DNA from: Curvibacter sp. PD_MW3
GTDB lineage: Bacteria > Pseudomonadota > Gammaproteobacteria > Burkholderiales > Burkholderiaceae_C
DNA: 64,000 bases
Assembly (NCBI GenBank): GCA_002633085.1
Contig: NSIV01000002.1
Location: 105,602-169,601 of the forward strand
Direction of reading: 5' to 3'
Shown: piece after piece, positions 1-64,000 of the stretch
Layout: the number at the start of each line of letters is the position of its first letter
How positions within the stretch are numbered: the first letter of the stretch is position 1
Notes under the pieces: model-generated
Told to the model about the DNA's origin: nothing
The model's input: the letters and a program-made list of their open reading frames with translations, nothing else
Databases searched by the model: none
Made by a program: the position numbers and the translations under genes

Positions 1-1
1 C

Positions 2-1996
2 ACCGGTGCCAGCGGCGACCCGCAACGGCGTGGTGCCACGCTCAGCCTGTACTGCCAGGGCCTGAACCAGAGCAGCAGCGGTACCGCCAAGAACGCCGCG
101 CTGATCAACCTGCACCTGGCCAGCGGCCAGATCGGCAAACCCGGCGCCGGCCCCTTCTCGCTCACCGGTCAGCCCAATGCCATGGGCGGGCGCGAGGTTG
201 GTGGCATGGCCAATCTGCTGTCGGCCCACCGCGATCTGGCCAACCCGCAGCACCGCGCCGAAGTCGCCGCGCTGTGGGGCGTGCCCGATGTGCCGGCAAC
301 ACCTGGCAAAACGGCGGTGGAAATGTTCCAGGCTGCCGCCGACGGCGAGATCAAAGCGCTCTGGATTGCCTGCACCAACCCGGCCCACTCCATGCCCGAC
401 CAGGCCACCGTACGCCGTGCCCTGGAGCGCGCCGAATTCGTGGTGGTGCAGGAAGCCTTCGCCACGCCGGCCACCTGCGACTTTGCCGACCTGCTGCTGC
501 CCGCCAGCACCTGGGGCGAGAAGGACGGCACCGTCACCAACAGCGAACGCCGCATCTCGCGCGTGCGCGCCGCTGTGCCGGCCCCGGGCCAGGCACGCCA
601 CGACTGGCAGATCGTCGTGGATTTCGCCCGCCGTCTGGAGAAAGAATTTGGGGTCGGATCCGAATTCAGGACAGCAACGCAGACGGGGACCAACCATGCT
701 GTACGAAATTCGGCTCTGACCCCAAGTTCGCTGTTCGCGTACCCCACACCCGAATCGATCTGGAACGAACACCGCGAGTCCACCCGCGGCCGCGACCTCG
801 ACATCACCGGCTTGAGCTACGCCCAACTCGAACAAACCCCGCAGCAATGGCCGTGTCCTGCCGGCCAGACCACGGGCAAGGCACGCCTGTACGAAGACGG
901 CATCTTCCCCACGCCGGACGGCCGCGCCCGCTTCGCCAACACCGTCTACAGAGAAGTGGCCGAGCCGCGCGAATCACGCTACCCCTTTTCGCTCACCACC
1001 GGCCGCCTGCGCGACCACTGGCACGGCATGAGCCGCACCGGCACGCTGGGGCGGCTGTTCGGCCACGTGGCCGAGCCGGCCGTGCAGATGAATGCGCAGG
1101 ACATGGCGCACCGCGGTCTGACCGAGGGCGACCTGGTGCATGTCACCAGCAAGCGCGGCAGCATCGTGGTGCCGCTGCAGGCCAGCGCGGAAGTGGCGGC
1201 TGGCCAGGCCTTCATCGCCATGCACTGGGGGCCGGAGTACCTGAGCGGCCAAAGCAGCACTGGCCTGCCGCTGGCCGGCGTCAACGCACTCACTACCTCG
1301 GCCTTCTGCCCCGATTCCAAACAACCTGAACTCAAACACGCCGCGGTCAAGATCCTCAAGGCCGAGCTACCGTGGTCACTGCTGGCCATGGCCTGGCTGC
1401 CGGCCGACAGTGCGTTGCGCACGCGCGAAGCCTTGCGCCGCCTGATGCCGCGTTTTCCCTTTGCCAGCTGCGTGCCGTTCGGGCGCGAGCGCAGCGGTGT
1501 GCTGCTGCGCGCCGCCGCGCATGAAGCGCCACCGGCCGATCTGCTGGCCGAGGTGGAAGCCTTGCTCAATCTGCGCGACGCCAGCGTGCTGCATTACGCC
1601 GACCCCAAACGCGGCCAGCGCCGTGCCGTGCGGGTGCACCGCACGCATGAGCAGACCACGGTGGAAGGTTTTCTGCTGGCCGGTGACACGCGCGCCGAGG
1701 TCTGGCTCAAGACCCTGCTGCAGGACGAATTGCCGGCGCAGGCCTATGGCCGTGCACTGCTGCAAGGCAGTGCCACTGCCCCGGTGGCACTGGCGCCGCG
1801 CAGCCGTCAGGTCTGCACCTGCTTCAACGTCAGCGAAAGCGCGATTCACACGCAGCTCACGCACTGCCACGGCAACGAAAGCGAGCGCCTGACCCAACTG
1901 CAACAAGCCCTGCAGTGCGGCACCAACTGTGGCTCCTGCGTGCCCGAGTTGCAGCGCATGGTGCGCGCCACTTCACCCGTGAAACAGGTGGCTTGA
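2..1996 (+). CDS. nasA: Assimilatory nitrate reductase catalytic subunit (molybdopterin oxidoreductase), 5'-truncated by the window edge, with a C-terminal BFD-like [2Fe-2S] domain
   Basis: The frame is open from base 2. The translation contains GKPGAGPFSLTGQPNAMGGREVGG, ACTNPAHSMPD, a molybdopterin-binding C-terminal region and a terminal CTCFNV...GTNCGSCVPEL motif. Siroheme-related cobA lies downstream. Confidence 0.85.
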   Translation, partial: TGASGDPQRRGATLSLYCQGLNQSSSGTAKNAALINLHLASGQIGKPGAGPFSLTGQPNAMGGREVGGMANLLSAHRDLANPQHRAEVAALWGVPDVPATPGKTAVEMFQAAADGEIKALWIACTNPAHSMPDQATVRRALERAEFVVVQEAFATPATCDFADLLLPASTWGEKDGTVTNSERRISRVRAAVPAPGQARHDWQIVVDFARRLEKEFGVGSEFRTATQTGTNHAVRNSALTPSSLFAYPTPESIWNEHRESTRGRDLDITGLSYAQLEQTPQQWPCPAGQTTGKARLYEDGIFPTPDGRARFANTVYREVAEPRESRYPFSLTTGRLRDHWHGMSRTGTLGRLFGHVAEPAVQMNAQDMAHRGLTEGDLVHVTSKRGSIVVPLQASAEVAAGQAFIAMHWGPEYLSGQSSTGLPLAGVNALTTSAFCPDSKQPELKHAAVKILKAELPWSLLAMAWLPADSALRTREALRRLMPRFPFASCVPFGRERSGVLLRAAAHEAPPADLLAEVEALLNLRDASVLHYADPKRGQRRAVRVHRTHEQTTVEGFLLAGDTRAEVWLKTLLQDELPAQAYGRALLQGSATAPVALAPRSRQVCTCFNVSESAIHTQLTHCHGNESERLTQLQQALQCGTNCGSCVPELQRMVRATSPVKQVA

Positions 1997-2083
1997 ATTG
2001 GGTACGTTGATGACTCAATATGACGTCAAACCCTTGAATCAGCTTATTACCAAAATTTATAACAACAGGTTCAGAATTACGTC

Positions 2084-2986
2084 ATGAGCATCAGTCAGTA
2101 CATCCGAGACATCGGCCGCGGCAAGGAAGGCGCGCGGTCCTTGTCGCGCGTGCAAGCGGCTGATCTGTTCGGTCAGGTGCTCGACGGCACGGTGACCGAC
2201 CTGGAGGTGGGCGCCTTCTGCCTGGCCATGCGCATCAAGGGCGAAACGCCGGAAGAGATGGCCGGCTTTCTCGACGCCACCCATGCCCGTCTGCAGCACG
2301 TGCCGGCGCAGCAGCCGGTGGTGGTGCTGCCGAGCTACAACGGTGCACGCAAACTGCCCGGCCTGCTGCCGCTGCTGGCCCTGTTGCTGGCACGCGAGGG
2401 CTTGCCGGTGCTGGTGCACGGCACACCGACCGAGTCGTCCCGGGTTTACACGTCAGAAGTACTGCTGACCCTTGGTATTCATGCGCAAACAGCTATCAAA
2501 AGCATAGCGTCTGGCGAGGTGCAATTTGTTCCCACCGCACTGCTGTGCCCCGGCCTGCAGCGCCTGCTGGAGGTGCGCCGCGTGGTCGGCCTGCGCAACC
2601 CGGCGCACAGCCTGGTCAAGCTCATGAACCCGGTGTCAGGCCAAGCGCTGATCGTCAGCAGCTACACCCACCCGGAGTACGCGCAGTCGATGGCGGCCAC
2701 CTTTGAGCTGATCCAGGCCAATGCCTTGCTGCTGCGCGGCACCGAAGGCGAGGCCGTGGCCGATGCCCGGCGCATGCCGCAGATGGACGGCTTCATCGCC
2801 GGCCAGCGCAGCAGCTTGCAGGAGGCGCAAAGCGGCTCGCTGCTGGCCCTGCCCGGATTGCCGCAAGGCCCTGAGGCTGCCGCCACCGCCGCCTACATCC
2901 GCGCGGTGCTGGCTGGCCGCAGCGAAGTGCCGGCACCGATTGCGGTGCAGGTGGAACACATCTTGCGTCTGATCCGTCAGATCTAA
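2084..2986 (+). CDS. Glycosyltransferase family 3 / anthranilate phosphoribosyltransferase-like protein (YbiB-like DNA-binding protein)
   Basis: 300 aa. The N-terminus reads IRDIGRGKEGARSL...DLEVGAFCLAMRIKGETPEEMAGF, typical of TrpD2/YbiB family proteins. Confidence 0.7.
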   Translation: MSISQYIRDIGRGKEGARSLSRVQAADLFGQVLDGTVTDLEVGAFCLAMRIKGETPEEMAGFLDATHARLQHVPAQQPVVVLPSYNGARKLPGLLPLLALLLAREGLPVLVHGTPTESSRVYTSEVLLTLGIHAQTAIKSIASGEVQFVPTALLCPGLQRLLEVRRVVGLRNPAHSLVKLMNPVSGQALIVSSYTHPEYAQSMAATFELIQANALLLRGTEGEAVADARRMPQMDGFIAGQRSSLQEAQSGSLLALPGLPQGPEAAATAAYIRAVLAGRSEVPAPIAVQVEHILRLIRQI

Positions 2987-2993
2987 CCCGACC

Positions 2994-3800
2994 ATGGAGG
3001 TCACGATGTCCCAACACCTTCTCACATCCCTCGGCACCTGCACCCTGGTGGGTGCGGGCCCGGGCGACCCGGAACTGCTCACGCTCAAGGCCTTGAAGGC
3101 GATCCAGAACGCGACCGTGCTGTTCGTCGACGACTTGGTGAACGAGGCCATCGTCGCCCACGCCGCACCGACGGCACGCATCGTCTACGTGGGCAAGCGC
3201 GGCGGCTGCAAGTCGACGCCGCAGGCCTTCATCGAAAAACTCATGATTACCGCCGTGCGTGAAGGCGAGCGTGTGGTGCGCCTCAAAGGCGGCGACCCCT
3301 TCATCTTCGGCCGCGGCGGCGAGGAAGTGGAACATTTGCAACAAGCCGGCATCCCCGTGAGCGTGATCAACGGCATCACCTCCGGCCTGGCCGCCGTCAC
3401 ATCCCTGGGCGTGCCGCTCACGCACCGCGACCACGCGCACGGCGTGCTGTTCCTCACCGGCCACGCCAAGCCCGGCGACAGCGGACCCGACTGGACTGCG
3501 ATTGCCGCCACCGCCCGCACGGCCAAGCTCACGCTGGTGATCTACATGGGCGTCAGCGGCGCGCAGCAGATCGAGCATGGCCTGCTGTCCGGCCTGCCGG
3601 GTAGCACGCCGGTGGCGCTGATCCAGAACGCCTCGCTGCCGACGCAACGCCACGCCGTCAGCACACTGGCCGACCTGCACGCCACGCTGGTGCGCGAAGA
3701 ACTCGGTAGCCCCTGCGTCATCGTGGTGGGCGACGTGCTGCAGGGCCTGCTGCAGCTGCAACAACAGGAAACTGGCCCGGCCTTTGCTTGGGGTACCTGA
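2994..3800 (+). CDS. cobA: Uroporphyrinogen-III C-methyltransferase (SUMT, siroheme branch)
   Basis: Motifs LVGAGPGDPELLTLKA, RLKGGDPFIFGRGGEE and TGH. It sits in a nitrate-assimilation context. The start could be the downstream ATG at 3006. Confidence 0.85.
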   Translation: MEVTMSQHLLTSLGTCTLVGAGPGDPELLTLKALKAIQNATVLFVDDLVNEAIVAHAAPTARIVYVGKRGGCKSTPQAFIEKLMITAVREGERVVRLKGGDPFIFGRGGEEVEHLQQAGIPVSVINGITSGLAAVTSLGVPLTHRDHAHGVLFLTGHAKPGDSGPDWTAIAATARTAKLTLVIYMGVSGAQQIEHGLLSGLPGSTPVALIQNASLPTQRHAVSTLADLHATLVREELGSPCVIVVGDVLQGLLQLQQQETGPAFAWGT

Positions 3801-3821
3801 GCGGGGTCGCTGGACCCCGCC

Positions 3822-4535
3822 TTGAAGCGGGAGTCCACAATGAACCATACGTTTTCCGTCGCTGTCACACCCACTCCCCCCACGGCAACTGCAGCCGCCA
3901 CCACGGTGGCCGGCCTGTCGCTCGTCAACCTGGCGGCACGCCAGCGCATGCTGTCACAGCGCATGATTCTGCAGACCGTGCTGGCGTCGCAGGGCGATGC
4001 CGTCAAACTGGAGGAGGCCCGCAAATCGCTGCACGTTTTCACCGAAAGCCAGCAGCATCTGCAGGGCACACCACGCCAGCTGGAAGCCGGCAGCGCGCGC
4101 AAGATCGAAGCGACCTACCACGGAGCCCAAGGCGTGGCGCACGTGATTGAAGCCTTCATCAGCCTGGTGCGCACCACGCTGGACCACATTGCACACCGCA
4201 GTGCACGCCAGGCTGACACATTGGCCGAACTGGTGAGCCACACCGACAAGGTGCTGGCGGCACTCAACACCGCGACCACCGCCTTCGACGAGATCACCAA
4301 GGCCAAGTCCGACGCCATGATGCGTGAACTCAGCGGCATCGTGGGCGACATCCAGAGCGTGGCCAAGGAAGCCAAGGTGGTGAGCTTCAACGCCCAGGTC
4401 ATGGCGGCACGCGCCGGCCAGCACGGACGCGAATTCGCCGTGGTGGCCACGGTGCTGTCCAACATCACCGGCGAGATCGACGGCCTGACGCGCAAGGCCA
4501 TGCTGCTGGCCGACCGCAACAAGCTGGCGGCATGA
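3822..4535 (+). CDS. Soluble protein with a PilJ/NarX-type N-terminal sensor segment and a short MCP-signalling-like C-terminal segment
   Basis: LVNLAARQRMLSQRMILQTVLA resembles the PilJ/NarX P-box region. AKEAKVVSFNAQVMAARAGQHGREFAVVATVLSNITGEI resembles the MCP hairpin tip. I did not see a clear TM helix. Confidence 0.55.
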   Translation: MKRESTMNHTFSVAVTPTPPTATAAATTVAGLSLVNLAARQRMLSQRMILQTVLASQGDAVKLEEARKSLHVFTESQQHLQGTPRQLEAGSARKIEATYHGAQGVAHVIEAFISLVRTTLDHIAHRSARQADTLAELVSHTDKVLAALNTATTAFDEITKAKSDAMMRELSGIVGDIQSVAKEAKVVSFNAQVMAARAGQHGREFAVVATVLSNITGEIDGLTRKAMLLADRNKLAA

Positions 4536-4540
4536 AGTGG

Positions 4541-4788
4541 AACACCCCCAGGCTGCGCGCACTGCGTGTCGCTACGCCACCCCCCTTGCAGGGGGCAACG
4601 CCAGTGGACCGGCAAAGCCGGTTCCACGGCGTTCCCCGTTTAGAGACTGCGGACTCTTAGACCGCTTCGTGCACTGCGGCTCACGCGCCGGATCAACCTC
4701 TACATCGCCGCCGAGCCGCCCCAAGGTGATGCCGGCCCCTCGGGGGCAGCGACCACACGCCGTGAGGGAGCGTGGGGGCTAATAAACT
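4541..4788. repeat. GC-rich hairpin-forming REP-like elements (intergenic)
   Basis: Contains cactgcgtgt, cccccttgcaggggg, gcccctcgggggcag and ccacacgcc..gcgtggggg. The same motif types recur at 6041-6108. Confidence 0.5.
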
Positions 4789-4794
4789 CGGGCC

Positions 4795-6036
4795 ATGCAG
4801 AAATTCGATGTCGTGGTGATCGGCGCTGGCGCGGCCGGTCTGTTTTGTGCGGGTGTGGCCGGCCAGCGCGGGTGCAAAGTGCTGGTGCTGGACCACAGCC
4901 CGAAAGTGGCGGAGAAGATCCGCATCTCCGGCGGCGGGCGCTGCAACTTCACCAACCGCGACCTCGACGTGCGCGCGCCGCAAAAGCACTTCATCAGCGA
5001 CAACCCCAACTTCTGTCGCTCCGCCCTGTCGCGCTACACGCCGCAGGACTTCCTCGCCTTGCTGCAGCGCCATGGCATCCCCTTCCACGAAAAGCACAAG
5101 GGCCAGCTGTTCTGCGACCGCTCGGCCGACGACATCGTCCAGCTGCTGCTGCGCGAATGCGAGGCCGGCGGCGTCACCCGCTGGCAGCCCTGCGGCGTGA
5201 AAGCTATCCGATTTTCAGCCGCCAGCCCCGACGAAACAAGCCCTGGCAGCTATGAAATCGATAGCGATCAGGGAACGATCCAGTGCCGCGCCGTGGTGGT
5301 GGCCACCGGCGGCCTGTCGATCCCGAAGATTGGCGCCACCGACTTCGGCTACCGGGTGGCCAGGCAGTTCGGCCTGAAGCTGATCGAACCGCGCCCGGCG
5401 CTGGTGCCCCTGACCTTCGACGGCGCCGCCTGGGCACCCTACGCCGGCCTGGCCGGGCTGGCCCTCCCCGTACAAATCGAGACTGGCACGAAAAAAGAAA
5501 GAATGGCCTTTCTCGAAGACCTGCTGTTCACCCACCGGGGCCTGTCGGGCCCGGCGGTGCTGCAGATCTCCAGCTACTGGCGCACCAACACGCCGATCCG
5601 CCTGAACCTGGCGCCCGAACAGGACTTGCTGCAGTTCCTGCAGCAGGCCAAGGCGCGTTCGCGCAAGCTGATCGCCAACGAACTCGCCACTCAGTTGCCC
5701 AGCCGCCTGGCCGAAGCCTGGGTGCAGCAGGACGCCGCCTGGCAGCGCCCGGTGAACGAAGCGAGCGACAAGGCACTGGCCGCACTGGCCACCCGCCTCT
5801 CGGCCTGGGAACTCACCCCCACCGGCACCGAAGGTTATGCCAAGGCCGAGGTCACCGCCGGCGGCGTGGACACGCGCGAGCTGTCCAGCCAGACCATGGA
5901 AGCGCAGAGGCAGCCCGGCCTGTACTTCATCGGCGAAGTGGTGGACGTGACCGGCTGGCTGGGGGGGTACAACTTCCAGTGGGCATGGGCTAGCGCTCAC
6001 GCCTGCGGCGTGGCGCTAGCCCAAGGGCTGAAATAG
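4795..6036 (+). CDS. HI0933/YhiN (BaiN)-family FAD-dependent oxidoreductase
   Basis: N-terminal FDVVVIGAGAAGLFCA, then RISGGGRCNFTN and a C-terminal GLYFIGEVVDVTGWLGGYNFQWAW. Confidence 0.85.
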   Translation: MQKFDVVVIGAGAAGLFCAGVAGQRGCKVLVLDHSPKVAEKIRISGGGRCNFTNRDLDVRAPQKHFISDNPNFCRSALSRYTPQDFLALLQRHGIPFHEKHKGQLFCDRSADDIVQLLLRECEAGGVTRWQPCGVKAIRFSAASPDETSPGSYEIDSDQGTIQCRAVVVATGGLSIPKIGATDFGYRVARQFGLKLIEPRPALVPLTFDGAAWAPYAGLAGLALPVQIETGTKKERMAFLEDLLFTHRGLSGPAVLQISSYWRTNTPIRLNLAPEQDLLQFLQQAKARSRKLIANELATQLPSRLAEAWVQQDAAWQRPVNEASDKALAALATRLSAWELTPTGTEGYAKAEVTAGGVDTRELSSQTMEAQRQPGLYFIGEVVDVTGWLGGYNFQWAWASAHACGVALAQGLK

Positions 6037-6040
6037 GGTT

Positions 6041-6108
6041 CCCCCTGCGGCCCCCACTGCGTGTGGGGCCGCTGCCCCTCAAGGGGCAGGCCACGCTAGT
6101 GCGTGGCC
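6041..6108. repeat. GC-rich hairpin-forming REP-like element
   Basis: ccccactgcgtgtgggg, gcccctcaaggggcag and ccacgctagtgcgtgg share motifs with 4541-4788. Confidence 0.5.
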
Positions 6109-6138
6109 CAGGTTTTCCGGTCCTTTCCGGCCAGGCGG

Positions 6139-6166
6139 TTGCTGCGGTGGCTTAACCCGCTATAAT
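6139..6166 (+). promoter_or_regulatory. Candidate sigma70 promoter of rpsU
   Basis: TTGCTG (6139-6144), a 16-nt spacer, then TATAAT (6161-6166), about 130 nt upstream of the rpsU ATG. Confidence 0.5.
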
Positions 6167-6293
6167 GTTGGACTTTGCTGGCATAGCCCCGCCGGCCAAT
6201 ACTAGTTACAGGCGGGGCACTTCGCGGTACATGGCGTGCAGGCCCGATCTTCCTGTCCTCCCTCTGACCGCACATTTCGGAAATCAAGACGTA

Positions 6294-6506
6294 ATGACGA
6301 CCATTCGTGTTAAAGAAAACGAGCCGTTTGACGTGGCACTGCGCCGCTTCAAGCGCACCATTGAAAAACTGGGCCTGCTGACCGACCTCCGTGCACGCGA
6401 GTTCTACGAGAAGCCGACCGCCGAGCGCAAGCGCAAGAAAGCTGCCGCTGTGAAGCGCAACTACAAGCGCATCCGCTCGATGCAGCTGCCCAAGAAGCTG
6501 TACTGA
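6294..6506 (+). CDS. rpsU: 30S ribosomal protein S21
   Basis: [55 protein letters not shown] is canonical S21. The internal ATG at 6294 of the 6165 ORF gives the expected 70 aa. Confidence 0.95.
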
Positions 6507-6539
6507 TCGCGCCGGGGTCCGAGACCTCAGAGCATCCAT

Positions 6540-6578
6540 AACCCGCGCTCGGGACGCCAGGCGCGGGTTTTGTTTTTT
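6540..6578 (+). terminator. Rho-independent terminator after rpsU
   Basis: Stem aacccgcgc / gcgcgggtt with a 12-nt loop, followed by ttgtttttt. Confidence 0.8.
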
Positions 6579-6657
6579 CCGCTCCAATAACCTTGCAGGG
6601 CAGGCCTCTCAGCGACACGGTCGCCAGCGCTGTCCTCAACTGATTGAAGGAATAACC

Positions 6658-7104
6658 ATGTCACTCAAAGACCAGATCACCGAAGACATGAAGGCCGCCA
6701 TGCGCGCCAAGGACAGCGAACGCCTGGGCACCATCCGCCTGCTGCAGGCTGCGCTGAAGCAGAAGGAAGTCGACGAGCGCATCACGCTCGACGACGTGGC
6801 CGTGGTCGCCGTGATCGACAAGCTGATCAAGCAGCGCAAGGACTCGGTCGCCGCCTTCGTGCAGGCGGCCCGCCAGGATCTGGCCGACAAGGAAAGCGCC
6901 GAGATCAAGGTGCTGGAAGCCTACCTGCCGCAGCGCATGAGCGCCGAGGAAGTGGCCACCGAAGTCAAGGCCATCGTGACTGAGCTGGGCGCCAAGGGCC
7001 CCGGTGACATGGGCAAGGTCATGGGCGTGGTCAAGACCCGCTTGGCCGGCAAGGCCGAGATGGGCCAGGTGTCAGCGGCGGTCAAGGCGGCACTGGCCGG
7101 TTGA
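6658..7104 (+). CDS. GatB/YqeY domain-containing protein
   Basis: MSLKDQITEDMKAAMRAKD..RLGTIRLL...KEVD is typical of the YqeY family. Its position after rpsU is common. Confidence 0.85.
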   Translation: MSLKDQITEDMKAAMRAKDSERLGTIRLLQAALKQKEVDERITLDDVAVVAVIDKLIKQRKDSVAAFVQAARQDLADKESAEIKVLEAYLPQRMSAEEVATEVKAIVTELGAKGPGDMGKVMGVVKTRLAGKAEMGQVSAAVKAALAG

Positions 7105-7159
7105 GAAGCCGTAACGGCAGTTCTTCACAAGTCGGTAGCTTGCGCCCCGCGACATCTGA

Positions 7160-8653
7160 TCAGAGCGGGCGTCCCTGGCGCGCTACCAACCAGGCCGGCG
7201 GCTCCTGCAGACAGACCGGACGCAGAAAACGTCCCAGTGCAGCATCACCAACCGAAGTCGTCTCCGGCCGCGTGCTGCTCGGCCAGGGCCCCCCGTGTTG
7301 TTGCGCTGCCGTCACGGCCACACCGGTTGGCACACCCGCAAACAGCACCCGGCCGGCCATGGCCATGGCGCCACGCACCAGGGACTGCACGTCTGCACTG
7401 TCCACCTGCGCGCCCCAGACTGTGACGGTCAGCGAACCGCCCACGGCCTGCAACACCTGTAGCACCTGGGCCACGCTGGCCGCACGCACCACCAAGCTGC
7501 TGGGGCCAAAGACCTCCTCACGCAGCACAGCCTTGGCAATGAAATCCTGAGCGCTGACCTGGGCCAGCACCGGGCGTGGCGGCTGGCCCGCGGCGGCGTC
7601 TTCGTTTACGACGAAAGTGGCACCGGCCTCGCCCCAGTGGGCCACACCAGCATCGAAGTTCTTGCGCATGCCTTGCGTGAGCATGGCGTGCGGGTTCTGC
7701 CCGTCCAGGGCCTGGACCAGTTGCTGCACAAAAGCATCGTTGAGCGCTTTGGCATCGGCCTGCATGGCATCGAGCAACACGATGACACCGGGGTTGGTGC
7801 AGAACTGACCGCAGCCCAGGGTAATGGAACCAGCCAACGTGGTGGCCAGCTCGGCACCCTTGGCTTGCAACTCATCCGGCAAAACGATCACGGGGTTGAT
7901 GGAGCCGAGTTCTCCATAGAAGGGAATCGGATGCGGACGAGCCGCCGCTTCAGCGGCCAGCGCGGCACCGCCGCGCGTGGAACCCGTGAAGGCCGCGGCC
8001 GCAATGGCCGGATGGCGCACCAGCTGCACACCCACCTCGTTGCTCGCGCCCTGCACTATGCCCACCAGGCCGGCGGGCAGGCTCTGCGCGGCCAGCACCT
8101 GCTGGATCAGGCGCCAGGTCTGCTGCGAGAGCTGCGGATGTCCCGGGTGGGCCTTGATCACCACCGGACAGCCCGCGGCCAGCGCAGCCGCGGTGTCGCC
8201 GCCCAGCACCGAGAAGGCGAAGGGAAAGTTGCTGGCAGCATACACGGCCACAGGACCCACGGGCACAGACCAGCGCTGCATGGCGGGATGCCCTGCAGGC
8301 GGCGCGCCGGCCACGGCAGGATCATCGAGGTAGTCGAAAGGCGCACCTCGCTCAGCCATGTCGGCAAAGCGGCGCAGCTGGAAAGCCGTGCGGTCAAGTT
8401 CGCCGTTTAAGCGCACCGGGCCCAGTGCAGTCTCCTGATTGGCCAGGACCACGAAGGTCTCGCGGTCGACTTCCAGGCCGGCAGCCAGGGCGCGCAACAG
8501 CGTAGCGCGCTGTGTGCCGCTGCTGGCCTGCCAGAGCGGGAAGGCTGCTGCGGCGGCCGTGCCGGCAGCATCAATGTCCTGCGGCGTCGAAGCCGTCAGT
8601 GTGGCCAGCGTTTCGCCGGTGCGTGCGTTGTAGGAGGTGAGGTGGGTGCTCAT
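7160..8653 (-). CDS. NADP-dependent aldehyde dehydrogenase, likely 2,5-dioxovalerate (alpha-ketoglutarate semialdehyde) dehydrogenase
   Basis: 497-aa ALDH-fold protein (FTGST.GG, ELG..NP, GQFCT catalytic Cys region) immediately downstream of gudD and kdgD. Confidence 0.8.
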   Translation of the reverse strand: MSTHLTSYNARTGETLATLTASTPQDIDAAGTAAAAAFPLWQASSGTQRATLLRALAAGLEVDRETFVVLANQETALGPVRLNGELDRTAFQLRRFADMAERGAPFDYLDDPAVAGAPPAGHPAMQRWSVPVGPVAVYAASNFPFAFSVLGGDTAAALAAGCPVVIKAHPGHPQLSQQTWRLIQQVLAAQSLPAGLVGIVQGASNEVGVQLVRHPAIAAAAFTGSTRGGAALAAEAAARPHPIPFYGELGSINPVIVLPDELQAKGAELATTLAGSITLGCGQFCTNPGVIVLLDAMQADAKALNDAFVQQLVQALDGQNPHAMLTQGMRKNFDAGVAHWGEAGATFVVNEDAAAGQPPRPVLAQVSAQDFIAKAVLREEVFGPSSLVVRAASVAQVLQVLQAVGGSLTVTVWGAQVDSADVQSLVRGAMAMAGRVLFAGVPTGVAVTAAQQHGGPWPSSTRPETTSVGDAALGRFLRPVCLQEPPAWLVARQGRPL

Positions 8654-8670
8654 GCGGTTGTCTTAGAAGA

Positions 8671-10005
8671 TCAGCGCACCAGGCAGGGACGCTTGTTATC
8701 GAATTTCCAGCCGGGAATAAGGTATTGCATAGCAACAGCGTCGTCGCGCGCACCCAGGCCGTGCTGCAGATAGAGTTGGTGCGCTTTCTCGACTTCGCTC
8801 ATGTCGAGCTCCACGCCCAGGCCTGGCTTTTTAGGAACCTGCACATGCCCCCCAACGATCTGCAGCGGCTCCCTGGTCAGGCGCTGACCGTCCTGCCAGA
8901 TCCAGTGTGTATCGATAGCCGTCACCTGGCCCGGTGCCGCCGCGGCCACGTGCGTGAACATGGCCAGCGAAACGTCGAAGTGGTTGTTGGAGTGCGAGCC
9001 CCAGGTCAGGCCCCAGTCGCGACAGGCCTGGGCCACGCGAACCGAGCCAGCCATGGTCCAGAAATGCGGATCGGCCAGCGGAATGTCCACGCTCTGCAGC
9101 GACAGCGCATGCGCCATCTGGCGCCAGTCGGTCGCCACCATGTTCGTGGCTGTGGGCAGGCCGGTGGCGCGGCGGAACTCGGCCATGACCTCACGGCCGC
9201 TGAACCCCTCCTCCGCTCCGCAAGGGTCTTCGGCATAGGCCACCACGCCGCGCATGTCACGCATCAGGCGCACCGCGTCCTTCAGCAGCCAGCCCCCATT
9301 CGGGTCGAGCGTGACACGTGCCTGCGGAAATCGTTCTTTCAGCGCACGCACGACTTCGACTTCGGCCTCTCCGCGCAGCACACCACCCTTGAGCTTAAAG
9401 TCGTTGAAACCGTATTTCGCATGTGCAGCCTCGGCCAGGTGGACCACAGCCTCGGGTGTCATGGCCACCTCGTTGCGTGCGCGGAACCACGCGTCAACAG
9501 CGCCGTCCTCGCGACGATACGGCAGATCCGTCTGACGTTGGTCGCCGACGAAGAACAGATAACCCAACATCTCGACCGACTCGCGCTGCTGCCCCTCGCC
9601 CAACAGAGCGGCCACCGGCACACCCAGGTGCTGCCCCAGCAGGTCGAGCAGCGCGGACTCCATTGCTGTCACGGCATGGATCGTGGTACGCAGGTCGAAT
9701 GTCTGCAAGCCGCGTCCGCCAGTGTCGCGGTCCGCAAAGCGCTCGCGCATGTGGTTGAGGATGGCCTGCACCTGTCCGAGCGGCTGGCCGACCACGAGCT
9801 CGGCCGACTCCTCCAGCGTGGCCCGGATCTTCTCGCCCCCAGGCACTTCGCCCACGCCGGTGCGTCCTGCGCTGTCGCGCAGGATGAGCAGGTTGCGGGT
9901 GAAATAGGGGCCGTGCGCTCCCGACAGGTTCATGAGCATGCTGTCCTGCCCAGCCACGGGGATGGCGCGCAGTTCGGTGACGATCGGTGTGTCGTTCGCG
10001 GACAT
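8671..10005 (-). CDS. gudD: Glucarate dehydratase (enolase superfamily)
   Basis: [56 protein letters not shown] closely parallels the known GudD N-terminus. The start is placed at the internal ATG (MSANDTP); the ORF extends to 10029. Confidence 0.9.
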
Positions 10006-10043
10006 ATGTTGTATCGGCTCTCGGTTCATACGGGCATCGGCAT

Positions 10044-10997
10044 TCAGTCAGCCGAAATTTTTCGATCCTCGATCAGCTTCTTCCAGCGCGCAAACTCCAC
10101 CGCCTGGTAGGCGGTGAACTGTGCCGGTGTACTGCCCACGATCTCGAAACCCAGTTCCAGCAGCTTCGGTTTGACCAGCGGGTCGTTCAGGCCGGCAACA
10201 ATGGCGGCATGCAGCTTGGCCTTGATGTCGGCCGGCAGGCCGCGCGGGCCGGCGATGGCCTGCCAGGAATAGACGTTGGCGTCCTTGATGCCAGACTCCT
10301 CCAGCGTAGGCACTGCCGGCAGCAATGGCGAGCGTTGCGCGCTGGTGATGGCCAGCGCCTTGAGTTTGCCGGCCTTGATCTGTGGCATGGCAGTGTTGAT
10401 GTTCATGAAAGAGGCATCCACTTGGCCGCCCAGCAGATCGGTCATGACCGGGCCACCGCCCTTGTAGGGCACGTGGATGCCACTGGTGCCTGTCTGCTGC
10501 CAGAAGAGTTCGGCGGTCAGGTGATCACTGCTGCCGTTGCCGGACGACGCGAAGGTCATCTTCTGCGGATTGGCCTTCTGGTAGGCAATCACTTCGGCGA
10601 CGGACTTGTAAGGCGAATTCGCCGGCAGCACCAGCACGTTCGGCGCCTGCACGGCCACGCTGATGTAGTCGAAGTCCTTGAGCGCGTTGTACGGCACCTT
10701 GGCCAGTAGGTGCGGCGCAATCACATAGGGGCCGAGTGAGGACACCAGCAGCGTGTAGCCGTCCGACGCCGAACGCGCAACCTGCCCCGCCCCGATGGTG
10801 CCGGTGGCGCCGCCCTTGTTGTCGACGATGAAGCTGCCACCCAGCTTCTCCTGCAGCTTGGGCGCCAGCGTGCGCGCAATCAGGTCGGTCGAGCCGCCCG
10901 GAGGGAAGGGCACCAGCAGGGTCACGGGCTTGTCCGGCCAAGCCCAGGCGCTACAGGCCGCGGCCACAAGGGCCAGCGAGGTCAGGAATCTCTTCAT
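10044..10997 (-). CDS. Bug-family (TctC-like) tripartite tricarboxylate transporter substrate-binding protein
   Basis: Signal peptide followed by [23 protein letters not shown], the Bug family signature. Confidence 0.85.
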
Positions 10998-11032
10998 GGC
11001 GGTCTCCTTCAGGGTGTTGAATCAGGAAAAAT

Positions 11033-11944
11033 TTACTGGGAACCCAGCTTCTTGATCAGGGTGGCGAGTTCGTCCATCTCGGCCGGCTTAAGGTCGGTCA
11101 GCGGCGCGCGTACCGGACCGGCATCGTGCCCCACCAGCTTGGCGCCGGCCTTGACGATGCTGACGGCATAACCCTGCCCCTTGTTGCGGATCTTCAGGTA
11201 AGGCATGAAGAACTCGCGCAGCAGGCGGTGCTGCGTGGCCATGTCGTCCTTGGCAACTGCGTGGTAGAAGTCCATCGCGGTCTTGGGTATGAAGTTGAAC
11301 ACGGCCGAGGAATAGACCGGCGTACCCAGGGCCTTGTAGGCTGCGGCATAGACCTCGGCCGTGGGCAGGCCGCCCAGGTAAGCGAAACGATCACCCATGT
11401 GCATGTAAATGGAGGACATGAGCTCAATGTCACCGATGCCGTCCTTGAAGCCGATCAGGTTGGGGCAACGCTCGGCCAAGATGGCGAGCGACTCGGGCGT
11501 CAAGCGGCAGACGTTGCGGTTGTAGACGATGACACCGAACTTCACACTCTTGCAGACCGCCTCCACGTGAGCGATCAGGCCATCCTGCCCGGCTTCGGTC
11601 AGGTAATGCGGCAGCAGCAGGATGCCATGGGCGCCGGCGCGCTCGGCTTCCTGCGCGCACTGGATGGCGAAGCGCGTCGGGCCACCGGCACCGGCGATGA
11701 TCGGCACCTTGCCCCGGCAAGTGTCCACCGCGGTCTTGATGATCTGCGGGTACTCCTCGGCAGTGAGCGAAAAGAACTCACCCGTGCCGCCGGCCGCGAA
11801 CAGGGCGCTGGCGCCGTAAGGAGCCAGCCACTCCAAGCGTGCCGCATAACCCTTTGCATTGAAGTTGCCCTGTGCGTCGAAGTCTGTCAGCGGGAAGGAC
11901 AGCAGACCGTGGGACATGATGGATTTGAGTTCTTGCGGATTCAT
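11033..11944 (-). CDS. kdgD: 5-dehydro-4-deoxyglucarate dehydratase
   Basis: DHDPS-fold protein with [10 protein letters not shown]...[13 protein letters not shown], in a glucarate cluster context. Confidence 0.9.
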
Positions 11945-12071
11945 GGACTTCCTTGCTGATCGGATCAGGGATTTGATTTTGGTAGCGCTACCAATTTAAA
12001 GCAAAGCAGATGGTAGCGATACCAAATCTGTGCGTCAAGCCGGATTTCCTAGGGTTTTTACGGGGGTGAGG

Positions 12072-13100
12072 TCAGGCGCTTTCGCGCTCGACGATGGAAA
12101 AGCCCATGTCCACAATGCGAGGCGTCACCGGCCGTCCCTCGGCGCGAGCCATCAGCGACTGGGCGGCCAGGCGGCCGATCTCGCTGCCGTTGATGCGCAC
12201 CGTGCTCAGGGCCGGTGCCATGTCGGCCACAAAAGGCACGTCACCAAAGCCCATGACGGCCATGCGCCCGGGGATATCCACACCACGCACACGGGCCTCG
12301 GTCATTACCCCCAGCGCCAGCAGATCGGAACTGCAGAAAACGGCATCCACGGCCGGCGCCTCCTCAAGCAGCCGCGCCATGGCTTGGCGCCCGCTCTTGA
12401 GCGAGCGTGAGGCACCAACGTTGACCACATGGACTGCGCCCAGGCCATGTGCCGCCACGGCCTCAGTGAAAGCGACCGCACGACGCTGGGCGCGCTCGTC
12501 GTCGGCGCGCACCAGGGCCAGGCGTTGGTGGCCCTTGCCAATCAGGAAGCGCGCCACGGCGCGCCCGATGTCGGCGTGGGAAAACCCAATCAGCATGTCG
12601 ATCGGGGTGGGTGTCAGGTCCCAGGTCTCGACCACCGGGATGCCCGATGCCAGCAGTCGCGTGCGTCCCTGACCCGGCGGCAGGATGCCGGTCAGGAAAA
12701 TGCCGTCGGGCCGGCGCCCGATGATGGCCTCCAGCAGCAACTCCTCGCGTTCGGCCGAGTAGTCGGACTGGCCCAGCATCAACTGATAACCGGCGTTGAA
12801 GAGAGTCTCGTTCAGCGCCTCGATGGTTTCCATGAAAACCGACACCACCGTGCTCGGCACCACTGCCGCAATGAGCCGGCTGCGCGCTGAGGCCAGACCA
12901 CCAGCCATGCGGTTAGGCACGTAGCCGGTGCGCTGCACAGCGTCCTGCACCTTGCGCAGCACCTCGGCGGAGACTTGCATCGGCGTGTTGATGGCACGCG
13001 AGGCCGTGATCGGCGCCACGCCGGCCAGTTTGGCCACGTCACGCAGGGTGATGCCTCCGCTGCCGCGGCGTGAACGTTTGCTGTTTTCCTTGTCGCTCAT
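12072..13100 (-). CDS. LacI-family transcriptional regulator (glucarate/galactarate cluster)
   Basis: [25 protein letters not shown] followed by a periplasmic-binding-fold sugar domain. The start is at the internal ATG (MSDKEN); the ORF extends to 13145. Confidence 0.85.
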
Positions 13101-13197
13101 GAAAGGTGCTTGCCTGCCGTTTATGGTACCGCTATCATTCAGCATATGTCAACGGCGACGACCGTGTCGCCACAGGCCAATGATAGGAGATCCCGCC

Positions 13198-14742
13198 ATG
13201 AACCCGCTGACCATCCGCATGCACGCGCGCGACAATGTTGCGATCGTGGCCAACGATGGCGGACTGGCCGCCGGCACCGCGCTACCGAGCGGGCCGATCT
13301 TGCGCGAGGCGGTACCGCAGGGACACAAGGTGGCGCTGGCCGACCTGCCGGCCGGTGTACCGGTGCTCCGTTACGGCATTCCCATCGGCTACGCGCTCAA
13401 GGACATCCTCGCCGGCAGCTGGGTGCACGAGCGTCTGCTGGACATGCCTGTCGCACGCGGCCTGGATCAGTTGCCCATGGCCAGCGTCCGGCCCGCGGTA
13501 CAGCCACCGCTGGAGGGTTACACCTTCGAGGGCTATCGCAATGCCGACGGCTCGGTGGGCACACGCAACATCCTGGCCATCACCACCACCGTGCAGTGCG
13601 TGGCCGGCGTGCTCGACCATGCAGTGCAGCGCATCAAGGCCGAACTGCTGCCGCAGTACCCGAACGTGGACGACGTGGTGGGCCTGGAGCACGGTTACGG
13701 CTGCGGCGTGGCCATCGAGGCTGACGACGCCGAGATCCCGATCCGCACGTTGCGCAACATCAGCCTCAACCCCAACTTCGGCGGTGAGGTCATGGTGGTG
13801 AGCCTGGGCTGTGAGAAGCTGCAGCCCGAACGCCTGTTGCCGCCGGGCAGCATTCCCATCACGGACGGGCGCAGCAACGAGCTGGACGTGGTCTGTCTGC
13901 AGGACGAAGTCCATGTGGGCTTCCTGTCCATGATCGACGACATCCTGCAGACCGCACGCCGGCACCTGGATCGCCTCAATGCGCGTCGCCGCGTCACCGT
14001 ACCGGCCAACGAGCTGGTGGTGGGTGTGCAGTGTGGCGGCAGCGACGCCTTCTCGGGCGTGACGGCCAACCCCGCCGTAGGCTACTGCACCGATCTGCTG
14101 GTGCGCGCCGGCGCCAGCGTGATGTTCTCCGAAGTCACCGAGGTACGTGACGCCATTGACCAGCTCACCGCACGCGCCGCCACGCCCGAGATCGCCGAGG
14201 CCATGGTCCGCCAGATGGCTTGGTACGACGCCTACCTGCAGCGCGGCCGCGTGGACCGCAGCGCCAACACCACGCCAGGCAACAAGAAGGGCGGCCTGTC
14301 CAACATCGTCGAAAAAGCCATGGGCTCCATCATCAAGTCGGGCACCGCCCCTATCTCCGGTGTGCTCCCGCCCGGCGAGAAGCTCCGGCAGAAAGGCCTG
14401 GTCTTCGCCGCCACCCCGGCCAGCGACTTCATCTGCGGCACGCTGCAGTTGGCCGCCGGCATGAACCTGCATGTATTCACCACCGGCCGCGGTACACCTT
14501 ACGGCCTGGCCGCCGTGCCGGTGATCAAGGTTGCGACGCGCAGCGATCTGGCGCGGCGCTGGCACGACCTCATGGACGTCAATGCCGGCAGCATCGCCGA
14601 TGGCGCCAAAAACATCGAGGAAGTAGGCTGGGAACTCTTCCACCTCATGCTGGACGTGGCCAGCGGCCGCAGGAAGACCTGGGCCGAGCAATGGAAGCTG
14701 CACAACGCCCTGGTGCTGTTCAACCCGGCGCCCGTCACCTGA
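13198..14742 (+). CDS. garD: Galactarate dehydratase (UxaA/GarD family, SAF N-terminal domain)
   Basis: [26 protein letters not shown] domain plus a UxaA-type C-terminal domain. GGAGA lies 8 nt upstream of the ATG at 13198; the longer ORF from 12928 overlaps the divergent regulator. Confidence 0.85.
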
Positions 14743-14821
14743 AAGCCAATTGACTGCGCAGCCTAATCACTTCGATTTTTTCAGGCGTTCGAAACCATTG
14801 ATCACAAACAAGGAGGCCCAT

Positions 14822-15775
14822 ATGCTGTCCACTTTTCGCAAAACTTGGCTCGGCATGCTGTTCGCGGCCTTGAGCCTGAGCGTCGCCGCCCAGGGCGGCC
14901 CGATCAAGATCGTCGTTCCCTACCCGCCCGGCGGCTCCTCCGACATCATTGCGCGCTCGATCAGCCAGCCCCTGTCGGACCTGCTCAAGCAACCTGTGAT
15001 CGTGGAGAACCGCGCCGGCGCCAACGGCAATCTCGGCGCCGATCAGGTGGCCAAGTCCAAGGCCGATGGCCTGACCCTGCTGCTGTGCGACACCGGCGCC
15101 CTGGCCATCAGCCCCACGATCTACAAGCTTCCCTTCGATCCCTCCAAGGACCTTCGTGGCGTGACCATGCTGGCCTATTCGCCGCACATGCTGGTGGTGC
15201 ACCCCTCGGTGCCGGCCAACACCCTGCAGGAGCTTGTGGCACTGTCGAAGAAAACGCAGCTAAATTTTGCCGTCACGGCCATGGGCAGTGCCCCGCACCT
15301 TGCTGGCGTATCCGTACAGCGCGCCAGCGGTGCCGAATGGACCTACATACCCTACAAGGGCGGCGTACAGGCCGTGACCGACACCATCGCGGGCCAGACC
15401 CAGGTCACGATGAACGGCATGCTGGCCACCCTGCCCCATGTGCAGAGCGGCAAGCTCAAGGTACTGGCCATCTCCAAAGCCACGCGCATGCCCCTGGTGG
15501 CCAACATGCTCACGCTGGCCGAGCAGGGCCTGAAGGGTTTTGAATCGGGCACCTGGCAAGGCGTGCTCGTGCCGGCAAACACCCCCAAGGCCGTGATCGA
15601 CAAGCTCAACGCCGCCCTGGTGCAGGTCATTCGCAACCCCGAGGTACGCAGCCGCCTGACGGCCCAGGGCGCCGAGGTGGTGACCATGAGCCCCGAGGAG
15701 CAGGACAAGTTCTTCGCCAAGGAGCGTGCGCGCTGGCAGGCCGTCGTCAACGAGGCCAAGATCCAGCTGGAATGA
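14822..15775 (+). CDS. Bug-family (TctC-like) substrate-binding protein
   Basis: Signal peptide MLSTFRKTWLGMLFAALSLSVAAQG followed by IKIVVPYPPGGSSDIIAR. AGGAGG lies upstream of the ATG at 14822. Confidence 0.85.
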   Translation: MLSTFRKTWLGMLFAALSLSVAAQGGPIKIVVPYPPGGSSDIIARSISQPLSDLLKQPVIVENRAGANGNLGADQVAKSKADGLTLLLCDTGALAISPTIYKLPFDPSKDLRGVTMLAYSPHMLVVHPSVPANTLQELVALSKKTQLNFAVTAMGSAPHLAGVSVQRASGAEWTYIPYKGGVQAVTDTIAGQTQVTMNGMLATLPHVQSGKLKVLAISKATRMPLVANMLTLAEQGLKGFESGTWQGVLVPANTPKAVIDKLNAALVQVIRNPEVRSRLTAQGAEVVTMSPEEQDKFFAKERARWQAVVNEAKIQLE

Positions 15776-15795
15776 GCACCAGATCAGCGCCTGAA

Positions 15796-15829
15796 AGCAG
15801 CAGGGCCGCCCAAGGGCGGCCCTGCTGCT
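15796..15829. terminator. Strong hairpin between convergent genes (possible bidirectional terminator)
   Basis: agcagcagggccgcc-caag-ggcggccctgctgct forms a 15-bp perfect stem. There is no clear U-tract. Confidence 0.45.
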
Positions 15830-15844
15830 TGGGGCTGTCAAATC

Positions 15845-17224
15845 TCAACTTCCCGCCACCTTCATCTTGCCCAACAGAATCGAGCCCACCGTCTTGGCGC
15901 CGTAGTTGTAGGCATCGGCCCCCACGGCCTGGATGCCTTTCAACATATCCCGCATGTTGCCGGCAATGGTGATCTCGTGCACCGGGTAGGCAATGCGGCC
16001 TTTCTCGACCCAGAAGCCGCTGGCGCCGCGCGAGTAGTCGCCGGTGACGTAGTTGACGCCCTGGCCCATCAGTTCGGTGACAAACAGGCCGGTGCCGAGT
16101 TTTTCCAGCATGGCGTCCAGATTGTCGCCAGCCTGGGTCAGGCGCGAGGTCAAGGTGAGGTTGTGCGAACCGCCGGCGTTGCCGGTGGTCTTCATGCCGA
16201 GCTTGCGCGCCGAATAGCTGCTGAGGAAATACCCCTGCACCCGACCGGCCTCGACCACGGAACGTGCTTTCACCCGCACGCCTTCTTCGTCGAACGGCGA
16301 GCTGCCCTTGCCGCGCAGCACGAACGGGTCTTCCAGAATGTCGATGTGCTTCGGCAGCACCTGCTTGCCCAATGAGTCGAGCAGGAAGGAGCTCTTGCGG
16401 TACAGCGCACCGCCACTCAGGGCCTGCACCAGCGCGCCCAGCAGGCCAGCGGCCAGCGGCGACTCGAACAGCACCGGCACTTCGCGCGTGCTGATCTTGC
16501 GCGCCTTCAAGCGGCTCAAGGCGCGCTCGGCAGCGTAGCGGCCGATTGCCTGCGGCGAGGCCAGGTCATCGGGGTGGCGCTGCGAGCTGTACCAGTAGTC
16601 GCGCTGCATGCCGTCGCCCTTGCCCGCAATGGGTGAGACCGAGACCGAATGGCGTGAGCTGGCGTAGCCGCCACGGAAGCCATGCGTGTGGGCGCTGAAG
16701 AAATGCGACTGCTGGGCCGACACTGCGGCGCCTTCGCTATTGGTGATGCGGCGGTCGGTCTGCAGTGCCGCGGCCTCGGTGGCGCGCGCCAGCTCGGCGG
16801 CCTGGGCGCTGTTGATGGCCCAGGGGTGGAACAGGTCCAGGTTCTTCTTGGCCGCAGAAGGCGACACGATGTCCCGCTCGTCTGGCAGGCCGGCCACCGG
16901 GTCTTCGGCGGTGAAACGGGCAATATCAAAAGCAGCCTGCACGGTCTGCTCGATGGCGGCCCGGGAAAAATCGGACGTGCTGGCATTGCCGCGGCGGTTG
17001 CCCACGTAGACCGTGACGCCGAGCGACTTGTCGCGGTTGCGCTCCACGTTTTCCAGTTCGCCCTTGCGCACCGAGACACTCAGGCCGCAGCCCTCGGAGG
17101 CCTCGGCGCCGGCATCGGTGGCGCCCAGTTTTTTGGCATGCGCCAGGGCGGTGTCCACCAGGTCTTCAAAGAAGGCGCGGCTGTAGCTGAAGCCGCTTTC
17201 TGCGCGAGGGTCGGGTTTATTCAT
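15845..17224 (-). CDS. pmbA: Metalloprotease PmbA (TldE)
   Basis: PmbA/TldD-family sequence throughout, divergent from yjgA as in enterobacteria. The start is at the internal ATG (MNKPDP); the ORF extends to 17293. Confidence 0.9.
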   Translation of the reverse strand: MNKPDPRAESGFSYSRAFFEDLVDTALAHAKKLGATDAGAEASEGCGLSVSVRKGELENVERNRDKSLGVTVYVGNRRGNASTSDFSRAAIEQTVQAAFDIARFTAEDPVAGLPDERDIVSPSAAKKNLDLFHPWAINSAQAAELARATEAAALQTDRRITNSEGAAVSAQQSHFFSAHTHGFRGGYASSRHSVSVSPIAGKGDGMQRDYWYSSQRHPDDLASPQAIGRYAAERALSRLKARKISTREVPVLFESPLAAGLLGALVQALSGGALYRKSSFLLDSLGKQVLPKHIDILEDPFVLRGKGSSPFDEEGVRVKARSVVEAGRVQGYFLSSYSARKLGMKTTGNAGGSHNLTLTSRLTQAGDNLDAMLEKLGTGLFVTELMGQGVNYVTGDYSRGASGFWVEKGRIAYPVHEITIAGNMRDMLKGIQAVGADAYNYGAKTVGSILLGKMKVAGS

Positions 17225-17286
17225 AGCGGGAGCTATGATACTTGGCCGTGCGCAACTCGACCGCGCCCCACCGGATTCCCCCAGAC

Positions 17287-17928
17287 ATGTCACGCAAACC
17301 CAAAAAAGGCTATTACGTCAAAGGCCAGTTTGTCGCCGAAGGCAGCGAACTCGACCTGGAGCTCAAGCGCGAGCTCAAGGGCGATACCGAAATCAGCCGG
17401 ACCGACCTCAAGCGCGAAAGCACCGAGCTGCAAAAGCTGGGCGAGGAGTTGCTGACGCTGCGCGCCGACCTTCTGGCCAAGCTGGATCTATCGGACAAGA
17501 TGATGGACGCGCTGGCCGAGGCCAAGCGCATCACCAACTTCGAGGGCAAGCGCCGGCAGATGCAGTTCGTCGGCAAGCTCATGCGCCTGCTAGAGCCGCA
17601 GGTGATTGAAGCCGCCCGTGCCGCGCTGGCCGAGCAGCACGCCCCCTCCGCCCGCGAAACCAAGCTGCTGCACAGCGCCGAGTTGTGGCGCGACCGGCTG
17701 ATTGCCGACGACGACGCGGTGGCGCAATGGATCAACAACTTCCCGCAAACCGACACCCAGCAGCTGCGCGCCCTGGTGCGCCAGGCACGCAAGGACGCCA
17801 AGCCGGCCGACAAGGCCGCCGTGTCGCAAGGCCTAGCACCACGCCAGGGCCGCGCCTACCGCGAGGTATTCCAGCTGGTGCGCGAGCAACTGACGGCAGC
17901 GGAAGAATCAGGAGAGAACGATGAGTGA
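17287..17928 (+). CDS. yjgA: Ribosome-associated YjgA (DUF615) family protein
   Basis: SRTDLKRESTELQKLGEELLTL...RRQMQFVGKLMR is typical of YjgA. It is adjacent to and divergent from pmbA. Confidence 0.85.
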   Translation: MSRKPKKGYYVKGQFVAEGSELDLELKRELKGDTEISRTDLKRESTELQKLGEELLTLRADLLAKLDLSDKMMDALAEAKRITNFEGKRRQMQFVGKLMRLLEPQVIEAARAALAEQHAPSARETKLLHSAELWRDRLIADDDAVAQWINNFPQTDTQQLRALVRQARKDAKPADKAAVSQGLAPRQGRAYREVFQLVREQLTAAEESGENDE

Positions 17929-18526
17929 GAACCAGGCCTGCGATGCACTGAAGATCGGCATCGTTTCCATCAGCGACCGCGCCTCCAGCGGCACCTACGA
18001 AGACAAGGGCCTGCCCGCCTTGAAGGACTGGCTCACCCGCGCGCTGAAGAACCCCATCACCTTTGAGCCGCGCCTGATCCCGGACGAGCAGGCCACCATC
18101 AGTGCCACGCTGATCGAACTGGTCGATGCCGGCTGCGCGCTGGTGCTGACCACCGGCGGCACTGGTCCTGCGCTGCGCGACGTGACGCCCGAGGCCACGC
18201 TGGCTGTGGCGCACAAGGAAATGCCCGGTTTTGGCGAACAGATGCGCCAGATCAGCCTGAGGTTCGTGCCGACGGCCATCCTGTCGCGCCAGGTGGCGGT
18301 GATCCGCGACAAGAGCCTGATCATCAACCTGCCGGGGCAGCCGAAGTCGATTGCCGAGACGCTGGAAGGCCTGAAGGACGCCAATGGCAAGTCGGTCATG
18401 GACGGCATCTTTGCCGCCGTTCCCTACTGTGTGGACCTGATCGGCGGCCCCTACATGGAAACCAACGACGAAGTGTGCAAGGCGTTTCGTCCGAAGGCGG
18501 CCATTCGCCCACCCAGGGCCGCCTGA
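17921..18526 (+). CDS. mog: Molybdopterin adenylyltransferase (MogA)
   Basis: LKIGIVSISDRASSGTYEDKGLPAL...LTTGGTGPALRDVTPEA MoaB/Mog fold motifs. Confidence 0.85.
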   Translation: MSENQACDALKIGIVSISDRASSGTYEDKGLPALKDWLTRALKNPITFEPRLIPDEQATISATLIELVDAGCALVLTTGGTGPALRDVTPEATLAVAHKEMPGFGEQMRQISLRFVPTAILSRQVAVIRDKSLIINLPGQPKSIAETLEGLKDANGKSVMDGIFAAVPYCVDLIGGPYMETNDEVCKAFRPKAAIRPPRAA

Positions 18527-18555
18527 ACCTCAACCCACCCGAAGCAGCACCGTCC

Positions 18556-19422
18556 ATGCCACTGTCGCATGTTCTGCTGGCTCTGGCCGTGGTGGCGGTC
18601 TGGGGCACCAATTTCGTCGTCATCAAGTTCGGGCTGACCGAACTGCCGCCACTGCTGCTGGCGACCATGCGCTTCGCGCTCAGCGCCCTGCCCTGGCTGC
18701 TGTTCATCAAGCGCCCGGCCGTGGCCTGGCGCTACCTCGTCGCCTACGGCGTGCTGATCGGCTTCATGTTCGGCTTGCTCTTCCTGGCCATGCGTTCCGA
18801 CGTCTCGCCCGGCCTGGCCTCGCTGCTCATGCAGTCGCAGGTTTTCATGACGCTGCTGCTCGTGGCTTGGCTGCAGCACGAGCGCATGCCGCCTGCCCAG
18901 TTCGCCGGCCTGGGACTGGCCACACTGGGCTTTGCGCTGATCGCCTGGCAGAGCTTCAGCCAGGCACATTCGGACGTCACGCCCCTGGGCCTGATGCTGG
19001 CACTGGGCGGCGCCTTGTGCTGGGCGTCGGGCAATGTGGTCTCGCGCAGCATCGGCCGCGTGGACATGCTGGGTTTCATGGTCTGGAGCAGTGTGTTTGC
19101 CGTGCCCCCGCTGCTGGGCTTGAGCCTGTGGTTCGAAGGCCCGGCCGCCATCACCGAAGCGCTGCCGCGCGCCAGCCTGGCCGCCTGGGCGGCGATGATC
19201 TGGCAGGCTGTGGGCAACACGCTGTTCGGCTTTGGTGCCTGGGGCTGGCTGCTGGCGCGGCACCCGGCTGCCACCATCACACCCATGGCCCTGCTGATCC
19301 CGGTTTTCGGTATGGGTGCCTCCGCCCTGCTGCTGGGCGAACCGCTGCAGGCCTGGAAGCTGGCCGCAACGGCCCTGGTGATCGGTGGACTGGCGGTCAA
19401 CGTGCTGGCGTCGCGCCGCTGA
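18556..19422 (+). CDS. EamA/DMT-family transporter
   Basis: Ten-TM style hydrophobic profile with WGTNFVVIKFGL and two EamA repeats. The start is placed at the internal ATG at 18556. Confidence 0.8.
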   Translation: MPLSHVLLALAVVAVWGTNFVVIKFGLTELPPLLLATMRFALSALPWLLFIKRPAVAWRYLVAYGVLIGFMFGLLFLAMRSDVSPGLASLLMQSQVFMTLLLVAWLQHERMPPAQFAGLGLATLGFALIAWQSFSQAHSDVTPLGLMLALGGALCWASGNVVSRSIGRVDMLGFMVWSSVFAVPPLLGLSLWFEGPAAITEALPRASLAAWAAMIWQAVGNTLFGFGAWGWLLARHPAATITPMALLIPVFGMGASALLLGEPLQAWKLAATALVIGGLAVNVLASRR

Positions 19423-19431
19423 CCGATCCGC

Positions 19432-20205
19432 CTACTTGCCGACCAGCTGGTTGAGCTTGGCGGCCTCGAAGTGCTCTTCGCGCGCCGCATCACAGGGTAC
19501 GCACTCCGACGGCGGCTTGCCGGTCGAAAGTTTCTCGATCGCCTGCCACAGCAGCGCGATCTGGTGCTCCTGCGATGAGGCGTTGTCGATCAGGCCGCGC
19601 ATGGCCTGGCTCAGCGGATCGTCTTCCTGCGTGATGCCATAGGCGGTGAACTTCTTTTCCGGCGCCGTCACGTCGGCACTCTCGCCCGCCTTGGACGGGA
19701 TGATGCGCGCCGGAATGCCCACGGCGGTGGCGCCGGCCGGTACCGGCTTGATCACCACGGCGTTGGAGCCGATCTTGGCGCCGTCACCGACTTCAAAACC
19801 GCCCAGCACCTTGGCGCCCGCACTCACCACCACATCGCGGCCCAGCGTCGGGTGGCGCTTGGTGCCCTTGTAGAGCGAGGTGCCGCCCAGCGTGACGCCG
19901 TGGTAGATCGTGCAGCCGTCACCCACTTCAGCGGTCTCGCCGATCACCACACCCATGCCGTGGTCGATGAAAACGCGCTGGCCGATCTTGGCGCCCGGAT
20001 GGATCTCGATACCGGTCAGCCAGCGGCTCAGGTGCGAAATGAAACGCCCCAGCCATTTCAGGCCGTGGGCCCAGCACCAGTGGCCCCAGCGGTGGAACAG
20101 CAGCGCATGCAGGCCGGGGTAGCAGGTCAGCACCTCCCAGCCGCTGCGGGCGGCCGGATCGCGGTCGAGGATGCACTGGATGTCGGAGCGGAGGCGGGAA
20201 AACAT
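19432..20205 (-). CDS. cysE: Serine O-acetyltransferase
   Basis: DPAARS...[41 protein letters not shown] hexapeptide LbH motifs. Confidence 0.9.
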
Positions 20206-20214
20206 GGCTGCAGT

Positions 20215-21015
20215 TTATCGCTTCGCCTTGTCGGCTGTCTCCAGCATGGCCTTGGCAACACCTCTGAGGATATGGATTTCCTCCTGCGTCAGCTCGGCGC
20301 GGTTGAACAGGGCGTTCAGGCGCGGCATCAGCTTCTTGGGTGCGGCCGGGTCGAGGAAGCCGATGGCCGTGAGCGCCTGCTCCAGGTGCGTCAGCATGCC
20401 GGCCACCTGCGGCACGTCGGCCAGCACCGGCGGCGCGGTGGCGGCCTGCACGTCGTAACCACCCAAGGCCACCCGCCAGTCGTAGGCAATCACCTGCAGC
20501 GCCGCGCCCAGATTGAGCGAGCCGAACTTGGGGTTGGTCGGGATGCTCAGGGCCACGTGGCAGCGGTAGACGTCTTCATTGCGCATGCCGAAGCGCTCGG
20601 AGCCGAACAGGAAGGCCACACCCTGCCCAGGCTCGAGATTCGAAGCCTTTTCGGCCTCCAGCCCTTTTGAAACAGGCGCCAACCGCTCCTTTTTCAATAG
20701 CAGATCGAAGTGCTCGCGCGGCGTGCGCGTGGGCGGGCCGAAGTCGCGCGGCGTCATGGCGGTGGCGCACAGGTGGGTCATGCCGTCCAGGGCCTCGTCC
20801 AGCGTCTCCACGATGCGCGCGTTCTCCAGCACGTCCAGGGCGCCGCTGGCGCGCTGGATGGTTTCCTCGCGGCGCAGCACATTGGCCCAGCGCGGCGCCA
20901 CCAGCACCAGATCATCAAAGCCCATCACCTTCATGGCGCGCGCAGCAGCCCCCACATTGCCGGCGTGGCTGGTCTGGATCAGGACAAAACGGGTGCGAAA
21001 AGTGGGTGTTGGCAT
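20215..21015 (-). CDS. trmJ: tRNA (cytidine/uridine-2'-O)-methyltransferase TrmJ (SpoU family)
   Basis: FVLIQTSHAGNVGAAARAMKVMGF...SLNLGAALQVIAY. Start at the internal ATG at 21015; the upstream part of the ORF is non-coding-like. It is divergent from suhB, as in E. coli. Confidence 0.85.
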   Translation of the reverse strand: MPTPTFRTRFVLIQTSHAGNVGAAARAMKVMGFDDLVLVAPRWANVLRREETIQRASGALDVLENARIVETLDEALDGMTHLCATAMTPRDFGPPTRTPREHFDLLLKKERLAPVSKGLEAEKASNLEPGQGVAFLFGSERFGMRNEDVYRCHVALSIPTNPKFGSLNLGAALQVIAYDWRVALGGYDVQAATAPPVLADVPQVAGMLTHLEQALTAIGFLDPAAPKKLMPRLNALFNRAELTQEEIHILRGVAKAMLETADKAKR

Positions 21016-21141
21016 CGGAATCTGGGCGAACGGGTAAAATCGCCCTATTGTCGCTGCCCGCATCGCCGAGCAGTCCGTCCGCTCTTCGTCCGTTGAAGGC
21101 AGATCCCTGTGGGTCTGTCCCGCAAACCTCACACACAATTT

Positions 21142-22059
21142 ATGTCGACCAACCTGCACCCCATGCTTAACGTGGCCATCAAGGCCGCCCGCGCCGCCGG
21201 CGCCATCATCAACCGCGCTGCCCTGGATGTCGAGGCGGTTCGCGTTTCGCAAAAGCAGGTGAACGACTTTGTGACCGAGGTGGACCATGCCAGCGAGCAG
21301 ACCATCATCGAAACCCTGCTCACCGCCTACCCGGGCCACGGCATTCTGGGCGAGGAAACCGGCAGTACCTATGGCGCCAAGGATTCAGAGTTCGTCTGGA
21401 TCATCGACCCGCTGGACGGCACCACCAACTTCATCCACGGCTTTCCGGTCTATTGCGTCAGCATCGCGCTGGCCGTCAAGGGCAAGGTCGAGCAGGCCGT
21501 CATCTACGACCCGAGCCGCAACGACCTCTTCACCGCCACCAAGGGCCGCGGCGCCTACATGAACGACCGCCGCATCCGCGTCAGCAAGCGCACGCAGCTG
21601 AAGGAATGCCTGATTTCCACTGGTTTCCCCTTCCGCAAGGGCGACAACTTCCCCGCCTACCTCGCCATGATGAGCGACGTGATGCAGCGCACCGCCGGCC
21701 TGCGCCGCCCGGGCGCTGCCGCGCTCGACCTGGCCTATGTGGCCGCCGGCTTCACCGACGGCTTCTTCGAGACCGGCCTGCAGCCCTGGGACGTGGCCGC
21801 CGGCTCGCTCTTGGTGACCGAGGCTGGGGGCCTGGTCGGCAATTTCACCGGTGAGTCCGACTTCCTCGAGCAGAAGGAATGCCTGGCCGGCAACCCGCGC
21901 ATCTATGGCCAACTGGTGCCGCTGTTGAACAAGTACAGCAAGTTCGCCAGTGCTGGCGACAAGGCGGCCGCACGCCAGGCCGCCGCCAACGTCACCACCC
22001 TCACGGTCTCCTCGACACCGGCCGAAGAAGACGAACGCGATCAGGGCGCGTTCGAATAA
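21142..22059 (+). CDS. suhB: Inositol monophosphatase family protein SuhB
   Basis: [15 protein letters not shown]...EETG...[12 protein letters not shown]...AAG IMPase motifs. Confidence 0.9.
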
Positions 22060-22087
22060 GCAGACAGGTTGAACGTGCGCCGCCGGC

Positions 22088-25072
22088 TCAAGCCGGCAGC
22101 GTGATGGCCTCGATCGGGACCGGCCGGCTGAACAGATAGCCCTGGAACAGGGTGCAGCCGTTGTCCAGCAGAAACTGGCGCTGCCCTTCGGTTTCCACCC
22201 CTTCGGCCACCGCCGTCAGGTCCATGCTGTGCGCCAGCGCCAGGATGGTGCGCACAATGGCGGCGTCGTTGGCATCCTCCAGCACATCGCGCACAAAGGT
22301 CTGGTCGATCTTGAGCTGATCCAGCGGCAGGCGCTTGAGGTAAGCCAGCGAGGAATAGCCGGTGCCGAAGTCGTCGAGCGCAAAGCGCACACCGCAGGAA
22401 CGCAGGGCGCTCATCTTGCGAATGGCATCCTCTACATCGGACAGCAGCACGCTCTCGGTCAGCTCCAGCTTCAAAAGCTGTGGGTCAGCGCCACAGTCGT
22501 GCAGTACTGCCAGCACCTGGGCCACGAAATCGCTGCGCCGGAACTGGCGCGCACTGACGTTGACCGACAGCGTCAGCCCCTGGGTGGCCGCCTGTCCCTC
22601 CCAGATCACCAGTTGCCGACAGGCGGCCTGCAGCACCCATTGGCCGATGGGCAGGATCAACCCGGTCTGCTCGGCCAGGTCGATGAACTCGCCCGGCCCC
22701 ACCAGGCCACGCTGCGGGTGCTGCCAGCGCACCAGCGCCTCAAAGCCGGTGGTGCGTCCCTGCACATCGACCACCGGCTGGTAATGCAACAGCAGTTCCT
22801 GGCGCTGCAGGCCCTGGCGCAGGTCGGCGTCGAGCGCTGCGCGCGCCATCACGGCCGCCTGCATCTCGGGGTCATAAAAACGCAGCGTGTTGCGCCCGGC
22901 CGCCTTGGCCTGGTACATGGCCACGTCGGCACGCTTGAGCAGCTCGTCGGCCCCGGGCTCATGGCCGGAGAACAGCGCGATGCCGATGCTGGGCGTGCTG
23001 CTGTGCTGCTTGCCCATCAGTTCATACGGCTGATTGAGCGAAGCCAGGATCTTCTCGGCCACGATCTCGACCTGGCTGGCCGCCTCGCTGGACTCCTCAC
23101 TCAAGCCTTCGAGCATCACCACAAATTCGTCGCCGCCAAAACGCGCAGCGGTATCCCCCTCGCGAATGCAGCCCACCAGCCGATCCGCCACCTGCTCCAG
23201 CAACTGATCGCCAACGTCGTGCCCAAGCGAGTCGTTCAGGTCCTTGAAATTGTCCAGGTCGATGAACAGCAGCGCGCAATGGTGGTGGTTACGCGCGCTG
23301 ATGGCCATCGTCTGCGTCAGGCGATCCATCAGCAGACGACGGTTGGGCAAGCCGGTCAGCGTGTCATAGAAGGCCAGGCGCTGGGTTTCGTCCTCGGCAT
23401 GCTTGCGCTTGCTGATGTCGCGCCCGATGCCGCGATACCCGCGAAAGCGTCCCTGGGCATCAAACATCGGGGTGCCGCTGATCGAAATCCAGTACGACTG
23501 GCCATCCGCATCCCGCCGCTGCAGCTCCAGATCCTTGAACTGCTGGTGCGCCGCCAGTACCCGGCGGTGCGCCGCCCAGTCCTCCTCGGTCATGTTCACA
23601 GCCCCGATGTCCCAGCGGGACTTGCCGATGCTGTCGTGCGCGGTGGTGGTCGACTTGCCCAGACGGTAGCCATCAAAGCGGGTGAAGCGGAACTGCTCGT
23701 CGATCTCCCAGTACCAGTCGGAGGAGAGATCGGTCAGACTGCGAAAGCGCGCCTCGCTCTCCTGCAGCTGCATCTCGGATTTCTTGCGCTCCGTGATGTC
23801 CGTGAGCGCGCCGTAGGACATGATGTCCCCCTCGCCTTCGATATGGACGACCGCGTTACCCAGCAACCAGCGCTCGCTGCCATCCTTGAAGCGGACGCGG
23901 AACTCGTGGTGCCAGGTGCCACCATCCACTGCCGCTGACTTCATCGAGGCCCGGACACTGGGCAGATCGTCCGGGTGAATGAACGCGAACACAAACGAGG
24001 CATCCTCCCGCGCGTCCTCGGGCCGGATCTGGAACATGCGGAACAAGGCATCGCTGGCGAAGGGGAACGTCATGCGGCCATTGGCCCGCGTGCACATCTG
24101 GAACACCATGTCGGGGATGCGGCTGGTGATTTTCTGGATGAAGTCCAGCCGTTCCTGCAGCGCCTGCCGCGCCTGGTGCTCGTGGGTCACATCCAGCACC
24201 ACCCCGAAATCGGTGCTGCTGCCATCGCGCCGGAACTGCCGGTGCATGCGCGTGCGCAGCCAGAATATCCTGCCATCGGGATGGCACCAGCGGTACTCGA
24301 ACACTTCACCATCCAAGCGCTGGCGCGCCGCCAGGAAAGCAGGCAGGTCATCCGGGTGGGTGTAGCTGCGCGACTCCTGGATACTCATGTCCGGGCTGCG
24401 GTTTATGTCGGCCAGCTTGAGCAGGCCATCGGACCAGTGGATGGTCTGGCCGTCCGTGCTGGCCGTCCAGTGGCCGACACGCGCCAGCCGCTCGGTGAAT
24501 TCATAAAGTTCGAGCTGGGCGCTGAGCTGTTCGTTGGCCCGCTCCAGCGCCATCTCACCGGCACGCAAGGCCTCCTCGGCCATGCGCTCGGCCGTGATGT
24601 CCTTCACGCGCATGAGGATCAGCTTCTCGTCGAACACCTCGATCACCGAGCCGCTGAGCCGGACCAGGCAGGGCGCCCCATCCTTGAGAAACACCGTCGC
24701 CTCCAGGCCGCGCAGCCTGCCTTGCGTGATCAGCGGTGTCAGTGCCTTCTGCCGGGTTTGCGCATCGATCCAGTGATGCAGCTCGACCACGGTATGGCCG
24801 ATCGCCTCTTCGCGCGTGTAGCCGGTCAGGTTCAGCCACTCCTGGTTGACGTCGACCAGCAGGCCATCCGACAGGCGCGACAACACCAGCGCCTCCGGGC
24901 TTTCCTGAAACGCCACGGCAAACAGCCGCTCGGAACGCAGGCGCTGCTCCATCTCGGCAAGGTCCTGCGCGGCGGCCTCTTCGCCCTGGCCCAGGTTCAG
25001 CAGACGCAGCCGCGCCACATCCAGCGCAGCGCGCAGGCGTTTGATTTCCTCGATATCGGCGTCAGATTCCAT
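22088..25072 (-). CDS. Multi-PAS GGDEF-EAL (diguanylate cyclase/phosphodiesterase) signalling protein
   Basis: 994 aa. Repeated PAS/PAC segments, a GGDEF domain (RFGGDEFVVML) and an EAL domain (EALVRW...DDFGTGYSSLAYL...KIDQTFV). Confidence 0.9.
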   Translation of the reverse strand: MESDADIEEIKRLRAALDVARLRLLNLGQGEEAAAQDLAEMEQRLRSERLFAVAFQESPEALVLSRLSDGLLVDVNQEWLNLTGYTREEAIGHTVVELHHWIDAQTRQKALTPLITQGRLRGLEATVFLKDGAPCLVRLSGSVIEVFDEKLILMRVKDITAERMAEEALRAGEMALERANEQLSAQLELYEFTERLARVGHWTASTDGQTIHWSDGLLKLADINRSPDMSIQESRSYTHPDDLPAFLAARQRLDGEVFEYRWCHPDGRIFWLRTRMHRQFRRDGSSTDFGVVLDVTHEHQARQALQERLDFIQKITSRIPDMVFQMCTRANGRMTFPFASDALFRMFQIRPEDAREDASFVFAFIHPDDLPSVRASMKSAAVDGGTWHHEFRVRFKDGSERWLLGNAVVHIEGEGDIMSYGALTDITERKKSEMQLQESEARFRSLTDLSSDWYWEIDEQFRFTRFDGYRLGKSTTTAHDSIGKSRWDIGAVNMTEEDWAAHRRVLAAHQQFKDLELQRRDADGQSYWISISGTPMFDAQGRFRGYRGIGRDISKRKHAEDETQRLAFYDTLTGLPNRRLLMDRLTQTMAISARNHHHCALLFIDLDNFKDLNDSLGHDVGDQLLEQVADRLVGCIREGDTAARFGGDEFVVMLEGLSEESSEAASQVEIVAEKILASLNQPYELMGKQHSSTPSIGIALFSGHEPGADELLKRADVAMYQAKAAGRNTLRFYDPEMQAAVMARAALDADLRQGLQRQELLLHYQPVVDVQGRTTGFEALVRWQHPQRGLVGPGEFIDLAEQTGLILPIGQWVLQAACRQLVIWEGQAATQGLTLSVNVSARQFRRSDFVAQVLAVLHDCGADPQLLKLELTESVLLSDVEDAIRKMSALRSCGVRFALDDFGTGYSSLAYLKRLPLDQLKIDQTFVRDVLEDANDAAIVRTILALAHSMDLTAVAEGVETEGQRQFLLDNGCTLFQGYLFSRPVPIEAITLPA

Positions 25073-25160
25073 GCGTGTTCAAAGGATGACCCAAGATGGC
25101 CGTCTCGGCAAGAGGAATGCCCCCTTGTTGAGGGACATGGTAGCCGAGTGCTTCGCCACG

Positions 25161-28100
25161 TCAGCCGATCTGCTCGGCGGACACCAGTATGAGTTCATGG
25201 ACCGGCACCGGGCGGCCGAACAGGTAGCCCTGGAACGCCCAGCAGCCGTTGTCCAGCAGGAACTGGTGCTGTCCTTCGGTCTCCACGCCCTCGGCCACCG
25301 CCATCAGGTCCATGCTGCGCGCCAGCGCCAGAATGGTGCGCACGATCGCCGCATCGTTGGGGTCGGTCAATACATCGCGCACAAAGGACTGGTCGATCTT
25401 GAGCTGGTCCAGCGGCAGGCGCTTGAGGTAGGCCAGTGAGGAATAACCGGTCCCGAAGTCATCGAGCGAGAAGCCGACACCGATGGAGCGCAGCTCGCGC
25501 ATCTTGCGCACGGCGTCCTCCACGTCGGACAACAGCATGCTCTCGGTCAATTCCAGCTTGAGGCGGTAGGGGTTGGCGCCGGAGGTGCGCAGCAGCTCAA
25601 GCACCTGCTGGGCAAAGTCGCTCTGGCGGAACTGGCGCGCGCTGACATTGACCGCAATGCTCAGGTCGCGTGTAGTCGCGTCGACCGACCAGGCCACGAG
25701 TTGCTGGCAAGCGGCCTGCAACACCCACTGGCCGAGCGGAATGATCAGGCCGGTCTTTTCGGCCAGGTCGATGAACTCGCCCGGCAGGATCAGGCCGCGC
25801 TCGGGATGCTGCCAGCGCACCAGCGCCTCCACGCCAATGGTGGTGCCGTTCTCGTCGACCACCGGCTGGTAGTGCAGACGTAGTTCCTGGCGCTGCAGGC
25901 CCTGGCGCAGGTCGTCCTCCAGCGCCGCCCGGGCCGAGGCCGCAGCCTGCATGCCGGGGTCGAAAAAGCGCAAGGCATTGCGCCCCGCCGCCTTGGCCTG
26001 GTACATGGCCAGGTCGGCGCGCTTGAGCAGTTCGTCCACGCTTTGCAACTGGTCGTGGAACAGGGCAATGCCGATGCTGGGCGTGCTGTGGTGGAAATGG
26101 CCCAGCAGCTCGAAAGGCTGGTTGATGGCTGCCAGGATCTTCTTGGCCGAGGCCTCGGCCTGGAAGGCACCCTCGCCCGCGTAAGGGCTGAGCTCTTCAA
26201 GCATGACCACGAACTCATCGCCCCCCAGGCGCGCCACGGTGTCGATCTCGCGCACGCAGTCGCGCAGGCGCTGCGCCACCTGGCGCAACAGCAGGTCGCC
26301 GACATCGTGGCCCTTGGTGTCGTTGAGGTCCTTGAAATTGTCCAGATCGATGAAGATCAGCGCGCCGTGGCGGCGGCTGCGCGCCACCGTGGCCAGCGCC
26401 TTGGTCAGCCGGTCGGTCAGCATGCGCCGGTTGGGCAGGCCAGTCAGGGCATCGAAGAAGGCCAGTTGCTCGATGCGCTGCTCCACCTGCTTGCGCTGCG
26501 TGATGTTGCGCCCGACACCCCGGTAGCCCAGGAAGCGGCCCTTGTCGTCAAAAATCGGTGCCCCACTGACCGAGATCCAGACGCTGACGCCATCCGGCCC
26601 GACCCGCTCCAGCTCCAGCTCACGGAACACCTCGCGCGCGCGCAGCACGTCGCGGTGCGCCTCCCAGGCCGCCTCGCTCATGTTGAGGGCGGGAATGTCC
26701 CAGCGGGTGCGGCCAATGTCGTCGAACCGCGCCAGCCCGGTACTGGCCTCCAGGTTGCCGTCGATGCGCGTGAAGCGGTACTGGTCGTCGATCTCCCAGT
26801 ACCAGTCGGAAGACAGCTCGGTCAGGCTGCGGAAGCGCTGCTCGCTCTCGCGCAGCCCTTCCTCCACACGCTTGCGCTCGCTGATGTCCATGTGCGTGCC
26901 CACCATGCGCACCGGCAGACCCGCCTCGTCGCGTTCGACCACACGTGCGCGCGCCAGGATCCAGACCCAGTGCCCGTGCTTGTGGCGCAGGCGGTGCTCG
27001 GACTCGAAGTACGGCGTCTCGCCGCGGATATGCTCGCCCAGCGCATCGGTGGCGGTCATCAGGTCGTCCGGATGCAGCATCTCCTGCCACATGGCGCCGC
27101 TCGGATCGATCTCGCCGGCTTCGTAACCCAGCATCTGGCTCCAGCGCGCGTTGTAGGTACGCACATTGGTGACGAAGTTGCGGTCCCACAAACCGAGCGC
27201 AGCACCGCTCAAGGCCAGCTCCAGCCGCTCGGCATTGGCGCGGCGCTCTTTGTCCTGCATGACGGCGTCCTGCTCGCGCACACGGCGCTGGCGCTGGAAC
27301 AGGTGCAGCCCCATCATGGAGGCCAGGGCCAGCACCACATACAGCAACAGCGACAGCCACATGCGCTGGAACCAGGGCAGGTAGACGGCCGAGACGTCGC
27401 GGCTGACCTGGACCACCAGGGGCTTGTCGACCTGGAAACGGGCCGGCCGGATGGTGCGCAGGGCCACCAGACTGTCAACCGCCGTTTCCGTACTGCGGCC
27501 ACGGTAAAAGTTGCTGGTCATGCCGCTGATCTGGTGCTGCTCAAACAGGCCATCGATCCGGCCCGGATTCACGTCGTCCGGCAGCACGCTCCGGCCCACC
27601 TGCAGGAACGGCTGACCGCTTTGCGTCACCAGGGTCGATCGCATGTCGGCGGCATAGAGCACGGAACGCATCACCACGCCGAAGAAGTCCGGGTCGAGCT
27701 TGGCATACACCAGGCCGGCAAAGTTGCCGTCGGCATCCAGCATCACCCGCCCCACCATCAGGCTGACGACGCCACGCGCCCCGACATAAGGCTCCGAGAT
27801 GTAAAGCATCTGCGGGTCCGGCTTGGCCTGCGGCATCGCGAAGAACTCACGCTCGCTGCGGTCGGCTCCGACCAGCGTGTCCACGCTGTTGGCCACGATG
27901 ACGCCACGGCGATCCAAGATGCTGATGAAACGCACGCCGGGCATGGCCTCAGTCAAGGCCTGAAGCCGCTTGGTCGCGCGCGCACTGAAATCGTGGCCTT
28001 TCCAGAGCGGGACTTCCTCCCGCACCCCCTGCAAGGCGCTGTTGACGCCGCCCAGCAGTTGCTCCAGGTATTCGTCCACCACCCGGGCCTGCACCTGGAG

Positions 28101-28250
28101 ACGGTCGCGCTCGTTATGGCTGGTGTTGCGGAAGTCGTGCCAGAGCATGATGCCGAGCAGCACAGCGGCCAGCAGAAAGACCAAGCCCAACGCCAGCCAC
28201 TCGCGGTGCCTGCGTCGTTTCCTGGTGGAGGGCGCTTGTTCCTTGTTCAT
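25161..28250 (-). CDS. Membrane sensor (periplasmic Cache-like region)-PAS-PAS-GGDEF-EAL protein, paralog of the 22088-25072 gene
   Basis: An N-terminal TM helix, a periplasmic segment and a second TM helix, then PAS repeats, RLGGDEFVVML and EALVRW...DDFGTGYSSLAYL. The C-terminal roughly 560 aa align closely with the neighbouring gene. Start at the ATG at 28250. Confidence 0.9.
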   Translation of the reverse strand: MNKEQAPSTRKRRRHREWLALGLVFLLAAVLLGIMLWHDFRNTSHNERDRLQVQARVVDEYLEQLLGGVNSALQGVREEVPLWKGHDFSARATKRLQALTEAMPGVRFISILDRRGVIVANSVDTLVGADRSEREFFAMPQAKPDPQMLYISEPYVGARGVVSLMVGRVMLDADGNFAGLVYAKLDPDFFGVVMRSVLYAADMRSTLVTQSGQPFLQVGRSVLPDDVNPGRIDGLFEQHQISGMTSNFYRGRSTETAVDSLVALRTIRPARFQVDKPLVVQVSRDVSAVYLPWFQRMWLSLLLYVVLALASMMGLHLFQRQRRVREQDAVMQDKERRANAERLELALSGAALGLWDRNFVTNVRTYNARWSQMLGYEAGEIDPSGAMWQEMLHPDDLMTATDALGEHIRGETPYFESEHRLRHKHGHWVWILARARVVERDEAGLPVRMVGTHMDISERKRVEEGLRESEQRFRSLTELSSDWYWEIDDQYRFTRIDGNLEASTGLARFDDIGRTRWDIPALNMSEAAWEAHRDVLRAREVFRELELERVGPDGVSVWISVSGAPIFDDKGRFLGYRGVGRNITQRKQVEQRIEQLAFFDALTGLPNRRMLTDRLTKALATVARSRRHGALIFIDLDNFKDLNDTKGHDVGDLLLRQVAQRLRDCVREIDTVARLGGDEFVVMLEELSPYAGEGAFQAEASAKKILAAINQPFELLGHFHHSTPSIGIALFHDQLQSVDELLKRADLAMYQAKAAGRNALRFFDPGMQAAASARAALEDDLRQGLQRQELRLHYQPVVDENGTTIGVEALVRWQHPERGLILPGEFIDLAEKTGLIIPLGQWVLQAACQQLVAWSVDATTRDLSIAVNVSARQFRQSDFAQQVLELLRTSGANPYRLKLELTESMLLSDVEDAVRKMRELRSIGVGFSLDDFGTGYSSLAYLKRLPLDQLKIDQSFVRDVLTDPNDAAIVRTILALARSMDLMAVAEGVETEGQHQFLLDNGCWAFQGYLFGRPVPVHELILVSAEQIG

Positions 28251-28778
28251 TCTCGGCAGCGCGCATCCTACCCCATGCACACACGCTGTCGAGCGAGTTC
28301 ACCCCCGGAGTTGCCCCAATGCGACAGAGGCGAACTGATACAGTCAGTGCCCAGTCCGCAATCGCAAAAAATCAGGCACACCCTTGGATACCCCGACTCC
28401 CATGATGCAGCATCAAAGGCGCATAGCCTCCAAACCCGCATGAATGCTTGATTTTTTCTGAGACACAATCTTTTTGGCGGCGATTTGGCGGACTTTTTCA
28501 CAGCTCGATAGACGACACCCCTTTCAGGCTAGTTTTTGCACACCACATTGATCGCCAAATTCGCCTGTTAGCGGCCTCCTCTTTGAAACGATGCCCAAAC
28601 TTGGCGGAGCGCCACCGCCGCTTTGACCGAGATGCGATTCCCTCCGCGGACTCGAAGGCGGACGGATCCATATACTCAATTCCAGCAGAACTTAGCTGAG
28701 CTAAACGAGGTTCTTTTCCGTTTGCACTGCCCCTCTCCGCGCGAGCGTGGGCACATTCGACTGGAAGGGACGTGAGCC

Positions 28779-29132
28779 ATGGTGATTTACCCAGACCGCG
28801 AGCCTGACGCCGCGAAGCTTTTGCTCTCGCGGGTCGTCAACCACGTCCGAGCGAGCGACGCGGTTCGCGCATGGAGCGAGGACGTCAACTTCCTCAAAAA
28901 GGCTCTGGACGAAGGCCGCATCGTCGCCATAGTCCACGATGGAACGGGATCCCGAGATTCACAGGAGCCGAACCTAGATTGCTGGCTTTTTCTCCTGCCT
29001 CTTGTGGATGAGTATCGCGGCGCTCAATTTTTCAGGGTCGATGGGCCGTCGCCGAAGGCTTTCGCCGAGCGACTCGCGATCGAGCGTTCAGCGGCCTCGG
29101 GAATAAATGGCTCGGGCTCGCCACGCCTCTAA
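28779..29132 (+). CDS. Hypothetical protein
   Basis: 117-aa ORF convergent with the KAP NTPase gene. No recognisable motif. Confidence 0.35.
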   Translation: MVIYPDREPDAAKLLLSRVVNHVRASDAVRAWSEDVNFLKKALDEGRIVAIVHDGTGSRDSQEPNLDCWLFLLPLVDEYRGAQFFRVDGPSPKAFAERLAIERSAASGINGSGSPRL

Positions 29133-29222
29133 CCAACTTATCTACCGATCTCCAGAAAAGACTTTCAGGTAAGGTCGACGTGCCTGCACAGTGCCTGCTT
29201 GTGCAAGCCGCCCATCCAAGGC

Positions 29223-31400
29223 TTACTCGTCGTCATCGTCAAAGTGCATCCCATTCGGATCCTTGCCCTCGGCAATCGCCTTCATTCCTTGATTAAATCG
29301 CCTCACCGTTGCGCGCTGTCTCTCAGTCAAATTCGGCCTGGACAACAAGCCGTTCACACGCGGCGTGAGCGGCTCCAAGTCCATCGCAGCGGCGAGCGCC
29401 TTCATGGACAGTTGGTATGTCTCGGACACCTTATTGCCCGCTTGCATCGTGCCGGTCGTGACAAACTTGTCCAGCAGCGCCGCGAGCTTGTCGTCATCGG
29501 CCAGCATCGGCTCGAACACTTGGCGAATCCGGGACGCATCGCCCCACCGGCCCCATCGAAGGACGATGAAATCGAGGTCAGGCATTGACATGAGCTCGTC
29601 CAGAGTCGCGCGGTCCAGTCGGCCGCCGACTGTCTTGGACATGCGTTCGGGAAAGCCATCCGAAAGATCAAGCAACGCCTTGGGCGCCTTAGAGGGATCT
29701 TGCTTCGATCGCAATGTGTCGTCGGCCAAATCGACCAAGCTCCAAAGGCCTGGCGAGGTTTCTGCGAGCCCCATGAGCAGCTCCTCGCGTTGGGCAACTT
29801 CAAGGCGCTCGAGCTGTTTGCATACCAACCCAGCCAGACGCCAACGGTTAGGCATAGCAAAGAATCCCCCTCGCTCGTCGGCCTTTCTGAGTAGGAGATG
29901 TCCATTGTCCACAAGAGCCTTGATAAGGTTGGCTGCCTTTCCTGGTTCTAGCTGATCGAAGTCGCGCAAGCGCTCTATAAGGTCGCGAGCTTTGGAATGC
30001 CCATCTGGGAAGACGACATCTTTGGCTTCAAGCAATAACGAGGCGATGCCCTCGGGCGATTTTTGGTTGGCAAGGCGGTCCAGCTCGGCGCGGCTTACGT
30101 GGCCAGGAGGGACGCCGAACTGGAAGTAAACATCGAAGTTCGCCTCACTGCATGGACGCAGCTCCTTGCGCCAACTTCCACTGTCGTTGGAAACGAACCT
30201 GTCCGTCGACAAGACCGCAGCAACCTTCGGGAATATCCTTCCCACGAGGTCCGCAAGCTGTTTCCTCCGCCCCTCAGGCAGCGCCGCTCTCCATGCTTCG
30301 AAATAGGCCTTCTCTTCCTCCTTCTTGTAGTCGAGCTGCGTGGGAGCGCCAATGAAGAACCCCTTGGCGTCTCGAATGCTGCCGTAAACGGCCGGCTCGA
30401 AGACTCTCACAAACTCAAGGGCGATGAAGTCCACTGGGTTGACCTCGCCCGCGACGGGTGGATACGCGACAGATATGGCGTTGAGGATGCGGACGATGTC
30501 TCTCGGCTTCTCGATCAAGCGGTCCAAGCCATCGGAATACACCTCAGCCCAGCGGCTTTGATCAAAAGCGAAAGGCATCGGATGGGCCTCGATGATCGAG
30601 TCCAATCCCTTGAAGAGCTTTTGCTGAAGCTGTTGACGATCGACCGCTGGCAAGTGGAACGGCGCCTGCACGATTTTCTCCAAGTAGGCTTCACCGTCCA
30701 TACGCAGGGAAGTGGACAACGCCTTGGCCACCTCTTCCCTATCAAAAAAGAGAACATAGACGACCTCGGGGAAGTCCGCCAAGGCTTTGATCGCCCGAAA
30801 GAAGTCGCGAGCCTCATCAGGGGTGAGCCGGTCGATGTCGTCGACGAAAAAGACGAAGCGCTTTCCTAGAGACTTCAATGCAGCCGCGGTTTCCTTCTTG
30901 ACCGACGGAACGTCAGTTTTCTTGGTCAGGGCCTTGATGCCTGGGATCCAACTCAGAAGAGCCGCGGCAGGCTTTTTGATCCATCCCCAGCCTGACACGT
31001 CGGCAGCCACGTCAGCGATTTGCTTGGAATACTTGCCGACGAGCGACGCCAAAGGCCGGAGGTATTTGAGCCGATCCGGCAACTGGCTGGCGAACTGGGC
31101 AAGCAACTGCGAAGCAATTTGGTCCCGCCCTTCGAACCACCAGGGATTGAAATCGACGATGACAGGCCTTCGATCCTCGGGCAAATTCTTCAAGTAGTGC
31201 TTGATGAAATTCGCGAGACTCGACTTTCCGCTTCCCCACTTGCCATGGACCGCCAAAACCAAACCTTGCGGGCTCTTGTTGCCTACGATCGCCGTCGCCA
31301 ATCGCGACGCGAATGGCGCATAGCCGTAAGCGTCGTCATCCGGATTCTCCAAGGGAAGATCCGACCCTAACTCCCACGGTTGAATTGCCTCGTCTGCCAT
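29223..31400 (-). CDS. KAP-family P-loop NTPase
   Basis: Walker A GKWGSGKSS and Walker B RFVFFVDDIDRLTPDE with the following FRAIKAL, typical of the KAP family. About 726 aa from the ATG at 31400; the ORF extends to 31460. Confidence 0.8.
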   Translation of the reverse strand: MADEAIQPWELGSDLPLENPDDDAYGYAPFASRLATAIVGNKSPQGLVLAVHGKWGSGKSSLANFIKHYLKNLPEDRRPVIVDFNPWWFEGRDQIASQLLAQFASQLPDRLKYLRPLASLVGKYSKQIADVAADVSGWGWIKKPAAALLSWIPGIKALTKKTDVPSVKKETAAALKSLGKRFVFFVDDIDRLTPDEARDFFRAIKALADFPEVVYVLFFDREEVAKALSTSLRMDGEAYLEKIVQAPFHLPAVDRQQLQQKLFKGLDSIIEAHPMPFAFDQSRWAEVYSDGLDRLIEKPRDIVRILNAISVAYPPVAGEVNPVDFIALEFVRVFEPAVYGSIRDAKGFFIGAPTQLDYKKEEEKAYFEAWRAALPEGRRKQLADLVGRIFPKVAAVLSTDRFVSNDSGSWRKELRPCSEANFDVYFQFGVPPGHVSRAELDRLANQKSPEGIASLLLEAKDVVFPDGHSKARDLIERLRDFDQLEPGKAANLIKALVDNGHLLLRKADERGGFFAMPNRWRLAGLVCKQLERLEVAQREELLMGLAETSPGLWSLVDLADDTLRSKQDPSKAPKALLDLSDGFPERMSKTVGGRLDRATLDELMSMPDLDFIVLRWGRWGDASRIRQVFEPMLADDDKLAALLDKFVTTGTMQAGNKVSETYQLSMKALAAAMDLEPLTPRVNGLLSRPNLTERQRATVRRFNQGMKAIAEGKDPNGMHFDDDDE

Positions 31401-31636
31401 GAACCTTCCCCACCTCGCACAAGAGGTTTTGTTAGTTTTGCGCGCCCGGCTTGATGCCAAGCTATTTGATCTGGAAGATTATGTCGAAAACCGCTTCGGT
31501 GCTTTTCGATCGAGCGCTGATCGCGTCATGGCGCCGGCTCTCCAACCTCGGAGCCATCGTCGCTTCGAGCCTACCGACTTCCAGCAGAACCTACCAGCCA
31601 CCGAAATCAACACCACAGCCCAATTGAAAGCACACT

Positions 31637-32077
31637 TCAGTTTCCCCAACAGGAAGTGAGCTCGAAGGCGGGCTCGAAATCTCCCCGTTGAGCCATGGAG
31701 CGAAGATACGGCGCAACCCATTTCGGAACCGCTTGCTTGTCCCACCACACCAGCGTAACCTCGTGGGCATCTGGACGAAGCAAAGGCAAGAATGGCTGCC
31801 TCAACTCCATTGGAATATCCACTCGTTGAAGGGCGGACACGGAAATTCCGAAGGGTATGAGCAACGACATTTCGATGGCGGTCTCTGGGTCGAAGGCGAG
31901 TTCACCCGCATTGATTTTCCACAACAATATCGGAAACGCCCGGCGGGCAATGTCCCCAAGCTTTTCAGATTCAAAAATTGAAGCTCCGTGCTTGGTCGCA
32001 TGGATAACAAGTTCAGCGGCAATCACACTCGACCTTCTAAGGCATTGAGCTGCATCGGGATCGCAAACATTGTCCAT
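31637..32077 (-). CDS. Hypothetical protein
   Basis: 146-aa ORF on the same strand as, and upstream of, the KAP NTPase. No recognised motif. Confidence 0.4.
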   Translation of the reverse strand: MDNVCDPDAAQCLRRSSVIAAELVIHATKHGASIFESEKLGDIARRAFPILLWKINAGELAFDPETAIEMSLLIPFGISVSALQRVDIPMELRQPFLPLLRPDAHEVTLVWWDKQAVPKWVAPYLRSMAQRGDFEPAFELTSCWGN

Positions 32078-32121
32078 GGCTTCACTTAAACGCCACTGGC
32101 GCCACTAAGTCAAGCTGACCA

Positions 32122-32481
32122 TCAAGCTTTGGGAATTTTCAATTCAGGGTCATGCGTATCAGGACCGCCGCCCGCATCTGGCTGGCCGTATGGAAAGTGC
32201 CCGCTGCACTCGCATCCGCAAAGCTCAGCGATCAAACCCTTGATCTCCGATTTCTCCAGTCTCGACCGATCCGACTCCCGGCAGCATCTGGAATCCATAA
32301 GCTTCTTGATGAGTGGAGCCTTTGCCCTCCCTCGCGCCTGATCAGCGGTCTCATCTTTTCCCGGAACGACAGGTTTCTCATAAGCAGAATATTTAGCTTT
32401 GCATTTCCTCATGCATTCTTCGGAAGCATCCATAAAAAGCCCATTCATTTCAGAACTAATGCATGAGTCCCACTCCCCCAC
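32122..32481 (-). CDS. Hypothetical Cys-containing protein
   Basis: 119-aa ORF on the same strand, 45 bp upstream of the 31637-32077 ORF. Low GC. Confidence 0.35.
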   Translation of the reverse strand: MGEWDSCISSEMNGLFMDASEECMRKCKAKYSAYEKPVVPGKDETADQARGRAKAPLIKKLMDSRCCRESDRSRLEKSEIKGLIAELCGCECSGHFPYGQPDAGGGPDTHDPELKIPKA

Positions 32482-32532
32482 GCACCCACTCGTCCGCGCT
32501 TTACTGATGCCCCGAATCTAACTGAACGGCGC

Positions 32533-32770
32533 TCATGCTCTTGCCACTGGGATCTGTTTCAGATCGGTCGTGTAGTCCGGCGACTTGCTGTCCTGCTTCA
32601 TGCCCCAAGCCCGAGGCGCCGCGCCCACCTTGCCGCTGGCGAGCTTCAAGGCGCCCTTGCCCCATCGGTCATTGACCGCGTCGAGCGCCTGCATCAGCCG
32701 CGCCCTGTCGTGCTCCGACTCGGGCTACCCAAGATCGAGCTCAAACTGCTCGCGGGTAACCGAATCGAAA
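32533..32770 (-). pseudogene. umuC: Remnant of the umuC 3' end (C-terminal ~78 codons) with an in-frame TAG
   Basis: The minus-strand translation reads ...REQFELDLG*PESEHDRARLMQALDAVNDRWGKGALKLASGKVGAAPRAWGMKQDSKSPDYTTDLKQIPVARA*. It aligns with the C-terminus of the intact UmuC at 58639 (..[66 protein letters not shown]). The stop is at 32725-32727. Confidence 0.8.
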
Positions 32771-32906
32771 TTCGTGCCGACTGCCCCGGCATTGGGCTTT
32801 GACGCACCAGTCAAGAGGCAGCGGTCCAAGCGTGCACCAATTGGCAAGCATGTCGCTTTTCAAAGCTCCATCAATATCAATTCAATATTTGTTGTATCAT
32901 TGATTT

Positions 32907-33230
32907 ATGAACGAATACAGCGCTGTCGTCTCGCTCGCCGCATTGGCTCAGGAAGTGCGCCTAAGAGTGTTTAGGGCACTGGTCGTCGCTGGACAGGACG
33001 GCCTCACGCCGAGCTCGCTCGCTGAGCAATTGGAGGTTGCGGGCAACACGCTCTCCTTCCACCTCAAGGAGCTGTCCCACGCGGGCTTGATCACCCAAGA
33101 GCGCCAAGGCCGAAACCTCATTTACCGAGCCTCGTTCGCCACCATGAACGAACTGCTCGCCTACCTCACCGAAAACTGCTGCCAGGGCCAGGAATGCCTT
33201 GCCACCGAAGCGGCCTCTTGCGGCTGCTGA
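32907..33230 (+). CDS. arsR: ArsR/SmtB-family arsenic-responsive repressor (C-terminal Cys-cluster type)
   Basis: LAQEVRLRVFRAL...LSFHLKELSHAGLI winged HTH and a C-terminal ENCCQGQEC motif. It is the first gene of the ars operon. Confidence 0.85.
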   Translation: MNEYSAVVSLAALAQEVRLRVFRALVVAGQDGLTPSSLAEQLEVAGNTLSFHLKELSHAGLITQERQGRNLIYRASFATMNELLAYLTENCCQGQECLATEAASCGC

Positions 33231-33248
33231 CCCTCCAAGGAGAAACCC

Positions 33249-33830
33249 ATGAAACGATTCCATGTGCACGTCCACGTCGACGACATCGCCAAGAGCATCG
33301 CCTTTTACAGCAAGCTCTTCGCCGCCGAGCCCGCGCGGATTGAGAGCGACTACGCCAAATGGATGCTCGAAGACCCCCGCGTGAATTTCGCCATCTCCAC
33401 GCGCGGAACAACGCCTGGCGTCGATCATTTAGGCTTCCAAGTGGATGACTCCTCCGAGCTCGACGAGCTCAAAGGCCGCGCCCAAGCTGCGGACATGACA
33501 TTGCTGGACGAGGGGGCCACCACCTGTTGCTACGCTAGAAGCGAAAAGCATTGGGTGACCGACCCGCAAGGCATCGCATGGGAGCACTTCCATACGCTGG
33601 GCAACATCCCAATGTTCAACGAAAGCAGCAAGGCCACCGCATCGGGCGAATGCTGCTCGCCTACCGACACTGCCGCATCTGCTCAAACCGCATGCTGCGG
33701 CCCCGCCACCGCACTAAAACCAGTCAACCAAGCAGCCTCCGCTTGCTGCGCTCCCGCTGTCGCTGCGACGGCCCCGACAGCCAAGGCCGCCTGCTGCGGC
33801 CCGAACACTTCTAAATCTTCCTGCTGCTGA
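33249..33830 (+). CDS. arsI: ArsI/CadI-family VOC (glyoxalase-fold) metalloenzyme, candidate C-As lyase, with a long Cys-pair tail
   Basis: MKRFHVHVHVDDIAKSIAFYSKLF, GVDHLGFQV, a vicinal-Cys motif TTCCYA and WEHFHT. The C-terminal roughly 60 aa carry five more CC pairs. Confidence 0.75.
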   Translation: MKRFHVHVHVDDIAKSIAFYSKLFAAEPARIESDYAKWMLEDPRVNFAISTRGTTPGVDHLGFQVDDSSELDELKGRAQAADMTLLDEGATTCCYARSEKHWVTDPQGIAWEHFHTLGNIPMFNESSKATASGECCSPTDTAASAQTACCGPATALKPVNQAASACCAPAVAATAPTAKAACCGPNTSKSSCC

Positions 33831-33838
33831 CCAAACCC

Positions 33839-34345
33839 ATGACTGACACTAGCAAACCCCTGAACGTCTTGTTCCTCTGCACGCACAATTCCGCGCGCAG
33901 CATCCTGGCCGAGGCCTTGCTCAATGCCATAGGCGGTGGCCGCTTCAAGGCCTATTCGGCGGGAAGCAGCCCGCGCGACAACCAGAAGCCCAACCCACTG
34001 GGCTTGCAAGTTCTGGAAAAAGCTGGGATTTCCATCGAAGGCCTGCGCAGCAAGAGCTGGGATGAATTTGCCAAGCCCGGCGCGCCGCAGATGGACCTGA
34101 TCATTACTGTCTGCGACAACGCAGCAGGCGAAGTCTGCCCGATCTGGCCAGGGCATCCCGCCACTGCCCATTGGGGTTACGCAGACCCGTCTGAAGGCGA
34201 TGCTCCTGAAAGCGAAAAGTTGGAAGCTTTCCGAAAGACGCTCCACCTGATCAAACGCCGCCTTGAGTTGTTGATCAACCTGCCGTCAGACAAGTTGGAA
34301 AAGACCCTGCTTCAAACGACTGCCCGCGAACTCGCAAAGGAATGA
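33839..34345 (+). CDS. arsC: Arsenate reductase, LMW-PTPase (thioredoxin-coupled) type
   Basis: LNVLFLCTHNSARSILAEAL P-loop CX5R motif. It sits between arsI and acr3. Confidence 0.9.
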   Translation: MTDTSKPLNVLFLCTHNSARSILAEALLNAIGGGRFKAYSAGSSPRDNQKPNPLGLQVLEKAGISIEGLRSKSWDEFAKPGAPQMDLIITVCDNAAGEVCPIWPGHPATAHWGYADPSEGDAPESEKLEAFRKTLHLIKRRLELLINLPSDKLEKTLLQTTARELAKE

Positions 34346-34346
34346 A

Positions 34347-35429
34347 ATGAGCGTTCAATGCGAAACCACCGCCAAACAGGCGGCGGGCGCTCCGATGAGC
34401 GTGTTCGAGCGATATCTGACCCTATGGGTGTTCCTGTGCATCGTCGCCGGCATCGCCCTCGGGCAATTCCTGCCCAGCGTGTTTCAGGCGATCGGCCGCA
34501 TGGAAATCGCGAAGGTCAACTTGCCTGTGGGCCTGCTGATCTGGGCGATGATCATCCCGATGCTGGTCAAGGTGGACTTCTCCGCTCTCGGCGAAGTGCG
34601 CAAGCACGTCAAGGGCATTGGCGTGACTCTGTTTGTGAACTGGCTGGTAAAGCCCTTCTCGATGGCATTCCTCGGCTGGCTGTTCATCCGGCATTGGTTC
34701 GCGCCACTGCTGCCACCTGACCAGCTCGACAGCTATATCGCCGGACTCATTCTGCTGGCCGCCGCGCCATGCACAGCCATGGTGTTCGTGTGGAGCAGGC
34801 TTACTGGCGGCGATCCCCTGTTCACGCTGTCGCAAGTCGCTCTCAACGACAGCATCATGGTGGTCGCCTTCGCGCCGCTCGTGGCGTTTCTGTTGGGGTT
34901 GTCCGCCATCACGGTGCCATGGGACACCCTACTGACCTCTGTGGTCCTCTATATCGTCATTCCAGTGATCCTGGCGCAGTTGCTGCGCAAGTCCCTGCTT
35001 TCCAAGGGGCAAGCGGCCTTTGACGCTACGATGGAAAAAATCGGCCCCTGGTCGATCACGGCCTTGCTCGCAACGTTGGTGCTTCTGTTCGCCTTCCAAG
35101 GGGAAGCCATCATGAAGCAGCCACTTGTGATTGGCCTGTTGGCAGTGCCAATCCTGATTCAGGTCTTTTTCAACTCGGCGTTGGCCTATTGGCTGAACCG
35201 TGCCGTGGGCGAAAAGCACAACATCGCATGCCCTTCCGCCTTGATCGGCGCCTCCAACTTTTTCGAGCTGGCAGTGGCCGCTGCGATCAGCCTATTTGGC
35301 TTCAACTCCGGGGCTGCGCTGGCGACTGTGGTGGGCGTGCTGATCGAAGTGCCCGTAATGCTGCTGGTGGTGAGCATTGTCAACAAGAGCAAGGGCTGGT
35401 ATGAGCGCTCGGAGGTGAAGTCGGCATGA
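34347..35429 (+). CDS. acr3: Arsenite efflux permease ACR3
   Basis: FERYLTLWVFLCIVAGIALG and a 10-TM profile with conserved Acr3-family segments (APCTAMV). Confidence 0.9.
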   Translation: MSVQCETTAKQAAGAPMSVFERYLTLWVFLCIVAGIALGQFLPSVFQAIGRMEIAKVNLPVGLLIWAMIIPMLVKVDFSALGEVRKHVKGIGVTLFVNWLVKPFSMAFLGWLFIRHWFAPLLPPDQLDSYIAGLILLAAAPCTAMVFVWSRLTGGDPLFTLSQVALNDSIMVVAFAPLVAFLLGLSAITVPWDTLLTSVVLYIVIPVILAQLLRKSLLSKGQAAFDATMEKIGPWSITALLATLVLLFAFQGEAIMKQPLVIGLLAVPILIQVFFNSALAYWLNRAVGEKHNIACPSALIGASNFFELAVAAAISLFGFNSGAALATVVGVLIEVPVMLLVVSIVNKSKGWYERSEVKSA

Positions 35430-35863
35430 GCGAAATCACGATCTATCACAACCCGAAGTGCGGCACGTCGCGCAACACCCTGGCGATGATCCGCAATTCC
35501 GGCGTCGAACCCAAGGTGATTCACTATTTGGAGACGCCACCCAGCCGCAAGGAACTGGTGGCTTTGATCTCCGCGATGGATATTCCGGTCCGCGAGATCC
35601 TGCGCCAAAAAGGGACTCCCTATGACGAACTGGACCTTGGCAACGCCAAGTGGACAGACGACGAGTTGATCGACTTCATGATGCAACACCCCATCCTGAT
35701 CAATCGCCCCATCGTCGTGACGCCGCTAGGCACGAGGCTTTGCCGCCCTTCGGAAGCTGTCCTAGACTTGTTGCCCAACCCACAGAAGGGCGTATTCTTC
35801 AAGGAAGACGGGGAAGCCGTGATCAACGATCGCGGGGAAAGGGTCGACGCGTCACAGCAATAG
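35426..35863 (+). CDS. arsC: Arsenate reductase, glutaredoxin-coupled ArsC/Spx family
   Basis: ITIYHNPKCGTSRNTLAMIR...LINRPIV. It overlaps the acr3 stop by 4 nt. Confidence 0.9.
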   Translation: MSEITIYHNPKCGTSRNTLAMIRNSGVEPKVIHYLETPPSRKELVALISAMDIPVREILRQKGTPYDELDLGNAKWTDDELIDFMMQHPILINRPIVVTPLGTRLCRPSEAVLDLLPNPQKGVFFKEDGEAVINDRGERVDASQQ

Positions 35864-36079
35864 ATGCACCTGACGGAGAAACACGAACATCCGCATGTCC
35901 ACGAGCCCATGTATCACGCGCATGAACATGCGCATGACGAACACCACCAGCACGACCACCCTCATCAACCAGGTGTTGTCTTGGCTCCCGGACAGAACCA
36001 CACCCATGGATACCGTCACGAACCGATCGAGGATGCCCACGCGCATTTCACAGACTCGCACCACCGTCACGTCCATTGA
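35864..36079 (+). CDS. Small histidine-rich protein (putative metal-binding)
   Basis: 71-aa ORF starting on the base after the arsC stop, with about 21 His in HxH/HExH patterns. There is no separate RBS, so translation may be coupled. Confidence 0.4.
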   Translation: MHLTEKHEHPHVHEPMYHAHEHAHDEHHQHDHPHQPGVVLAPGQNHTHGYRHEPIEDAHAHFTDSHHRHVH

Positions 36080-36118
36080 ATGGTCTCGCTGGCAGTCAAA
36101 TTTCACGCATTTGCCTTT

Positions 36119-36140
36119 CATTCTAATACTCGTTAGAATG
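36119..36140. promoter_or_regulatory. Candidate operator for the ArsR-rhodanese regulator
   Basis: Perfect inverted repeat CATTCTAA-tactcg-TTAGAATG ending 5 nt before the ATG at 36146. Confidence 0.5.
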
Positions 36141-36145
36141 GACGA

Positions 36146-36817
36146 ATGGAAAAACGAACTGTCAAAGACCTTCTTTACGAACAAGTCGCACGCATCGGCA
36201 AAGCCACTTCGAGTCCAAAACGCCTTGAACTGTTGGAACTTCTCGCGCAGGGCGAAAAGTCCGTCGAGGCCTTGTCAACCGAACTTTCGATTGAGATCAA
36301 GCTCGCTAGCGCCCATTTGAAAGTCCTCAGAGAAGCACGCTTGGTGGCTTCTCGCAAAGATGGCAAGTTCGTCTTTTATCGTTTGAGCGGCCAAGATGTG
36401 GCAGGCCTTTGGGTTTCGTTGCGCGAGGTCGCCGAAGAGCATTTGGTGGAGTTGAGCGTAGCGTTGGACGAAATGGCATCCGCCCCCGACAAACTCGCCA
36501 GCGTCAGCCGCAAACAGCTCATGGAGCAAGCCAAACGCGGCGAAGTCATTGTGATTGATGTGCGTCCGCGAGCCGAGTTCGATCATGGACATCTCCCATT
36601 TGCCAGGTCCATGCCATTAGACGAGATCTCTCAACGCATCGCAGAGCTTCCCAAGAACACCGAGATCGTCGCTTACTGCCGTGGCCCTTTCTGCCTGTTT
36701 TCCGAGGAAGCGGCTCAATTGCTTAAATCCAAAGGCCGCAAGGTCAGCAAGCTCTTCGACGGCGTAGCCGAGTGGAGCGCCGCTGGCATGCCACTTGAAA
36801 TCGAGAAATCCACATGA
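36146..36817 (+). CDS. ArsR/SmtB-family HTH fused to a rhodanese domain (BigR/persulfide-sensor-like regulator)
   Basis: N-terminal KATSSPKRLELLELLAQGEKSVEALS...HLKVLREARLV HTH. C-terminal rhodanese with VIDVRPRAEFDHGHLPFARS..YCRGPFC. Confidence 0.75.
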   Translation: MEKRTVKDLLYEQVARIGKATSSPKRLELLELLAQGEKSVEALSTELSIEIKLASAHLKVLREARLVASRKDGKFVFYRLSGQDVAGLWVSLREVAEEHLVELSVALDEMASAPDKLASVSRKQLMEQAKRGEVIVIDVRPRAEFDHGHLPFARSMPLDEISQRIAELPKNTEIVAYCRGPFCLFSEEAAQLLKSKGRKVSKLFDGVAEWSAAGMPLEIEKST

Positions 36818-37164
36818 GCTCAATTCTGTTCATCGTCAATGACGCGCCCTATGGAAACGAACGCGCCTACAACGCGCTTCGATTGGCGGGCTCCCTCGCC
36901 GCCAAGGATGACGTGCATGTTCGGGTTTTCCTGATGGCCGATGCAGTCGGGTGCGCCAAGGACCACCAGAAGGTTCCCGATGGCTACTACAACACCCAAC
37001 TCATGCTCGCCAAGGTCATCCGCAAAGGCGAGGTGGCGCTTTGCGGCACCTGCATGGACGCGCGCGGATTAGCCGAGTCCGAAGTGATCGAAGGCGCCAA
37101 GCGCTCCACACTGTCCCAGCTCGCCGACTGGACGCTGGAAGCCGACAAAGTTCTCGTTTTTTAA
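36814..37164 (+). CDS. DsrE/DsrF-like sulfur-relay family protein
   Basis: ILFIVNDAPYGNERAYNALRLA...CGTCMDARG matches the DsrE family pattern. It overlaps the upstream stop by 4 nt. Confidence 0.7.
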   Translation: MSSILFIVNDAPYGNERAYNALRLAGSLAAKDDVHVRVFLMADAVGCAKDHQKVPDGYYNTQLMLAKVIRKGEVALCGTCMDARGLAESEVIEGAKRSTLSQLADWTLEADKVLVF

Positions 37165-37174
37165 GAGGTCCATC

Positions 37175-37906
37175 ATGTTCTTCAAACAACTCCCCACCAA
37201 AGAATCCTCGCTGTCGTATTTCTTTGGATGCGCAGGCCACGCCATCGCCGCCGCTGTCGATGTGGTAGCTGGCGACGAAGATTGGTTCATCGAACAAGCC
37301 GCCCTGGCGAATGTGCGCATCGCCTACGTCATCGACACCCATGTCCATGCCGATCACTTTTCGGGAGGCCGGGAGCTGGCCAAGCGCGTTGGCGCGCCCT
37401 ACTGCTTGCATGAGAGCGCGCGATCCTTTGTGAAGTTCGACTACGAACCTTTGGCGGACGGCCAATTGCTCGACCTGGGCAACGTCAAGATCAAGGTTCT
37501 ACACACGCCAGGACATACGCTAGACAGCATGTGCTTGCTTGTGTCAGATGCTCGTCGCGGTCCTGAACCATGGTTTGTCATCACGGGCGACACTCTGTTC
37601 GTCGGCGCCACGGGACGTCCGGACTTGGCTGGGCGCGAACAGGAAATGGCGGGCATGCTGTTCGACAGCTTGGGCTCCAAACTCCTCAATCTCCCCGCCG
37701 AACTTGAGATTTTTCCGGGCCACCAAGCAGGCAGCGCCTGCGGAGTGGGCCTTTCGGGCAAGCCCTCTTCGACCATTGGCTTTGAGAAGCGCTGGAATCC
37801 GTTGCTGACGATGAACCGCGAGGCCTTTGTTCGCGAGCTGACCGCCAATATTCCAGCACGCCCGGCCAACATGGACCAGATCGTCGCCACCAACATCGCA
37901 GCCTGA
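37175..37906 (+). CDS. MBL-fold metallo-hydrolase (persulfide dioxygenase/Blh-like)
   Basis: VIDTHVHADHFSGG, HTPGHT and GDTLF motifs of the beta-lactamase fold. Confidence 0.8.
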   Translation: MFFKQLPTKESSLSYFFGCAGHAIAAAVDVVAGDEDWFIEQAALANVRIAYVIDTHVHADHFSGGRELAKRVGAPYCLHESARSFVKFDYEPLADGQLLDLGNVKIKVLHTPGHTLDSMCLLVSDARRGPEPWFVITGDTLFVGATGRPDLAGREQEMAGMLFDSLGSKLLNLPAELEIFPGHQAGSACGVGLSGKPSSTIGFEKRWNPLLTMNREAFVRELTANIPARPANMDQIVATNIAA

Positions 37907-37913
37907 TTCAACC

Positions 37914-39197
37914 ATGGAATTGAAGCACGGCATCAGCCACAACAAAAGCCAATTCATCCACCAACTCTTTCAGGTGCTGTTGGTGGGCCTCACGATTGGC
38001 ATGACCCGCACGGTCGTGCCTGCTCTGGCCGAGTCAGACTTTGGTGTGCCAAAGAACTCATTCGTATTGCTGAGCTCATTCGTGGTGGCCTTTGGATTGG
38101 TCAAAGGCGCCATGAACTTTGTCGCAGGGCGCCTCTCCGAGCGCATCGGTCGCAAGCAAGTTCTGCTGCTTGGGTGGCTTGTCGCACTGCCCATCCCTGT
38201 CATGATTTGGTTCGCGCCCAGTTGGAGCTGGGTCGTGGCGGCTACTGTATTGCTGGGCGTCAACCAAGGGCTTACATGGTCGATGACACAGACCTCCAAG
38301 CTCGACATTACGCGGCTTGAAGAGCGGGGATTGACACTCGGGCTCAACGAGTTTTCCGGATACGTGGGCGTGGCCCTGGCTGGCATTGCTACAGCCTACA
38401 TGGCGTCACATTTCGGCGCGCGGCAAGGGATTCTGATTTTTGGCATGACAGTCATTGTTCTGGCATTGGTTCTGACCCAAATATGGGTCAAGGACACTCT
38501 GCCATGGGCCAAGGCAGAGGCTGCAAAGCACGCTCCAGGCGCAGTCCAGACAATGCGTCCGCGCTATCCACAAGGGGTATCCAGCAACCCTTCTACCAAG
38601 GAAATCTTCACGCTCATGAGCTGGAGGGATAAACGCCTGATGGCTTTGAGCCAGGCAGGACTGGTGGAGAAGTTCGTCGATGCCTTGGTGTGGATTTTCT
38701 ATCCAGTATTCCTATATCAAAAGGGTGTGAGCTTGCCGAATGTGGGATGGATCATCGGCTTCTACGGCTTCGTGTGGGGCGGCTCGCAACTCTTCACCGG
38801 CAGGCTCTCAGACCGCGTTGGACGACACCAGCTCAACGTTTGGGGCATGTGGATTTGCGGCGCGGGCGTGGCGGCCATGATGCTGGGCGAGGGAGTCGCA
38901 TGGTGGGCATCATCGGCTGCCATCTCTGGCTTTGGCATGGCCCTGCTATATCCCAATCTGTCTGCGGCGGTGGCCGACATCTCCCATCCGTCTTGGCGTG
39001 GTTCGGCTATCGGCATCTACCGCTTTTGGCGCGACTTGGGCTACGGTATCGGCGCGCTGGGCCTAGGCCTCGCTGCCCACTTCACAGGTCAGATGCAAGC
39101 TGCATTTTGGTTTGTGTCACTGTCTATGTTCGCCTCCGGCGCATTGCTATGGTGGCTGGGCGAGGAGACGCATCCCCGGTTGAACCCCGCGCAATAA
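37914..39197 (+). CDS. MFS transporter
   Basis: 427 aa with a 12-TM profile and an MFS loop motif GRLSERIGRK / GRLSDRVGRH. Confidence 0.8.
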   Translation: MELKHGISHNKSQFIHQLFQVLLVGLTIGMTRTVVPALAESDFGVPKNSFVLLSSFVVAFGLVKGAMNFVAGRLSERIGRKQVLLLGWLVALPIPVMIWFAPSWSWVVAATVLLGVNQGLTWSMTQTSKLDITRLEERGLTLGLNEFSGYVGVALAGIATAYMASHFGARQGILIFGMTVIVLALVLTQIWVKDTLPWAKAEAAKHAPGAVQTMRPRYPQGVSSNPSTKEIFTLMSWRDKRLMALSQAGLVEKFVDALVWIFYPVFLYQKGVSLPNVGWIIGFYGFVWGGSQLFTGRLSDRVGRHQLNVWGMWICGAGVAAMMLGEGVAWWASSAAISGFGMALLYPNLSAAVADISHPSWRGSAIGIYRFWRDLGYGIGALGLGLAAHFTGQMQAAFWFVSLSMFASGALLWWLGEETHPRLNPAQ

Positions 39198-39219
39198 ATT
39201 CACTTCAACGGAAAGCACC

Positions 39220-39681
39220 ATGAAACTTCGTTCCACAATCTCGCTCGCATTGGCGTGCGCCACGCTTGCCATCGCTCCCGCTGCATGGGCTGACAAGGCG
39301 CAAGCCATCGACGAAATGGAGGCTTACCTCGAGTTTGTGGATTACGGCGGTGGAGTCATCTTTGCCGAACAAATTCCCAAGGACGATTGGAAGAAGTTTT
39401 TGGTCATCGACGCTCGCGATCCCGCTCAGTTCGCAAAGAGCCACATACCAGGTGCCATCAATATCGAATGGCGCCAAGTGCTGGCAAAGCGCGCCTCGAT
39501 CCCAAAAGACAAGCCCGTGCTGATCTATTGCAACAGCGGATCGCTATCGGCGCAGGCAGGTTTTGCCATGCGGGTAGCCGGATGGGACAATCTGCGCATC
39601 TTGCAAGGCGGCTTTGACGAGTGGCGGGCGAAAGGTGGTTTCGATGCTTCCGCGAAAGCCACTATCCAAGCCACTCACTGA
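39220..39681 (+). CDS. Secreted rhodanese-domain protein
   Basis: Signal peptide ...LAIAPAAWA, then IDARDPAQFAKSHIPGAINI and the active-site loop YCNSGSLSAQ. Confidence 0.8.
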   Translation: MKLRSTISLALACATLAIAPAAWADKAQAIDEMEAYLEFVDYGGGVIFAEQIPKDDWKKFLVIDARDPAQFAKSHIPGAINIEWRQVLAKRASIPKDKPVLIYCNSGSLSAQAGFAMRVAGWDNLRILQGGFDEWRAKGGFDASAKATIQATH

Positions 39682-39770
39682 TCCTAACTGTTTAGCCTTG
39701 TCGGAAAGGATCGCGTTGCCTTTCATGAGCATCTCTTCACGATCGAGTCAATGACGGCAAGAGCTGCCAG

Positions 39771-40058
39771 TCAGTCCTGCGCCTTTAACTTCGCGTCCAA
39801 ATCTACCGCGATTTCGGAAAGGAGCTCCAGGACGGAGTCGCCGAGCTTGTCCGGTCCGACATGAGCGGCAAGGGACCTGTCTCGGGCGGCCATCAAATCG
39901 CTCAGCTCAGGGATGCACATGCGAACAGTCGATTCGATGACCGCATCGACCTCAGGATTCCCCGTGTCGAGCTCCATGCTCTCAAGCAGCTCCATCGTCA
40001 AATCCGCTCCAAGCATCAGGTCGCCCGTTACCCAAGTGTTGAATGTGAAGACCTCTGA
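39771..40058 (-). pseudogene. Truncated paralog (C-terminal ~95 codons) of the 40641-41324 gene
   Basis: ..NTWVTGDLMLGADLTMELLESMELDTGNPEVDAV..SDLMAARDRSLAAHVGPDKLGDS.LELLSEIAVDLDAKL aligns with the 3' third of the downstream paralog. By eye, DNA identity is roughly four in five positions over about 290 bp. Confidence 0.7.
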
Positions 40059-40110
40059 GAGAATAAGTGAGCAAATCCACTGCTTGACATATATCCGTAG
40101 TTTTTAGAGC

Positions 40111-40521
40111 ATGAAATTCAACATCCACAGCAGCCGTTGGCTAAACCAAGGTATGGACATTTGCACGCACCGATTCGACGACGGATATTCCTGCGCAGTA
40201 TCTATCGTTGGCGTAGATTTTTTAGACAATGGCCATGGAGGCAAAGTTGAATCGGTTCGATATGGACTGCGTCTTTGCAATGCACGCGGCGATGAATATC
40301 TGTGCAGAACGATTGCAGATAAAGTCGTCTCATTAGCACTATCCAATGGATCGGATGTTTTCACGGCGGTCCTAGACTCCTTCGAACTCGAAGATGGACA
40401 GCCACAGACGATTGCTGGTCAAACCCATTCAGATATTCGCGCCAGAGTAGACCGAGCCGAACTGTCATTCATAGAAACAAAAGCTAAAGCCGCCCGAGAT
40501 CGCAACGCCTCAAGGCTTTGA
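40111..40521 (+). CDS. Hypothetical protein (low-GC insert between the duplicated segments)
   Basis: 136-aa ORF with no recognisable motif. Confidence 0.35.
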   Translation: MKFNIHSSRWLNQGMDICTHRFDDGYSCAVSIVGVDFLDNGHGGKVESVRYGLRLCNARGDEYLCRTIADKVVSLALSNGSDVFTAVLDSFELEDGQPQTIAGQTHSDIRARVDRAELSFIETKAKAARDRNASRL

Positions 40522-40640
40522 GAGCACCAAGATTTACGCGCACGCCATAGACGAAACCTACTCAGAGCCCCACGGCGTCTTCCGCATTTCAGCGGAGTTC
40601 CCACTGGTCCCATTGAACAATAGTCTGGCGTTGCATAGCC

Positions 40641-41324
40641 TCAATCGCCTTGAATCGCCAGTTTCGCATCCAAATCTACTGCGATTTCGGAGAGAAGTTC
40701 TAGGGATGAGTCGCCAAGCTTGTCCGGTCCGACATGAGCTGCTAAGGATTTGTCGCGGGCGGCCATCAATTCGCTCAGCTCAGCGAGGCACATTCGGATG
40801 GTCGCCTCCACCACCGCGTCAACCTCGGGATGCCCCGTGTCGAGCTCCATGCTCTCAAGCAGCTCCATCGTCAGGTCCGCGCCCAGCATCAGGTCGCCCG
40901 TTACCCAACTGTTTACTGTGAATAGCGAGACGGGCAGGCCCTTGGCGTCGAAGCCGATGGCCAGCAAATGGCGTGTATGGGCATCCGACACAGGATCGCC
41001 ACACAGGCCTGCAAACGCCCTCTCCGACTTGGATCGCAGCCTGCGGCCCCAAAGCGGGCGGCGAGCGAACAGGTGGATATGCCCGTGCTCCGAGGAGCCG
41101 GGCCGGTCCTCGGGGCTGTGCGAGTGGTAGAACCATTGGTAGCCCCGCGAGGCGTCGATCGCGTCGTCCTCCGGGTAGTGGGCCCATTGCTTCGGCGTCG
41201 CGCCTCCAAGAAGGCCTGCGAACAAATGCTCTCCGCGCTCGGCCAACGCGGCGTAGGCTTCAAGAAGTCGCGCGCCCACCCCGTCCACCGAAGCGGAACG
41301 ACGAATGCGCGGGCCCGCCCTCAC
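40641..41324 (-). CDS. Conserved hypothetical protein with a His-rich HSHSPEDRPGSSEHGHIHLF motif (cupin-like metal site?)
   Basis: Coherent coding from about the GTG at 41324, directly after the stop of the upstream Cys-rich gene. The ORF track extension to 41504 reads the Cys-rich gene's repeats in another frame. Confidence 0.55.
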   Translation of the reverse strand: MRAGPRIRRSASVDGVGARLLEAYAALAERGEHLFAGLLGGATPKQWAHYPEDDAIDASRGYQWFYHSHSPEDRPGSSEHGHIHLFARRPLWGRRLRSKSERAFAGLCGDPVSDAHTRHLLAIGFDAKGLPVSLFTVNSWVTGDLMLGADLTMELLESMELDTGHPEVDAVVEATIRMCLAELSELMAARDKSLAAHVGPDKLGDSSLELLSEIAVDLDAKLAIQGD

Positions 41325-41329
41325 GGCGC

Positions 41330-41599
41330 TCAGCTCTTTGGCGCGCACTTGGCCCCGCATTTGGGAGCGCATTTCGCTCCGCACTTGGCTCCGCACTTCG
41401 CGCCGCATTTGGCCGCGCACTTCTTGGCGGCGCATTTCTTCATGGGCTTCGCGCAGCATTTGCCGGCGCACTTCGCGCAGCACTTCGACATCTTGGGAGC
41501 GCACTTGGCCCCGTCCTTCATGTCTTGAGCGGCGGCAGGCAAAGCCAGGGTCGCGGCGGTCAGGGCCGCCAGGGATGCCAGTTTCAAACTTGTCTTCAT
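41330..41599 (-). CDS. Secreted Cys/Lys/Ala-rich tandem-repeat protein (metallothionein-like, periplasmic?)
   Basis: MKTSLKLASLAALTAATLALPAAAQD signal peptide, then 63 aa with about 14 Cys in KC(A/G)AKC repeats encoded by 12-nt tandem repeats. ATG at 41599. Confidence 0.6.
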   Translation of the reverse strand: MKTSLKLASLAALTAATLALPAAAQDMKDGAKCAPKMSKCCAKCAGKCCAKPMKKCAAKKCAAKCGAKCGAKCGAKCAPKCGAKCAPKS

Positions 41600-41847
41600 G
41601 TCGATTCCTTGTGTGGGTTGGTCTGTCGAGGACGATCCTCGCAAGCTAAGAGGAGCCAACATCGCGTTTGGGTTCGCGGCTCTTGAAAAATATTTGCGGA
41701 CACGGTTGCAATGCCTGGAAATGAGGACGGGAGAGGCTCAATCTGTAAGAAATAAGCCTTCACGCCGACAAATAAAAAATATTTCACTCGCCGCGAATCC
41801 TTTTGGCCGGAAGCACCCTCTTACTCCCAAACAACCGAAGGAACGCC

Positions 41848-42273
41848 ATGGCCAAACTCTCCAAGACCCTCGCCCCAGCCCTGTTCGCCCTGCTTGCCGC
41901 CACGGGAGCCTTTGCAGCCGGCGACCCGGGTGCCTCGATCACCAGGCCAGCCGGCTACAAGCCGCAGGCAGGAGATGCTGCCCTTGGCGAGAAGCTTTTC
42001 AACGACACCAAGCTCTCCACCAACGGCATGAGCTGCGCGAGCTGCCACGCCAACCATGGCGCTTTCCAGGCCAGTTTCGCCAAGCCCTATCCCCACACCG
42101 TCGCCATGGCAAAGGAGCAGCTTGGCCGCAAGACGGTCCATCTCGACGAAATGGTGCAAGGCTGCATGGTCATGCCCATGGCCGCCAAGCCGCTGCCCTG
42201 GGACTCCAAGGAGCTTGCCGCCTTGACCGCCTACACCGCCTCGCTTCAAAAGACTTTCAAACCTTCCCGCTAA
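41848..42273 (+). CDS. Secreted c-type cytochrome (monohaem)
   Basis: Signal peptide and a single CASCH haem-binding motif. ATG at 41848. Confidence 0.8.
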   Translation: MAKLSKTLAPALFALLAATGAFAAGDPGASITRPAGYKPQAGDAALGEKLFNDTKLSTNGMSCASCHANHGAFQASFAKPYPHTVAMAKEQLGRKTVHLDEMVQGCMVMPMAAKPLPWDSKELAALTAYTASLQKTFKPSR

Positions 42274-42294
42274 CCTACCCCTAAGGAGACTCCC

Positions 42295-42681
42295 ATGAAC
42301 TTTGCTAAAGCAGCCATTCTCTTCGCCCTCTCCGCCGCCGCGTCCATCGCGATGGCCGGTGAAATCAAACCCTACACCCAGGCCGAGTTCGACAAGCTCG
42401 CCGCCGACGGCAAAGCGGTTGTCGTCGATGTCAGCGCGACTTGGTGCCCGACCTGCAAAGAGCAAAAACCCATCGTCGATGGCCTGATGAAGCAGCCCGC
42501 CTACAAAGACGTAACGCTGCTGACCGTGGACTTTGACAAGGAGAAGCCCACGCTCAAGAAGTTCAAGGTCTCCATGCAGAGCACCTTGGTGGCTTTCAAG
42601 GGAGGCAAGGAAGTGGGCCGCTCCACGGGAGACACCACCCCCGAAGGCCTTGAAGGCTTGGTCAAGAAGACGGTCCAGTGA
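42295..42681 (+). CDS. Secreted thioredoxin-family protein
   Basis: Signal peptide and the WCPTC active site. Confidence 0.85.
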   Translation: MNFAKAAILFALSAAASIAMAGEIKPYTQAEFDKLAADGKAVVVDVSATWCPTCKEQKPIVDGLMKQPAYKDVTLLTVDFDKEKPTLKKFKVSMQSTLVAFKGGKEVGRSTGDTTPEGLEGLVKKTVQ

Positions 42682-43409
42682 TGGAGTTCGGGCTCGGCTC
42701 CTACGGATTCGGCTTCCTGGCGGGCGTGCTCTCCACGCTCTCGCCTTGCGTGCTGCCCATCATCCCCATCCTGCTGGGGACGGCTGCCAACGCGCACCCG
42801 CGCGCGCCGCTGGCCCTTGCCGGGGGCCTGGCCATCTCCTACGCCGTGATAGGCACGGGCCTGGCCTGGGCGGGCTCCGCCTTGGACCTCGACCCATCCA
42901 TCTTCCGATCGGTCGGCGCCGCGATCCTGGGGATGCTGGGCTTGGTGCTGATGTCCACCAGCCTTCAGCAACGCTTCGCCTCGGCCACCTCCGGCATCGG
43001 CGACGCCGGCAACAACCTGATCTCGCGCATGAATCTCGACGGCCTTTGGGGGCAGTTCGCCATCGGCCTGGTCTTGGGCGTGGTGTGGAGCCCCTGTGTG
43101 GGGCCAACGCTGGGAGCGGCTGTGGTGCTGGCGAGCCAAGGCTCGCAACTGCTCCAAGTGGCGTTGCTGATGGGCATCTTCGGGATCGGAGCCGCCCTGC
43201 CTATCGTGGCCCTGGCGTATGTCGGACGCGGCGCCATGATGAAGATGCGCGGCAAACTCATGCAGGCCGGTAAAACTGGCAAGATCCTGATGGGCGCGGT
43301 CATGATCGCATTGGCGGCCATGATCCTCTCTGGCGCGGACAAGCCGATCGAGTCTTGGCTGGTAGACCATTCGCCAGCTTGGCTCACACACCTTACCACG
43401 CGGTTCTAA
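42678..43409 (+). CDS. Cytochrome c biogenesis CcdA/DsbD-type transmembrane thiol-disulfide transporter
   Basis: LSTLSPCVLPIIPILLG and VWSPCVGPTLGAA conserved Cys-Pro motifs with a 6-TM profile. Confidence 0.85.
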   Translation: MMEFGLGSYGFGFLAGVLSTLSPCVLPIIPILLGTAANAHPRAPLALAGGLAISYAVIGTGLAWAGSALDLDPSIFRSVGAAILGMLGLVLMSTSLQQRFASATSGIGDAGNNLISRMNLDGLWGQFAIGLVLGVVWSPCVGPTLGAAVVLASQGSQLLQVALLMGIFGIGAALPIVALAYVGRGAMMKMRGKLMQAGKTGKILMGAVMIALAAMILSGADKPIESWLVDHSPAWLTHLTTRF

Positions 43410-43429
43410 ATACCCATTACGGAGATTCC

Positions 43430-44158
43430 ATGCGGATCAAAGCAGCGACTTTCGACACAGGCGGAACCATCTTGGATTGGCACACGGGCATTCGGGATGC
43501 CTTCGCTGAAATCGGCAAGGCGCATGGAATCCAAAAGGATTGGGGACTGCTGACCAACCAATACCGGCGCCTTTCGATGAAGGGCATCGTCGGCCAATGC
43601 CAACCAGCCTTCAACATGGACGACGTCCATCGCCGAACGCTCGACGATATTTGCCAGGCCAACGACCTCGCTGTGTTCACGTCGGAAGATCGCGCCCACA
43701 TATCGAGCGCTTGGCACAGGCTGTCGGTATGGCCTGACTTCGCCGCCGCATTGAGCTCCATCCGAGAGAGCATCCCCGCCATTTCGTTCACCATGCTGCC
43801 GCTGTCGCTGGTGGTCGATGTTTCCCGACTCAACGGCTTCACTTGGGATGCGGTCATCTCCTGCGAGGAAATCGGCCACTACAAGCCAGACCCGCGGGCA
43901 TATCACCAAGTCGCCAAGTGGCTCGCCATGGAACCGGGCGAAATCATGATGGTCGCTTGCCACAACTTCGACCTCAATGCAGCCCGCGCTTGTGGATTCA
44001 AAACCGCCTTTGTTCGCAGGCCGAACGAATGGGGATGTGAGGCGCCTCCCGACCCGACACCGCACCCGGATTGCGATTTCGTCTTCGATGGATTCGAGCA
44101 GCTTGCCCAAGCCATCCGCGACATGGGATTGCCTGCCGGCAACCCCACAAATCATTGA
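43430..44158 (+). CDS. HAD-superfamily hydrolase (2-haloacid dehalogenase-like)
   Basis: Motif I ATFDTGGTILDW, a later SCEEIGHYKPDPRAY and VACHNFDLNAA. GGAGA RBS before the ATG at 43430. Confidence 0.7.
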   Translation: MRIKAATFDTGGTILDWHTGIRDAFAEIGKAHGIQKDWGLLTNQYRRLSMKGIVGQCQPAFNMDDVHRRTLDDICQANDLAVFTSEDRAHISSAWHRLSVWPDFAAALSSIRESIPAISFTMLPLSLVVDVSRLNGFTWDAVISCEEIGHYKPDPRAYHQVAKWLAMEPGEIMMVACHNFDLNAARACGFKTAFVRRPNEWGCEAPPDPTPHPDCDFVFDGFEQLAQAIRDMGLPAGNPTNH

Positions 44159-44208
44159 CTTCAAACTCAAACAACTGTTATCTGTTTTCACCCACTTAGG
44201 AACACACC

Positions 44209-44724
44209 ATGTCCAAAACGCTATTTCGCCCCACACTCATTTCCGCCGCCTTCGCGCTAGCCGCATCCATGCTCTTCGGCTCCGCCGCCATGGCCGATCC
44301 GCTCAACGTGCAGGCCACCATGGTCCCCAAAGAGCAGATCAAGCTCGACTTCAAGGACGGCTCAGGCCACTTCGTCCTGATGGTCCGCCGCGAGGGAACC
44401 GCCGCAGGGACAGGCTTGCTTGATGGCACCCAGATCGTTGAGTTCGGCCGCCATGACATCATCCCTGGCGTCGCAGGAGACCCCAGCGGCTACCTGGTCG
44501 CCACCAAGGGCGAAGGCAACGTCGCCTACATCAAGTGGACCGTGCGCGCGATCTTCCTGCCTGGCAAGGATGGCAAGCCCGAGCTCAACGACAACGGCTT
44601 CTGGGAAGTCGTCTCCGGCACGGGAACCTTCAAGGGCCTGAAAGGCGCTGGCACCTTGCACATCAAGTCGGCCAACCCCACGGATCGCATCTTCATCCTC
44701 GATGGCCAACTGGCTTCGCAATAA
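44209..44724 (+). CDS. Secreted hypothetical protein
   Basis: Signal peptide ..LFGSAAMA, 171 aa, no recognised motif. Confidence 0.5.
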   Translation: MSKTLFRPTLISAAFALAASMLFGSAAMADPLNVQATMVPKEQIKLDFKDGSGHFVLMVRREGTAAGTGLLDGTQIVEFGRHDIIPGVAGDPSGYLVATKGEGNVAYIKWTVRAIFLPGKDGKPELNDNGFWEVVSGTGTFKGLKGAGTLHIKSANPTDRIFILDGQLASQ

Positions 44725-44829
44725 CACCAAGGGACGCTAGATCGCGCGCCTACAGCCTCGGCAAGCAGCCGCCAAACTTTCGAGGCAGGCAATGATGGAT
44801 CCCGCCGGAGAATTCCGGCGGGCTGGGAC

Positions 44830-45060
44830 ATGAAAGAGACTCTTCGAACTGCCGCCTCCAAGAAGATCGCCACGAGCTCGCTTCGAATCGCGCTGGCGGT
44901 GGGCACCGCGCTGAATTTGATCAACCAGTGGAGCGCGATCTTCGGCAGCGCGGACTTCTCTTGGCTCCACGGATTGCTGAACTACTTGGTTCCCTTCTGC
45001 GTCGCCAGCTACAGCGCGGCGAGGCATCACATCGCCAGCGCGCGGGAGCCCAGGCCATGA
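44830..45060 (+). CDS. nrtS: NrtS-family small membrane protein (putative nitrate/nitrite transporter)
   Basis: SLRIALAVGTALNLINQ...LLNYLVPFCVASYS matches the NrtS family pattern. Its stop overlaps the AraC gene start. Confidence 0.65.
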   Translation: MKETLRTAASKKIATSSLRIALAVGTALNLINQWSAIFGSADFSWLHGLLNYLVPFCVASYSAARHHIASAREPRP

Positions 45061-45890
45061 GCGACCCGCTCGATCGACTCCTCTCCCAGTTCTCCTTGCG
45101 AGCAGGCGTCTTCTACACCGGCAACATCTGCGGCCTCCATGATTTCGAGCGCGACGAGCAAAGGGGCCACCTCCACGTGGTCAAGCGCGGACCCGTCGCG
45201 CTGATCAACCCAGGCCGGCCAGACCTATCGGTCGAGCGGCCATCGCTCATCTACCTCCCGCGACCGGAGCGGCACCGCCTCGTGGCCGACGAGCGCGAAG
45301 GGGCCGACGTCGTGTGCGCGACCGTGCTCACAGGGGTCGGCGGCCGCAACCCCATATCGGACTCCTTGCCGGACATGGTTCTCATAGAGTTGGGGGCCAA
45401 TCCTGGGTTTGGACGGATCCTCGATGTGATGTTCGACGAGGCGTTCGGCTCCGGCAGCGGCCGCCAAGGCGCTCTCGACCGCCTATGCGAAGTCCTGACC
45501 ATCCGCATGCTGCGCCATTGCCTCGAGCACGGGCTCATATCCGGAGGCGCCCTCGCCGGGCTCGCCGACCCGAAGCTCGCGAAGGCCCTCGACGCCATCC
45601 ACCTCTCGCCGACGGACCGTTGGGACTTGCAGTCCATGGCTGAACGAGCGGGCATGTCGCGGGCGCGCTTCGCGGAGCACTTCCATGCGGTCGTTGGAGC
45701 TCCCCCCGCCGAATATTTGACGTCCTGGCGGCTCATGCTCGCGCGAAGGCTGCTGGCCAAAGGCGTGGCCGCGAAGGCTGTCGCCACGCGAGTCGGCTAC
45801 GGAAGCTCCAGCGCGCTGCACCGCGCCTTTGTTCGCAAGTTCGGGCAATCGCCGTCCGACTGGCTCAAAGATCGCGCCCGCGAGGGCTGA
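45057..45890 (+). CDS. AraC-family transcriptional regulator with an N-terminal cupin-like domain
   Basis: C-terminal WDLQSMAERAGMSRARFAEHF...GYGSSSALHRAFVRKFG double HTH. Confidence 0.85.
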   Translation: MSDPLDRLLSQFSLRAGVFYTGNICGLHDFERDEQRGHLHVVKRGPVALINPGRPDLSVERPSLIYLPRPERHRLVADEREGADVVCATVLTGVGGRNPISDSLPDMVLIELGANPGFGRILDVMFDEAFGSGSGRQGALDRLCEVLTIRMLRHCLEHGLISGGALAGLADPKLAKALDAIHLSPTDRWDLQSMAERAGMSRARFAEHFHAVVGAPPAEYLTSWRLMLARRLLAKGVAAKAVATRVGYGSSSALHRAFVRKFGQSPSDWLKDRAREG

Positions 45891-46039
45891 GGCCTAAGCA
45901 GTCGGCGCTTTTGGAACGCGCGGACACTTCATTGAGACGATCGGGCAACTTTGTTGACCGTGCAAAACCTAGGATGAACACAGCCTGTCGCGGCGAACGC
46001 TCGCGACACCGAGGCTGCCTTTCAACCCAGGAGAAACCA

Positions 46040-46600
46040 ATGGCTTATCTCAAAACCCTTTCCGCCGTCGATCACGCCCAAGCTGAGGGCGCGCAAAAGC
46101 AAATGCTCGACACCGCCCTCAAGCAGGTCGGCTTCATCCCGAACATGTATGCCAACATGGTCAACGCCCCCGCCCTGCTCGCGACCTACCTGAGCGGCTA
46201 CTCGAGCTTTCGCGGCGAATCGGGCTTCACCCCCGCCGAGCAGGAGGTTGTCTTCCTGGCGGTCAGCATGGCCAACGGATGCACGTATTGCGCTGCCGCG
46301 CACAGCATGATCGCCGACAAGATGTCCGGGGTCCCGGGGCCCGTGCTCCAAGCGATCCGACAAGGGCAGACGCTTCCGGATGCGAAGCTTTCCGCGCTCT
46401 ACGAATTGACCCAGGAGATGGTGGCAACCAACGGGCGGCCGTCCCACGCGAAGCTGGACGCGTATCTCCAAGCAGGCTACTCGGAGCAAAGCATCCTCTA
46501 CATCGTGCTGGCCACGGCCGTGAAGGTCCTGAGCAATTACTCCAACCACGCGTTCGGCACTCAGGTGGACGATCGCTTCGCTGCCTACAAACTGGCGTGA
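46040..46600 (+). CDS. Carboxymuconolactone decarboxylase / AhpD-like family protein
   Basis: PNMYANMVNAPALL...EQEVVFLAVSMANGCTYCAAAHS contains the CxxC of the AhpD fold. ATG at 46040 after GGAGA. Confidence 0.8.
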   Translation: MAYLKTLSAVDHAQAEGAQKQMLDTALKQVGFIPNMYANMVNAPALLATYLSGYSSFRGESGFTPAEQEVVFLAVSMANGCTYCAAAHSMIADKMSGVPGPVLQAIRQGQTLPDAKLSALYELTQEMVATNGRPSHAKLDAYLQAGYSEQSILYIVLATAVKVLSNYSNHAFGTQVDDRFAAYKLA

Positions 46601-46675
46601 TCCAACAGGCCGGCCAGGCGCCGGCTTGTTCGAACCGCGGCTCCAAGCCGCCAATAAAAACACAAGGGATAACCC

Positions 46676-47131
46676 ATGAACAAAAACGTCATCATCGCCA
46701 GGCCCCACCCTTTCATCGTCGAATCAATGAAGCCATTTCTCGAGGAAGCTGGATTTAGCGTCTCAAAGCTCGGAAGCATCGACGAGATCATGGCTCAGAC
46801 GCAACGCTCAGCTGGAGCGATCATCTCCCTAGCCCTTTCCTCGCCGATTCAAGAAAGCGCTCAGGAAGTTTTCGTCCGCCTGCGGGGAGCCTCCGCCCGG
46901 ACGCCCGTCTTGTTCGCCTCGATGTTGCCAATCGAGAAAATCGCCAGCACCCTCGAAGCGCTCGCCAAGAACAATGGAATAGCAGCCAACATCCTGGGCT
47001 ACGCGTCGCCACCTTCGAATTGGGGCAGCCTAGGCAAGCCTGAAACCTTCCTCTACCTTTCCAAAGCCGACCTCGATGCGGCGGATCGCCGAACCATCCT
47101 GGCTCAAATGACTCGACGCCACTTCCAATGA
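46676..47131 (+). CDS. Hypothetical protein
   Basis: 151-aa ORF with a plausible RBS and no recognised motif. Confidence 0.45.
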   Translation: MNKNVIIARPHPFIVESMKPFLEEAGFSVSKLGSIDEIMAQTQRSAGAIISLALSSPIQESAQEVFVRLRGASARTPVLFASMLPIEKIASTLEALAKNNGIAANILGYASPPSNWGSLGKPETFLYLSKADLDAADRRTILAQMTRRHFQ

Positions 47132-47305
47132 CAATATTTGGCAAAGCGCACGGCCAGAGGCTTGGATGTGTCAGCCCCCAACATGCTTGCTTGCCAAAAC
47201 GACCAACGGATGAAATAAATACAAAGGATCGCGAATCGTTTTGGCTCGATGGCCCCTCTTAGCAAGGGAGGATGGTCCTCGAACCAACATTCAAAGGAGA
47301 TCGCA

Positions 47306-47512
47306 ATGTTCTACGCAAAAAACGTCCCCGGCTGGGAGCGCATCGTTCGCATCGTCATGGGCGTGATGGCCCTGGCCTTCGCCGCCATGAGCTGGGGCTC
47401 GCCCTTGGCGATGGGAGCGGGCGTCATGGGCGCTGTGCTGTCCATGACAGGCATGGTGGGCTTCTGCCCCATGTGCGCCATGGTCGGCCGCAAACTCGAC
47501 AAGGCTAGCTGA
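47306..47512 (+). CDS. DUF2892 (YgaP-like) small membrane protein
   Basis: NVPGWERIVRIVMG...GFCPMCAMVG is the family signature. AGGAGA lies before the ATG at 47306. Confidence 0.7.
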   Translation: MFYAKNVPGWERIVRIVMGVMALAFAAMSWGSPLAMGAGVMGAVLSMTGMVGFCPMCAMVGRKLDKAS

Positions 47513-47514
47513 TC

Positions 47515-48096
47515 GTGGAGACCTTGGCGGAACGCTCCAATCTCGTCTTGGCCGCTCAGACAGGAGACCCGGCGGCCATCACGCGACTGCTGGCGGTCTG
47601 CCAGGCCGACGCCCGCCGCTACGCGCGGCGCCATTGCCAGGCCAGCGACGTGGACGACGCCGTCCAGGAGTCGCTGCTGGTGATTTCCCGCAAGGTCAAG
47701 GGATTGAAGGCCGCCGCCGCCTTTTCCTCCTGGCTCTTCACCGTCATCAAGCGCGAGTGCCGCAAGCTCGAGCGGATGATGTTCAGCACAGAGGAACTCG
47801 ACGAGGACAAGGTCGAGCAGCAACTCGTCTGCCGCGCCGACAACGATCTTCGAATCGACCTCGCCAACGCGTTGGAGTCCCTTCCTGCCCACTACCTCGA
47901 AGTGGTGCTGCTTCGCGACTTCGAAGAGCTCACCATCGCCGAGATTGCCGAGCGGCTCGAAGAGAACCCGGCGGCCATCAAGAGCCGACTGCACCGCGCG
48001 CGCGAACTGGTGCGCGAATACTTGCTCGCCCCAGCGGCGGGTAGCGACACGGCCCAAAAGTCACAAGCCAAAAATACAACAAGGAGGGCCCCATGA
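47515..48096 (+). CDS. ECF-type RNA polymerase sigma-70 factor
   Basis: Region 2 (DVDDAVQESLLVI...FSSWLFTVIKRE) and region 4 (YLEVVLLRDFEELTIAEIAERL). GTG start 3 nt after the upstream stop. Confidence 0.85.
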   Translation: METLAERSNLVLAAQTGDPAAITRLLAVCQADARRYARRHCQASDVDDAVQESLLVISRKVKGLKAAAAFSSWLFTVIKRECRKLERMMFSTEELDEDKVEQQLVCRADNDLRIDLANALESLPAHYLEVVLLRDFEELTIAEIAERLEENPAAIKSRLHRARELVREYLLAPAAGSDTAQKSQAKNTTRRAP

Positions 48097-48479
48097 ACTG
48101 GCCTGGAATCCTAGTCGGCGGGTTGATCGCGCTCATCGTCGGCATGCAACTGTTCATGTGGATTCGCGCCAAGCGCAGCGTGGGCAACCCCGCCCCCGAC
48201 ACTTCCGCGATCGACGGGCCCGCGGCCGCCGACAAGCGCAGGCTCTACTACTTCTACTCGGCGAGCTGCGGCCCATGCCGGGCGATCAAGCCGATGGTGG
48301 AGAAGCTGCGCCAAGCGCATCGCAACCTGATCCCGGTTGATGTTTCGCAGAACCTCGATCTCGCTCGCAAATTCGGCATCGCCGGCACCCCAAGCTTCAT
48401 CCTCGTCGTCGACGGACAAATCGAACAGGTCTTGCTTGGAGGGCAAACCGAAGGCAAGCTCATTGGCATGCTTCGTTGA
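48093..48479 (+). CDS. Membrane-anchored thioredoxin-family protein
   Basis: N-terminal TM helix, YFYSASCGPCRAIKP active site and GTPSF. It overlaps the sigma-factor stop by 4 nt. Confidence 0.8.
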   Translation: MNWPGILVGGLIALIVGMQLFMWIRAKRSVGNPAPDTSAIDGPAAADKRRLYYFYSASCGPCRAIKPMVEKLRQAHRNLIPVDVSQNLDLARKFGIAGTPSFILVVDGQIEQVLLGGQTEGKLIGMLR

Positions 48480-48567
48480 AGCCAGGGCATCGCGCTAATC
48501 ACGCCTGCGGGCCTATAAGATGGAACATAAGCGGAAGGAGCCGACCGCGAATATCTGAGGAGCTAGG

Positions 48568-49509
48568 ATGACAAACAAATCGTGGTTGGCTCGCCTATTG
48601 AGCTTGATGGGGCCATCGGACGCAACGAACGAAAAGGCTGCCAGCTCGGAAGCCTCGCGCCAACTCCTCGCGAGCCTGCTGAACATGGCTTGGTTCGTCG
48701 AAGCCAGAGACCCCTACACAGGCGGGCACCTCTGGCGGGTTTCCCGCTACTCCCGCATGGTCGCCGAGCAGGCCGGACTCGGGAGCAAAGCGGCAGCCAG
48801 CATTGGGCTCGGAGGGTTCCTGCACGACCTTGGCAAAATCGCCGTGCCCGACTCGATCTTGCGCAAGGCCGGCAAGCTCACCGACGAGGAATACGACGTC
48901 ATCAAGACTCACCCCAGCGTCGGCTCGCGCATGCTCGCGGGACACCCGCTTGGACACATGGTCGAAGACGCGGTGCTGCTGCACCACGAGCGCCCCGACG
49001 GGCTTGGCTACCCCTTCGGCCGCTCCGCGGACCTCCCCAACATGGCCCTAGTCGTAGGCGTGTGCGACGCCTTTGACGCCATGACCAGCCACAGGCCATA
49101 CCGCGCGGGCATGCCGATCGAAAAAGCCATCGCGATTATCCAAGGAGAAGCCGGCAAGCAATTCGACCCGCGTTTCTGCTCTTCGCTTTCAGCCTTGGCC
49201 AAGGATGGCGCTCTCGTGCACGTGGCCGGCCACAGCGACGTGGGCATCCCCTTGCAAAGCTGCCCCAATTGCGGCCCAACCCTGGCCTTGACGCGAAACA
49301 GCCAGGCCGGAAAGCTCATCTATTGCCGCAACTGCACAGGGCAATTCAAACTGGCCTCAGACAGCGGCGGGAAGCTCTTCGCCGAGCCCACTGGCGAAAT
49401 GGGCAAGCCAAACGACTTGATGCCAGAGCTCGACCATGACCTCATCAAGCACACCATTCGGGAAGCGGTCGATGAGTTGCCGAGCCTGCTCGAACTCGAA
49501 GAACAATAA
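48568..49509 (+). CDS. HD-GYP domain protein (c-di-GMP phosphodiesterase family) with a C-terminal CxxC...CxxC zinc-ribbon-like tail
   Basis: EARDPYTGGHLWRVSRY, LHDLGKIAVPDSIL, HHERPDGLGYP, and a tail CPNCGP...YCRNCTG. Confidence 0.85.
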   Translation: MTNKSWLARLLSLMGPSDATNEKAASSEASRQLLASLLNMAWFVEARDPYTGGHLWRVSRYSRMVAEQAGLGSKAAASIGLGGFLHDLGKIAVPDSILRKAGKLTDEEYDVIKTHPSVGSRMLAGHPLGHMVEDAVLLHHERPDGLGYPFGRSADLPNMALVVGVCDAFDAMTSHRPYRAGMPIEKAIAIIQGEAGKQFDPRFCSSLSALAKDGALVHVAGHSDVGIPLQSCPNCGPTLALTRNSQAGKLIYCRNCTGQFKLASDSGGKLFAEPTGEMGKPNDLMPELDHDLIKHTIREAVDELPSLLELEEQ

Positions 49510-49564
49510 GCTGTGACCGACTTATCTCGACCGGCCGCTTCTCACACCTTAAAGGCTGCGACCC

Positions 49565-49807
49565 ATGAGCGATGAAGTTCTGCCCCGATCCGTGCTGACA
49601 TGCCCTGCGTGCGGACACCAAGCCGAGCTTCAAATGCCCACCGACTCTTGCCTGTTCTTCCACGAGTGCGAGGCATGCGAGACCGTTCTGAGACCGAACC
49701 CCGGCGACTGCTGCGTCTTTTGCAGCTTCGGCTCCGTCAAATGCCCGCCCATTCAACTCGCCGCAATGGGTGGCGACTCGGACACTTGCGGGAGTTGCTG
49801 CGGCTAG
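49565..49807 (+). CDS. GDCCVxC-domain small Cys-rich protein
   Basis: CPACGH..ECEACE..NPGDCCVFCSFGSVKCPP, 80 aa. Confidence 0.7.
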   Translation: MSDEVLPRSVLTCPACGHQAELQMPTDSCLFFHECEACETVLRPNPGDCCVFCSFGSVKCPPIQLAAMGGDSDTCGSCCG

Positions 49808-50119
49808 AACTGGCGGAAGTGAGATGAAAAAAAATCTCAAGACATCATCGTGATGAATTTGAACGCCTTGAAATCTCATTTTCAAGCACGGAAATGGTTT
49901 CAAGCTGACCCTTGCCCTTCGCCCAATTCAGAGCTTCCTCGAACGCCTAGTCGGAAGGTTCAGAAAGCCCTCGCAGCCAAACGCAACGATGACGCGGACG
50001 ATGAGCAGTCATGGAAAGAAAATGGGAAGAAACAAAATTAAGCTGCCGCTGCTTTGGCAGCGATAGAAGCATAGGATCTACGCAAAGGCCATAATGCCCC
50101 GAGGGAGGCGATCTCATTC

Positions 50120-51262
50120 ATGGAGACAAGTCAAATTGGAGAGGTGTTTCAAGTTGCGACCAACAAGGCGCTGACTGAGACCGGCGGAGGACATAGCCAG
50201 AAGGGCGTGGATTTTCAACGCGCCTGGGCCTTGTCCCGCATGTTTGAGACAGTGGACGAAGGCGCCACCGACTTCCTGTTTCTTTTTGAGGCGATCCAAG
50301 ACGTTGCCGTCCTTGATTCACCGACCGATCCGAAGTCGATTCGGATCTATCAGGTCAAAAAGAAGGACCGCAAAGAGTGGGAATGGAGCGAGTTGACCGA
50401 GCTTCATAACCCCGCCAAGCCGAAGGCTAGGCCCAAAGATCCATCCAAGATCGGAACCAGCACCATTGGCAAGCTCTATTCGAGCGTGATCGCGTTCAAA
50501 AATCTGAAAAGCTCGGGCAGCTTTGTGTCCAATGCCGGAACCAATCTCCCCCTCTCGAATGGAGCCAACGCAGCGACATCAGTCTCCTGCGACTTATCTC
50601 AACTAAGAAGCGACCACCTAACACTTCTCGAAGAGGGATTAAAGACCCTTCATGATTCCGGCCAAACCGTTCCTAATCCGGCTCTGATCAGCATCGAGAA
50701 GGTCAGCTTGCCGCCGGACGATCCGGCAACTCACCTTAATGGCCTCGCAGTCTCCTTCCTGAGCAAACGCAGTGCAAAGCATGCAGGCCAAGCCAAAGCT
50801 CTGGTGGATGCGCTTCTCGCCCAAATCGGCCCTCTAGGCTCCAAAACAGACAGCTGTTCCTCATTTAAGGAGCTTTGCCAGCAGCGTGGATATGCTCGAT
50901 CGGACTTCATCGCCGCTTTAGGTGCTCTCGAAACCGTTCCCGATATGCAAGCTCTCCTTGACGCCTGGCTCACAAGGCTCACGCAGGAAGGTGGCATCGA
51001 CTTTATGCTTGCCACCGCAACAAGGGTGGCTGGCGGTCGCATTTTTACGCGAAACTTGATAGGCGGCGAGGATCCAGCAGTCGCGGCGCTCATCTCAGAT
51101 TGCGATCGCTGGATCGACGCCAATCCCCCCGGCTCGGATCTTTCACCCTATTTTCAAAAGGCTCGCGCTCACCTGGAGCCACTCCATCGGTCGTTCAGGA
51201 GCCCTGAACTCATCGCTCACTTTATGTTGAGGGCCATCAAAAAATGCGTGGACCTGATCTAA
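50120..51262 (+). CDS. Cap4/DUF4297-like dsDNA nuclease-domain protein (LmuA-like effector)
   Basis: N-terminal GG.SQKGVDFQRAWALSRM...DFLFLFEAIQDVAVLD...IRIYQVKKK resembles a PD-(D/E)xK Cap4-type nuclease fold. GGGAGG RBS. Low-GC patch. Confidence 0.65.
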   Translation: METSQIGEVFQVATNKALTETGGGHSQKGVDFQRAWALSRMFETVDEGATDFLFLFEAIQDVAVLDSPTDPKSIRIYQVKKKDRKEWEWSELTELHNPAKPKARPKDPSKIGTSTIGKLYSSVIAFKNLKSSGSFVSNAGTNLPLSNGANAATSVSCDLSQLRSDHLTLLEEGLKTLHDSGQTVPNPALISIEKVSLPPDDPATHLNGLAVSFLSKRSAKHAGQAKALVDALLAQIGPLGSKTDSCSSFKELCQQRGYARSDFIAALGALETVPDMQALLDAWLTRLTQEGGIDFMLATATRVAGGRIFTRNLIGGEDPAVAALISDCDRWIDANPPGSDLSPYFQKARAHLEPLHRSFRSPELIAHFMLRAIKKCVDLI

Positions 51263-51295
51263 GAAAACTGGTTCGAAGCCTCAGGACTAAATCAC

Positions 51296-52981
51296 ATGAG
51301 AAGCTTTCTCTTCGAGGATATCTGGATTCTTTCGCGCAAAGACAAGCGAGCCAGGATTGTGGACTTCAACCCCGGGAAGAACCTGATTCTCGGCAGGAAC
51401 CACACCGGCAAATCAAGCCTGATTAAAAGCCTCTTCACCACACTTGGCGCCACCCCAAGCGGCAAGCTCCAAGGCTGGAACGAGGACACCATCACGAAGG
51501 TTGGCTTCTCAGTTGACGGAATTCGATATGCGGCTCTTCACCAGGCGGGAACACGCGCTCTATTTGACGCTGAGGGGCAAACGCTAACCGTTGCTCAGAA
51601 CCAGTCGGCGTGGAGCGAGGCTTTCGCAGCGGCGACAGGGTTCAATCTTCCTTTAATCGACAAGAATTCAAAAACGGTTCTTGCCGATCCGCGATGCTTC
51701 TTCATGCCGTTCTATATCAACCAAGACGGCAGCTGGATGGCTGAATGGGACACCTTCACCGGCATTCAGCAATACAAGGCGCCCATACTCTCGATTCTTG
51801 AATATTTCACAGGCATCAAGCCTCCCGAATACTATGCCGCGAAGGCCAAAAGGGATGCCGAGCAGGTCATCATCGAAGAGCTGCGACGCGAAAAAGCCTC
51901 ACTTGAAAAGGCCCGAGAGAGGGTGAGCAAATCCCTTTCGATGTCAGGCCCCAAAGTCGACCCAAAGAACTTCGAGACTGAAATCGCTCAGCTCACCACC
52001 GAGATCAACGAGCTGAATCAAAAGCAAGAGATTCTCAGGGATCAGGCGGTCAAAGAGCGCGAACTTCTCTCCTCAATCCGCCTTCAGAACAGGCTGGCCG
52101 AGGAGGCGTTGAAAGTCTACGAGAGCGACGCGGAGTTCATCCGTTCAGAGCCTCGCGACGCCATCGTCTGTCCTGTATGCAACGCTGAGCATGAGAATTC
52201 ATTTCTTGACCTGCTCACCTATGCAGAGGATGCCCGATCGCTCAGGGACATTACCGTTCGTTTGCGTAGAGACTCGATAGAGGTCGAAGCACGACTTGCC
52301 AAGACGCAAGGGCAAATCGACGAGCTCGCGGCACATTACCGGAAGGTGTCCGAACTTCTGGGAACGCGCCGAGGCGAGATGCAGTTCACACAAGTCGTTG
52401 ACAGCTTAGGGGCAGAGCGCGCGTTTTCCGCTTTTGAGCAAGAGCGCGCGGTTCTTGAAAAGGAACTGGGCGAACGCCTTCTCACACAAGAACGTTTGTC
52501 AGAGGGCATGGAAAAGCTGACCGATCGAGCCCGATCCAAAGACATTTTGAAGACTTTTCGAGAGGCCTTTTCTTCTGCGCTGATCGCCTTGAATCTTCCC
52601 GCGAACGATACCAGCAAGGCGCGCTTGAACAGCCGCCCCAACGTTTCAGGCAGCGGGGGCCCTCGCTCGGTGCTCGCCTACTACGCCGCACTTTGGGCTG
52701 CCTGCTACGGACAGATGGGGTCATTTCAAGTGCCTCTGGTGGTTGACTCCCCGAACCAGCAGGGGCAGGACGACATCAACCTGCCTAAGATCATCCAGTT
52801 TATTTGCGAGCGGCTTCCACAGCGGGCTCAGCTCATTCTCGGCTCCGAGATTGACACCGAGCACGACTTCGACCAAAAGCACGAGCTCTCTGATCAGTAT
52901 CGACTCTTGAATAGTGCGTCGTTCGACGATGTGGAGAAGGTCTTAGGTCCTATGGCCACCTTGATGTATCTGAAAGCCTGA
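51296..52981 (+). CDS. Rad50/SMC-like ABC ATPase with a coiled coil and CxxC hook (LmuB-like)
   Basis: Walker A GRNHTGKSS near the N-terminus, about 250 aa of heptad-rich coiled coil with a central CPVCNAEH, a signature-like SGSGGPRS, and Walker B/D-loop PLVVDSPNQQGQDD. Confidence 0.7.
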   Translation: MRSFLFEDIWILSRKDKRARIVDFNPGKNLILGRNHTGKSSLIKSLFTTLGATPSGKLQGWNEDTITKVGFSVDGIRYAALHQAGTRALFDAEGQTLTVAQNQSAWSEAFAAATGFNLPLIDKNSKTVLADPRCFFMPFYINQDGSWMAEWDTFTGIQQYKAPILSILEYFTGIKPPEYYAAKAKRDAEQVIIEELRREKASLEKARERVSKSLSMSGPKVDPKNFETEIAQLTTEINELNQKQEILRDQAVKERELLSSIRLQNRLAEEALKVYESDAEFIRSEPRDAIVCPVCNAEHENSFLDLLTYAEDARSLRDITVRLRRDSIEVEARLAKTQGQIDELAAHYRKVSELLGTRRGEMQFTQVVDSLGAERAFSAFEQERAVLEKELGERLLTQERLSEGMEKLTDRARSKDILKTFREAFSSALIALNLPANDTSKARLNSRPNVSGSGGPRSVLAYYAALWAACYGQMGSFQVPLVVDSPNQQGQDDINLPKIIQFICERLPQRAQLILGSEIDTEHDFDQKHELSDQYRLLNSASFDDVEKVLGPMATLMYLKA

Positions 52982-53041
52982 ACATCACGAGCTGATGAAG
53001 TCTTGACACAAGCCGACCGACGAGAGACTGATGCCCTCATA

Positions 53042-53304
53042 TTGGCACGGGCAAAGTCTTGTCCGTCAACCTTCAAACCCCACCATCCACCCTTGGCGTC
53101 TTGATTCTTCAAGAAGCGGGCGCGAAGGACTTGAGCGGCAATCCACTGATTCTTGTAAATCTTATCGGCATCCATGGGCCACACTCCGCCGGGCTATACA
53201 AAGAAACGATCTTCGCTCAGGAAGTTGGCTCGAGCCAAGAGTTCTCATCCGCCCCGAGCGAACTTCGCCGAGCACCAGCCTGCGGTATCTTGGCTCGAGC
53301 CAAG
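53042..53304. repeat. Array A of the 16-bp palindrome CTTGGCTCGAGCCAAG (2 near-perfect copies plus 1 degenerate)
   Basis: GTTGGCTCGAGCCAAG at 53224-53239, CTTGGCTCGAGCCAAG at 53289-53304, and a degenerate ATTGGCACGGGCAAAG at 53042-53057 that shares the flank tcttgtccg with copy B2. Confidence 0.85.
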
Positions 53305-53422
53305 TGCGGCCAACACAGATGCCGCGATGGAAACCCGACAGGATCAACCGGTGCACTCTAAGCGCGAGCGCGACGCGAGGCTTGATTTGACAACGCTCCC
53401 GAAGCGCGAGATGAAATAGGGC

Positions 53423-53836
53423 TTGGAAACCACAATCCCCACGCCCCAGAGCCATTTGTCAATGGCTGAGTATTGGATTCAGCTTCGCGCACTCGTGGCA
53501 GCGCGGCCATCCCTCGTGCGCGAGATGTTTCCCGACCTCGAAGCCGATCGCCTGACCGAGCTTCAGGAGCGCGACCAAGAGCTGGGGGAGATCGCCAAAA
53601 GCAGAGGGCTTACGATGTTTGCCCCTGCTCGGCGAGCTGTATTGCAGCAGCGGGATCCCTGCGTCGAGTCGGGAATGATCTACTCGTTTTTCGACTCCGA
53701 AGACGGTGAACTCATCGCTGAGATCACGGGCTATTCCAGAGCTTTTATTTGGCTCTACAAAGAGGCGCAGGCCATAGTTTTGCAGCGGCACGTCCTAGTC
53801 CATCACGAGGCTAGGGACGCTGATTTCCGACTTTGA
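53423..53836 (+). CDS. Hypothetical protein
   Basis: 137-aa ORF downstream of palindrome array A. No recognised motif; the start is uncertain (alternative MAEYWIQ). Confidence 0.4.
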   Translation: METTIPTPQSHLSMAEYWIQLRALVAARPSLVREMFPDLEADRLTELQERDQELGEIAKSRGLTMFAPARRAVLQQRDPCVESGMIYSFFDSEDGELIAEITGYSRAFIWLYKEAQAIVLQRHVLVHHEARDADFRL

Positions 53837-54416
53837 ACTCCTGACGAATCTCATCACGATCTTTCCACTGCCGAATCAAGTCTGCGACGTGCTCCCCACA
53901 AAGCCGCTTGACATGATCGTAACCCGGGACGCCGAATAGATGCATCAGACGTCTCTCGGCTGCTGCTGGTCCGAAGAATTCAAAGTAGCGGCCTAGCGCG
54001 TTTTCGATTAAACCCTTGACTCTGTCTGTCAATTGGGGTTCGCCGAGGCTGATGCTAGTGTTCCATTCGTAGAGACTTTCCTCGAAATCGAGCAGGATAC
54101 GGATCCTCCACAGAGAATCAGAAGGCTCCGTGTGAGCGAATTCCACAGCGCCTCGCCAGAGATCTTCAAAGCATTCCGTAGCTCCTATTTGCGCACACAC
54201 AGTCAGTAGAGACAACGGCGTTCCATCGTTCTCCACGCCCCAAGTCGCAACTCGGGAGATATGCCCGTCGGGAAGTTTGCCCCGGGTTTGGGCTAGTTTC
54301 TTCAGCTCGTCCAAAAACGCCAAATGATCAGCAATCGCCAGATCAAATTCGCGGCGCGATATCACTATCACATCCGGGAGCGAACGGAGACGTGCAGCTT
54401 CTTCTAGATTTTCCAT
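53811..54416 (-). CDS. Hypothetical protein
   Basis: About 201 aa from the internal ATG (MENLEEAARL); the ORF extends to 54473. Its upstream region contains palindrome array B. No recognised motif. Confidence 0.45.
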   Translation of the reverse strand: MENLEEAARLRSLPDVIVISRREFDLAIADHLAFLDELKKLAQTRGKLPDGHISRVATWGVENDGTPLSLLTVCAQIGATECFEDLWRGAVEFAHTEPSDSLWRIRILLDFEESLYEWNTSISLGEPQLTDRVKGLIENALGRYFEFFGPAAAERRLMHLFGVPGYDHVKRLCGEHVADLIRQWKDRDEIRQEFKVGNQRP

Positions 54417-54475
54417 ATCATTAGATTGTCGGCCATTTGTCGTGGGTTGCACTCGCGGCTTGAGGTTGAGCAAGT

Positions 54476-54558
54476 CTTGGCTCGAGCCAAGAGTTGCTAT
54501 TCAGCACGGGCACGCGTCGGCTGAACAGTCGCCCCGCGGAAACTTGGCTCGAGCCAAG
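54476..54558. repeat. Array B of the 16-bp palindrome CTTGGCTCGAGCCAAG (2 perfect copies)
   Basis: Copies at 54476-54491 and 54543-54558, 67 bp start to start, in the divergent intergenic region. Confidence 0.9.
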
Positions 54559-54623
54559 TCTTGTCCGCCGGCCTTTACGGCTCCAGTAATTAAACTGGCT
54601 GGGGGCCGAAGCAGGAAGCTGCG

Positions 54624-55025
54624 ATGCGGTCGGCTACGGTGAAGGATTTCGAGGCCGTCATCAGGGACGCCGAAGTGGAGGACCTCCGGATTTTTCTCGG
54701 CCGGTTCATGGAGATGTGCGTCCAGCCCGGCGCCAATTCAGCCCACTTTGGAAACGCGACCAACGTCTTCATAGACGCGTGCAAAAACATCTACAACGAC
54801 CCGTCGGTGCCGCGCCTGGTGAAGCTTATCGAGTCGCTGTTCAAGAACGCGAAGCTTGAAAGTCGTCTGTCTCCTCCTGTGCCGGCGCAACCGCAGCGGT
54901 GTCGCATGATGGGCTGTGGGATGCGCATGGAGCGGCCTCAACCTTTGTCGGCGGCGCGGCCTTCGCAACCATCGCGCTCATGGGCCAGTTCGCGCGTCAG
55001 GCCCGGCCCTTCAAGGACTGACTAG
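54624..55025 (+). CDS. Hypothetical protein (the C-terminal third may be a non-native read-through at a module junction)
   Basis: The first roughly 85 aa look protein-like. The last roughly 45 aa are Pro/Arg/Ser-rich and coincide with a jump to higher GC. Confidence 0.3.
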   Translation: MRSATVKDFEAVIRDAEVEDLRIFLGRFMEMCVQPGANSAHFGNATNVFIDACKNIYNDPSVPRLVKLIESLFKNAKLESRLSPPVPAQPQRCRMMGCGMRMERPQPLSAARPSQPSRSWASSRVRPGPSRTD

Positions 55026-55035
55026 TTAGACGCTT

Positions 55036-55311
55036 TCATTTGAGATACGACTTCAGCACGGACACCACCTCTTCCAGGTCGCTTTCCCGCTGAACTGGAT
55101 CGGTGGCCTCTGCGCCCAAATGATCGCGCAAATGATGTTCCAGAACCTCTGACATCAGCCCGTTGACCGCGCCACGGATGGCGGCGATCTGCTGCAAGAT
55201 CGCCGCGCAATCAACCTCCGCTTCCAACGCTTTTTCGAGCGCATCGGACTGCCCGCGAATGCGCCGCACTCGCGTGAGCAATTTGGCTTTGCCTTTGATC
55301 GTGTGCGCCAT
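55036..55311 (-). CDS. rcnR: RcnR/FrmR/CsoR-family metal-sensing repressor
   Basis: MAHTIKGKAKLLTRVRRIRGQ...EVDCAAILQQIAAIRGAVNGLM..HHL, 91 aa, divergent from rcnA. Confidence 0.85.
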   Translation of the reverse strand: MAHTIKGKAKLLTRVRRIRGQSDALEKALEAEVDCAAILQQIAAIRGAVNGLMSEVLEHHLRDHLGAEATDPVQRESDLEEVVSVLKSYLK

Positions 55312-55340
55312 GTGTCTTCTCCTGAAATTTTATGTAAGTA

Positions 55341-55355
55341 TACTGGGGTATAGTA
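55341..55355. promoter_or_regulatory. RcnR-type operator (TACT-G4-N3-AGTA)
   Basis: TACTGGGGTATAGTA in the rcnR-rcnA intergenic region. It matches the G-tract-centred inverted repeat known for E. coli RcnR. Confidence 0.6.
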
Positions 55356-55392
55356 TCAAAGCTCATCGCCACGCTCCACTTTAAGGCCGCCC

Positions 55393-56553
55393 ATGCCACC
55401 GATCGCAGAACTCATCCAGCAAGGCTCTACCAATCTGTGGGTCTTCATTCCCACCGCAATTTTGCTTGGGGCATTGCACGGCCTGGAGCCTGGGCACTCC
55501 AAGACGATGATGGCTTCGTTCATCATTGCGGTTAAGGGGTCTGTTGCCCAAGCCGCCTTGCTTGGCCTATGCGCAGCGTTTTCTCATTCGCTAATCGTGT
55601 GGGCGCTTGCCGCTGCCGCGTTGCAGTTCGGAAACGAGCTGATCGCCGAACAGGCCGAGCCCTATTTCATGCTTCTGTCCGCCGTGGTGGTGATTGGCGT
55701 GTCCATTTGGATGTTCGTGCGCACGCGTCGCGATGAAATGGCTGCAAAGGCCCGCCAACATGCGCCCCACGGAGGCAAGATCATCAACACAGGGCATGGC
55801 ATTGTGGAGCTGGAGGTGTTCGAGTCGGGAGTTCCTCCTCGTTTTCGTCTCCATGCCTATGACAACTGCATGGCCGGCAAGGGCTTCGATGACCACGATA
55901 CGGTGTCGATAGAGACCCTGCGCCCTGACGGCTCCATGCAAATGTTCGAACTCAAACCTTCTGGAATGTTCTTGGAGTCTGTCCAGGAGATTCCCGAACC
56001 CCATGAATTCGAGGCGGTTGTGCTCATGGGGCATGGCGACCACATCCATCGTTTCGAGGTCAGTTTTTCCGAGGAAGACCATGATCACGCCCATGGAGAC
56101 CACCATCATCACGGGCACCACCACCACGATGTAGCAGATGACTTGCTAGGGGGCGATGGGACGTATCAGGATGCCCATGAGCGGGCACACGCCGAAGACA
56201 TCAAGCGCCGCTTTGTTGGGCAGAAAGTTACTACGGGACAGATTGCCATGTTCGGGTTGACCGGCGGCTTGGTGCCATGCCCTGCATCGGTAACGATTCT
56301 GATGATCTGCCTGCACCTGAAGCGATTCACCCTGGGCGCGGCCATGGTGGCGAGCTTCAGCCTGGGGTTGGCGATCTCGCTTGTCAGCGTCGGGGTGATC
56401 GCCGCCTGGGGCGCGCGCCAGGTTGGCAAACGCTTTGGCAATGGCAGGTTTAGCGATCTGGCGCGCAAGATGCCCTACTTTTCCAGTGGCTTGATGGCTT
56501 TCGTTGCCGTCCTCATGGCCGTCCAGGCCTTCATACAGCTTGCGGCGGCCTAA
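55393..56553 (+). CDS. rcnA: Nickel/cobalt efflux protein RcnA (NicO family) with a His-rich loop
   Basis: LGALHGLEPGHSKTMM signature, a central loop with HDHAHGDHHHHGHHHH, and C-terminal GLVPCP. Confidence 0.9.
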   Translation: MPPIAELIQQGSTNLWVFIPTAILLGALHGLEPGHSKTMMASFIIAVKGSVAQAALLGLCAAFSHSLIVWALAAAALQFGNELIAEQAEPYFMLLSAVVVIGVSIWMFVRTRRDEMAAKARQHAPHGGKIINTGHGIVELEVFESGVPPRFRLHAYDNCMAGKGFDDHDTVSIETLRPDGSMQMFELKPSGMFLESVQEIPEPHEFEAVVLMGHGDHIHRFEVSFSEEDHDHAHGDHHHHGHHHHDVADDLLGGDGTYQDAHERAHAEDIKRRFVGQKVTTGQIAMFGLTGGLVPCPASVTILMICLHLKRFTLGAAMVASFSLGLAISLVSVGVIAAWGARQVGKRFGNGRFSDLARKMPYFSSGLMAFVAVLMAVQAFIQLAAA

Positions 56554-56574
56554 GTCTTTAGGATAAGATTAATG

Positions 56575-56691
56575 AGTCACTGGGGAGTAGCCGGCCTTCG
56601 ATAAACCGAAGGCGCTTGCGTCAACACACTTGATCCACACGATCATGGCGCAAGCGGTTTCCGACTTGGCAAGACCTTTGACCATGCAGCT
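56575..56691 (+). ncRNA. yybP-ykoY (manganese) riboswitch
   Basis: The conserved cores GGGGAGUAGC (56582-56591), GUCAACAC and UUGGCAAGACCUUUG (56666-56680) flank two internal hairpins (gccttcg/cgaaggc and gcttgcg/cgcaagc). It lies 5' of a GDT1/UPF0016 gene, a known regulated family. Confidence 0.75.
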
Positions 56692-56751
56692 TCCGGTTTG
56701 GCCGGGGAGGCGCGTGGTCAATTGTTTTTTGCCCGGCCTGGGAACTTAAAA

Positions 56752-57327
56752 ATGGAAGCTCTTTTGACTTCAATGGGTGTGGTCGCGCTGGCAGAGATCG
56801 GCGACAAGACCCAACTTCTCGCGTTCGTTCTGGCGGCGAGATTCAAGAAACCTCTCCCCATCATCGCGGCAATTCTTTGCGCGACGCTCGTCAATCATGG
56901 TCTAGCGGGAGCATTGGGCGCCTGGATCACTTCGATGCTTACCCCCGAGGTTCTTCGCTGGGTGGTGGGAATCTCGTTTCTCGGCATGGCAGTGTGGACC
57001 CTCATCCCGGACAAGATCGAAGAAGAAGAGACTCAGGTTGCGAAGCATTTGGGTGTTTTCGGAGCCACACTGGTGACCTTCTTCTTGGCGGAAATGGGCG
57101 ACAAGACGCAGATCGCGACAGTCGCCATGGCCGCGCACTTTCCAAATCCGGTGATGGTGGTGATTGGCACCACGCTGGGCATGCTGATTGCCGATGTGCC
57201 GGCGGTCTTTGTGGGTGACCGCTTCTCCAAGAAGATCCCAATGAAGCTGGTGCACTCGATCGCTGCTGCGATGTTCGCTGTGATGGGTGTTCTGGCTTTG
57301 CTGCAGGTTGACACCTGGATAAAGTAG
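56752..57327 (+). CDS. GDT1/TMEM165 (UPF0016) family cation (Mn2+/Ca2+) transporter
   Basis: Two E-x-G-D-K-[TS] repeats (AEIGDKTQLLAF and AEMGDKTQIATV). ATG at 56752. Confidence 0.85.
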   Translation: MEALLTSMGVVALAEIGDKTQLLAFVLAARFKKPLPIIAAILCATLVNHGLAGALGAWITSMLTPEVLRWVVGISFLGMAVWTLIPDKIEEEETQVAKHLGVFGATLVTFFLAEMGDKTQIATVAMAAHFPNPVMVVIGTTLGMLIADVPAVFVGDRFSKKIPMKLVHSIAAAMFAVMGVLALLQVDTWIK

Positions 57328-57338
57328 GAACGCAAACC

Positions 57339-57400
57339 TCACGCTCTCGCCATAGGCATGTCGCTCCATTAGGTCGCGTAGGCCGGCGTTCGTCGGCCGC
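57339..57400 (-). pseudogene. umuC: Short remnant of the umuC 3' end
   Basis: 57342-57396 matches 58642-58696 (the end of intact umuC) at 50 of 55 positions. The minus-strand translation ..RRTPAYAT*WSDMPMARA* compares with ..[18 protein letters not shown]. Confidence 0.8.
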
Positions 57401-57609
57401 GCCCTTGCGCCCCAAGCATCCCATTTAGACTACTGGGGGTGTCGCAGTAAGGAACACTTTGCATTTTGCTCTATACCCCTCTCCCCTTTTCAGCACGGCA
57501 TGTGATAGTCTGGACGAGTCCCAATACAGAGCACGCGAGGGCTTTGATGGCTTGCAAGACATCGTCTATCCTGCTAACTTAAACCCAACCTTTTTGAAAT
57601 GCTGCGCAA

Positions 57610-57987
57610 GTGCTAACCCGAGTGAAAAAGCCTAGCTCAAACGCTACTCCGAAAAAAAGAGCTGGCGTCTCAGTAGTAGGCGCCGGAAAGATAGGCATTG
57701 GCACACAGCAATCGCCCAAACGGACGCCACCAAGTGCCCGAGGCCCCATGCCAACGCAAGAGCCCAAGACTCGCGTAATTGTCAAGCCCGCACGTCAGCT
57801 TTCCACTGAGCCTGAGAAGAATATGAGCCGTCTGAAGCCCAACACCAAGACTGAGCAGGGACAAGCCAAGAAGACCGGCAAAGCGTCAGACGATTTCATG
57901 GCTGTGCTTTCGGAAATGGAACAAGAGATCCAAGAACGTCGGCAAGTGTTGATGTCAAAGCTTGAGGCTTCAAAAAAGAAGACATGA
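57610..57987 (+). CDS. Putative antitoxin partner of the PIN toxin (basic, low-complexity; start uncertain)
   Basis: The ORF ends in ATGA, overlapping the PIN gene start. The likely shorter product runs from the ATG at 57823 (MSRLKPN...). No recognisable DNA-binding fold. Confidence 0.4.
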   Translation: MLTRVKKPSSNATPKKRAGVSVVGAGKIGIGTQQSPKRTPPSARGPMPTQEPKTRVIVKPARQLSTEPEKNMSRLKPNTKTEQGQAKKTGKASDDFMAVLSEMEQEIQERRQVLMSKLEASKKKT

Positions 57988-58457
57988 GCAAATATCTTCT
58001 TGACACCAATACAGTGATTCACTATCTGCAAGAGCGTCGACCAGTTGTCGAACGGCTTAATGCCGCCCCTAAAGGCAGCATTCACACCAGCTCAATCGTA
58101 GTCATGGAGTTCTCAACAGGATTCGCCAAGCGTGGGAAACTAAACGGGAAAAACAAGAAAAAACTCGACGATATTTTCAAAAAATTTCCGCCGATCGATT
58201 TTGATGAATTAGACGCATACGAAACCGCGAGAACCATTGGCCGAATGGATCTTGAAAACCGTGAAGACTTGCATCGAGACATGATGATAGCCAGCCAAGC
58301 AAAGAGGCGTGGATACATCGCAGTCACAAACAACACGACGGACTTCTACAAGGCAGTCGGAACAATGGTCGAGGACTGGACAATCGACCTCTCTGCAAAG
58401 TCACCGCTTACAAAGCATAAGCCAACCATATCAGGCAAGAAGTCAAATAGAAGGTGA
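57984..58457 (+). CDS. PIN-domain ribonuclease toxin (VapC-like)
   Basis: YLLDTNTVIHYL (Asp1), VVMEF (Glu) and AVTNNTTDF (C-terminal Asp) match the PIN acidic quartet pattern. Low-GC cassette. Confidence 0.75.
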   Translation: MSKYLLDTNTVIHYLQERRPVVERLNAAPKGSIHTSSIVVMEFSTGFAKRGKLNGKNKKKLDDIFKKFPPIDFDELDAYETARTIGRMDLENREDLHRDMMIASQAKRRGYIAVTNNTTDFYKAVGTMVEDWTIDLSAKSPLTKHKPTISGKKSNRR

Positions 58458-58638
58458 TAGGCCTGTAACTCTCCTTCCCATTGCGATCCCCAGAAAGACT
58501 CACCTTGGGCCTTTGTAGTCCAATCCAAATGCAGTTCATCTAGCTGGACTCACGCATATCAAGGAACGGGCGACTATGCCAGAACTCCATCCCTTTGATG
58601 CACGTTCATATTGAGCGGCGGGAGGCCACACATGGCGA

Positions 58639-59970
58639 CTACGCTCTCGCCACTGGCATGTCGCTCCATTCGGTTGTGTAGGCCGGCGTTCGTCGGTCTT
58701 GGCGCATCGACCAGTCCCGCGGGGCCTCTCCCACTTTCGCGCTGCCGACCTTGACGGTGCCCTTGCCCCATCGGCCGTTGACGGCGTCGAGAGCTATCAT
58801 GAGTCGCCCTCGAACGATCTCATTTGCAGTGTCGTCGCCGCCCAAGTCGAGCTCCAACTGCTCGAGGCTTGAAGGCTGGATGTCCATCAACATCACACCC
58901 GCCTTCGCCAGGCGAAAGCCCGGCTTGTAGATGGCCCGAAGGCCAAGCAAAGCCGCGCCGACGATGGCGGAGGTGTCGGAGCTGGGCCCGCGCATAGGAA
59001 CGACCATGGAACGCGAATATTGCGGATCCTTGCGGAATGGACTGGTGCGGATGAAGACCAGAACCTCGGACGCCACGCTGCCCTGGGCTCGCAACTTTTC
59101 GGCCGCTCGCGAGGCGAACTCTGAGACGGCCTCCGACAATGGCGCGAGGGCTTCGACAGGGCGTCCGAACGAGCGCGTGCATGCGATCTGCTTCTTGGGC
59201 TCGGGATTGTCTTCAAGACCCACGCAAGGCACGCCTTGCAACTCCCTCACTGTCCGCTCGAGAACCACGGACCATCGACGCTTGGCCACGGCCGGGTCCA
59301 TGCGGGCGAGGTCCCAAGCGGTGCGCACGCCCGCCTCCGTCAACGCCGCGCCGATCTTGCGACCGACGCCCCACACCTCGCCGACTTCGGTGGCGGAGAG
59401 CAAAGCCTCGAACTCCTCGGAGCTGGCCCTGGACAGGTCGCACACCTGAGAGTGAACCTCCGGGTAGCTGCCGGGCTTGCGCTCGGCCGTCTTGGCGATG
59501 TGATTGGCAAGCTTGGCCAGCGTCTTTGTCCGCGCGATGCCCACACCGCACGGGATGCCCACCCAGCGATGGATTCGAGAGCGGATCGCGAGGGCCCGCA
59601 CCTTCAAGTCGCCCCGCACCCCGTCGAGCCCGATGAAGCTTTCGTCGATGCTGTAAATCTCTTGGGTGGGACCCAGTCCCGCCGCCAGGCTCATCATGCG
59701 ATCGGACATATCGCCGTAGAGCGCGAAATTGGCCGACAGAGCCACCAGGCCCACCTCGTCTTCGAGATGCCGGATCTGATGCCAGGGATGGCCCATCTTG
59801 ACGCCAAGAGCCTTGGCTTCGTTGGACCTCGCGATCGCGCACCCGTCGTTATTTGAAAGCACCACCACGGGAACGCCCTCGAGCGAGGGGCGGAAGACCC
59901 GCTCGCAGGAGACATAGAAGTTGTTGCCATCGACAAGCGCGAACACGAATGCACCTCGATCATTCAACAC
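58639..59970 (-). CDS. umuC: Translesion DNA polymerase V catalytic subunit UmuC (Y-family)
   Basis: [25 protein letters not shown] and SIDESF Y-family motifs, 443 aa. It overlaps the umuD stop. Confidence 0.9.
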
Positions 59971-60413
59971 GGCATCGACTTGATCGCGTGCAGCACCACG
60001 CCCCAGACTTCAATCGTCTGCCCCTCCTTCGGCACGATGTCGGGAAATCCGGGGTTGGCGGCTTTGAGCTTCATGCGGCCTGCCCGCATCGCCAGCGTCT
60101 TGCAAACGAACTCGCCGTCCACCACCGCGATCACCACATGACTGCTTCGGGGACGAATCGCCCGATCCACGACCAGGACGTCGCCATCGAAGATGCCGGC
60201 ATCCCTCATGGAGTCGCCTCGCGCGCGCAGGAGAAACGTCGCCTGCGGATGCTTCACGAGCTGAGCGGTCAAGTCGACTCGCTTCGCGCCGAGGTCCTCC
60301 GCTGGGGATGGAAAGCCCGCTCGCACCGTCGCCATGAGGTCGAGCACATGCAGCGGCAGGCTCGCCGCGAGCATGGGCTTATCGCATGTGACGGAGGCTA
60401 AAATACTGGACAT
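59964..60413 (-). CDS. umuD: UmuD (LexA-like S24 self-cleaving peptidase)
   Basis: GFPSPAED, a Ser (GDSM) and a Lys nucleophile pair, 149 aa. The ATG lies inside the IS target-site duplication. Confidence 0.9.
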
Positions 60414-60417
60414 AATC
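60404..60417 (-). promoter_or_regulatory. Distal half of the split LexA (SOS) box: CCAGTA arm plus spacer copy
   Basis: The minus strand reads GATTATGT-CCAGTA. Together with 61503-61516 it reconstructs TACTGT-GATTATGT-CCAGTA, against the consensus TACTGT-N8-ACAGTA. Confidence 0.7.
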
Positions 60418-61502
60418 GGCTCTGTTCGCGCTACGTGTTGATGATCTGTTTGCCCAGGGCGGTCACGATAAAGTCCTCCGCCTTGGCGTCATCCTTGAAC
60501 CATTCCTTCATCCGCATCCACGCCAGGTAGTTCGGCAGGTGCTTGGTCGAGACGCCCCTGAGGTCGCCATTGAGCCAAGTTTTCAGGCGCTCGTGGTAGT
60601 TGTTGACCGACTGCACGTGGGCGGCGCCGTAGGGCGTCATCTTGACCGGGCCTTCGTAGGCGACCGCGACCGACACCGTCTTGATGCCGAGGTCCTTCTC
60701 GACGGTCCTGAACGCCCCCGAGCCATCGACGAAGAGCGTGGCCCCCTTGCCCGCGATCTGCGCGGCCACGGGCATGGCGAGTTTCTGAGTCATGTCAGGC
60801 AGCACGCGGTCGGCCACGTAGGGAGCGCCGCGCGTCTTCATGACCAGCACCGCGACCTTCTTGACGACGGCTTTCTTTCCTGAGGCCTTCTTGCCCATCG
60901 CGGCCCCGCCACGCTTGCGGGCGGGGCGGCCGAGGGAGCGGCTGCCCTTGCCGCTCTCGCGGAAATAGGTCTCGTCGGCCTCGATCACGCCGGGGCGGGC
61001 TCGGGCTTGGTGATGGACGGCGTCCTCGAGGAAGCGGTGCCGCCAACGGAAGGAGGTGCTCGGGGAGATGCCCATCTTCTTGGCGGCGGCCCTGACCGTC
61101 AGCCCTTGGATCATGCAGTCGGCGAACTCGGCCAAGCGGCCCTTGTTGCGCAGGCCGGAGATGGGCGTGTCGGTCGCATGCGAGAAGGTCTTGCGGCAGA
61201 CCCGGCAGGCGTAGCGTTGCAGGCCTCGGGCGTGTCCATTCTTGACCGAGTCGGAGAAGCCGCAACGGGGGCAGATCGGCTCGGCCCGGAGGCTGTGGAT
61301 CGCGTCGTGGGAGCGGATGGAGTAGCGCAGCTCGCGGCACCTGAGCTCGACCTTTTGGAGCTGGCCGGGGTCCAAGGATTGGAGCCGTTCGAATAGCTGG
61401 TTAAAATCCCATGGCTGGTCGGATTTACAGTCTTCCATCGCAGGCTCTTTCGTGCTAACGAATAAATGAATACTCGAATCAACACGCTATGATAACAGAG
61501 CC
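60418..61502 (-). mobile_element. IS1595-family insertion sequence (1,085 bp) with 8-bp target-site duplication ACATAATC
   Basis: Terminal inverted repeats GGCTCTGTTcgcgctaCGTGTTGAT (left) and GGCTCTGTTatcatagCGTGTTGAT (right, reverse complement). Identical 8-mers sit at 60410-60417 and 61503-61510. It contains a single transposase ORF. Confidence 0.85.
60431..61438 (-). CDS. IS1595-family (ISXO2-like DDE) transposase with an N-terminal zinc ribbon
   Basis: CPRCG...YACRVCRKTF zinc ribbon, an HTH (LTVRAAAKKMGISPSTSFRWRHRF), then a DDE domain (IEADETYF...VDGSGAF...N.HERLK). Confidence 0.85.
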   Translation of the reverse strand: MEDCKSDQPWDFNQLFERLQSLDPGQLQKVELRCRELRYSIRSHDAIHSLRAEPICPRCGFSDSVKNGHARGLQRYACRVCRKTFSHATDTPISGLRNKGRLAEFADCMIQGLTVRAAAKKMGISPSTSFRWRHRFLEDAVHHQARARPGVIEADETYFRESGKGSRSLGRPARKRGGAAMGKKASGKKAVVKKVAVLVMKTRGAPYVADRVLPDMTQKLAMPVAAQIAGKGATLFVDGSGAFRTVEKDLGIKTVSVAVAYEGPVKMTPYGAAHVQSVNNYHERLKTWLNGDLRGVSTKHLPNYLAWMRMKEWFKDDAKAEDFIVTALGKQIINT

Positions 61503-61516
61503 ACATAATCACAGTA
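61503..61516 (-). promoter_or_regulatory. Proximal half of the split LexA (SOS) box: TACTGT arm plus spacer copy
   Basis: The minus strand reads TACTGT-GATTATGT directly abutting the IS right end. Confidence 0.7.
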
Positions 61517-61600
61517 TATCGATTCAGCGGGCCAGACGACCGCTTTTCATCTTTTCAACGGTTTGGCCGAACGGCTCGATCCACTCGTTACGATCCATCC

Positions 61601-62266
61601 ATGTGCGCGCATTACGAAGGCGTCAAAGACCCTAAAACCTACGCTGAGCGTTATTCGTCAGCTCCACCGTCCGAGGCTGGCAAGGTCGATCTGTGGCCAG
61701 GCTATTTGGGCTCGTTCATCCGCAGGCATCCTCACGCCGATGTGGGAGACGAGGCCGTGCCTGAGCGAGAAGCTCTCCTTGGGTCCTTCGGATTGATCCC
61801 CCACTGGGCGACCGACGCCAAACTAGCTCGCAACACCTACAACGCCCGCAGCGAGACTGCCGCTTCGAAGCCGAGCTTTCGCGATGCGTGGAAGAAGGCT
61901 CGGCACTGCATCATCCCGGCCCAAGCGATTTACGAGCCTGACTGGCGCAGCGGCAAAGCTGTTTCCACCCGCATTGAACGCAGCGATGGAGCGCCCATGG
62001 GCATCGCTGGCCTTTGGGACTCGTGGAAGCAGCCCGATGGAACCTGGCTGAACAGCTACACGATGCTCACGATCAACGCCGACCATCACGAGCTGATGAA
62101 GTCCTTTCACAAGCCGACTGACGAGAAGCGAATGGTGGTGATCCTTCCCGAGGCAGCCTACGGCGATTGGCTGGCGGCGTCCGCCTCGGACAGCATGGAC
62201 TTCATGCAGCCCTATCCCGCCGATCGGCTCACGGTCCACGCGACGGCAGCCCAAGGACTGTTTTGA
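61601..62266 (+). CDS. SOS response-associated peptidase (SRAP/YedK-like abasic-site processing protein)
   Basis: It starts MCAHY (catalytic Cys2) and has the family motifs NARSET, PA..YEP and MLT.NA. Confidence 0.85.
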   Translation: MCAHYEGVKDPKTYAERYSSAPPSEAGKVDLWPGYLGSFIRRHPHADVGDEAVPEREALLGSFGLIPHWATDAKLARNTYNARSETAASKPSFRDAWKKARHCIIPAQAIYEPDWRSGKAVSTRIERSDGAPMGIAGLWDSWKQPDGTWLNSYTMLTINADHHELMKSFHKPTDEKRMVVILPEAAYGDWLAASASDSMDFMQPYPADRLTVHATAAQGLF

Positions 62267-62389
62267 GAACGGCGAGACCAGGCTTGGCCGCCCTGGCGAA
62301 AACTCTCACCGCAACCGGCGAAGGCAACAGCTAGCTCGACCCGGGCCGCTTCAAAGACTGTTCTGGTTGCGCCCTGCCACAATCTACTT

Positions 62390-62710
62390 ATGGCCCAGTT
62401 CTTCTATAAACTTTTTACAAGGTTCTTGAAAAACCTCGCAGCACTTAAAACCTGGTGGATAGGGCAGTTGATGCGCGCATCGGTTCCGGAGACATTTGCA
62501 CTGTGTCTCATGTTCCTCACCACAATGGCAGTCTATGAGTATTGGGGCAAGCCGCTTTTAGTCGTTTTGTGCGTCGTCATCGGAAACACTCTAGTGCAAA
62601 TGTCCATCGACTATTTTCCAAGCAACATCAAACCTGGCTTCGCTGCTATTTCTCGACTAGTTCCTGCAATTGCTGCGGTTATCGCTTATTTGCTTTCAAG
62701 AACGGCATAG
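62390..62710 (+). CDS. Hypothetical small membrane protein
   Basis: 106 aa with 3 predicted hydrophobic helices, in a low-GC patch. Confidence 0.4.
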   Translation: MAQFFYKLFTRFLKNLAALKTWWIGQLMRASVPETFALCLMFLTTMAVYEYWGKPLLVVLCVVIGNTLVQMSIDYFPSNIKPGFAAISRLVPAIAAVIAYLLSRTA

Positions 62711-62998
62711 ATAAGAGTCGAAATTAAAAGCATTGCGATAGCGATGTTTATGTAGAACGCGTCTCGCTCAGAAGCGGCCGTTTGTCTCAGCGCCTCCGCT
62801 TCATCTGCCTGAGTAATGTTAGATCCTTTCGTCAGTTTACCCATAGCGCGCTCCCGCTGGCGTTGTTGGTAACCTTTTCATCCATCCCATTGCCAAAGTC
62901 AATCCAAAAAGGCTTTTCTGTTGGCGGACATGAAAGTGCCCAGAGTAAGAGCAGCTTCGGATTCATCCTTCGCTCCACGTCATATCGACCAAGCTTAT

Positions 62999-63258
62999 CT
63001 TGGCTCGAGCCAAGAATTGCGATCCGCCTTGTTCTCGCGTCTGCCAATTCCCCGCCCGTCGGAATCTTGGCACGAGCCAAGATTGTTGACCTCGTCCGAT
63101 CGACAAAGGCAAACTCTCCCCAAGCTTGGCTCGAGCCAAGAACGGTGCTTTGTCCGGCGGGCATGCCAACCTGTCGGAATCTTGGCTCGAGCCAAGATCA
63201 TTGAACCCGTCCCATAGACAAGGATAGGCGCTGCCACCCAACCTTGGCTCGAGCCAAG
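62999..63258. repeat. Array C of the 16-bp palindrome CTTGGCTCGAGCCAAG (5 copies)
   Basis: Copies start at 62999, 63066 (one mismatch, CTTGGCACGAGCCAAG), 63125, 63181 and 63243. Spacers are 40-51 bp and non-identical. The array ends 66 bp before the ATG at 63325. Confidence 0.9.
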
Positions 63259-63324
63259 ATCGGCGGCACGCAGCAATTCCTTCGGCTTGAGCAATACTGA
63301 TGGCAATAACCAGAGAGGAAAAAA

Positions 63325-64000
63325 ATGACCCAACAAAGCGGAGCAGCGCAACTTTTGGAGGCCGTCATGTTCGCGGCGGAGCGGCACCGAAACCAACGCC
63401 GCAAGGACGCCGAGGCCTCGCCATACATCAACCACCCGATCGCTCTGGCGCATCTATTGGCGACGACAGGTGGAATCGAAGACGTCGATGTCTTGCGCGC
63501 AGCCATCCTGCACGACACCGTGGAGGACACCGAAACCACTGAGAACGAGCTGCGCGAACGATTTGGAAACGCGGTGGCGGGGATCGTCATGGAGGTCACA
63601 GACGACAAGTCGCTGCCCAAGCAACGGCGCAAGGAGCTGCAAATCGAACATGCTCCTCACAAGAGCCGCGGCGCGGCCCTGGTGAAGCTCGCCGACAAGA
63701 CCTGCAATCTGCGCGACATCGCGGCGACCCCGCCGGCTGATTGGCCGCTCGCTCGCAGACAGGCTTATTTCGATTGGGCAAAGAGCGTAGTCGACGCTCT
63801 ACCTCCCGTCAGCGAACCGCTACGGAAGGCGTTCGATGAGGCCTATGCCAAGTGCCCTGCCGCGCAAAATTCAGACCCGACCGCCCGTGAGGGCCACTGG
63901 TTGAGCATGCCGGGCGTCCTTCGCGGGACGTCGGGATTCGTCCGCGTTCTCGATTCGGGCGCGATCGAGATCGAGCTCTACGACCATAGCGCCGCAGCGG
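63325..64000 (+). CDS. HD-domain (p)ppGpp/alarmone pyrophosphohydrolase-like protein (small alarmone hydrolase type) with an extra C-terminal region; 3' end outside the window
   Basis: My translation from the ATG at 63325, preceded by GAGAGGAA, reads MTQQSGAAQLLEAVMFAAERHRNQRRKD..PYINHPIALAHLL...AAILHDTVEDT...KLADKTCNLRD. The frame stays open to the window end. This ORF is absent from the supplied ORF track, presumably because no stop codon occurs before the window end. Confidence 0.75.
   Translation, partial: MTQQSGAAQLLEAVMFAAERHRNQRRKDAEASPYINHPIALAHLLATTGGIEDVDVLRAAILHDTVEDTETTENELRERFGNAVAGIVMEVTDDKSLPKQRRKELQIEHAPHKSRGAALVKLADKTCNLRDIAATPPADWPLARRQAYFDWAKSVVDALPPVSEPLRKAFDEAYAKCPAAQNSDPTAREGHWLSMPGVLRGTSGFVRVLDSGAIEIELYDHSAAA

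What the first reader, a model, noticed from the sequence alone, without database searches (positions are those of the whole stretch)
53042..54558. The same palindrome, in pairs, brackets three orphan genes next to the candidate defence operon
Near-perfect copies sit at 53224 and 53289, 65 bp apart and upstream of the 53423 ORF. Perfect copies sit at 54476 and 54543, 67 bp apart, between the divergent 53811-54416 and 54624 ORFs. A degenerate copy at 53042 shares its 3' flank (tcttgtccg) with copy 54543, which suggests the repeat unit extends beyond 16 bp for some copies. Sites in every promoter region of three uncharacterised genes plus the distant HD hydrolase gene suggest one regulon or one recombination or partition system inside the island. 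The three proteins have no motifs I can recognise.
Basis: partly seen in the sequence, partly recalled or inferred. Interest (0 to 1): 0.7.

Follow-up and report, generated by a model that had tools for sequence, protein, structure and literature searches.

The report
Plasmid centromere sites without partition genes
The repeated 16-base palindrome is the known docking site (parS centromere) of the DNA-segregation protein ParB of a family of Burkholderia-type plasmids. It occurs here 13 times on an integrated mobile element in which no such protein gene was found, so the element probably borrows, or interferes with, a plasmid's segregation machinery rather than running a private regulon for three orphan genes.

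Summary
TTGGC-N4-GCCAA occurs 9 times in the window (0.12 expected), and 4 more copies lie just past its end, giving four intergenic clusters of 2, 2, 5 and 4 sites.

The 16-mer CTTGGCTCGAGCCAAG is letter for letter the wild-type parS centromere of plasmid pBC of Burkholderia cenocepacia J2315, which ParB-pBC binds in vitro (PMC5450999). In all 12 loci examined that encode a ParB at least 59% identical to this clade, the same palindrome lies within about 2 kb upstream of parA and, in most, inside the 5' end of parB. A 32%-identical ParB uses a different palindrome.

Homologues of the "orphan" genes occur in six other loci, and none carries the palindrome. The regulon reading therefore fails and the partition reading holds.

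The unusual point is that no cognate parA or parB exists from window position 1 to about 101 kb. That stretch is a mobile element with defence and metal-resistance cargo, a TrfA-family initiator, an integrase and a TrwC relaxase. The best reading is orphan parS arrays served in trans by a pBC-family plasmid's ParAB, as shown for SGI1 and IncC plasmids. This is inferred, not shown.

Two orphans form a conserved convergent gene pair of unknown function. The third looks like a gene fragment.

The parts
53224..53239 (.). parS site 1, GTTGGCTCGAGCCAAG (G at position 1)
   Evidence: It is identical to probe S40 of PMC5450999, which ParB-pBC binds (score 38, against 43 for wild type).
53289..53304 (.). 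parS site 2, perfect CTTGGCTCGAGCCAAG, 158 nt upstream of the ATG at 53462
   Evidence: Identical to wild-type parS-pBC, probe S38wt.
54476..54491 (.). parS site 3, perfect, 59 nt upstream of the ATG (54416) of the minus-strand 201-aa gene
54543..54558 (.). parS site 4, perfect, 65 nt upstream of the ATG at 54624
62999..63258 (.). Array of five parS sites. The 16-mers lie at 62999, 63066 (T7A variant), 63125, 63181 and 63243, spaced 67, 59, 56 and 62 bp. The array ends 66 nt before the HD_4 start codon. It contains an internal duplication of about 115 bp.
   Evidence: family D3: 52 nt at 85% identity, 115 bp apart.
53041..53056 (.). Degenerate copy ATTGGCACGGGCAAAG (3 mismatches in the 14-bp core), probably a decayed site. 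The left arm is largely intact; the right arm carries a change at position 13.
   Evidence: chance level on its own; D6: 26 of 32 bases shared with copy 54544 plus flank. In the SPRi data, symmetric changes at positions 4-13 abolish binding, but a half-site is still bound.
53462..53836 (+). A real, rare protein family of unknown function.
   Evidence: Seven relatives by exhaustive HMMER, the best 79% identical. Gene call on the Logan contig. AF2 mean pLDDT 77, no PDB match.
53811..54416 (-). Gene B (201 aa), convergent with gene A and overlapping its 3' end by 26 nt. The pair is conserved.
   Evidence: Homologues at 55%, 41% and 31% identity sit in the same convergent, overlapping position in L013, L024 and L025/L026. 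AF2 mean pLDDT 58, all-helical, no match.
54624..55025 (+). 133-aa ORF, probably a fragment. Residues 1-85 match the C-terminus of a protein of at least 477 aa that precedes the A/B pair elsewhere.
   Evidence: Only a self hit among 5.8 billion proteins. tblastn gives 35% identity, E = 3e-13, to the ends of the upstream genes in L025 and L026.
63325..64000 (+). HD_4 (RelA/SpoT-type HD hydrolase) gene, 298 aa in full (to window-equivalent 64221). It is flanked by the five-site array upstream and a four-site array downstream.
   Evidence: Pfam HD_4, 5e-20. Full gene and downstream sites.

Best explanation
The palindrome is a parS centromere: the 16-bp binding site of the ParB protein of the pBC-type (Burkholderiales secondary replicon, Bsr) ParABS plasmid-partition family.

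Shown: the sequence is identical to the experimentally bound parS of pBC. The motif co-occurs strictly with pBC-clade parAB in other genomes. The sites sit on a mobile element integrated in a Curvibacter (Comamonadaceae) contig. That element encodes a TrfA-family replication initiator, an excisionase-like HTH protein, a tyrosine integrase and a TrwC relaxase. No cognate parA or parB lies anywhere in the roughly 101 kb examined.

Inferred: the 13 sites are orphan centromeres served in trans by the ParB/ParA of a pBC-family plasmid sharing the cell. ParB dimers would bind each palindrome and build one large partition complex over the 11-kb stretch. When the element is excised and replicating, this would let it be segregated by the plasmid's ParA. 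At the same time it would compete with the plasmid for ParB (partition incompatibility). This is what was demonstrated for the island SGI1 and IncC plasmids.

Because the clusters lie 59-158 nt upstream of start codons, bound ParB would probably also damp transcription of the flanking genes (gene A, gene B, HD_4). That would be a side effect of centromere placement, not a dedicated regulon.
For: (1) Identity to the known site. Probe S38wt 'CttggctcgagccaaG' is the wild-type parS-pBC, with a ParB-pBC binding score of 43 against 4 without ParB. The G1 variant (the same as site 53224) scores 38, and single-arm changes at positions 6-7 score 30-48 (PMC5450999, S1 File, Fig C). pBC itself carries 3 sites upstream of parA and 1 inside parB, and the internal site is mentioned in PMC4948915.

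(2) Co-occurrence. All 12 loci with a ParB at least 59% identical to this clade carry the exact 14-mer within about 2 kb upstream of parA: L001-L004, pBCK56, Ottowia L009, L010, Duganella L011 and L012, metagenome L018 and L020, and Comamonadaceae plasmid L027. A 32%-identical ParB on a Rhodoferax plasmid uses a different palindrome in the same layout. Closely spaced pairs of the motif occur in only 4 of 185,579 species genomes, all at parAB, and in 8 metagenome contigs. Four of those eight show parA, and the other four have the array at a contig edge.

(3) No cognate protein nearby. A profile of 120 pBC-clade ParBs and tblastn with ParA and ParB find nothing in the six-frame translation of window 1-64000 or of the downstream contig to about 100.95 kb.

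(4) Mobile-element hallmarks downstream: TrfA (Pfam 23.1 bits against a cutoff of 22; 24% identity to pBC TrfA), HTH_17, Phage_integrase, and a TrwC relaxase 23% identical to pBC MobF.

(5) Precedent. SGI1 carries parS mimics that bind IncC ParB, stabilise SGI1 and expel the plasmid (PMC10954446). Extra copies of this very parS (p1 = pBC) disturb B. cenocepacia (PMC4948915).

(6) pBC-clade plasmids do occur in Comamonadaceae, the host's family.
Against: No helper plasmid or ParB was seen in this sample, and I could not search the sample as a whole.

The element's right end was not reached. The last 3 kb of the Logan contig and the rest of the 529-kb MAG contig are unseen, so an own parAB farther away is not excluded.

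The element's borders, excision and replication are all inferred. The TrfA match is only just above threshold.

Thirteen sites is far more than SGI1's two, and more than any pBC-clade plasmid examined here (2-6 sites), which the hijack model does not require.

The link between the 65% GC flank (1-28 kb) and the element rests on the MAG assembly alone. The independent Logan contig starts at window position 40844.
Confidence: 0.55

Rival explanations
1. The sites are the element's own centromere. A cognate parAB operon lies in a part of the element I could not read (beyond about 101 kb), and the arrays work in the ordinary cis-encoded way, as dispersed centromeres far from their par genes.
For: The right end of the element was not reached. 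Dispersed parS sites away from parAB are known: 14 sites are scattered over the IncC backbone (PMC10954446). The element has a plasmid-type backbone with TrfA and a relaxase.
Against: In all 12 pBC-clade loci examined, the sites lie within about 2 kb upstream of parA or inside parB. Here nothing cognate lies within 53 kb upstream or 36 kb downstream of the arrays. Among the 120 best ParB relatives (at least 60% identity), none has a longest contig of 529,198 bp, the size of this MAG contig, although the MAG's other proteins are in that database. The backbone proteins are only 23-24% identical to those of pBC, whereas the parS is identical. That is not what co-divergence of an own ParB/parS pair would give: compare the 32% ParB with its different site.
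Confidence: 0.22
2. The sites are a relic. The arrays are left over from an integrated pBC-like plasmid that lost parAB, and they have no present function.
For: The neighbourhood is rearranged. There is a decayed copy at 53042, a fragment of an SRAP gene with an internal stop at 52980-53035, a truncated 133-aa ORF and an IS1595 transposase.
Against: Twelve of the 13 sites keep the full 14-bp core, and the thirteenth has a single change at a tolerated position. The spacers between them have diverged to roughly 50-75% identity. Unselected 16-mers would have decayed along with the spacers. The site number is higher than in any plasmid of the clade examined, and part of it arose by local duplication, which suggests expansion rather than decay.
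Confidence: 0.13
3. The sites are operators of a local transcription factor that controls a regulon made of the three orphan genes and the HD hydrolase.
For: All clusters are intergenic and 59-158 nt upstream of start codons. Several HTH regulators are encoded on the element: ArsR twice, AraC, RcnR and BrxR.
Against: Homologues of genes A and B in six other loci never carry the palindrome. Homology with L013 ends before the parS pair. The motif is tied to ParB everywhere else. No product of the three ORFs shows a DNA-binding fold. Four sites lie downstream of the HD gene, not in a promoter.
Confidence: 0.05
4. The palindromes are a structural or repeat element unrelated to protein binding: REP or MITE-like palindromes, RNA hairpins or terminators, or a degenerate CRISPR-like array.
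For: The arrays of 5 and 4 short palindromic repeats with unique spacers of 40-51 nt look CRISPR-like. The hairpins fold strongly (z = -6.3). Two sites were flagged as terminator-like.
Against: The repeat is 16-18 bp, below the length of CRISPR repeats as I know them (own knowledge), and no cas genes were seen in the annotation. The copies are confined to 11 kb rather than dispersed. The loop bases TCGA are invariant, which a hairpin does not need. The number of terminator-like hits equals the shuffled expectation. There is no Rfam hit at the sites.
Confidence: 0.03

Closest known systems
parS-pBC (also called parS-p1), the centromere of the 92.7-kb plasmid pBC of Burkholderia cenocepacia J2315; Bsr family of ParABS systems (Pillet et al. 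2017, PMC5450999; Du et al. 2016, PMC4948915)
   Same: The 16-bp sequence CTTGGCTCGAGCCAAG is identical. It is palindromic with a central CG. It occurs in clusters with spacings of about 50-100 bp.
   Different: On pBC and on every relative examined, the 2-6 sites lie within about 2 kb upstream of parA or inside parB. Here 13 sites in four clusters are spread over 11.4 kb with no parAB within about 101 kb. The host is a Comamonadaceae MAG contig, not a Burkholderia plasmid.
parS-like DR1/DR2 motifs of Salmonella genomic island 1 (SGI1), which hijack the ParABS system of IncC helper plasmids (Muranyi et al. 2024, PMC10954446)
   Same: In both cases an integrated element with its own integrase, replication initiator and mobilisation function has no parAB of its own yet carries copies of a conjugative plasmid's centromere. 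In SGI1 these sites bind the plasmid's ParB, stabilise the island and destabilise the plasmid.
   Different: SGI1 has 2 sites; here there are 13. The plasmid family, site sequence and bacterial class differ (IncC in Gammaproteobacteria against pBC/Bsr in Betaproteobacteria). Nothing has been tested experimentally here, and no helper plasmid has been observed.
KorB and its OB operators on IncP plasmid RK2 (own knowledge, not tested here), and the 14 parS sites scattered over IncC backbones (PMC10954446)
   Same: A ParB-family protein has palindromic sites dispersed in promoter regions across an element, so centromere binding and transcriptional silencing are coupled. The pBC system likewise pairs a short ParA (about 220 aa) with a large HTH ParB and places sites in its own promoter.
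   Different: KorB is encoded on the same plasmid as its sites. Here no ParB is encoded nearby, and the flanking genes' homologues elsewhere lack the site.

Membership tests
parS of the pBC-type (Bsr) ParABS system | 16-bp palindrome matching the sequence bound by ParB-pBC, with positions 2-5 and 12-15 (TTGG...CCAA) intact | tested here: met
   Twelve of the 13 sites have the exact 14-bp core, and one has T7A on one arm. The wild-type probe and the tolerated variants are listed in PMC5450999, S1 File, Fig C.
parS of the pBC-type (Bsr) ParABS system | Co-occurrence of the motif with a pBC-clade ParB across genomes | tested here: met
   All 12 loci with a ParB at least 59% identical carry it. 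A 32%-identical ParB has a different palindrome.
parS of the pBC-type (Bsr) ParABS system | Location next to the cognate parAB operon on the same replicon | tested here: not met
   The profile search and tblastn find no ParA or ParB of this clade from window position 1 to about 100.95 kb.
parS of the pBC-type (Bsr) ParABS system | Binding by ParB, and ParAB-dependent stabilisation of a replicon carrying the site | not testable with these tools
   Needs EMSA, ChIP or SPRi, plus plasmid-stability assays.
Island-borne parS mimics that hijack a helper plasmid's ParABS (SGI1 type) | Integrated element with its own integrase or excisionase, replication initiator and mobilisation gene | tested here: met
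   Phage_integrase 1.9e-19; HTH_17; TrfA 23.1 bits (cutoff 22); TrwC relaxase. The att borders were not determined.
Island-borne parS mimics that hijack a helper plasmid's ParABS (SGI1 type) | No parAB of its own | tested here: inconclusive
   parAB is absent over about 73 kb of the element (28-101 kb), but the right end of the element was not reached.
Island-borne parS mimics that hijack a helper plasmid's ParABS (SGI1 type) | Sites match the centromere of a conjugative plasmid family present in the same host range | tested here: met
   The sites are identical to the parS of pBC-clade plasmids, which occur in Comamonadaceae (Ottowia contig L009, plasmid CP099604.1).
Island-borne parS mimics that hijack a helper plasmid's ParABS (SGI1 type) | Helper ParB binds the sites, the island is stabilised and the plasmid is destabilised | not testable with these tools
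Dedicated operator regulon of the flanking orphan genes | The operator is conserved upstream of homologous genes in other genomes | tested here: not met
   None of the 6 loci with homologues of gene A (4 of them also with gene B) carries the motif, even allowing 3 mismatches. Upstream homology with L013 stops short of the parS pair.
REP/MITE-type dispersed palindromes | Many copies dispersed in intergenic regions across the genome | tested here: not met
   All 13 copies lie within 11.4 kb. There are none in the other roughly 90 kb examined.

The most novel reading that the evidence does not exclude
An integrated, mobilisable element in a Comamonadaceae genome has dispensed with partition genes. 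Instead it carries 13 perfect copies of the centromere of a widespread family of Burkholderiales conjugative plasmids, set in the middle of a defence island (Lamassu, PifA, Ssp-like, GmrSD, MAD7-containing cluster).

If so, the arrays would work as a centromere 'parasite and decoy'. They would capture the plasmid's ParB/ParA to segregate the excised element, and they would drive the plasmid out by partition incompatibility. This would be the second known case after SGI1 and IncC, the first in Betaproteobacteria, and the first with large arrays. ParB spreading from four clusters might also switch the intervening defence and stress genes according to whether the plasmid is present.
Probability: 0.3. 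Interest if true: 0.65.

Novelty: new member of a known kind. Interest (0 to 1): 0.5.

Why it matters
Centromere mimicry by an integrated element has so far been demonstrated only for SGI1 and IncC plasmids, and it explains both island stability and plasmid exclusion there. A second, independent instance in another bacterial class, with an experimentally characterised ParB/parS pair already in hand (pBC of B. cenocepacia), would suggest that hijacking of partition systems is a general strategy in conflicts between mobile elements. It would also be directly testable with existing reagents. For annotation, the case shows that a short perfect palindrome in 'promoters' of orphan genes can be assigned by matching it to known centromere sequences, and that such arrays can resemble operators or CRISPR-like repeats.

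Tried and rejected
- **Family searches on the three ORF products.** Pfam, PADLOC and PHROG searches gave nothing.
- **Structure prediction.** The 201-aa protein folded from a single sequence gave mean pLDDT 58, and its Foldseek PDB hits are meaningless (best E = 0.12). The 124-aa protein with a 6-sequence alignment gave pLDDT 77 but no PDB match (best E = 0.34, to a JetC fragment, TM 0.33). No RHH, HTH or ParB fold can be claimed.
- **Plasmid database.** PLSDB megablast of 52900-55100 and tblastn of the 201-aa protein found no match.
- **Promoter scan.** No sigma-70 consensus was found around any cluster, so the scan is uninformative.
- **Remnant of a pBC backbone.** I tested whether the parS neighbourhood derives from a pBC backbone. 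Only a weak PIN-domain similarity (28%) turned up; SRAP, UmuDC and HD_4 have no counterpart. Rejected as a recent derivative.
- **HD_4 as a replacement for parAB.** Plasmids of the clade have no downstream array, and the HD domain is a common small alarmone-hydrolase type found on many Burkholderia megaplasmids without the motif context. Not supported.
- **Direct look-up of a downstream protein.** I walked the contig instead through exact-sequence cluster look-ups.
- **Papers.** Dubarry et al. 2006 (J Bacteriol) is not held. No paper on the MAG was found.
- **Viral collection.** No pair of the motif occurs in IMG/VR.
- **Rfam.** No family matches at the sites.
Full report
**Observation.** The region was read directly. 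It also occurs five times in an array at 63000-63257, upstream of an HD-domain gene, where one copy carries a single T-to-A change. The relaxed pattern TTGGC-N4-GCCAA gives 9 matches against 0.12 expected from shuffles. A Logan assembly contig (SRR8040758_173) is 100% identical to the window over the 11,611 bp of overlap and shows four more exact copies directly after the HD gene, at window-equivalent 64311, 64377, 64438 and 64594. There are therefore 13 sites in four intergenic clusters (2, 2, 5 and 4) within 11.4 kb. None occurs in the rest of the window, and none in the next 36 kb. The copy at 53042 has three mismatches, which is chance level on its own. It shares 26 of 32 bases, flank included, with the 54544 copy, so it is probably a decayed site.

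**What the palindrome is.** A scan of one genome per species (185,579 species) for two copies 37-67 nt apart found only four loci, all in the Burkholderia cepacia complex. In each, the palindromes sit upstream of a parA-parB operon, with one more copy inside the 5' end of parB.
- One of these loci is the 92,661-bp plasmid of B. cenocepacia NCTC13227. It matches in size the J2315 plasmid record (P0051) and pBCK56 of K56-2, which carries exactly four sites, all at parAB.
- The supplement of Pillet et al. 2017 (PMC5450999) lists 'CttggctcgagccaaG' as the wild-type parS of pBC. ParB-pBC binds it with a score of 43, against 4 without ParB. A half-site is bound at 38 and the G1 variant at 38. Symmetric changes at positions 2-15, 3-14 or 4-13 abolish binding.
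- Du et al. 2016 (PMC4948915) mention the parS site internal to parB of this plasmid. They also report that supernumerary copies of this parS delay colony formation and produce anucleate cells.

**Specificity of the pairing.** ParB relatives were collected and their loci fetched. The exact 14-mer lies upstream of parA for an Ottowia ParB (65% identity), the ParB of GCA_023075095.1 (64%), Duganella ParBs (62%) and a Comamonadaceae plasmid ParB (59%). Most of these also have a copy about 150 nt into parB. A Rhodoferax plasmid ParB at 32% identity uses a different 16-bp palindrome (TATGAACCGGTTCATA, six copies) in the same layout. A metagenome scan gave eight more loci. Four show parA, with or without parB, beside the array. 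The other four have the array at a contig edge, one of them next to the same DUF3701 integrase that neighbours the array in L010 and L012. The motif is therefore tied to one ParB clade.

**The flanking 'orphan' genes.** None of the three products hits Pfam, PADLOC or PHROGs. Word-indexed searches of 5.8 billion proteins return only the self hits, annotated as hypothetical proteins of Curvibacter sp. PD_MW3 on a 529,198-bp MAG contig. This names the source organism.
- An exhaustive HMMER search found seven relatives of the 124-aa protein.
- Their contigs show the same arrangement four times: the 124-aa-type gene followed by a convergent gene of about 190-203 aa that overlaps its 3' end and is homologous to the window's 201-aa gene (55%, 41% and 31% identity). 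In one case the pair lies in a defence neighbourhood with a C5 methylase, Abi_C and GmrSD.
- Residues 1-85 of the 133-aa ORF match the C-terminus of a protein of at least 477 aa that precedes this pair in L025 and L026 (35% identity, E = 3e-13). It is most likely a gene fragment.
- None of these six loci contains the palindrome. In L013 the DNA homology upstream of the 124-aa gene, including a shared TTGACA box, ends before the point where the window has its parS pair.
- Structure predictions gave no usable fold assignment.

**Context.**
- GC content drops from about 65% to 53-63% at about 28 kb.
- From there on the DNA carries PifA, an ars operon, sulfur and thiol genes, an ECF sigma factor, an HD_5 protein, Lamassu (LmuA 3.5e-130, LmuB 9e-230), the first two parS clusters with the A/B pair, RcnR/RcnA, a Mn riboswitch with a GDT1 exporter, a PIN toxin, UmuDC, IS1595 and SRAP. 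The HD_4 gene follows, bracketed by the two larger arrays.
- I walked the Logan contig by exact-sequence look-ups. Next come an Ssp-like module (DUF4007, a 1115-aa protein, PAPS reductase), GmrSD, a cluster with a MAD7-domain protein and an FtsK-like 1815-aa protein, and BrxR.
- After these come a TrfA-family initiator (Pfam 23.1 bits, cutoff 22; 24% identity to pBC TrfA), an HTH_17 protein, a tyrosine integrase and a 1578-aa TrwC relaxase (23% identity to pBC MobF).
- This is a mobile element with integration, replication and mobilisation functions.
- A profile built from 120 pBC-clade ParBs, and tblastn with ParA and ParB, find nothing in any frame from window position 1 to about 100.95 kb.

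**Mechanism.**
- Shown: the sites are sequence-identical to a ParB-bound centromere; they co-occur with one ParB clade elsewhere; the cognate genes are absent here.
- Established for ParB proteins generally (my own knowledge, not tested here): dimers bind each palindrome through their HTH domains, load as CTP-dependent clamps and spread over neighbouring DNA, and ParA then positions the complex.
- Inferred: in this element the ParB comes from elsewhere, most simply from a pBC-family plasmid in the same cell. Such plasmids occur in Comamonadaceae.
- The published precedent is SGI1. Its two parS mimics bind IncC ParB, stabilise the replicating island and expel the plasmid (PMC10954446).
- The element's backbone proteins are only 23-24% identical to those of pBC, while the parS is identical. 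That fits selection to match a foreign ParB better than co-divergence of an own pair.
- Because the clusters lie 59-158 nt upstream of start codons, ParB binding would probably also repress genes A, B and HD_4. I regard this as secondary.

**Rivals.**
- An unseen parAB of the element's own, farther along the contig, remains possible at about 0.2. It does not fit the near-parAB placement of sites in all 12 relatives. It also does not fit the absence of any ParB relative at 60% identity or more whose longest contig matches the MAG contig size.
- A functionless relic (about 0.13) is suggested by local debris: the decayed site, a fragment of an SRAP gene with a stop codon at 52980-53035, the truncated ORF and the IS element. 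However, the cores are almost perfectly preserved while the spacers have diverged, and the array has grown by duplication.
- A local-regulator regulon and REP, terminator or CRISPR-like readings are unlikely, for the reasons given in the rival list.

**Comparison and novelty.** The sequence itself is already known: it is parS of pBC, in the Bsr family. As a member of that family it meets the sequence and co-occurrence criteria but fails the 'adjacent to parAB' criterion. As an SGI1-type hijacker it meets the architectural criteria I could test, with one gap (the element's end) and no experimental support. I therefore file it as a new member of a known kind. It is a candidate second example of an integrated element carrying a plasmid's centromere without partition genes, unusual for its 13 sites in four arrays and its position inside a defence island.

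**Verdict.** Interest is moderate at 0.5. The identity of the site is ordinary and explained. The orphan arrangement is uncommon and experimentally tractable, but its function here is inferred.

Noticed in passing
window 53462-54416; L013, L024 (2901-3921), L025 (1516-2445), L026 (753-1682): A conserved two-gene module of unknown function. A gene of about 124-140 aa is followed by a convergent gene of about 190-203 aa whose 3' end overlaps it. The module is found in five loci, once between a C5 DNA methylase and Abi_C/GmrSD genes. It may be a small defence-island module.
   Followed up: partly
window 54624-55025: Residues 1-85 of the 133-aa ORF match (35% identity, E = 3e-13) the C-terminus of a protein of at least 477 aa that precedes the A/B module in L025 and L026. 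The rest of the ORF is a proline/arginine-rich tail. It is probably a truncated gene.
   Followed up: yes
window 52980-53035: A fragment of about 18 codons of an SRAP (SOS-response-associated peptidase) gene, 89% identical in DNA to 62081-62126 inside the intact SRAP gene and carrying an in-frame stop. The overlapping 93-aa minus-strand ORF (52894-53175) is therefore probably spurious.
   Followed up: yes
window 50120-52981: The 'candidate defence operon' next to the finding is a two-gene Lamassu system: LmuA with a Cap4-type nuclease domain (PADLOC 3.5e-130) and LmuB (9e-230). No LmuC was detected among the neighbouring ORFs.
   Followed up: partly
window 29223-31460 (minus strand): A KAP-family NTPase that matches PADLOC PifA (6e-107) lies at the left edge of the low-GC element. 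The GC content shifts from about 65% to about 57% near 28.3 kb.
   Followed up: no
window 56570-56747: A manganese (yybP-ykoY) riboswitch (Rfam RF00080, 111.9 bits) lies upstream of the GDT1-family transporter gene at 56698-57327.
   Followed up: no
L006 12611-20029; L029 1-9931; L031 (window-equivalent 65-101 kb): Downstream of the window lie an Ssp-like phosphorothioation module (DUF4007, a 1115-aa protein, PAPS reductase), GmrSD, a cluster with MAD7 and an FtsK-like 1815-aa protein, and BrxR. After these come a TrfA-family initiator, an HTH_17 protein, a tyrosine integrase and a 1578-aa TrwC relaxase. The element is at least 73 kb long.
   Followed up: partly
L028 (Rhodoferax ferrireducens T118 plasmid NC_007901.1): A ParB 32% identical to ParB-pBC is accompanied by six copies of a different 16-bp palindrome, TATGAACCGGTTCATA. 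Five lie upstream of parA and one lies inside the 5' end of parB. This is the same architecture with a switched specificity, and probably an undescribed parS.
   Followed up: no
window 63325-64000 (full gene to 64221 on L006): The HD_4 protein has an N-terminal domain of about 190 aa, of the small-alarmone-hydrolase type and 56-69% identical to proteins on Burkholderia, Caballeronia, Variovorax and Methylocalor replicons in PLSDB. It also has a C-terminal extension of about 110 aa with no match. The gene is bracketed by parS arrays of five and four sites.
   Followed up: partly
window 63055-63221: Inside the five-site array, a 52-nt unit (one parS plus flank) recurs 115 bp later at 85% identity. 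The array therefore grew at least partly by tandem duplication of a two-site unit.
   Followed up: no

Follow-up and report, generated by a model that had tools for sequence, protein, structure and literature searches.

The umuDC/SRAP locus and its insertion sequence

In the window, by which we mean the whole stretch of 64,000 nucleotides that was analysed, a umuDC operon and a divergently transcribed SRAP gene are separated by an insertion sequence (IS) (Table 1). UmuD scored 146.2 bits against the NCBIfam model of the polymerase V autoproteolytic subunit (NF007621, cut-off 110). UmuC reached 407.6 bits against the NCBIfam UmuC subfamily model NF002955, slightly short of the cut-off of 431; the operon position beside umuD supports its assignment. 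The SRAP protein matched PF02586 with 134 bits and begins MCAHYE, the Cys at position 2 being that expected of the catalytic residue.

Table 1. Positions of the genes and sites at the locus, numbered along the window
Feature	Position	Strand	Description and basis
umuC	58639..59970	-	Y-family polymerase V catalytic subunit, 443 aa; Pfam IMS, IMS_C, DUF4113
umuD	59964..60413	-	S24 self-cleaving subunit, 149 aa; Pfam Peptidase_S24
Sigma-70-like match	60388..60416	+	GTGACG-17-CATAAT, -10 in spacer; possible SRAP promoter, now into IS; consensus match only
Proximal LexA half-site	60404..60409	.	TACTGG on +, CCAGTA on -
Target-site duplication, copy 1	60410..60417	.	ACATAATC, equals box spacer; repeat search
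IS1595-family insertion sequence	60418..61502	-	1,085 bp; sequence, Pfam/NCBIfam matches
Terminal inverted repeats of IS	60418-60442 and 61478-61502		
tnp	60431..61438	-	Transposase gene, 335 aa: zinc ribbon, HTH, DDE_Tnp_IS1595
Weak LexA-like motif	61415..61430	-	CTGT-AAATCCGA-CCAG, tnp codons 3-8; significance uncertain
Target-site duplication, copy 2	61503..61510	.	ACATAATC, with orphan minus-strand ATG; repeat search
Distal LexA half-site	61511..61516	.	ACAGTA on +, TACTGT on -
Putative umuD -10 hexamer	61513..61518	-	TATACT, now 1.1 kb from umuD, facing into IS; promoter role inferred
SRAP gene	61601..62266	+	YedK/HMCES-type, divergent from umuDC; Pfam SRAP

The sole ORF of the element is tnp, which runs in the same direction as umuDC, and no passenger gene was found in the IS. 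A genome-wide search for further copies gave a copy number of one. The transposase matched Pfam DDE_Tnp_IS1595 (PF12762, E = 8e-14) and NCBIfam transpos_IS1595 (NF033547, 138.5 bits, cut-off 75), and its N-terminus carries an IS1/IS1595 zinc-binding domain (residues 56-86; NF050000, 45.3 bits, cut-off 28). The terminal inverted repeats are 25 bp long and imperfect (GGCTCTGTT..CGTGTTGAT, 19 of 25 positions identical), and a repeat search revealed an 8-bp direct repeat bordering the IS on both sides. The catalytic domain, zinc ribbon, 8-bp duplication and terminal inverted repeats that define the IS1595 family are all present, as are all invariant columns of the alignment of the clade described below. 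The ATG of umuD (60413-60411) falls within the left duplication, 17 nt past the TAG stop of tnp (60433-60431).

The insertion splits a probable LexA operator

When the flanks are joined without the IS, the minus strand reads TACTGT-GATTATGT-CCAGTA (in full, TACTGTGATTATGTCCAGTA); before the insertion, one LexA box was common to umuDC and the divergent SRAP gene. We scanned the genome for boxes of the form CTG-N10-CAG with an A/T-rich centre, scored out of 34. Only nine sites in 3.37 Mb scored 28 or more, and the reconstructed box scored 30, equal to both boxes before lexA, which are likewise of the CTGT-N8-CCAG type. Given about nine such boxes in this genome, the chance that a random insertion would hit the exact register is ~3e-6. 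In the same scoring the LexA-like motif inside tnp reached 26/34. It is retained in four of the five closest relatives and missing from most of the clade; an internal LexA box was rejected as a general feature of the clade, being weak and confined to these four close relatives.

The genome holds three umuDC operons, and the two others keep intact boxes, which read TACTGTAAAT-ATG-TACAGTA and TACTGTACAT-ATG-ATCAGTA. Among genomes of the same genus, four have IS-free umuD/SRAP boxes: TACTGTACAT-ATG-TCCAGTA in two, and TACTGTATCT-ATG-TACAGTA and TACTGTGTTT-ATG-TACAGTA in one each. In both paralogues and all four of these loci the umuD ATG occupies box positions 11-13. The divergent umuD/SRAP layout is conserved among same-genus genomes, and the proximal half-site is identical in the IS-free homologues L014 and L015. 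The species-representative genomes compared share at most 73% DNA identity. An IS-free allele of the same species was not found; a look-up of the exact UmuD sequence returned one other contig, with the same IS arrangement. The idea that the flanking CTGT/ACAG belongs to the element was rejected, since IS-free loci hold an intact box and the 8-mers are direct rather than inverted repeats.

By its score and conserved position, the reconstructed site is very probably a real LexA operator and, as read from the sequence, the operator at this locus is destroyed by the insertion. An earlier note on this DNA had assigned the element to the IS1595 family, which the Pfam and NCBIfam transposase matches bear out. 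It had also described an 8-bp duplication identical to the box spacer, an umuD ATG inside the left duplication and a gap of 17 bp between tnp and umuD, all of which hold at the positions given above. The ancestral SOS box that it placed over the umuD ATG scores as highly as the lexA boxes, and the comparison with IS-free related loci that it suggested confirmed this box.

A single clade of IS1595 elements prefers LexA boxes

We next considered transposases at least 45% identical to this one (the clade) and, as an outgroup, more distant IS1595 elements, drawn from a genome-contig scan with the transposase that yielded only relatives no more than 44% identical. The box-targeting elements form a single clade (support 96/90). 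A CTG lies exactly 8 bp from the IS tip in 31 of 38 distinct clade flanks and in 1 of 78 outgroup flanks (Fisher p = 2.5e-20); measured against an expectation of 1/64, the clade register gives a binomial p = 1e-49. The clade target profile, (T/A)ACTG(T/G)AT, agrees with host LexA half-sites at 8 positions, and the preferred full site is (T/A)ACTG(T/G)-N8-(A/C)CAGT(A/T), with the spacer as the duplication. The exact register was seen again in at least 12 independent events.

Reconstructed targets illustrate the pattern. They read ACCTGG-ATAAATCG-GCAGCT for a relative with 93% identity, TACTGT-GTTTTTTC-ACAGTA at 86%, ACCTGT-CAGAAACT-ACAGGT at 72% and ATCTGG-ATATCTTA-ACAGTT at 63%. Relatives with about 50% identity used TACTGG-ATGCAATC-ACAGCA, TGCTGT-ATGCCCGT-ACAGTA and AACTGT-ATGAAAAT/GAGAAAAT-ACAGTC. 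SOS genes found beside other clade targets are S24 peptidase, SRAP and RelB/YafQ genes. In another organism the orthologous umuD/SRAP box harbours the 86% element, which is reversed relative to the one studied here and has a different duplication. Inheritance of a single old insertion by the window and locus L094 was rejected on account of the reversed orientation, differences at 6 of 8 spacer positions, and the identity of the two duplication copies within each lineage.

The clade is not confined to complete boxes. Approximately 18% of its half-sites do not contain CTG and one full site, GCGTCC-ACGAAAAA-CGGGCT, is without any box, so that the clade prefers the box but does not strictly require it. 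Two insertions used a single half-site (AACTGT-GTATTTAG-CTATGT and AACTGG-ATGTACTC-CCACCT), and one lies within another transposase gene, with both fourth positions of the site altered. Outgroup IS1595 elements of the same bacterial family and order had box flanks at 0 of 17 and then at 0 of 4 sites, and outgroup duplications are 81% A+T. The CTGT inside the terminal repeat was rejected as the cause of targeting, since the outgroup shares the GGCGCTGT ends and ignores boxes.

Many relatives lie on short metagenome contigs, some of which are chimeric across IS copies and carry mismatched duplications. A metagenome scan by IS-end pattern gave 120 loci, comprising 110 chance matches without a transposase and 10 that were usable. 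A search of a plasmid collection with the transposase returned one match (41% identity), viral contigs yielded nothing relevant, and an order-level genome search found outgroup elements only. The earlier note had treated the insertion site as a striking coincidence; the flank counts instead mark it as a preferred target of the clade. On the evidence of these flanks, elements of this clade home to SOS operators, and the position of the insertion is not due to chance.

Promoters and expected regulation of umuDC

The putative -10 hexamer TATACT overlaps the distal half-site, and in the unsplit box the ATG lies 7 nt downstream. TATACT was found directly upstream of the box in all seven related boxes examined, and a strict TATACT-box pattern occurred in 13 of 201 family genomes and not at all in the control. 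The umuD ATG is not preceded by a Shine-Dalgarno sequence, and umuD is likely leaderless. We observed no promoter-like hexamers at the umuD-facing end of the IS, and no terminator-like site was predicted between tnp and umuDC.

Because the probable promoter has been moved 1.1 kb upstream together with the distal half-site, umuDC expression may fall rather than rise. This copy of umuDC is probably uncoupled from LexA, with expression that is low and constitutive. The effect at the locus is probably mild, since the two other umuDC operons stay under LexA control.

Discussion

It seems very probable that the locus records an insertion, typical of its clade, into the umuDC/SRAP LexA operator, which would uncouple this umuDC copy from LexA. 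According to this explanation, the host being a Comamonadaceae (Rhodoferax/Hylemonella-like) betaproteobacterium, an IS1595-family element transposed into the single operator common to the divergent umuDC and SRAP genes, making an 8-bp staggered cut at both borders of the operator spacer. Such an insertion would be normal behaviour for the clade, whose target would be the beta/gamma-proteobacterial SOS box. The distal half-site would end up upstream of the IS together with the probable umuD promoter, which would read into tnp. Transcription of umuDC would then proceed by read-through only, and translation of umuD would have to begin, with no Shine-Dalgarno sequence, at an ATG 17 nt past the tnp stop.

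How the site is chosen could be explained in several ways. Recognition by the transposase itself is most likely, to judge from the target sites, and is favoured because single half-sites and non-operator sites are used too. In a second possibility, which we consider very unlikely, LexA guides the homing, either because the transposase docks on bound LexA or because LexA masks boxes until it is cleaved, so that target choice would depend on the repressor and not on DNA sequence alone. The target profile does fit the LexA half-site beyond the CTG core (positions 1, 2, 6, 7 and 8), many targets are genuine operators beside SOS genes, and the weak motif at the start of tnp is kept in the closest relatives. 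However, some targets, such as that within a transposase gene, are unlikely operators, some sites have one half-site only, and a LexA dimer would cover the bases adjoining the cuts; the internal motif, with its score of 26/34, is missing in most of the clade. A related proposal, improbable but slightly less so, is that transposition is coupled to the SOS response, the element jumping mainly after LexA cleavage or docking on operator-bound LexA. LexA would then mask the boxes targeted by the element as long as the cell is undamaged, and in the closest relatives it might also occupy the weak box at the start of tnp. If this were true, SOS control would be lost at one more gene with each jump, in many cases at a mutagenesis operon of the umuDC type, and the SOS regulon would be rewired step by step by a stress-triggered 'operator hunter'. 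Finally, the position could be fortuitous if IS1595 elements favour A/T-rich 8-mers, the spacer is A/T-rich, and insertions in non-essential intergenic operators survive. IS1595-family elements are indeed described as generally duplicating A/T-rich 8-mers (PMC12561309), as the outgroup does here. Nevertheless, chance is extremely improbable given the recurrence of the same register in independent events and the difference in flank counts from an outgroup of the same bacterial family, and selection cannot fix cut positions to the base pair.

With regard to expression, the earlier note predicted loss of LexA repression and possible read-through or IS-driven expression, which is plausible but leaves the displaced promoter and the two other umuDC operons out of account. 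In a strong form of this reading, umuDC would be constitutively and highly active through transcripts that start at the freed promoter or in the IS and read through into the operon, with a mutator-like and possibly selected phenotype. The operator is physically split and LexA requires both of its halves. Moreover, tnp and umuDC run in the same direction, only 17 nt apart and with no predicted terminator-like site between them, and the native promoter, which has lost its full operator, faces into the IS. Against this, the umuD ATG is no longer promoter-proximal and has no Shine-Dalgarno sequence, and the umuD-facing end of the IS offers no promoter-like hexamers. Moreover, the two other SOS-controlled umuDC operons make a mutator benefit unnecessary, and the reversed 86% element in the orthologous locus indicates that co-orientation is not conserved. 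Taking both sides together, we regard strong expression as possible but rather unlikely, and prefer low constitutive expression of an uncoupled umuDC copy.

Insertion sequences that choose a defined target are rare but useful, and the few cases of the REP, dif and attTn7 type have been informative on how transposases choose DNA. Most beta- and gamma-proteobacterial genomes contain some 10-40 copies of the LexA operator, and plasmids, integrative elements and prophages commonly carry it too. If LexA-box homing is true, these copies would give the element safe places to insert and ways to spread horizontally, and every insertion would alter the regulation of a DNA-damage gene. Targets often encode error-prone polymerases, and the element would link mobile-DNA activity to the control of mutagenesis. 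One 335-aa protein and a 20-bp target would make a simple, testable system of target selection. For annotators, SOS boxes that appear absent before umuDC-type operons may be boxes split by an IS.

Comparison with known systems

The IS1595 family itself is known; a literature search found no published description of any IS that homes to LexA boxes, and we consider LexA-box targeting by this clade to be new. The clade resembles Tn10/IS10, whose symmetric target consensus, NGCTNAGCN, is read by a transposase dimer as a preference rather than an absolute rule. In Tn10 the consensus falls within the duplication and corresponds to no regulatory site of the host, whereas the consensus of the clade is found on either side of the duplication and is also that of an operator.

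Within its own family, the element shares a length of ~1 kb and a single transposase with the IS1595 elements defined by Siguier, Gagnevin & Chandler (2009), as cited in PMC12561309. Also shared with the family are an N-terminal zinc ribbon, HTH and DDE_Tnp_IS1595 domains, inverted repeats starting with GGC, and 8-bp duplications. Members described so far, like our outgroup, use A/T-rich 8-mers and have no flanking consensus. Unlike these, the present clade shows a strong preference for CTG(T/G) and (A/C)CAG around the duplication, which produces the match to the LexA box.

Homing to a short, palindromic, intergenic, multicopy motif recalls IS1397 and ISKpn1, which target REP/BIME sequences (Tobes & Pareja, 2006; PMC1525189). 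Those elements belong to another IS family, however, and REP is a structural repeat; the LexA box, by contrast, serves as the operator of a repressor, so that each insertion by the clade would rewire a stress-regulated promoter. ISAjo2-related elements of the IS1202 family at dif/pdif likewise keep a constant distance from a site that is bound by a host DNA-binding protein (PMC10132070). The IS1202-family elements are found outside the XerC site, 5 bp away from it and always in one orientation (PMC10132070), whereas insertions of the clade described here fall symmetrically within the operator, occur in either orientation and destroy the site.

The insertion in the umuD operator

The insertion has imperfect 25-bp inverted repeats at its ends (GGCTCTGTT...CGTGTTGAT) and is flanked by an 8-bp direct repeat, which was also recovered by a repeat search. 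The product of tnp, the transposase gene, matches Pfam DDE_Tnp_IS1595 and three HTH models, scores 138.5 bits against NCBIfam transpos_IS1595 (cut-off 75) and also matches the IS1/IS1595 zinc-binding domain; all testable defining features of the IS1595 family are present. The element has a single copy in the genome (3.37 Mb, 17 contigs). The umuD ATG (60413-60411) lies inside the left duplication, 17 nt downstream of the tnp stop codon (TAG, 60433-60431). The earlier note described an IS1595-family element inserted exactly in the spacer of the umuDC LexA box (SOS box); its coordinates are all correct in the window sequence and this structural interpretation is supported.

Coordinates and sequences of the insertion, umuD operators and rebuilt target sites
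Feature	Position	Strand	Sequence	Remark
Left half-site	60404-60409		TACTGG	window sequence
Duplication copy 1	60410-60417		ACATAATC	window sequence
IS insert	60418-61502			1,085 bp; window sequence
Duplication copy 2	61503-61510		ACATAATC	window sequence
Right half-site	61511-61516		ACAGTA	window sequence
tnp	60431-61438	minus		sole ORF of insert
umuD	59964-60413	minus		
umuC	58639-59970	minus		
SRAP/YedK-type gene	61601-62266	plus		divergent
Paralogous umuD locus, contig C8	381815-383572			window counterpart 60404-60417 with 61511-61518
Paralogous umuD locus, contig C14	132683-134446			same window counterpart
Box, IS-free locus L014	1282-1301		TACTGTACAT-ATG-TCCAGTA	
Box, IS-free locus L015			TACTGTACAT-ATG-TCCAGTA	
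Box, IS-free locus L016			TACTGTATCT-ATG-TACAGTA	
Box, IS-free locus L017			TACTGTGTTT-ATG-TACAGTA	
Target site L091			ACCTGG-ATAAATCG-GCAGCT	transposase 93% identical to window's; within another IS1595 transposase gene
Target site L094			TACTGT-GTTTTTTC-ACAGTA	86%; between umuD and SRAP
Target site L096			ACCTGT-CAGAAACT-ACAGGT	72%; between two genes without Pfam matches
Target site L097			ATCTGG-ATATCTTA-ACAGTT	63%; near ankyrin-repeat and PcfJ genes

The LexA box of Comamonadaceae and Betaproteobacteria is CTGT-N8-ACAG. The source genome encodes one LexA; the genome's nearest named relatives are Rhodoferax and Hylemonella (Comamonadaceae, Betaproteobacteria). When the whole genome was scanned with CTG-N10-CAG and an A/T-rich centre (maximum score 34), only nine sites scored at least 28, including two directly upstream of lexA, both of the CTGT-N8-CCAG type. 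The empty site rebuilt by removing the IS and one duplication copy, TACTGT-GATTATGT-CCAGTA, scores 30, equal to the lexA boxes. Two further complete umuDC operons in the genome carry, in the umuD direction, the boxes TACTGTAAAT-ATG-TACAGTA and TACTGTACAT-ATG-ATCAGTA; the umuD ATG falls at positions 11-13 of the 20-bp box in both and in the rebuilt site. Searching relatives with the joined flanks as query identified IS-free loci with the same divergent umuD/SRAP layout in four genomes of the genus (L014 to L017); this comparison, proposed in the earlier note as a check, confirms the ancestral box; no IS-free strain of the same species was found among these relatives.

Target sites of related elements

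Closer relatives of the transposase were found in the protein database than in reference genomes, and their contigs were used to rebuild empty sites. At L094, UmuD and SRAP are 82% and 76% identical to those of the window and the flanking DNA is 76-82% identical, which identifies the locus as orthologous. Since its IS lies in the opposite orientation and six of the eight spacer bases are different, L094 is an independent insertion into the same operator in the same register. Elements with transposases of about 50% identity occupy the sites TACTGG-ATGCAATC-ACAGCA, TGCTGT-ATGCCCGT-ACAGTA and AACTGT-ATGAAAAT/GAGAAAAT-ACAGTC; many more have one-sided flanks of TACTGT or TACTGG plus 8 bp, and several adjoin S24-peptidase, SRAP or RelB/YafQ genes.

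Counting every distinct flank once, we compared half-sites of the clade (transposases at least 45% identical to the window's) with those of an outgroup of IS1595 elements (at most 43%). CTG lies exactly 8 bp from the IS tip in 31 of 38 clade half-sites, 29 of them CTGT or CTGG, and in the same register in 1 of 78 outgroup half-sites (Fisher p = 2.5e-20; binomial versus 1/64, p = 1e-49). Box flanks were seen at none of 17 outgroup elements with clean duplications from the same bacterial family, nor at four further outgroup sites from the order-level genome search. The ten-position clade profile, (T/A)-A-C-T-G-(T/G)-A-T-R-T, agrees with the genome's own LexA half-sites, including positions beyond the CTG core. 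In a maximum-likelihood tree the box-targeting elements form one clade (support 96/90), to which non-targeting elements are sister; 14 of its 15 members are box-flanked, and the remaining one is on a 1.36-kb contig with mismatching duplications. The exceptions are one full site without a box and a few with a single half-site. Overall, the chief finding is that the whole clade prefers the SOS box as its target, strongly but not absolutely. The clade is known here mainly from metagenome contigs and is rare among reference genomes: in about 800 genomes searched at family and order level, no member was found besides the window's element and one truncated copy.

Passenger genes for DUF1232 and possibly RelB/YafQ apparently follow tnp in some members of the clade (contigs L254:1157-1558, L255 and L258:1254-1813). 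In these three, no right IS end was detected in the 200 bp beyond the tnp stop, and L254 and L255 have a conserved sequence behind tnp. Outgroup elements from the same bacterial family (L231, L233, L236-L240, L246 and others) sit in T- or A-runs with GC-rich flanks, such as CGGGGC-TTTTTCTT-TGGCTC and CACCCC-AAAAAGAA-GCCCGC, which resemble intrinsic-terminator U-tracts and may point to another target preference.

Recognition of the operator

The duplication is exactly the box spacer, so both strand transfers fall at the half-site/spacer borders, symmetrically about the operator dyad. The half-sites are probably read by the transposase itself, given that the L091 insertion in another transposase gene has both fourth positions changed, that single half-sites serve as targets and that the bases adjoining the cuts would be hidden under a bound LexA dimer. 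LexA might instead take part, as docking partner or mask; we consider this unlikely. As a target the box probably offers advantages: an intergenic position beside non-essential, normally silent genes, conservation in many hosts and mobile elements, and overlap with promoters able to drive tnp after insertion.

Box-like sequences also occur within IS1595 elements. Codons 3-8 of tnp (61415-61430, minus strand) read CTGT-N8-(A/C)CAG, as at the same position in L093, L095 and L097; the motif is present in four of the five closest relatives and absent from the remainder of the clade. It retains a rare TGT Cys codon despite the GC-rich elements, and is only a weak LexA-like box (26/34). A distant element (31% identity; L064:1379-1470, also L055; gammaproteobacterial MAG contigs) has a perfect SOS box, AACTGTACAATAATACAGTT, within its left end, overlapping the promoter TTGACA-16-TACAAT 42 nt upstream of tnp; its transposase gene looks LexA-repressed.

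Consequences for umuDC

TA precedes all seven related boxes, creating a TATACT that ends 7 nt before the A of the umuD ATG, and no Shine-Dalgarno sequence follows it in any of them. TATACT with ATG at box positions 11-13 is common to all three umuD genes of the genome and the IS-free homologues of the genus. The strict pattern TATACTGT-N4-ATG-NMCAGTA was found in 13 of 201 family genomes (reversed-pattern control, 0). This suggests that umuD mRNA is leaderless, with promoter and start codon both under the LexA box, an arrangement for which we found no relevant description in the literature.

In the window, TATACT (61518-61513, minus strand) and the distal half-site now lie upstream of the IS, facing into it, and in the second duplication the orphan ATG starts an ORF that crosses the tnp start out of frame. 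The umuD ATG has neither promoter-like hexamers nor a ribosome-binding site upstream. No terminator-like site is predicted in 60300-61700 (the IS and the tnp-umuD gap), and read-through from tnp into umuD is therefore possible. For these reasons we expect this umuDC copy to be uncoupled from LexA, low constitutive expression being likelier than strong de-repression; the de-repression predicted in the earlier note is plausible but probably too simple. The SRAP gene lost half of its operator through the insertion, and a consensus-level promoter match with its −10 element (CATAAT) within the spacer is now directed into the IS. Because the boxes at the two other umuDC operons are intact, the insertion is likely to be nearly neutral.

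Several other features lie in the window. A 61-aa remnant of a umuC C-terminus (window ~32536-32718, C8:138137-138319), which comprises the DUF4113 region and shares 61% identity with the window's UmuC, may be left over from a fourth umuDC operon. At 62993-63263, downstream of SRAP, five copies of the perfect 18-bp palindrome CTTGGCTCGAGCCAAG sit in 27-nt repeats spaced 56-67 bp apart. Some of the intervening sequences are repeated too, and the cluster therefore looks REP/BIME-like, not like a CRISPR array. G+C falls to 47-59% in 50000-58500 (genome 63%), where a Cap4-type nuclease gene is followed by an AAA-domain gene (50120-52981) and where a gene for a PIN-domain toxin lies at 57984-58457; the umuDC/SRAP module thus borders a probable defence/accessory island.

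Comparison with known systems

Full-text literature searches turned up no insertion sequence described as homing to LexA boxes. Described IS1595-type elements have A/T-rich 8-bp duplications with no flanking consensus (PMC12561309), and the outgroup elements analysed here resemble them in both respects. In function the clade resembles other target-specific insertion sequences, such as those directed at REP elements (PMC1525189) or, in the IS1202 family, at dif sites (PMC10132070), but differs from them in that its target is a repressor operator.

Follow-up and report, generated by a model that had tools for sequence, protein, structure and literature searches.

A 16-bp palindrome, CTTGGCTCGAGCCAAG, that recurs in an island of a Curvibacter genome is the known parS sequence of the pBC-type (Bsr) partition family, and it is only the arrangement of the sites that is new. 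Here parS has been amplified, dispersed and detached from any visible parAB, and it is set among defence and cargo genes. The sites were analysed in a stretch of 64,000 nucleotides, referred to below as the window, and in about 10 kb that follow it. We consider it likely that the palindromes of the window are parS sites of the ParB-pBC type.

Thirteen copies of the palindrome lie in four clusters

Searching the window with CTTGGCTCGAGCCAAG gave nine matches with up to two mismatches, against 0.03 expected from shuffles, and no extra match was gained when three mismatches were allowed. Five of these matches form an array at 62999..63258, between the minus-strand gene for a 52-aa membrane protein and a gene of the HD family. 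The copies at 62999, 63125, 63181 and 63243 are perfect, and the copy at 63066, CTTGGCACGAGCCAAG, carries a single mismatch, T7A, in one arm only. Start-to-start distances are 67, 59, 56 and 62 bp, the spacers are 51, 43, 40 and 46 bp long, and 66 bp separate the end of the last site from the HD-gene ATG at 63325. This array had been picked out in the original prediction, whose four perfect copies and one with a single mismatch, together with their start positions, were reproduced by the motif search; the spacings, the spacer lengths and the distance to the ATG are all as claimed there.

Two further clusters contain two copies each. The cluster at 53224..53304 is directly 3' of the Lamassu gene lmuB and 5' of a 124-aa ORF; its copy at 53224 begins GTTGGC and has one mismatch, C1G, again in one arm only, and its other copy is at 53289. 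The cluster at 54476..54558 (copies at 54476 and 54543) occupies the divergent gap between a 220-aa ORF on the minus strand and a 133-aa ORF on the plus strand, the ATG of which (54624) is 66 bp beyond the last copy.

The region past the window end was read on Logan contig SRR8040758_173 (L001), which is identical to the window across a 12.4-kb overlap and extends further. It carries an array of four copies, all perfect, at window-equivalent positions 64310, 64376, 64437 and 64593 (to 64608), directly downstream of the HD gene (stop at 64221) and ~390 bp upstream of sspB, so that the HD gene is flanked by arrays of five and four copies. The DNA that could be read (window plus ~10 kb, 74 kb in all) contains 13 copies, grouped as 2, 2, 5 and 4 in four clusters that together span 11.4 kb; the other ~62 kb is free of the motif. 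It had been predicted that the 16-mer recurs only at 53.0-53.3 and 54.5 kb besides the five-copy array, which is correct within the window and has to be amended by the four copies past its end. The motif is indeed missing from the core genome part, with no copy in 28 kb, and its confinement to 11.4 kb of the 74 kb visible favours a motif restricted to the island over a scattered REP element.

The palindrome is identical to parS of plasmid pBC

The perfect palindrome is present in 11 of the 13 copies, and these are letter for letter the wild-type parS of pBC, probe S38wt, CttggctcgagccaaG (Pillet et al. 2017, PMC5450999, S1 File Fig C); CttggctcgagccaaG and the window 16-mer CTTGGCTCGAGCCAAG are exactly the same. 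pBC is a plasmid (p1) of Burkholderia cenocepacia J2315, and the Bsr families are partition systems of Burkholderiales (PMC5450999). The S38wt probe gave a binding score of 43 +/- 4 with ParB-pBC and of 4 without ParB, data obtained with the Burkholderia protein and hence with that of another host than Curvibacter (PMC5450999). The parS sites of Bsr systems are palindromes of 16 bp that have CG at their centre and a 6-bp core made up of 2C, 2G, 1A and 1T (PMC5450999), and the window core CTCGAG conforms to this definition. In systems of B. cenocepacia and E. coli, a site of identical sequence is reported to confer ParAB-dependent stabilisation or incompatibility (PMC4948915). A literature search with the 14-mer core string returned only unrelated eukaryotic shRNA or primer sequences.

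The novelty that the original prediction implied for the motif does not hold, since the sequence has reportedly been public since 2006; pBC parS and the Bsr ParABS systems are said to have been treated by Dubarry et al. in 2006 and by Passot et al. in 2012.

The tolerance of ParB-pBC for altered sites is described by its SPRi scores, which were 38 for the G1 probe, 30 for T7G and 38 with one arm randomised, and 34, 21 and 13 (unbound) for probes with a CCGG, GCGC or ACGT centre, respectively; changes at positions 2-4 or in the central CG abolished binding to background level (PMC5450999). The C1G variant at 53224 corresponds to the G1 probe, which ParB-pBC binds with a score of 38. The T7A variant at 63066 is altered in one arm, at a position tolerant of other substitutions, and may also be bound; the symmetric ACGT centre, with its score of 13, is not. 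Natural variation follows the same pattern. When 59 sites were pooled from ten loci, the window contig and L012 among them, 29 of the 31 mismatches were found to fall at positions 1/16 (14) and 7/10 (15), with one at 2/15, one at 8/9 and none at 3-6/11-14; we give counts instead of a probability because the 59 sites are not all independent. The natural variants are therefore restricted to positions that ParB tolerates, in agreement with the SPRi data.

Related par loci carry the sites beside parA and parB

A search of 185,579 species-representative genomes and of the JGI metagenome contigs for exact pairs of CTTGGCTCGAGCCAAG with a gap of 35-65 gave no match, and the single 16-mer had two isolated matches in viral contigs, which is chance level. 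Relatives were found by a looser metagenome scan for CTTGGC-N4-GCCAAG pairs, in which the true relatives carry CTTGGC[T/G]CG[A/C/G]GCCAAG. Matches to TTGGC-N4-GCCAA pairs in genomes were rejected as coincidental look-alikes, being mostly Bacteroidota repeats, 99-bp tandem repeats of Bdellovibrionota and Microbacterium operators. The 99-bp repeats lie on both sides of a tRNA gene cluster in a Bdellovibrionota metagenome-assembled genome (L052, 1-1250), and their unit holds a longer palindrome built around CTTGGCGCGAGCCAAG; as there is no par gene nearby, they are probably an unrelated repeat family.

Ten par loci were compared, namely pBC, L190, L147, L150, L175, L201, L202, L203 (a near-duplicate of L202), L204 and L205. 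The 16-mer, with up to two mismatches, is found upstream of parA in all ten, in 1-5 copies each, and one copy is located inside parB, 138-162 bp from its start, in nine of them (not L175). The intragenic sites are at 810 in pBCJ2315, 5628 in L190, 2857 in L147, 598 in L150, 1387 in L201, 10148 in L202, 2456 in L203, 10151 in L204 and 10148 in L205, a placement that is kept across hosts of 43% to 61% G+C. Upstream of parA, pBCJ2315 has sites at 92285, 92385, 92438 and 92505, the last with two mismatches. In L190, L147, L150 and L175 the sites lie 60-230 bp upstream of a gene for a 223-aa CbiA/ParA ATPase, which is followed by a ~320-aa gene with ParB_N and HTH_ParB domains. The other five metagenome and genome loci (L201 to L205) likewise have a CbiA-type parA and, after it, a parB with these two domains. 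A Rep3 initiator is encoded near the L190 par locus, and a KfrA-like gene and a DUF3701 integrase are found near that of L175. The ParB proteins of the par loci are 62-100% identical to L190 ParB (L175 about 70% by eye), which is itself about 80-98% identical to ParB of Burkholderia cepacia complex plasmids, including that of B. cenocepacia J2315, and contains a motif, GETRLRGARAAG, resembling the ParB CTP-binding box. A further ParB relative, P0319, had occurrences in other samples only and none in the same sample, and four of the relatives used to compare par layouts are from other samples too. The suggestion of a sopC/parS-type centromere in the original prediction was right in kind, as the 16-mer is a characterised parS that sits upstream of parA-parB in relatives.

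The arrangement in the window departs from the family norm, because canonical loci have 3-5 sites by parAB (2 in L201) and none dispersed; where sequence within +/-10 kb of the canonical par loci was available, it held no dispersed sites. The window sites number 13 against the canonical 3-5, are more tightly and regularly spaced, and bracket non-partition genes. Two loci are intermediate between the canonical arrangement and that of the window: in L175 the five upstream sites are spread over 2.2 kb with an ORF between them, whereas those of the others lie within a few hundred bp, and L192 has seven sites over 1.1 kb.

Array units are gained and lost as a whole

The spacers had been described as unrelated to each other. 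They instead fall into two alternating, weakly similar classes, with a pairwise identity of 0.56-0.70 (z = 3-5 against shuffles), class A ending in ...cgtcggaat and class B containing ...tcgacaa(a)gg.... Spacers differ by 35-45%, while 11 of the 13 palindromes remain perfect. Since the spacers form two related alternating classes, the arrays would be old tandem duplications in which the spacers have decayed and the palindrome has been kept perfect. The flank 'ggaatCTTGGC..GCCAAGatcat' and the motif of the class-B spacers are both seen again in L190 and L150, between sites two and three upstream of parA, and because of this recurrence upstream of parA the arrays look derived from a canonical centromere.

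Two related contigs, L012 (ENA) and L013 (Logan), encode an identical HD protein followed by the same downstream four-copy array, and have seven copies upstream of the HD gene compared with five in the window. The differences consist of whole units of palindrome plus spacer, of 67 bp and 211 bp, with break points that fall inside the palindrome. Because the unit indels break at palindromes, boundaries of site-specific recombination cassettes were considered; they were set aside, as no recombinase is visible and the motif is accounted for by its identity to a ParB site. To the left of the array L012 and L013 have different DNA, with a nuclease-like gene fragment; in L012 a staphylococcal-nuclease-like fragment (1-303) stands where the window has small membrane ORFs. 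Similarity to the left of the first L012 palindrome is ~75% over ~50 bp and identity to its right is 96-100%, which marks a recombination junction at this palindrome.

It had been proposed that homologous loci be aligned for conserved palindromes and varying spacers, and this comparison came out in favour. Between the window and L012 there are 3 changes in 80 nt of palindrome and ~7 in 180 nt of spacer, which is about an equal rate, and all four changes among the 24 Curvibacter-type copies are at positions tolerated by ParB. The perfect copies and the restriction of changes to tolerated positions point to continued selection or homogenisation.

The sites bracket defence and cargo genes

The G+C content falls from ~65% to ~57% at ~28 kb of the window. 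The first 28 kb contain, by appearance, ordinary chromosomal metabolism and signalling genes, and from ~28 kb there follow a KAP NTPase, arsenic and sulfur genes and an ECF sigma factor. Immediately to the left of the first parS cluster is a Lamassu pair, lmuA (Cap4 nuclease) and lmuB, on the plus strand at 50120..52981 (PADLOC, LmuA 3.5e-130, LmuB 9e-230). No LmuC-like gene was recognised near this pair, and a 93-aa minus-strand ORF overlaps the end of lmuB. The two-copy clusters enclose a module of two convergent ORFs (53462..54473), of 124 aa on the plus strand and 220 aa on the minus strand, neither of which has family matches; when the 220-aa and SRAP proteins were looked for in further contexts, only the same contig came up.

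The cargo block between the second and third clusters (54624..62844; Pfam, gene calls and Rfam) comprises the 133-aa ORF, an rcnR-like repressor, NicO, a Mn riboswitch with a GDT1 transporter, a vapBC-like pair, umuDC, an IS1595-family element, SRAP and two small membrane ORFs. The riboswitch (yybP-ykoY, RF00080; 56570-56747, plus strand, 111.9 bits, E=1.9e-29) is directly upstream of the GDT1 gene (56698/56722-57327), overlapping its longest ORF call. The IS1595-family IS (60419-61501), with a minus-strand transposase of 335 aa, is inserted between umuD and the SRAP gene, and its transposase is the only one among the island genes. Its ~25-bp terminal inverted repeats, GGCTCTGTT...CGTGTTGAT, are unrelated to the palindrome, and IS or MITE ends were rejected as an account of the motif.

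The gene between the two largest arrays (63325..64221, in the window to 64000; plus strand) encodes a 298-aa HD_4 protein (RelA/SpoT-hydrolase-like; Pfam HD_4 E=5e-20) with a conserved ~120-aa C-terminal extension; in some homologues a weak DUF8140 (PF26463) match is listed ahead of HD_4. Homologues of 298 aa with 70-80% identity (L006, L007, L009) are found in other defence islands beside AbiJ, McrBC and GmrSD, and the gene may itself act in defence or counter-defence. Because these homologues lack recurrent palindromes, the motif does not belong to the HD gene family. Plasmid BLAST of 62300-64000 returned only generic HD genes. Past the window (L001 13400-20666, L011 11676-20897; window-equivalent ~65000-74200) lies an SspB/SspC/SspD phosphorothioation module, after which come a GmrSD-type (SspE-like) nuclease and an 1815-aa FtsK/DUF87-like protein that appears DptH/SspH-like by size and domain. 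With these genes the defence island continues past the window.

No parAB of the pBC family is visible near the arrays

The original prediction saw no cognate DNA-binding protein and advised a look for ParB just beyond the window. The first statement holds, also past the window end: tblastn detected no ParA or ParB of the pBC family in window 1-64000 or in the 10.2 kb beyond, and a six-frame search of the same DNA with profile HMMs of the ParA/ParB family gave a best E of 0.19. Among the 120 best ParB relatives listed, none is from a contig that matches the Curvibacter contigs in size. This absence covers the visible 74 kb of a 529-kb contig, within which the sites adjoin no parAB. The visible part of the island also contains no integrase, replication or transfer genes, and for this reason we infer, rather than observe, an integrated plasmid or ICE. 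When island proteins were compared with pBCJ2315 the only match was a PIN domain of 29% identity, so that the island is not a close derivative of pBC. If the sites are parS of the ParB-pBC type, there is roughly an even chance that a cognate parAB is located elsewhere on the same element.

In type Ia ParABS systems a ParB dimer binds each palindrome and spreads or slides from parS, and ParA positions the complex. By analogy with this family, each 16-bp palindrome, as a parS site of the pBC-type (Bsr) ParABS family, would be occupied by one ParB dimer with one helix-turn-helix per 8-bp arm. From there ParB would nucleate a more extensive complex with the DNA, probably as a CTP-dependent clamp that loads and slides, and the ParA ATPase would position it. 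As 13 sites are packed into 11.4 kb, ParB would cover all of this DNA, the HD gene and the sspBCD promoter region included. As to their origin, the arrays would have arisen by tandem amplification and dispersal of a canonical centromere unit, through unequal recombination or slippage, because spacers and flanks resemble parA-upstream DNA of related plasmids and because related contigs differ in copy number by whole units. The island would most likely be part of an integrated pBC-like plasmid or conjugative element with its parAB outside the 74 kb visible; alternatively, ParB might be supplied in trans.

Alternative explanations

If the host had no ParAB of its own, the arrays might act on ParB brought in by plasmids of the pBC family and be kept in a chromosomal defence island, either as a sponge or tether for ParB that destabilises incoming plasmids (a 'centromere decoy', with partition incompatibility serving as exclusion) or as a means for the excised island to hitch-hike on the partition machinery of a helper plasmid. 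Consistent with this are the absence of parAB from the visible DNA, the position of the sites between Lamassu, SspBCD/GmrSD and the DptH-like gene, and a number of sites well above the canonical 3-5 that varies between contigs; moreover, extra p1 (pBC) parS in trans disturbs B. cenocepacia, depleting ParB and long delaying the appearance of colonies (PMC4948915). However, only 74 kb of the 529-kb contig bear on the absence of parAB, no precedent was found for centromere decoys as defence, a single-copy chromosomal array would be a weaker competitor than the multicopy vectors of incompatibility tests, and the pattern of tolerated positions is equally expected with the element's own ParB, which leaves such orphan arrays unlikely. 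The missing parAB would also fit a plasmid that integrated and lost parAB, leaving a decaying relic in which the arrays have no present function. Palindrome changes between the window and L012 are indeed about as frequent as spacer changes, but the perfection of 11 of 13 copies beside spacers that differ by 35-45%, and the placing of four changes out of four at tolerated positions, make decay distinctly improbable. KorB-like regulation, in which ParB at the arrays or sliding from them would repress or insulate the HD gene, sspBCD and the small ORFs, is compatible with the parS explanation and not exclusive of it. Three clusters are in divergent promoter regions, two of them end 66 bp before an ATG (54558 to 54624; 63258 to 63325), the fourth is ~390 bp upstream of sspB, and the sites of canonical loci overlap the parA promoter region. 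Against such control, a scan for sigma-70-like promoters found none close to the sites (like the terminator scan, it was uninformative), HD homologues elsewhere are without sites, and 5-7 sites at ~60-bp spacing exceed what an operator needs; as the explanation of the arrays we give it quite a low probability.

Explanations that dispense with ParB fare much worse. Clustered intergenic palindromes whose copy number differs between strains recall selfish or structural repeats of the REP/BIME kind, and hairpins in a transcript are suggested by the better folding of the array as RNA than of shuffles (z = -6.25). This fold score follows automatically from repeated palindromes, any of which would give it, and the RNA hairpin put forward earlier as an alternative is left without specific evidence; no Rfam family matches the arrays, and conservation and symmetry extend to the loop bases to the same degree as to the stem, in keeping with a dimer that recognises double-stranded DNA. 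Membership of a REP/BIME family was rejected within the 74 kb read, because the palindromes are perfect and all 13 copies fall in 11.4 kb, leaving ~62 kb (28 kb of core genome and 25 kb of other island DNA among it) with no copy. The motif is fully accounted for by its identity to a proven ParB site, and we attach next to no probability to repeats or hairpins of this kind. Operators of an unrelated dimeric regulator, for instance of the LacI family, can likewise be palindromes of 16 bp centred on CG. In several Microbacterium species (L039, L059, L060, L075, L094 and L128) two copies of CTTGGCACGTGCCAAG stand 67 bp apart; genes were read for L039, where the pair (5834-5916) occupies the divergent region between a LacI-family regulator and a sugar-phosphate isomerase-like gene and is probably a LacI-type operator. 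Its arms are those of parS-pBC and its centre differs, ACGT making it a different site that is unbound by ParB-pBC. No such regulator is encoded beside any cluster, and the window has a single LacI gene (12072-13145), which lies in core DNA at a distance of 40 kb; the chance that the arrays are operators of this type is very small indeed. A CRISPR array was rejected on its repeat of 16 bp (vs 23-47), its related spacers and the absence of cas genes among the annotated ORFs.

Reading the palindromes as parS allows the region to be annotated and names the likely binding family, pBC-type ParB. The noteworthy features are that the tight, perfect arrays are detached from visible parAB, bracket defence and cargo genes, and gain and lose units. 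If parAB is present nearby, the island would be an integrated plasmid-like element with an expanded centromere. If parAB is absent from the genome, it becomes a candidate for centromere-based plasmid exclusion or hitch-hiking, testable with the Burkholderia ParABS tools.

Comparison with known systems

REP/BIME elements resemble the arrays in being intergenic and clustered, with alternating linker classes and copy numbers that differ between strains. They are imperfect, genome-wide and RAYT-linked, whereas the sites of the window are perfect palindromes that match a protein-binding site exactly and are restricted to a single stretch of 11 kb. The OB operators of KorB (IncP-1) and the SopB sites of the phage-plasmid N15 are promoter-region palindromes bound by a ParB-family protein that serves both partition and gene control. 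The window likewise has palindromes dispersed in probable promoter regions of a putative mobile element; they differ from these systems in sequence and length and flank cargo and defence genes rather than a backbone, and regulation here is putative.

sopC of plasmid F is a centromere formed by a tandem, regularly spaced array of a 16-bp palindromic SopB-binding site. The likeness to the window is that of a regular array of 16-bp palindromic ParB-type sites. sopC differs in its 43-bp units with conserved spacers, its place beside sopAB and its unrelated sequence. An arm-binding model for F ParB is cited in PMC5450999.

The closest system is pBC parS itself (Dubarry et al. 2006; Passot et al. 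2012; Pillet et al. 2017), with which the window shares the identical 16 bp, CTTGGCTCGAGCCAAG, clustering at ~50-125 bp, variation at positions 1/16 and 7/10, and AT...AT flanks. In pBC and its nine relatives the sites adjoin parAB, with 1-5 upstream of parA and one in parB (not L175). The window, in contrast, has 13 sites in four arrays over 11.4 kb, with 40-51-bp spacers and flanked by non-partition genes, in the metagenome-assembled genome of a Curvibacter (Comamonadaceae) host, where they occupy what is apparently a chromosomal island.
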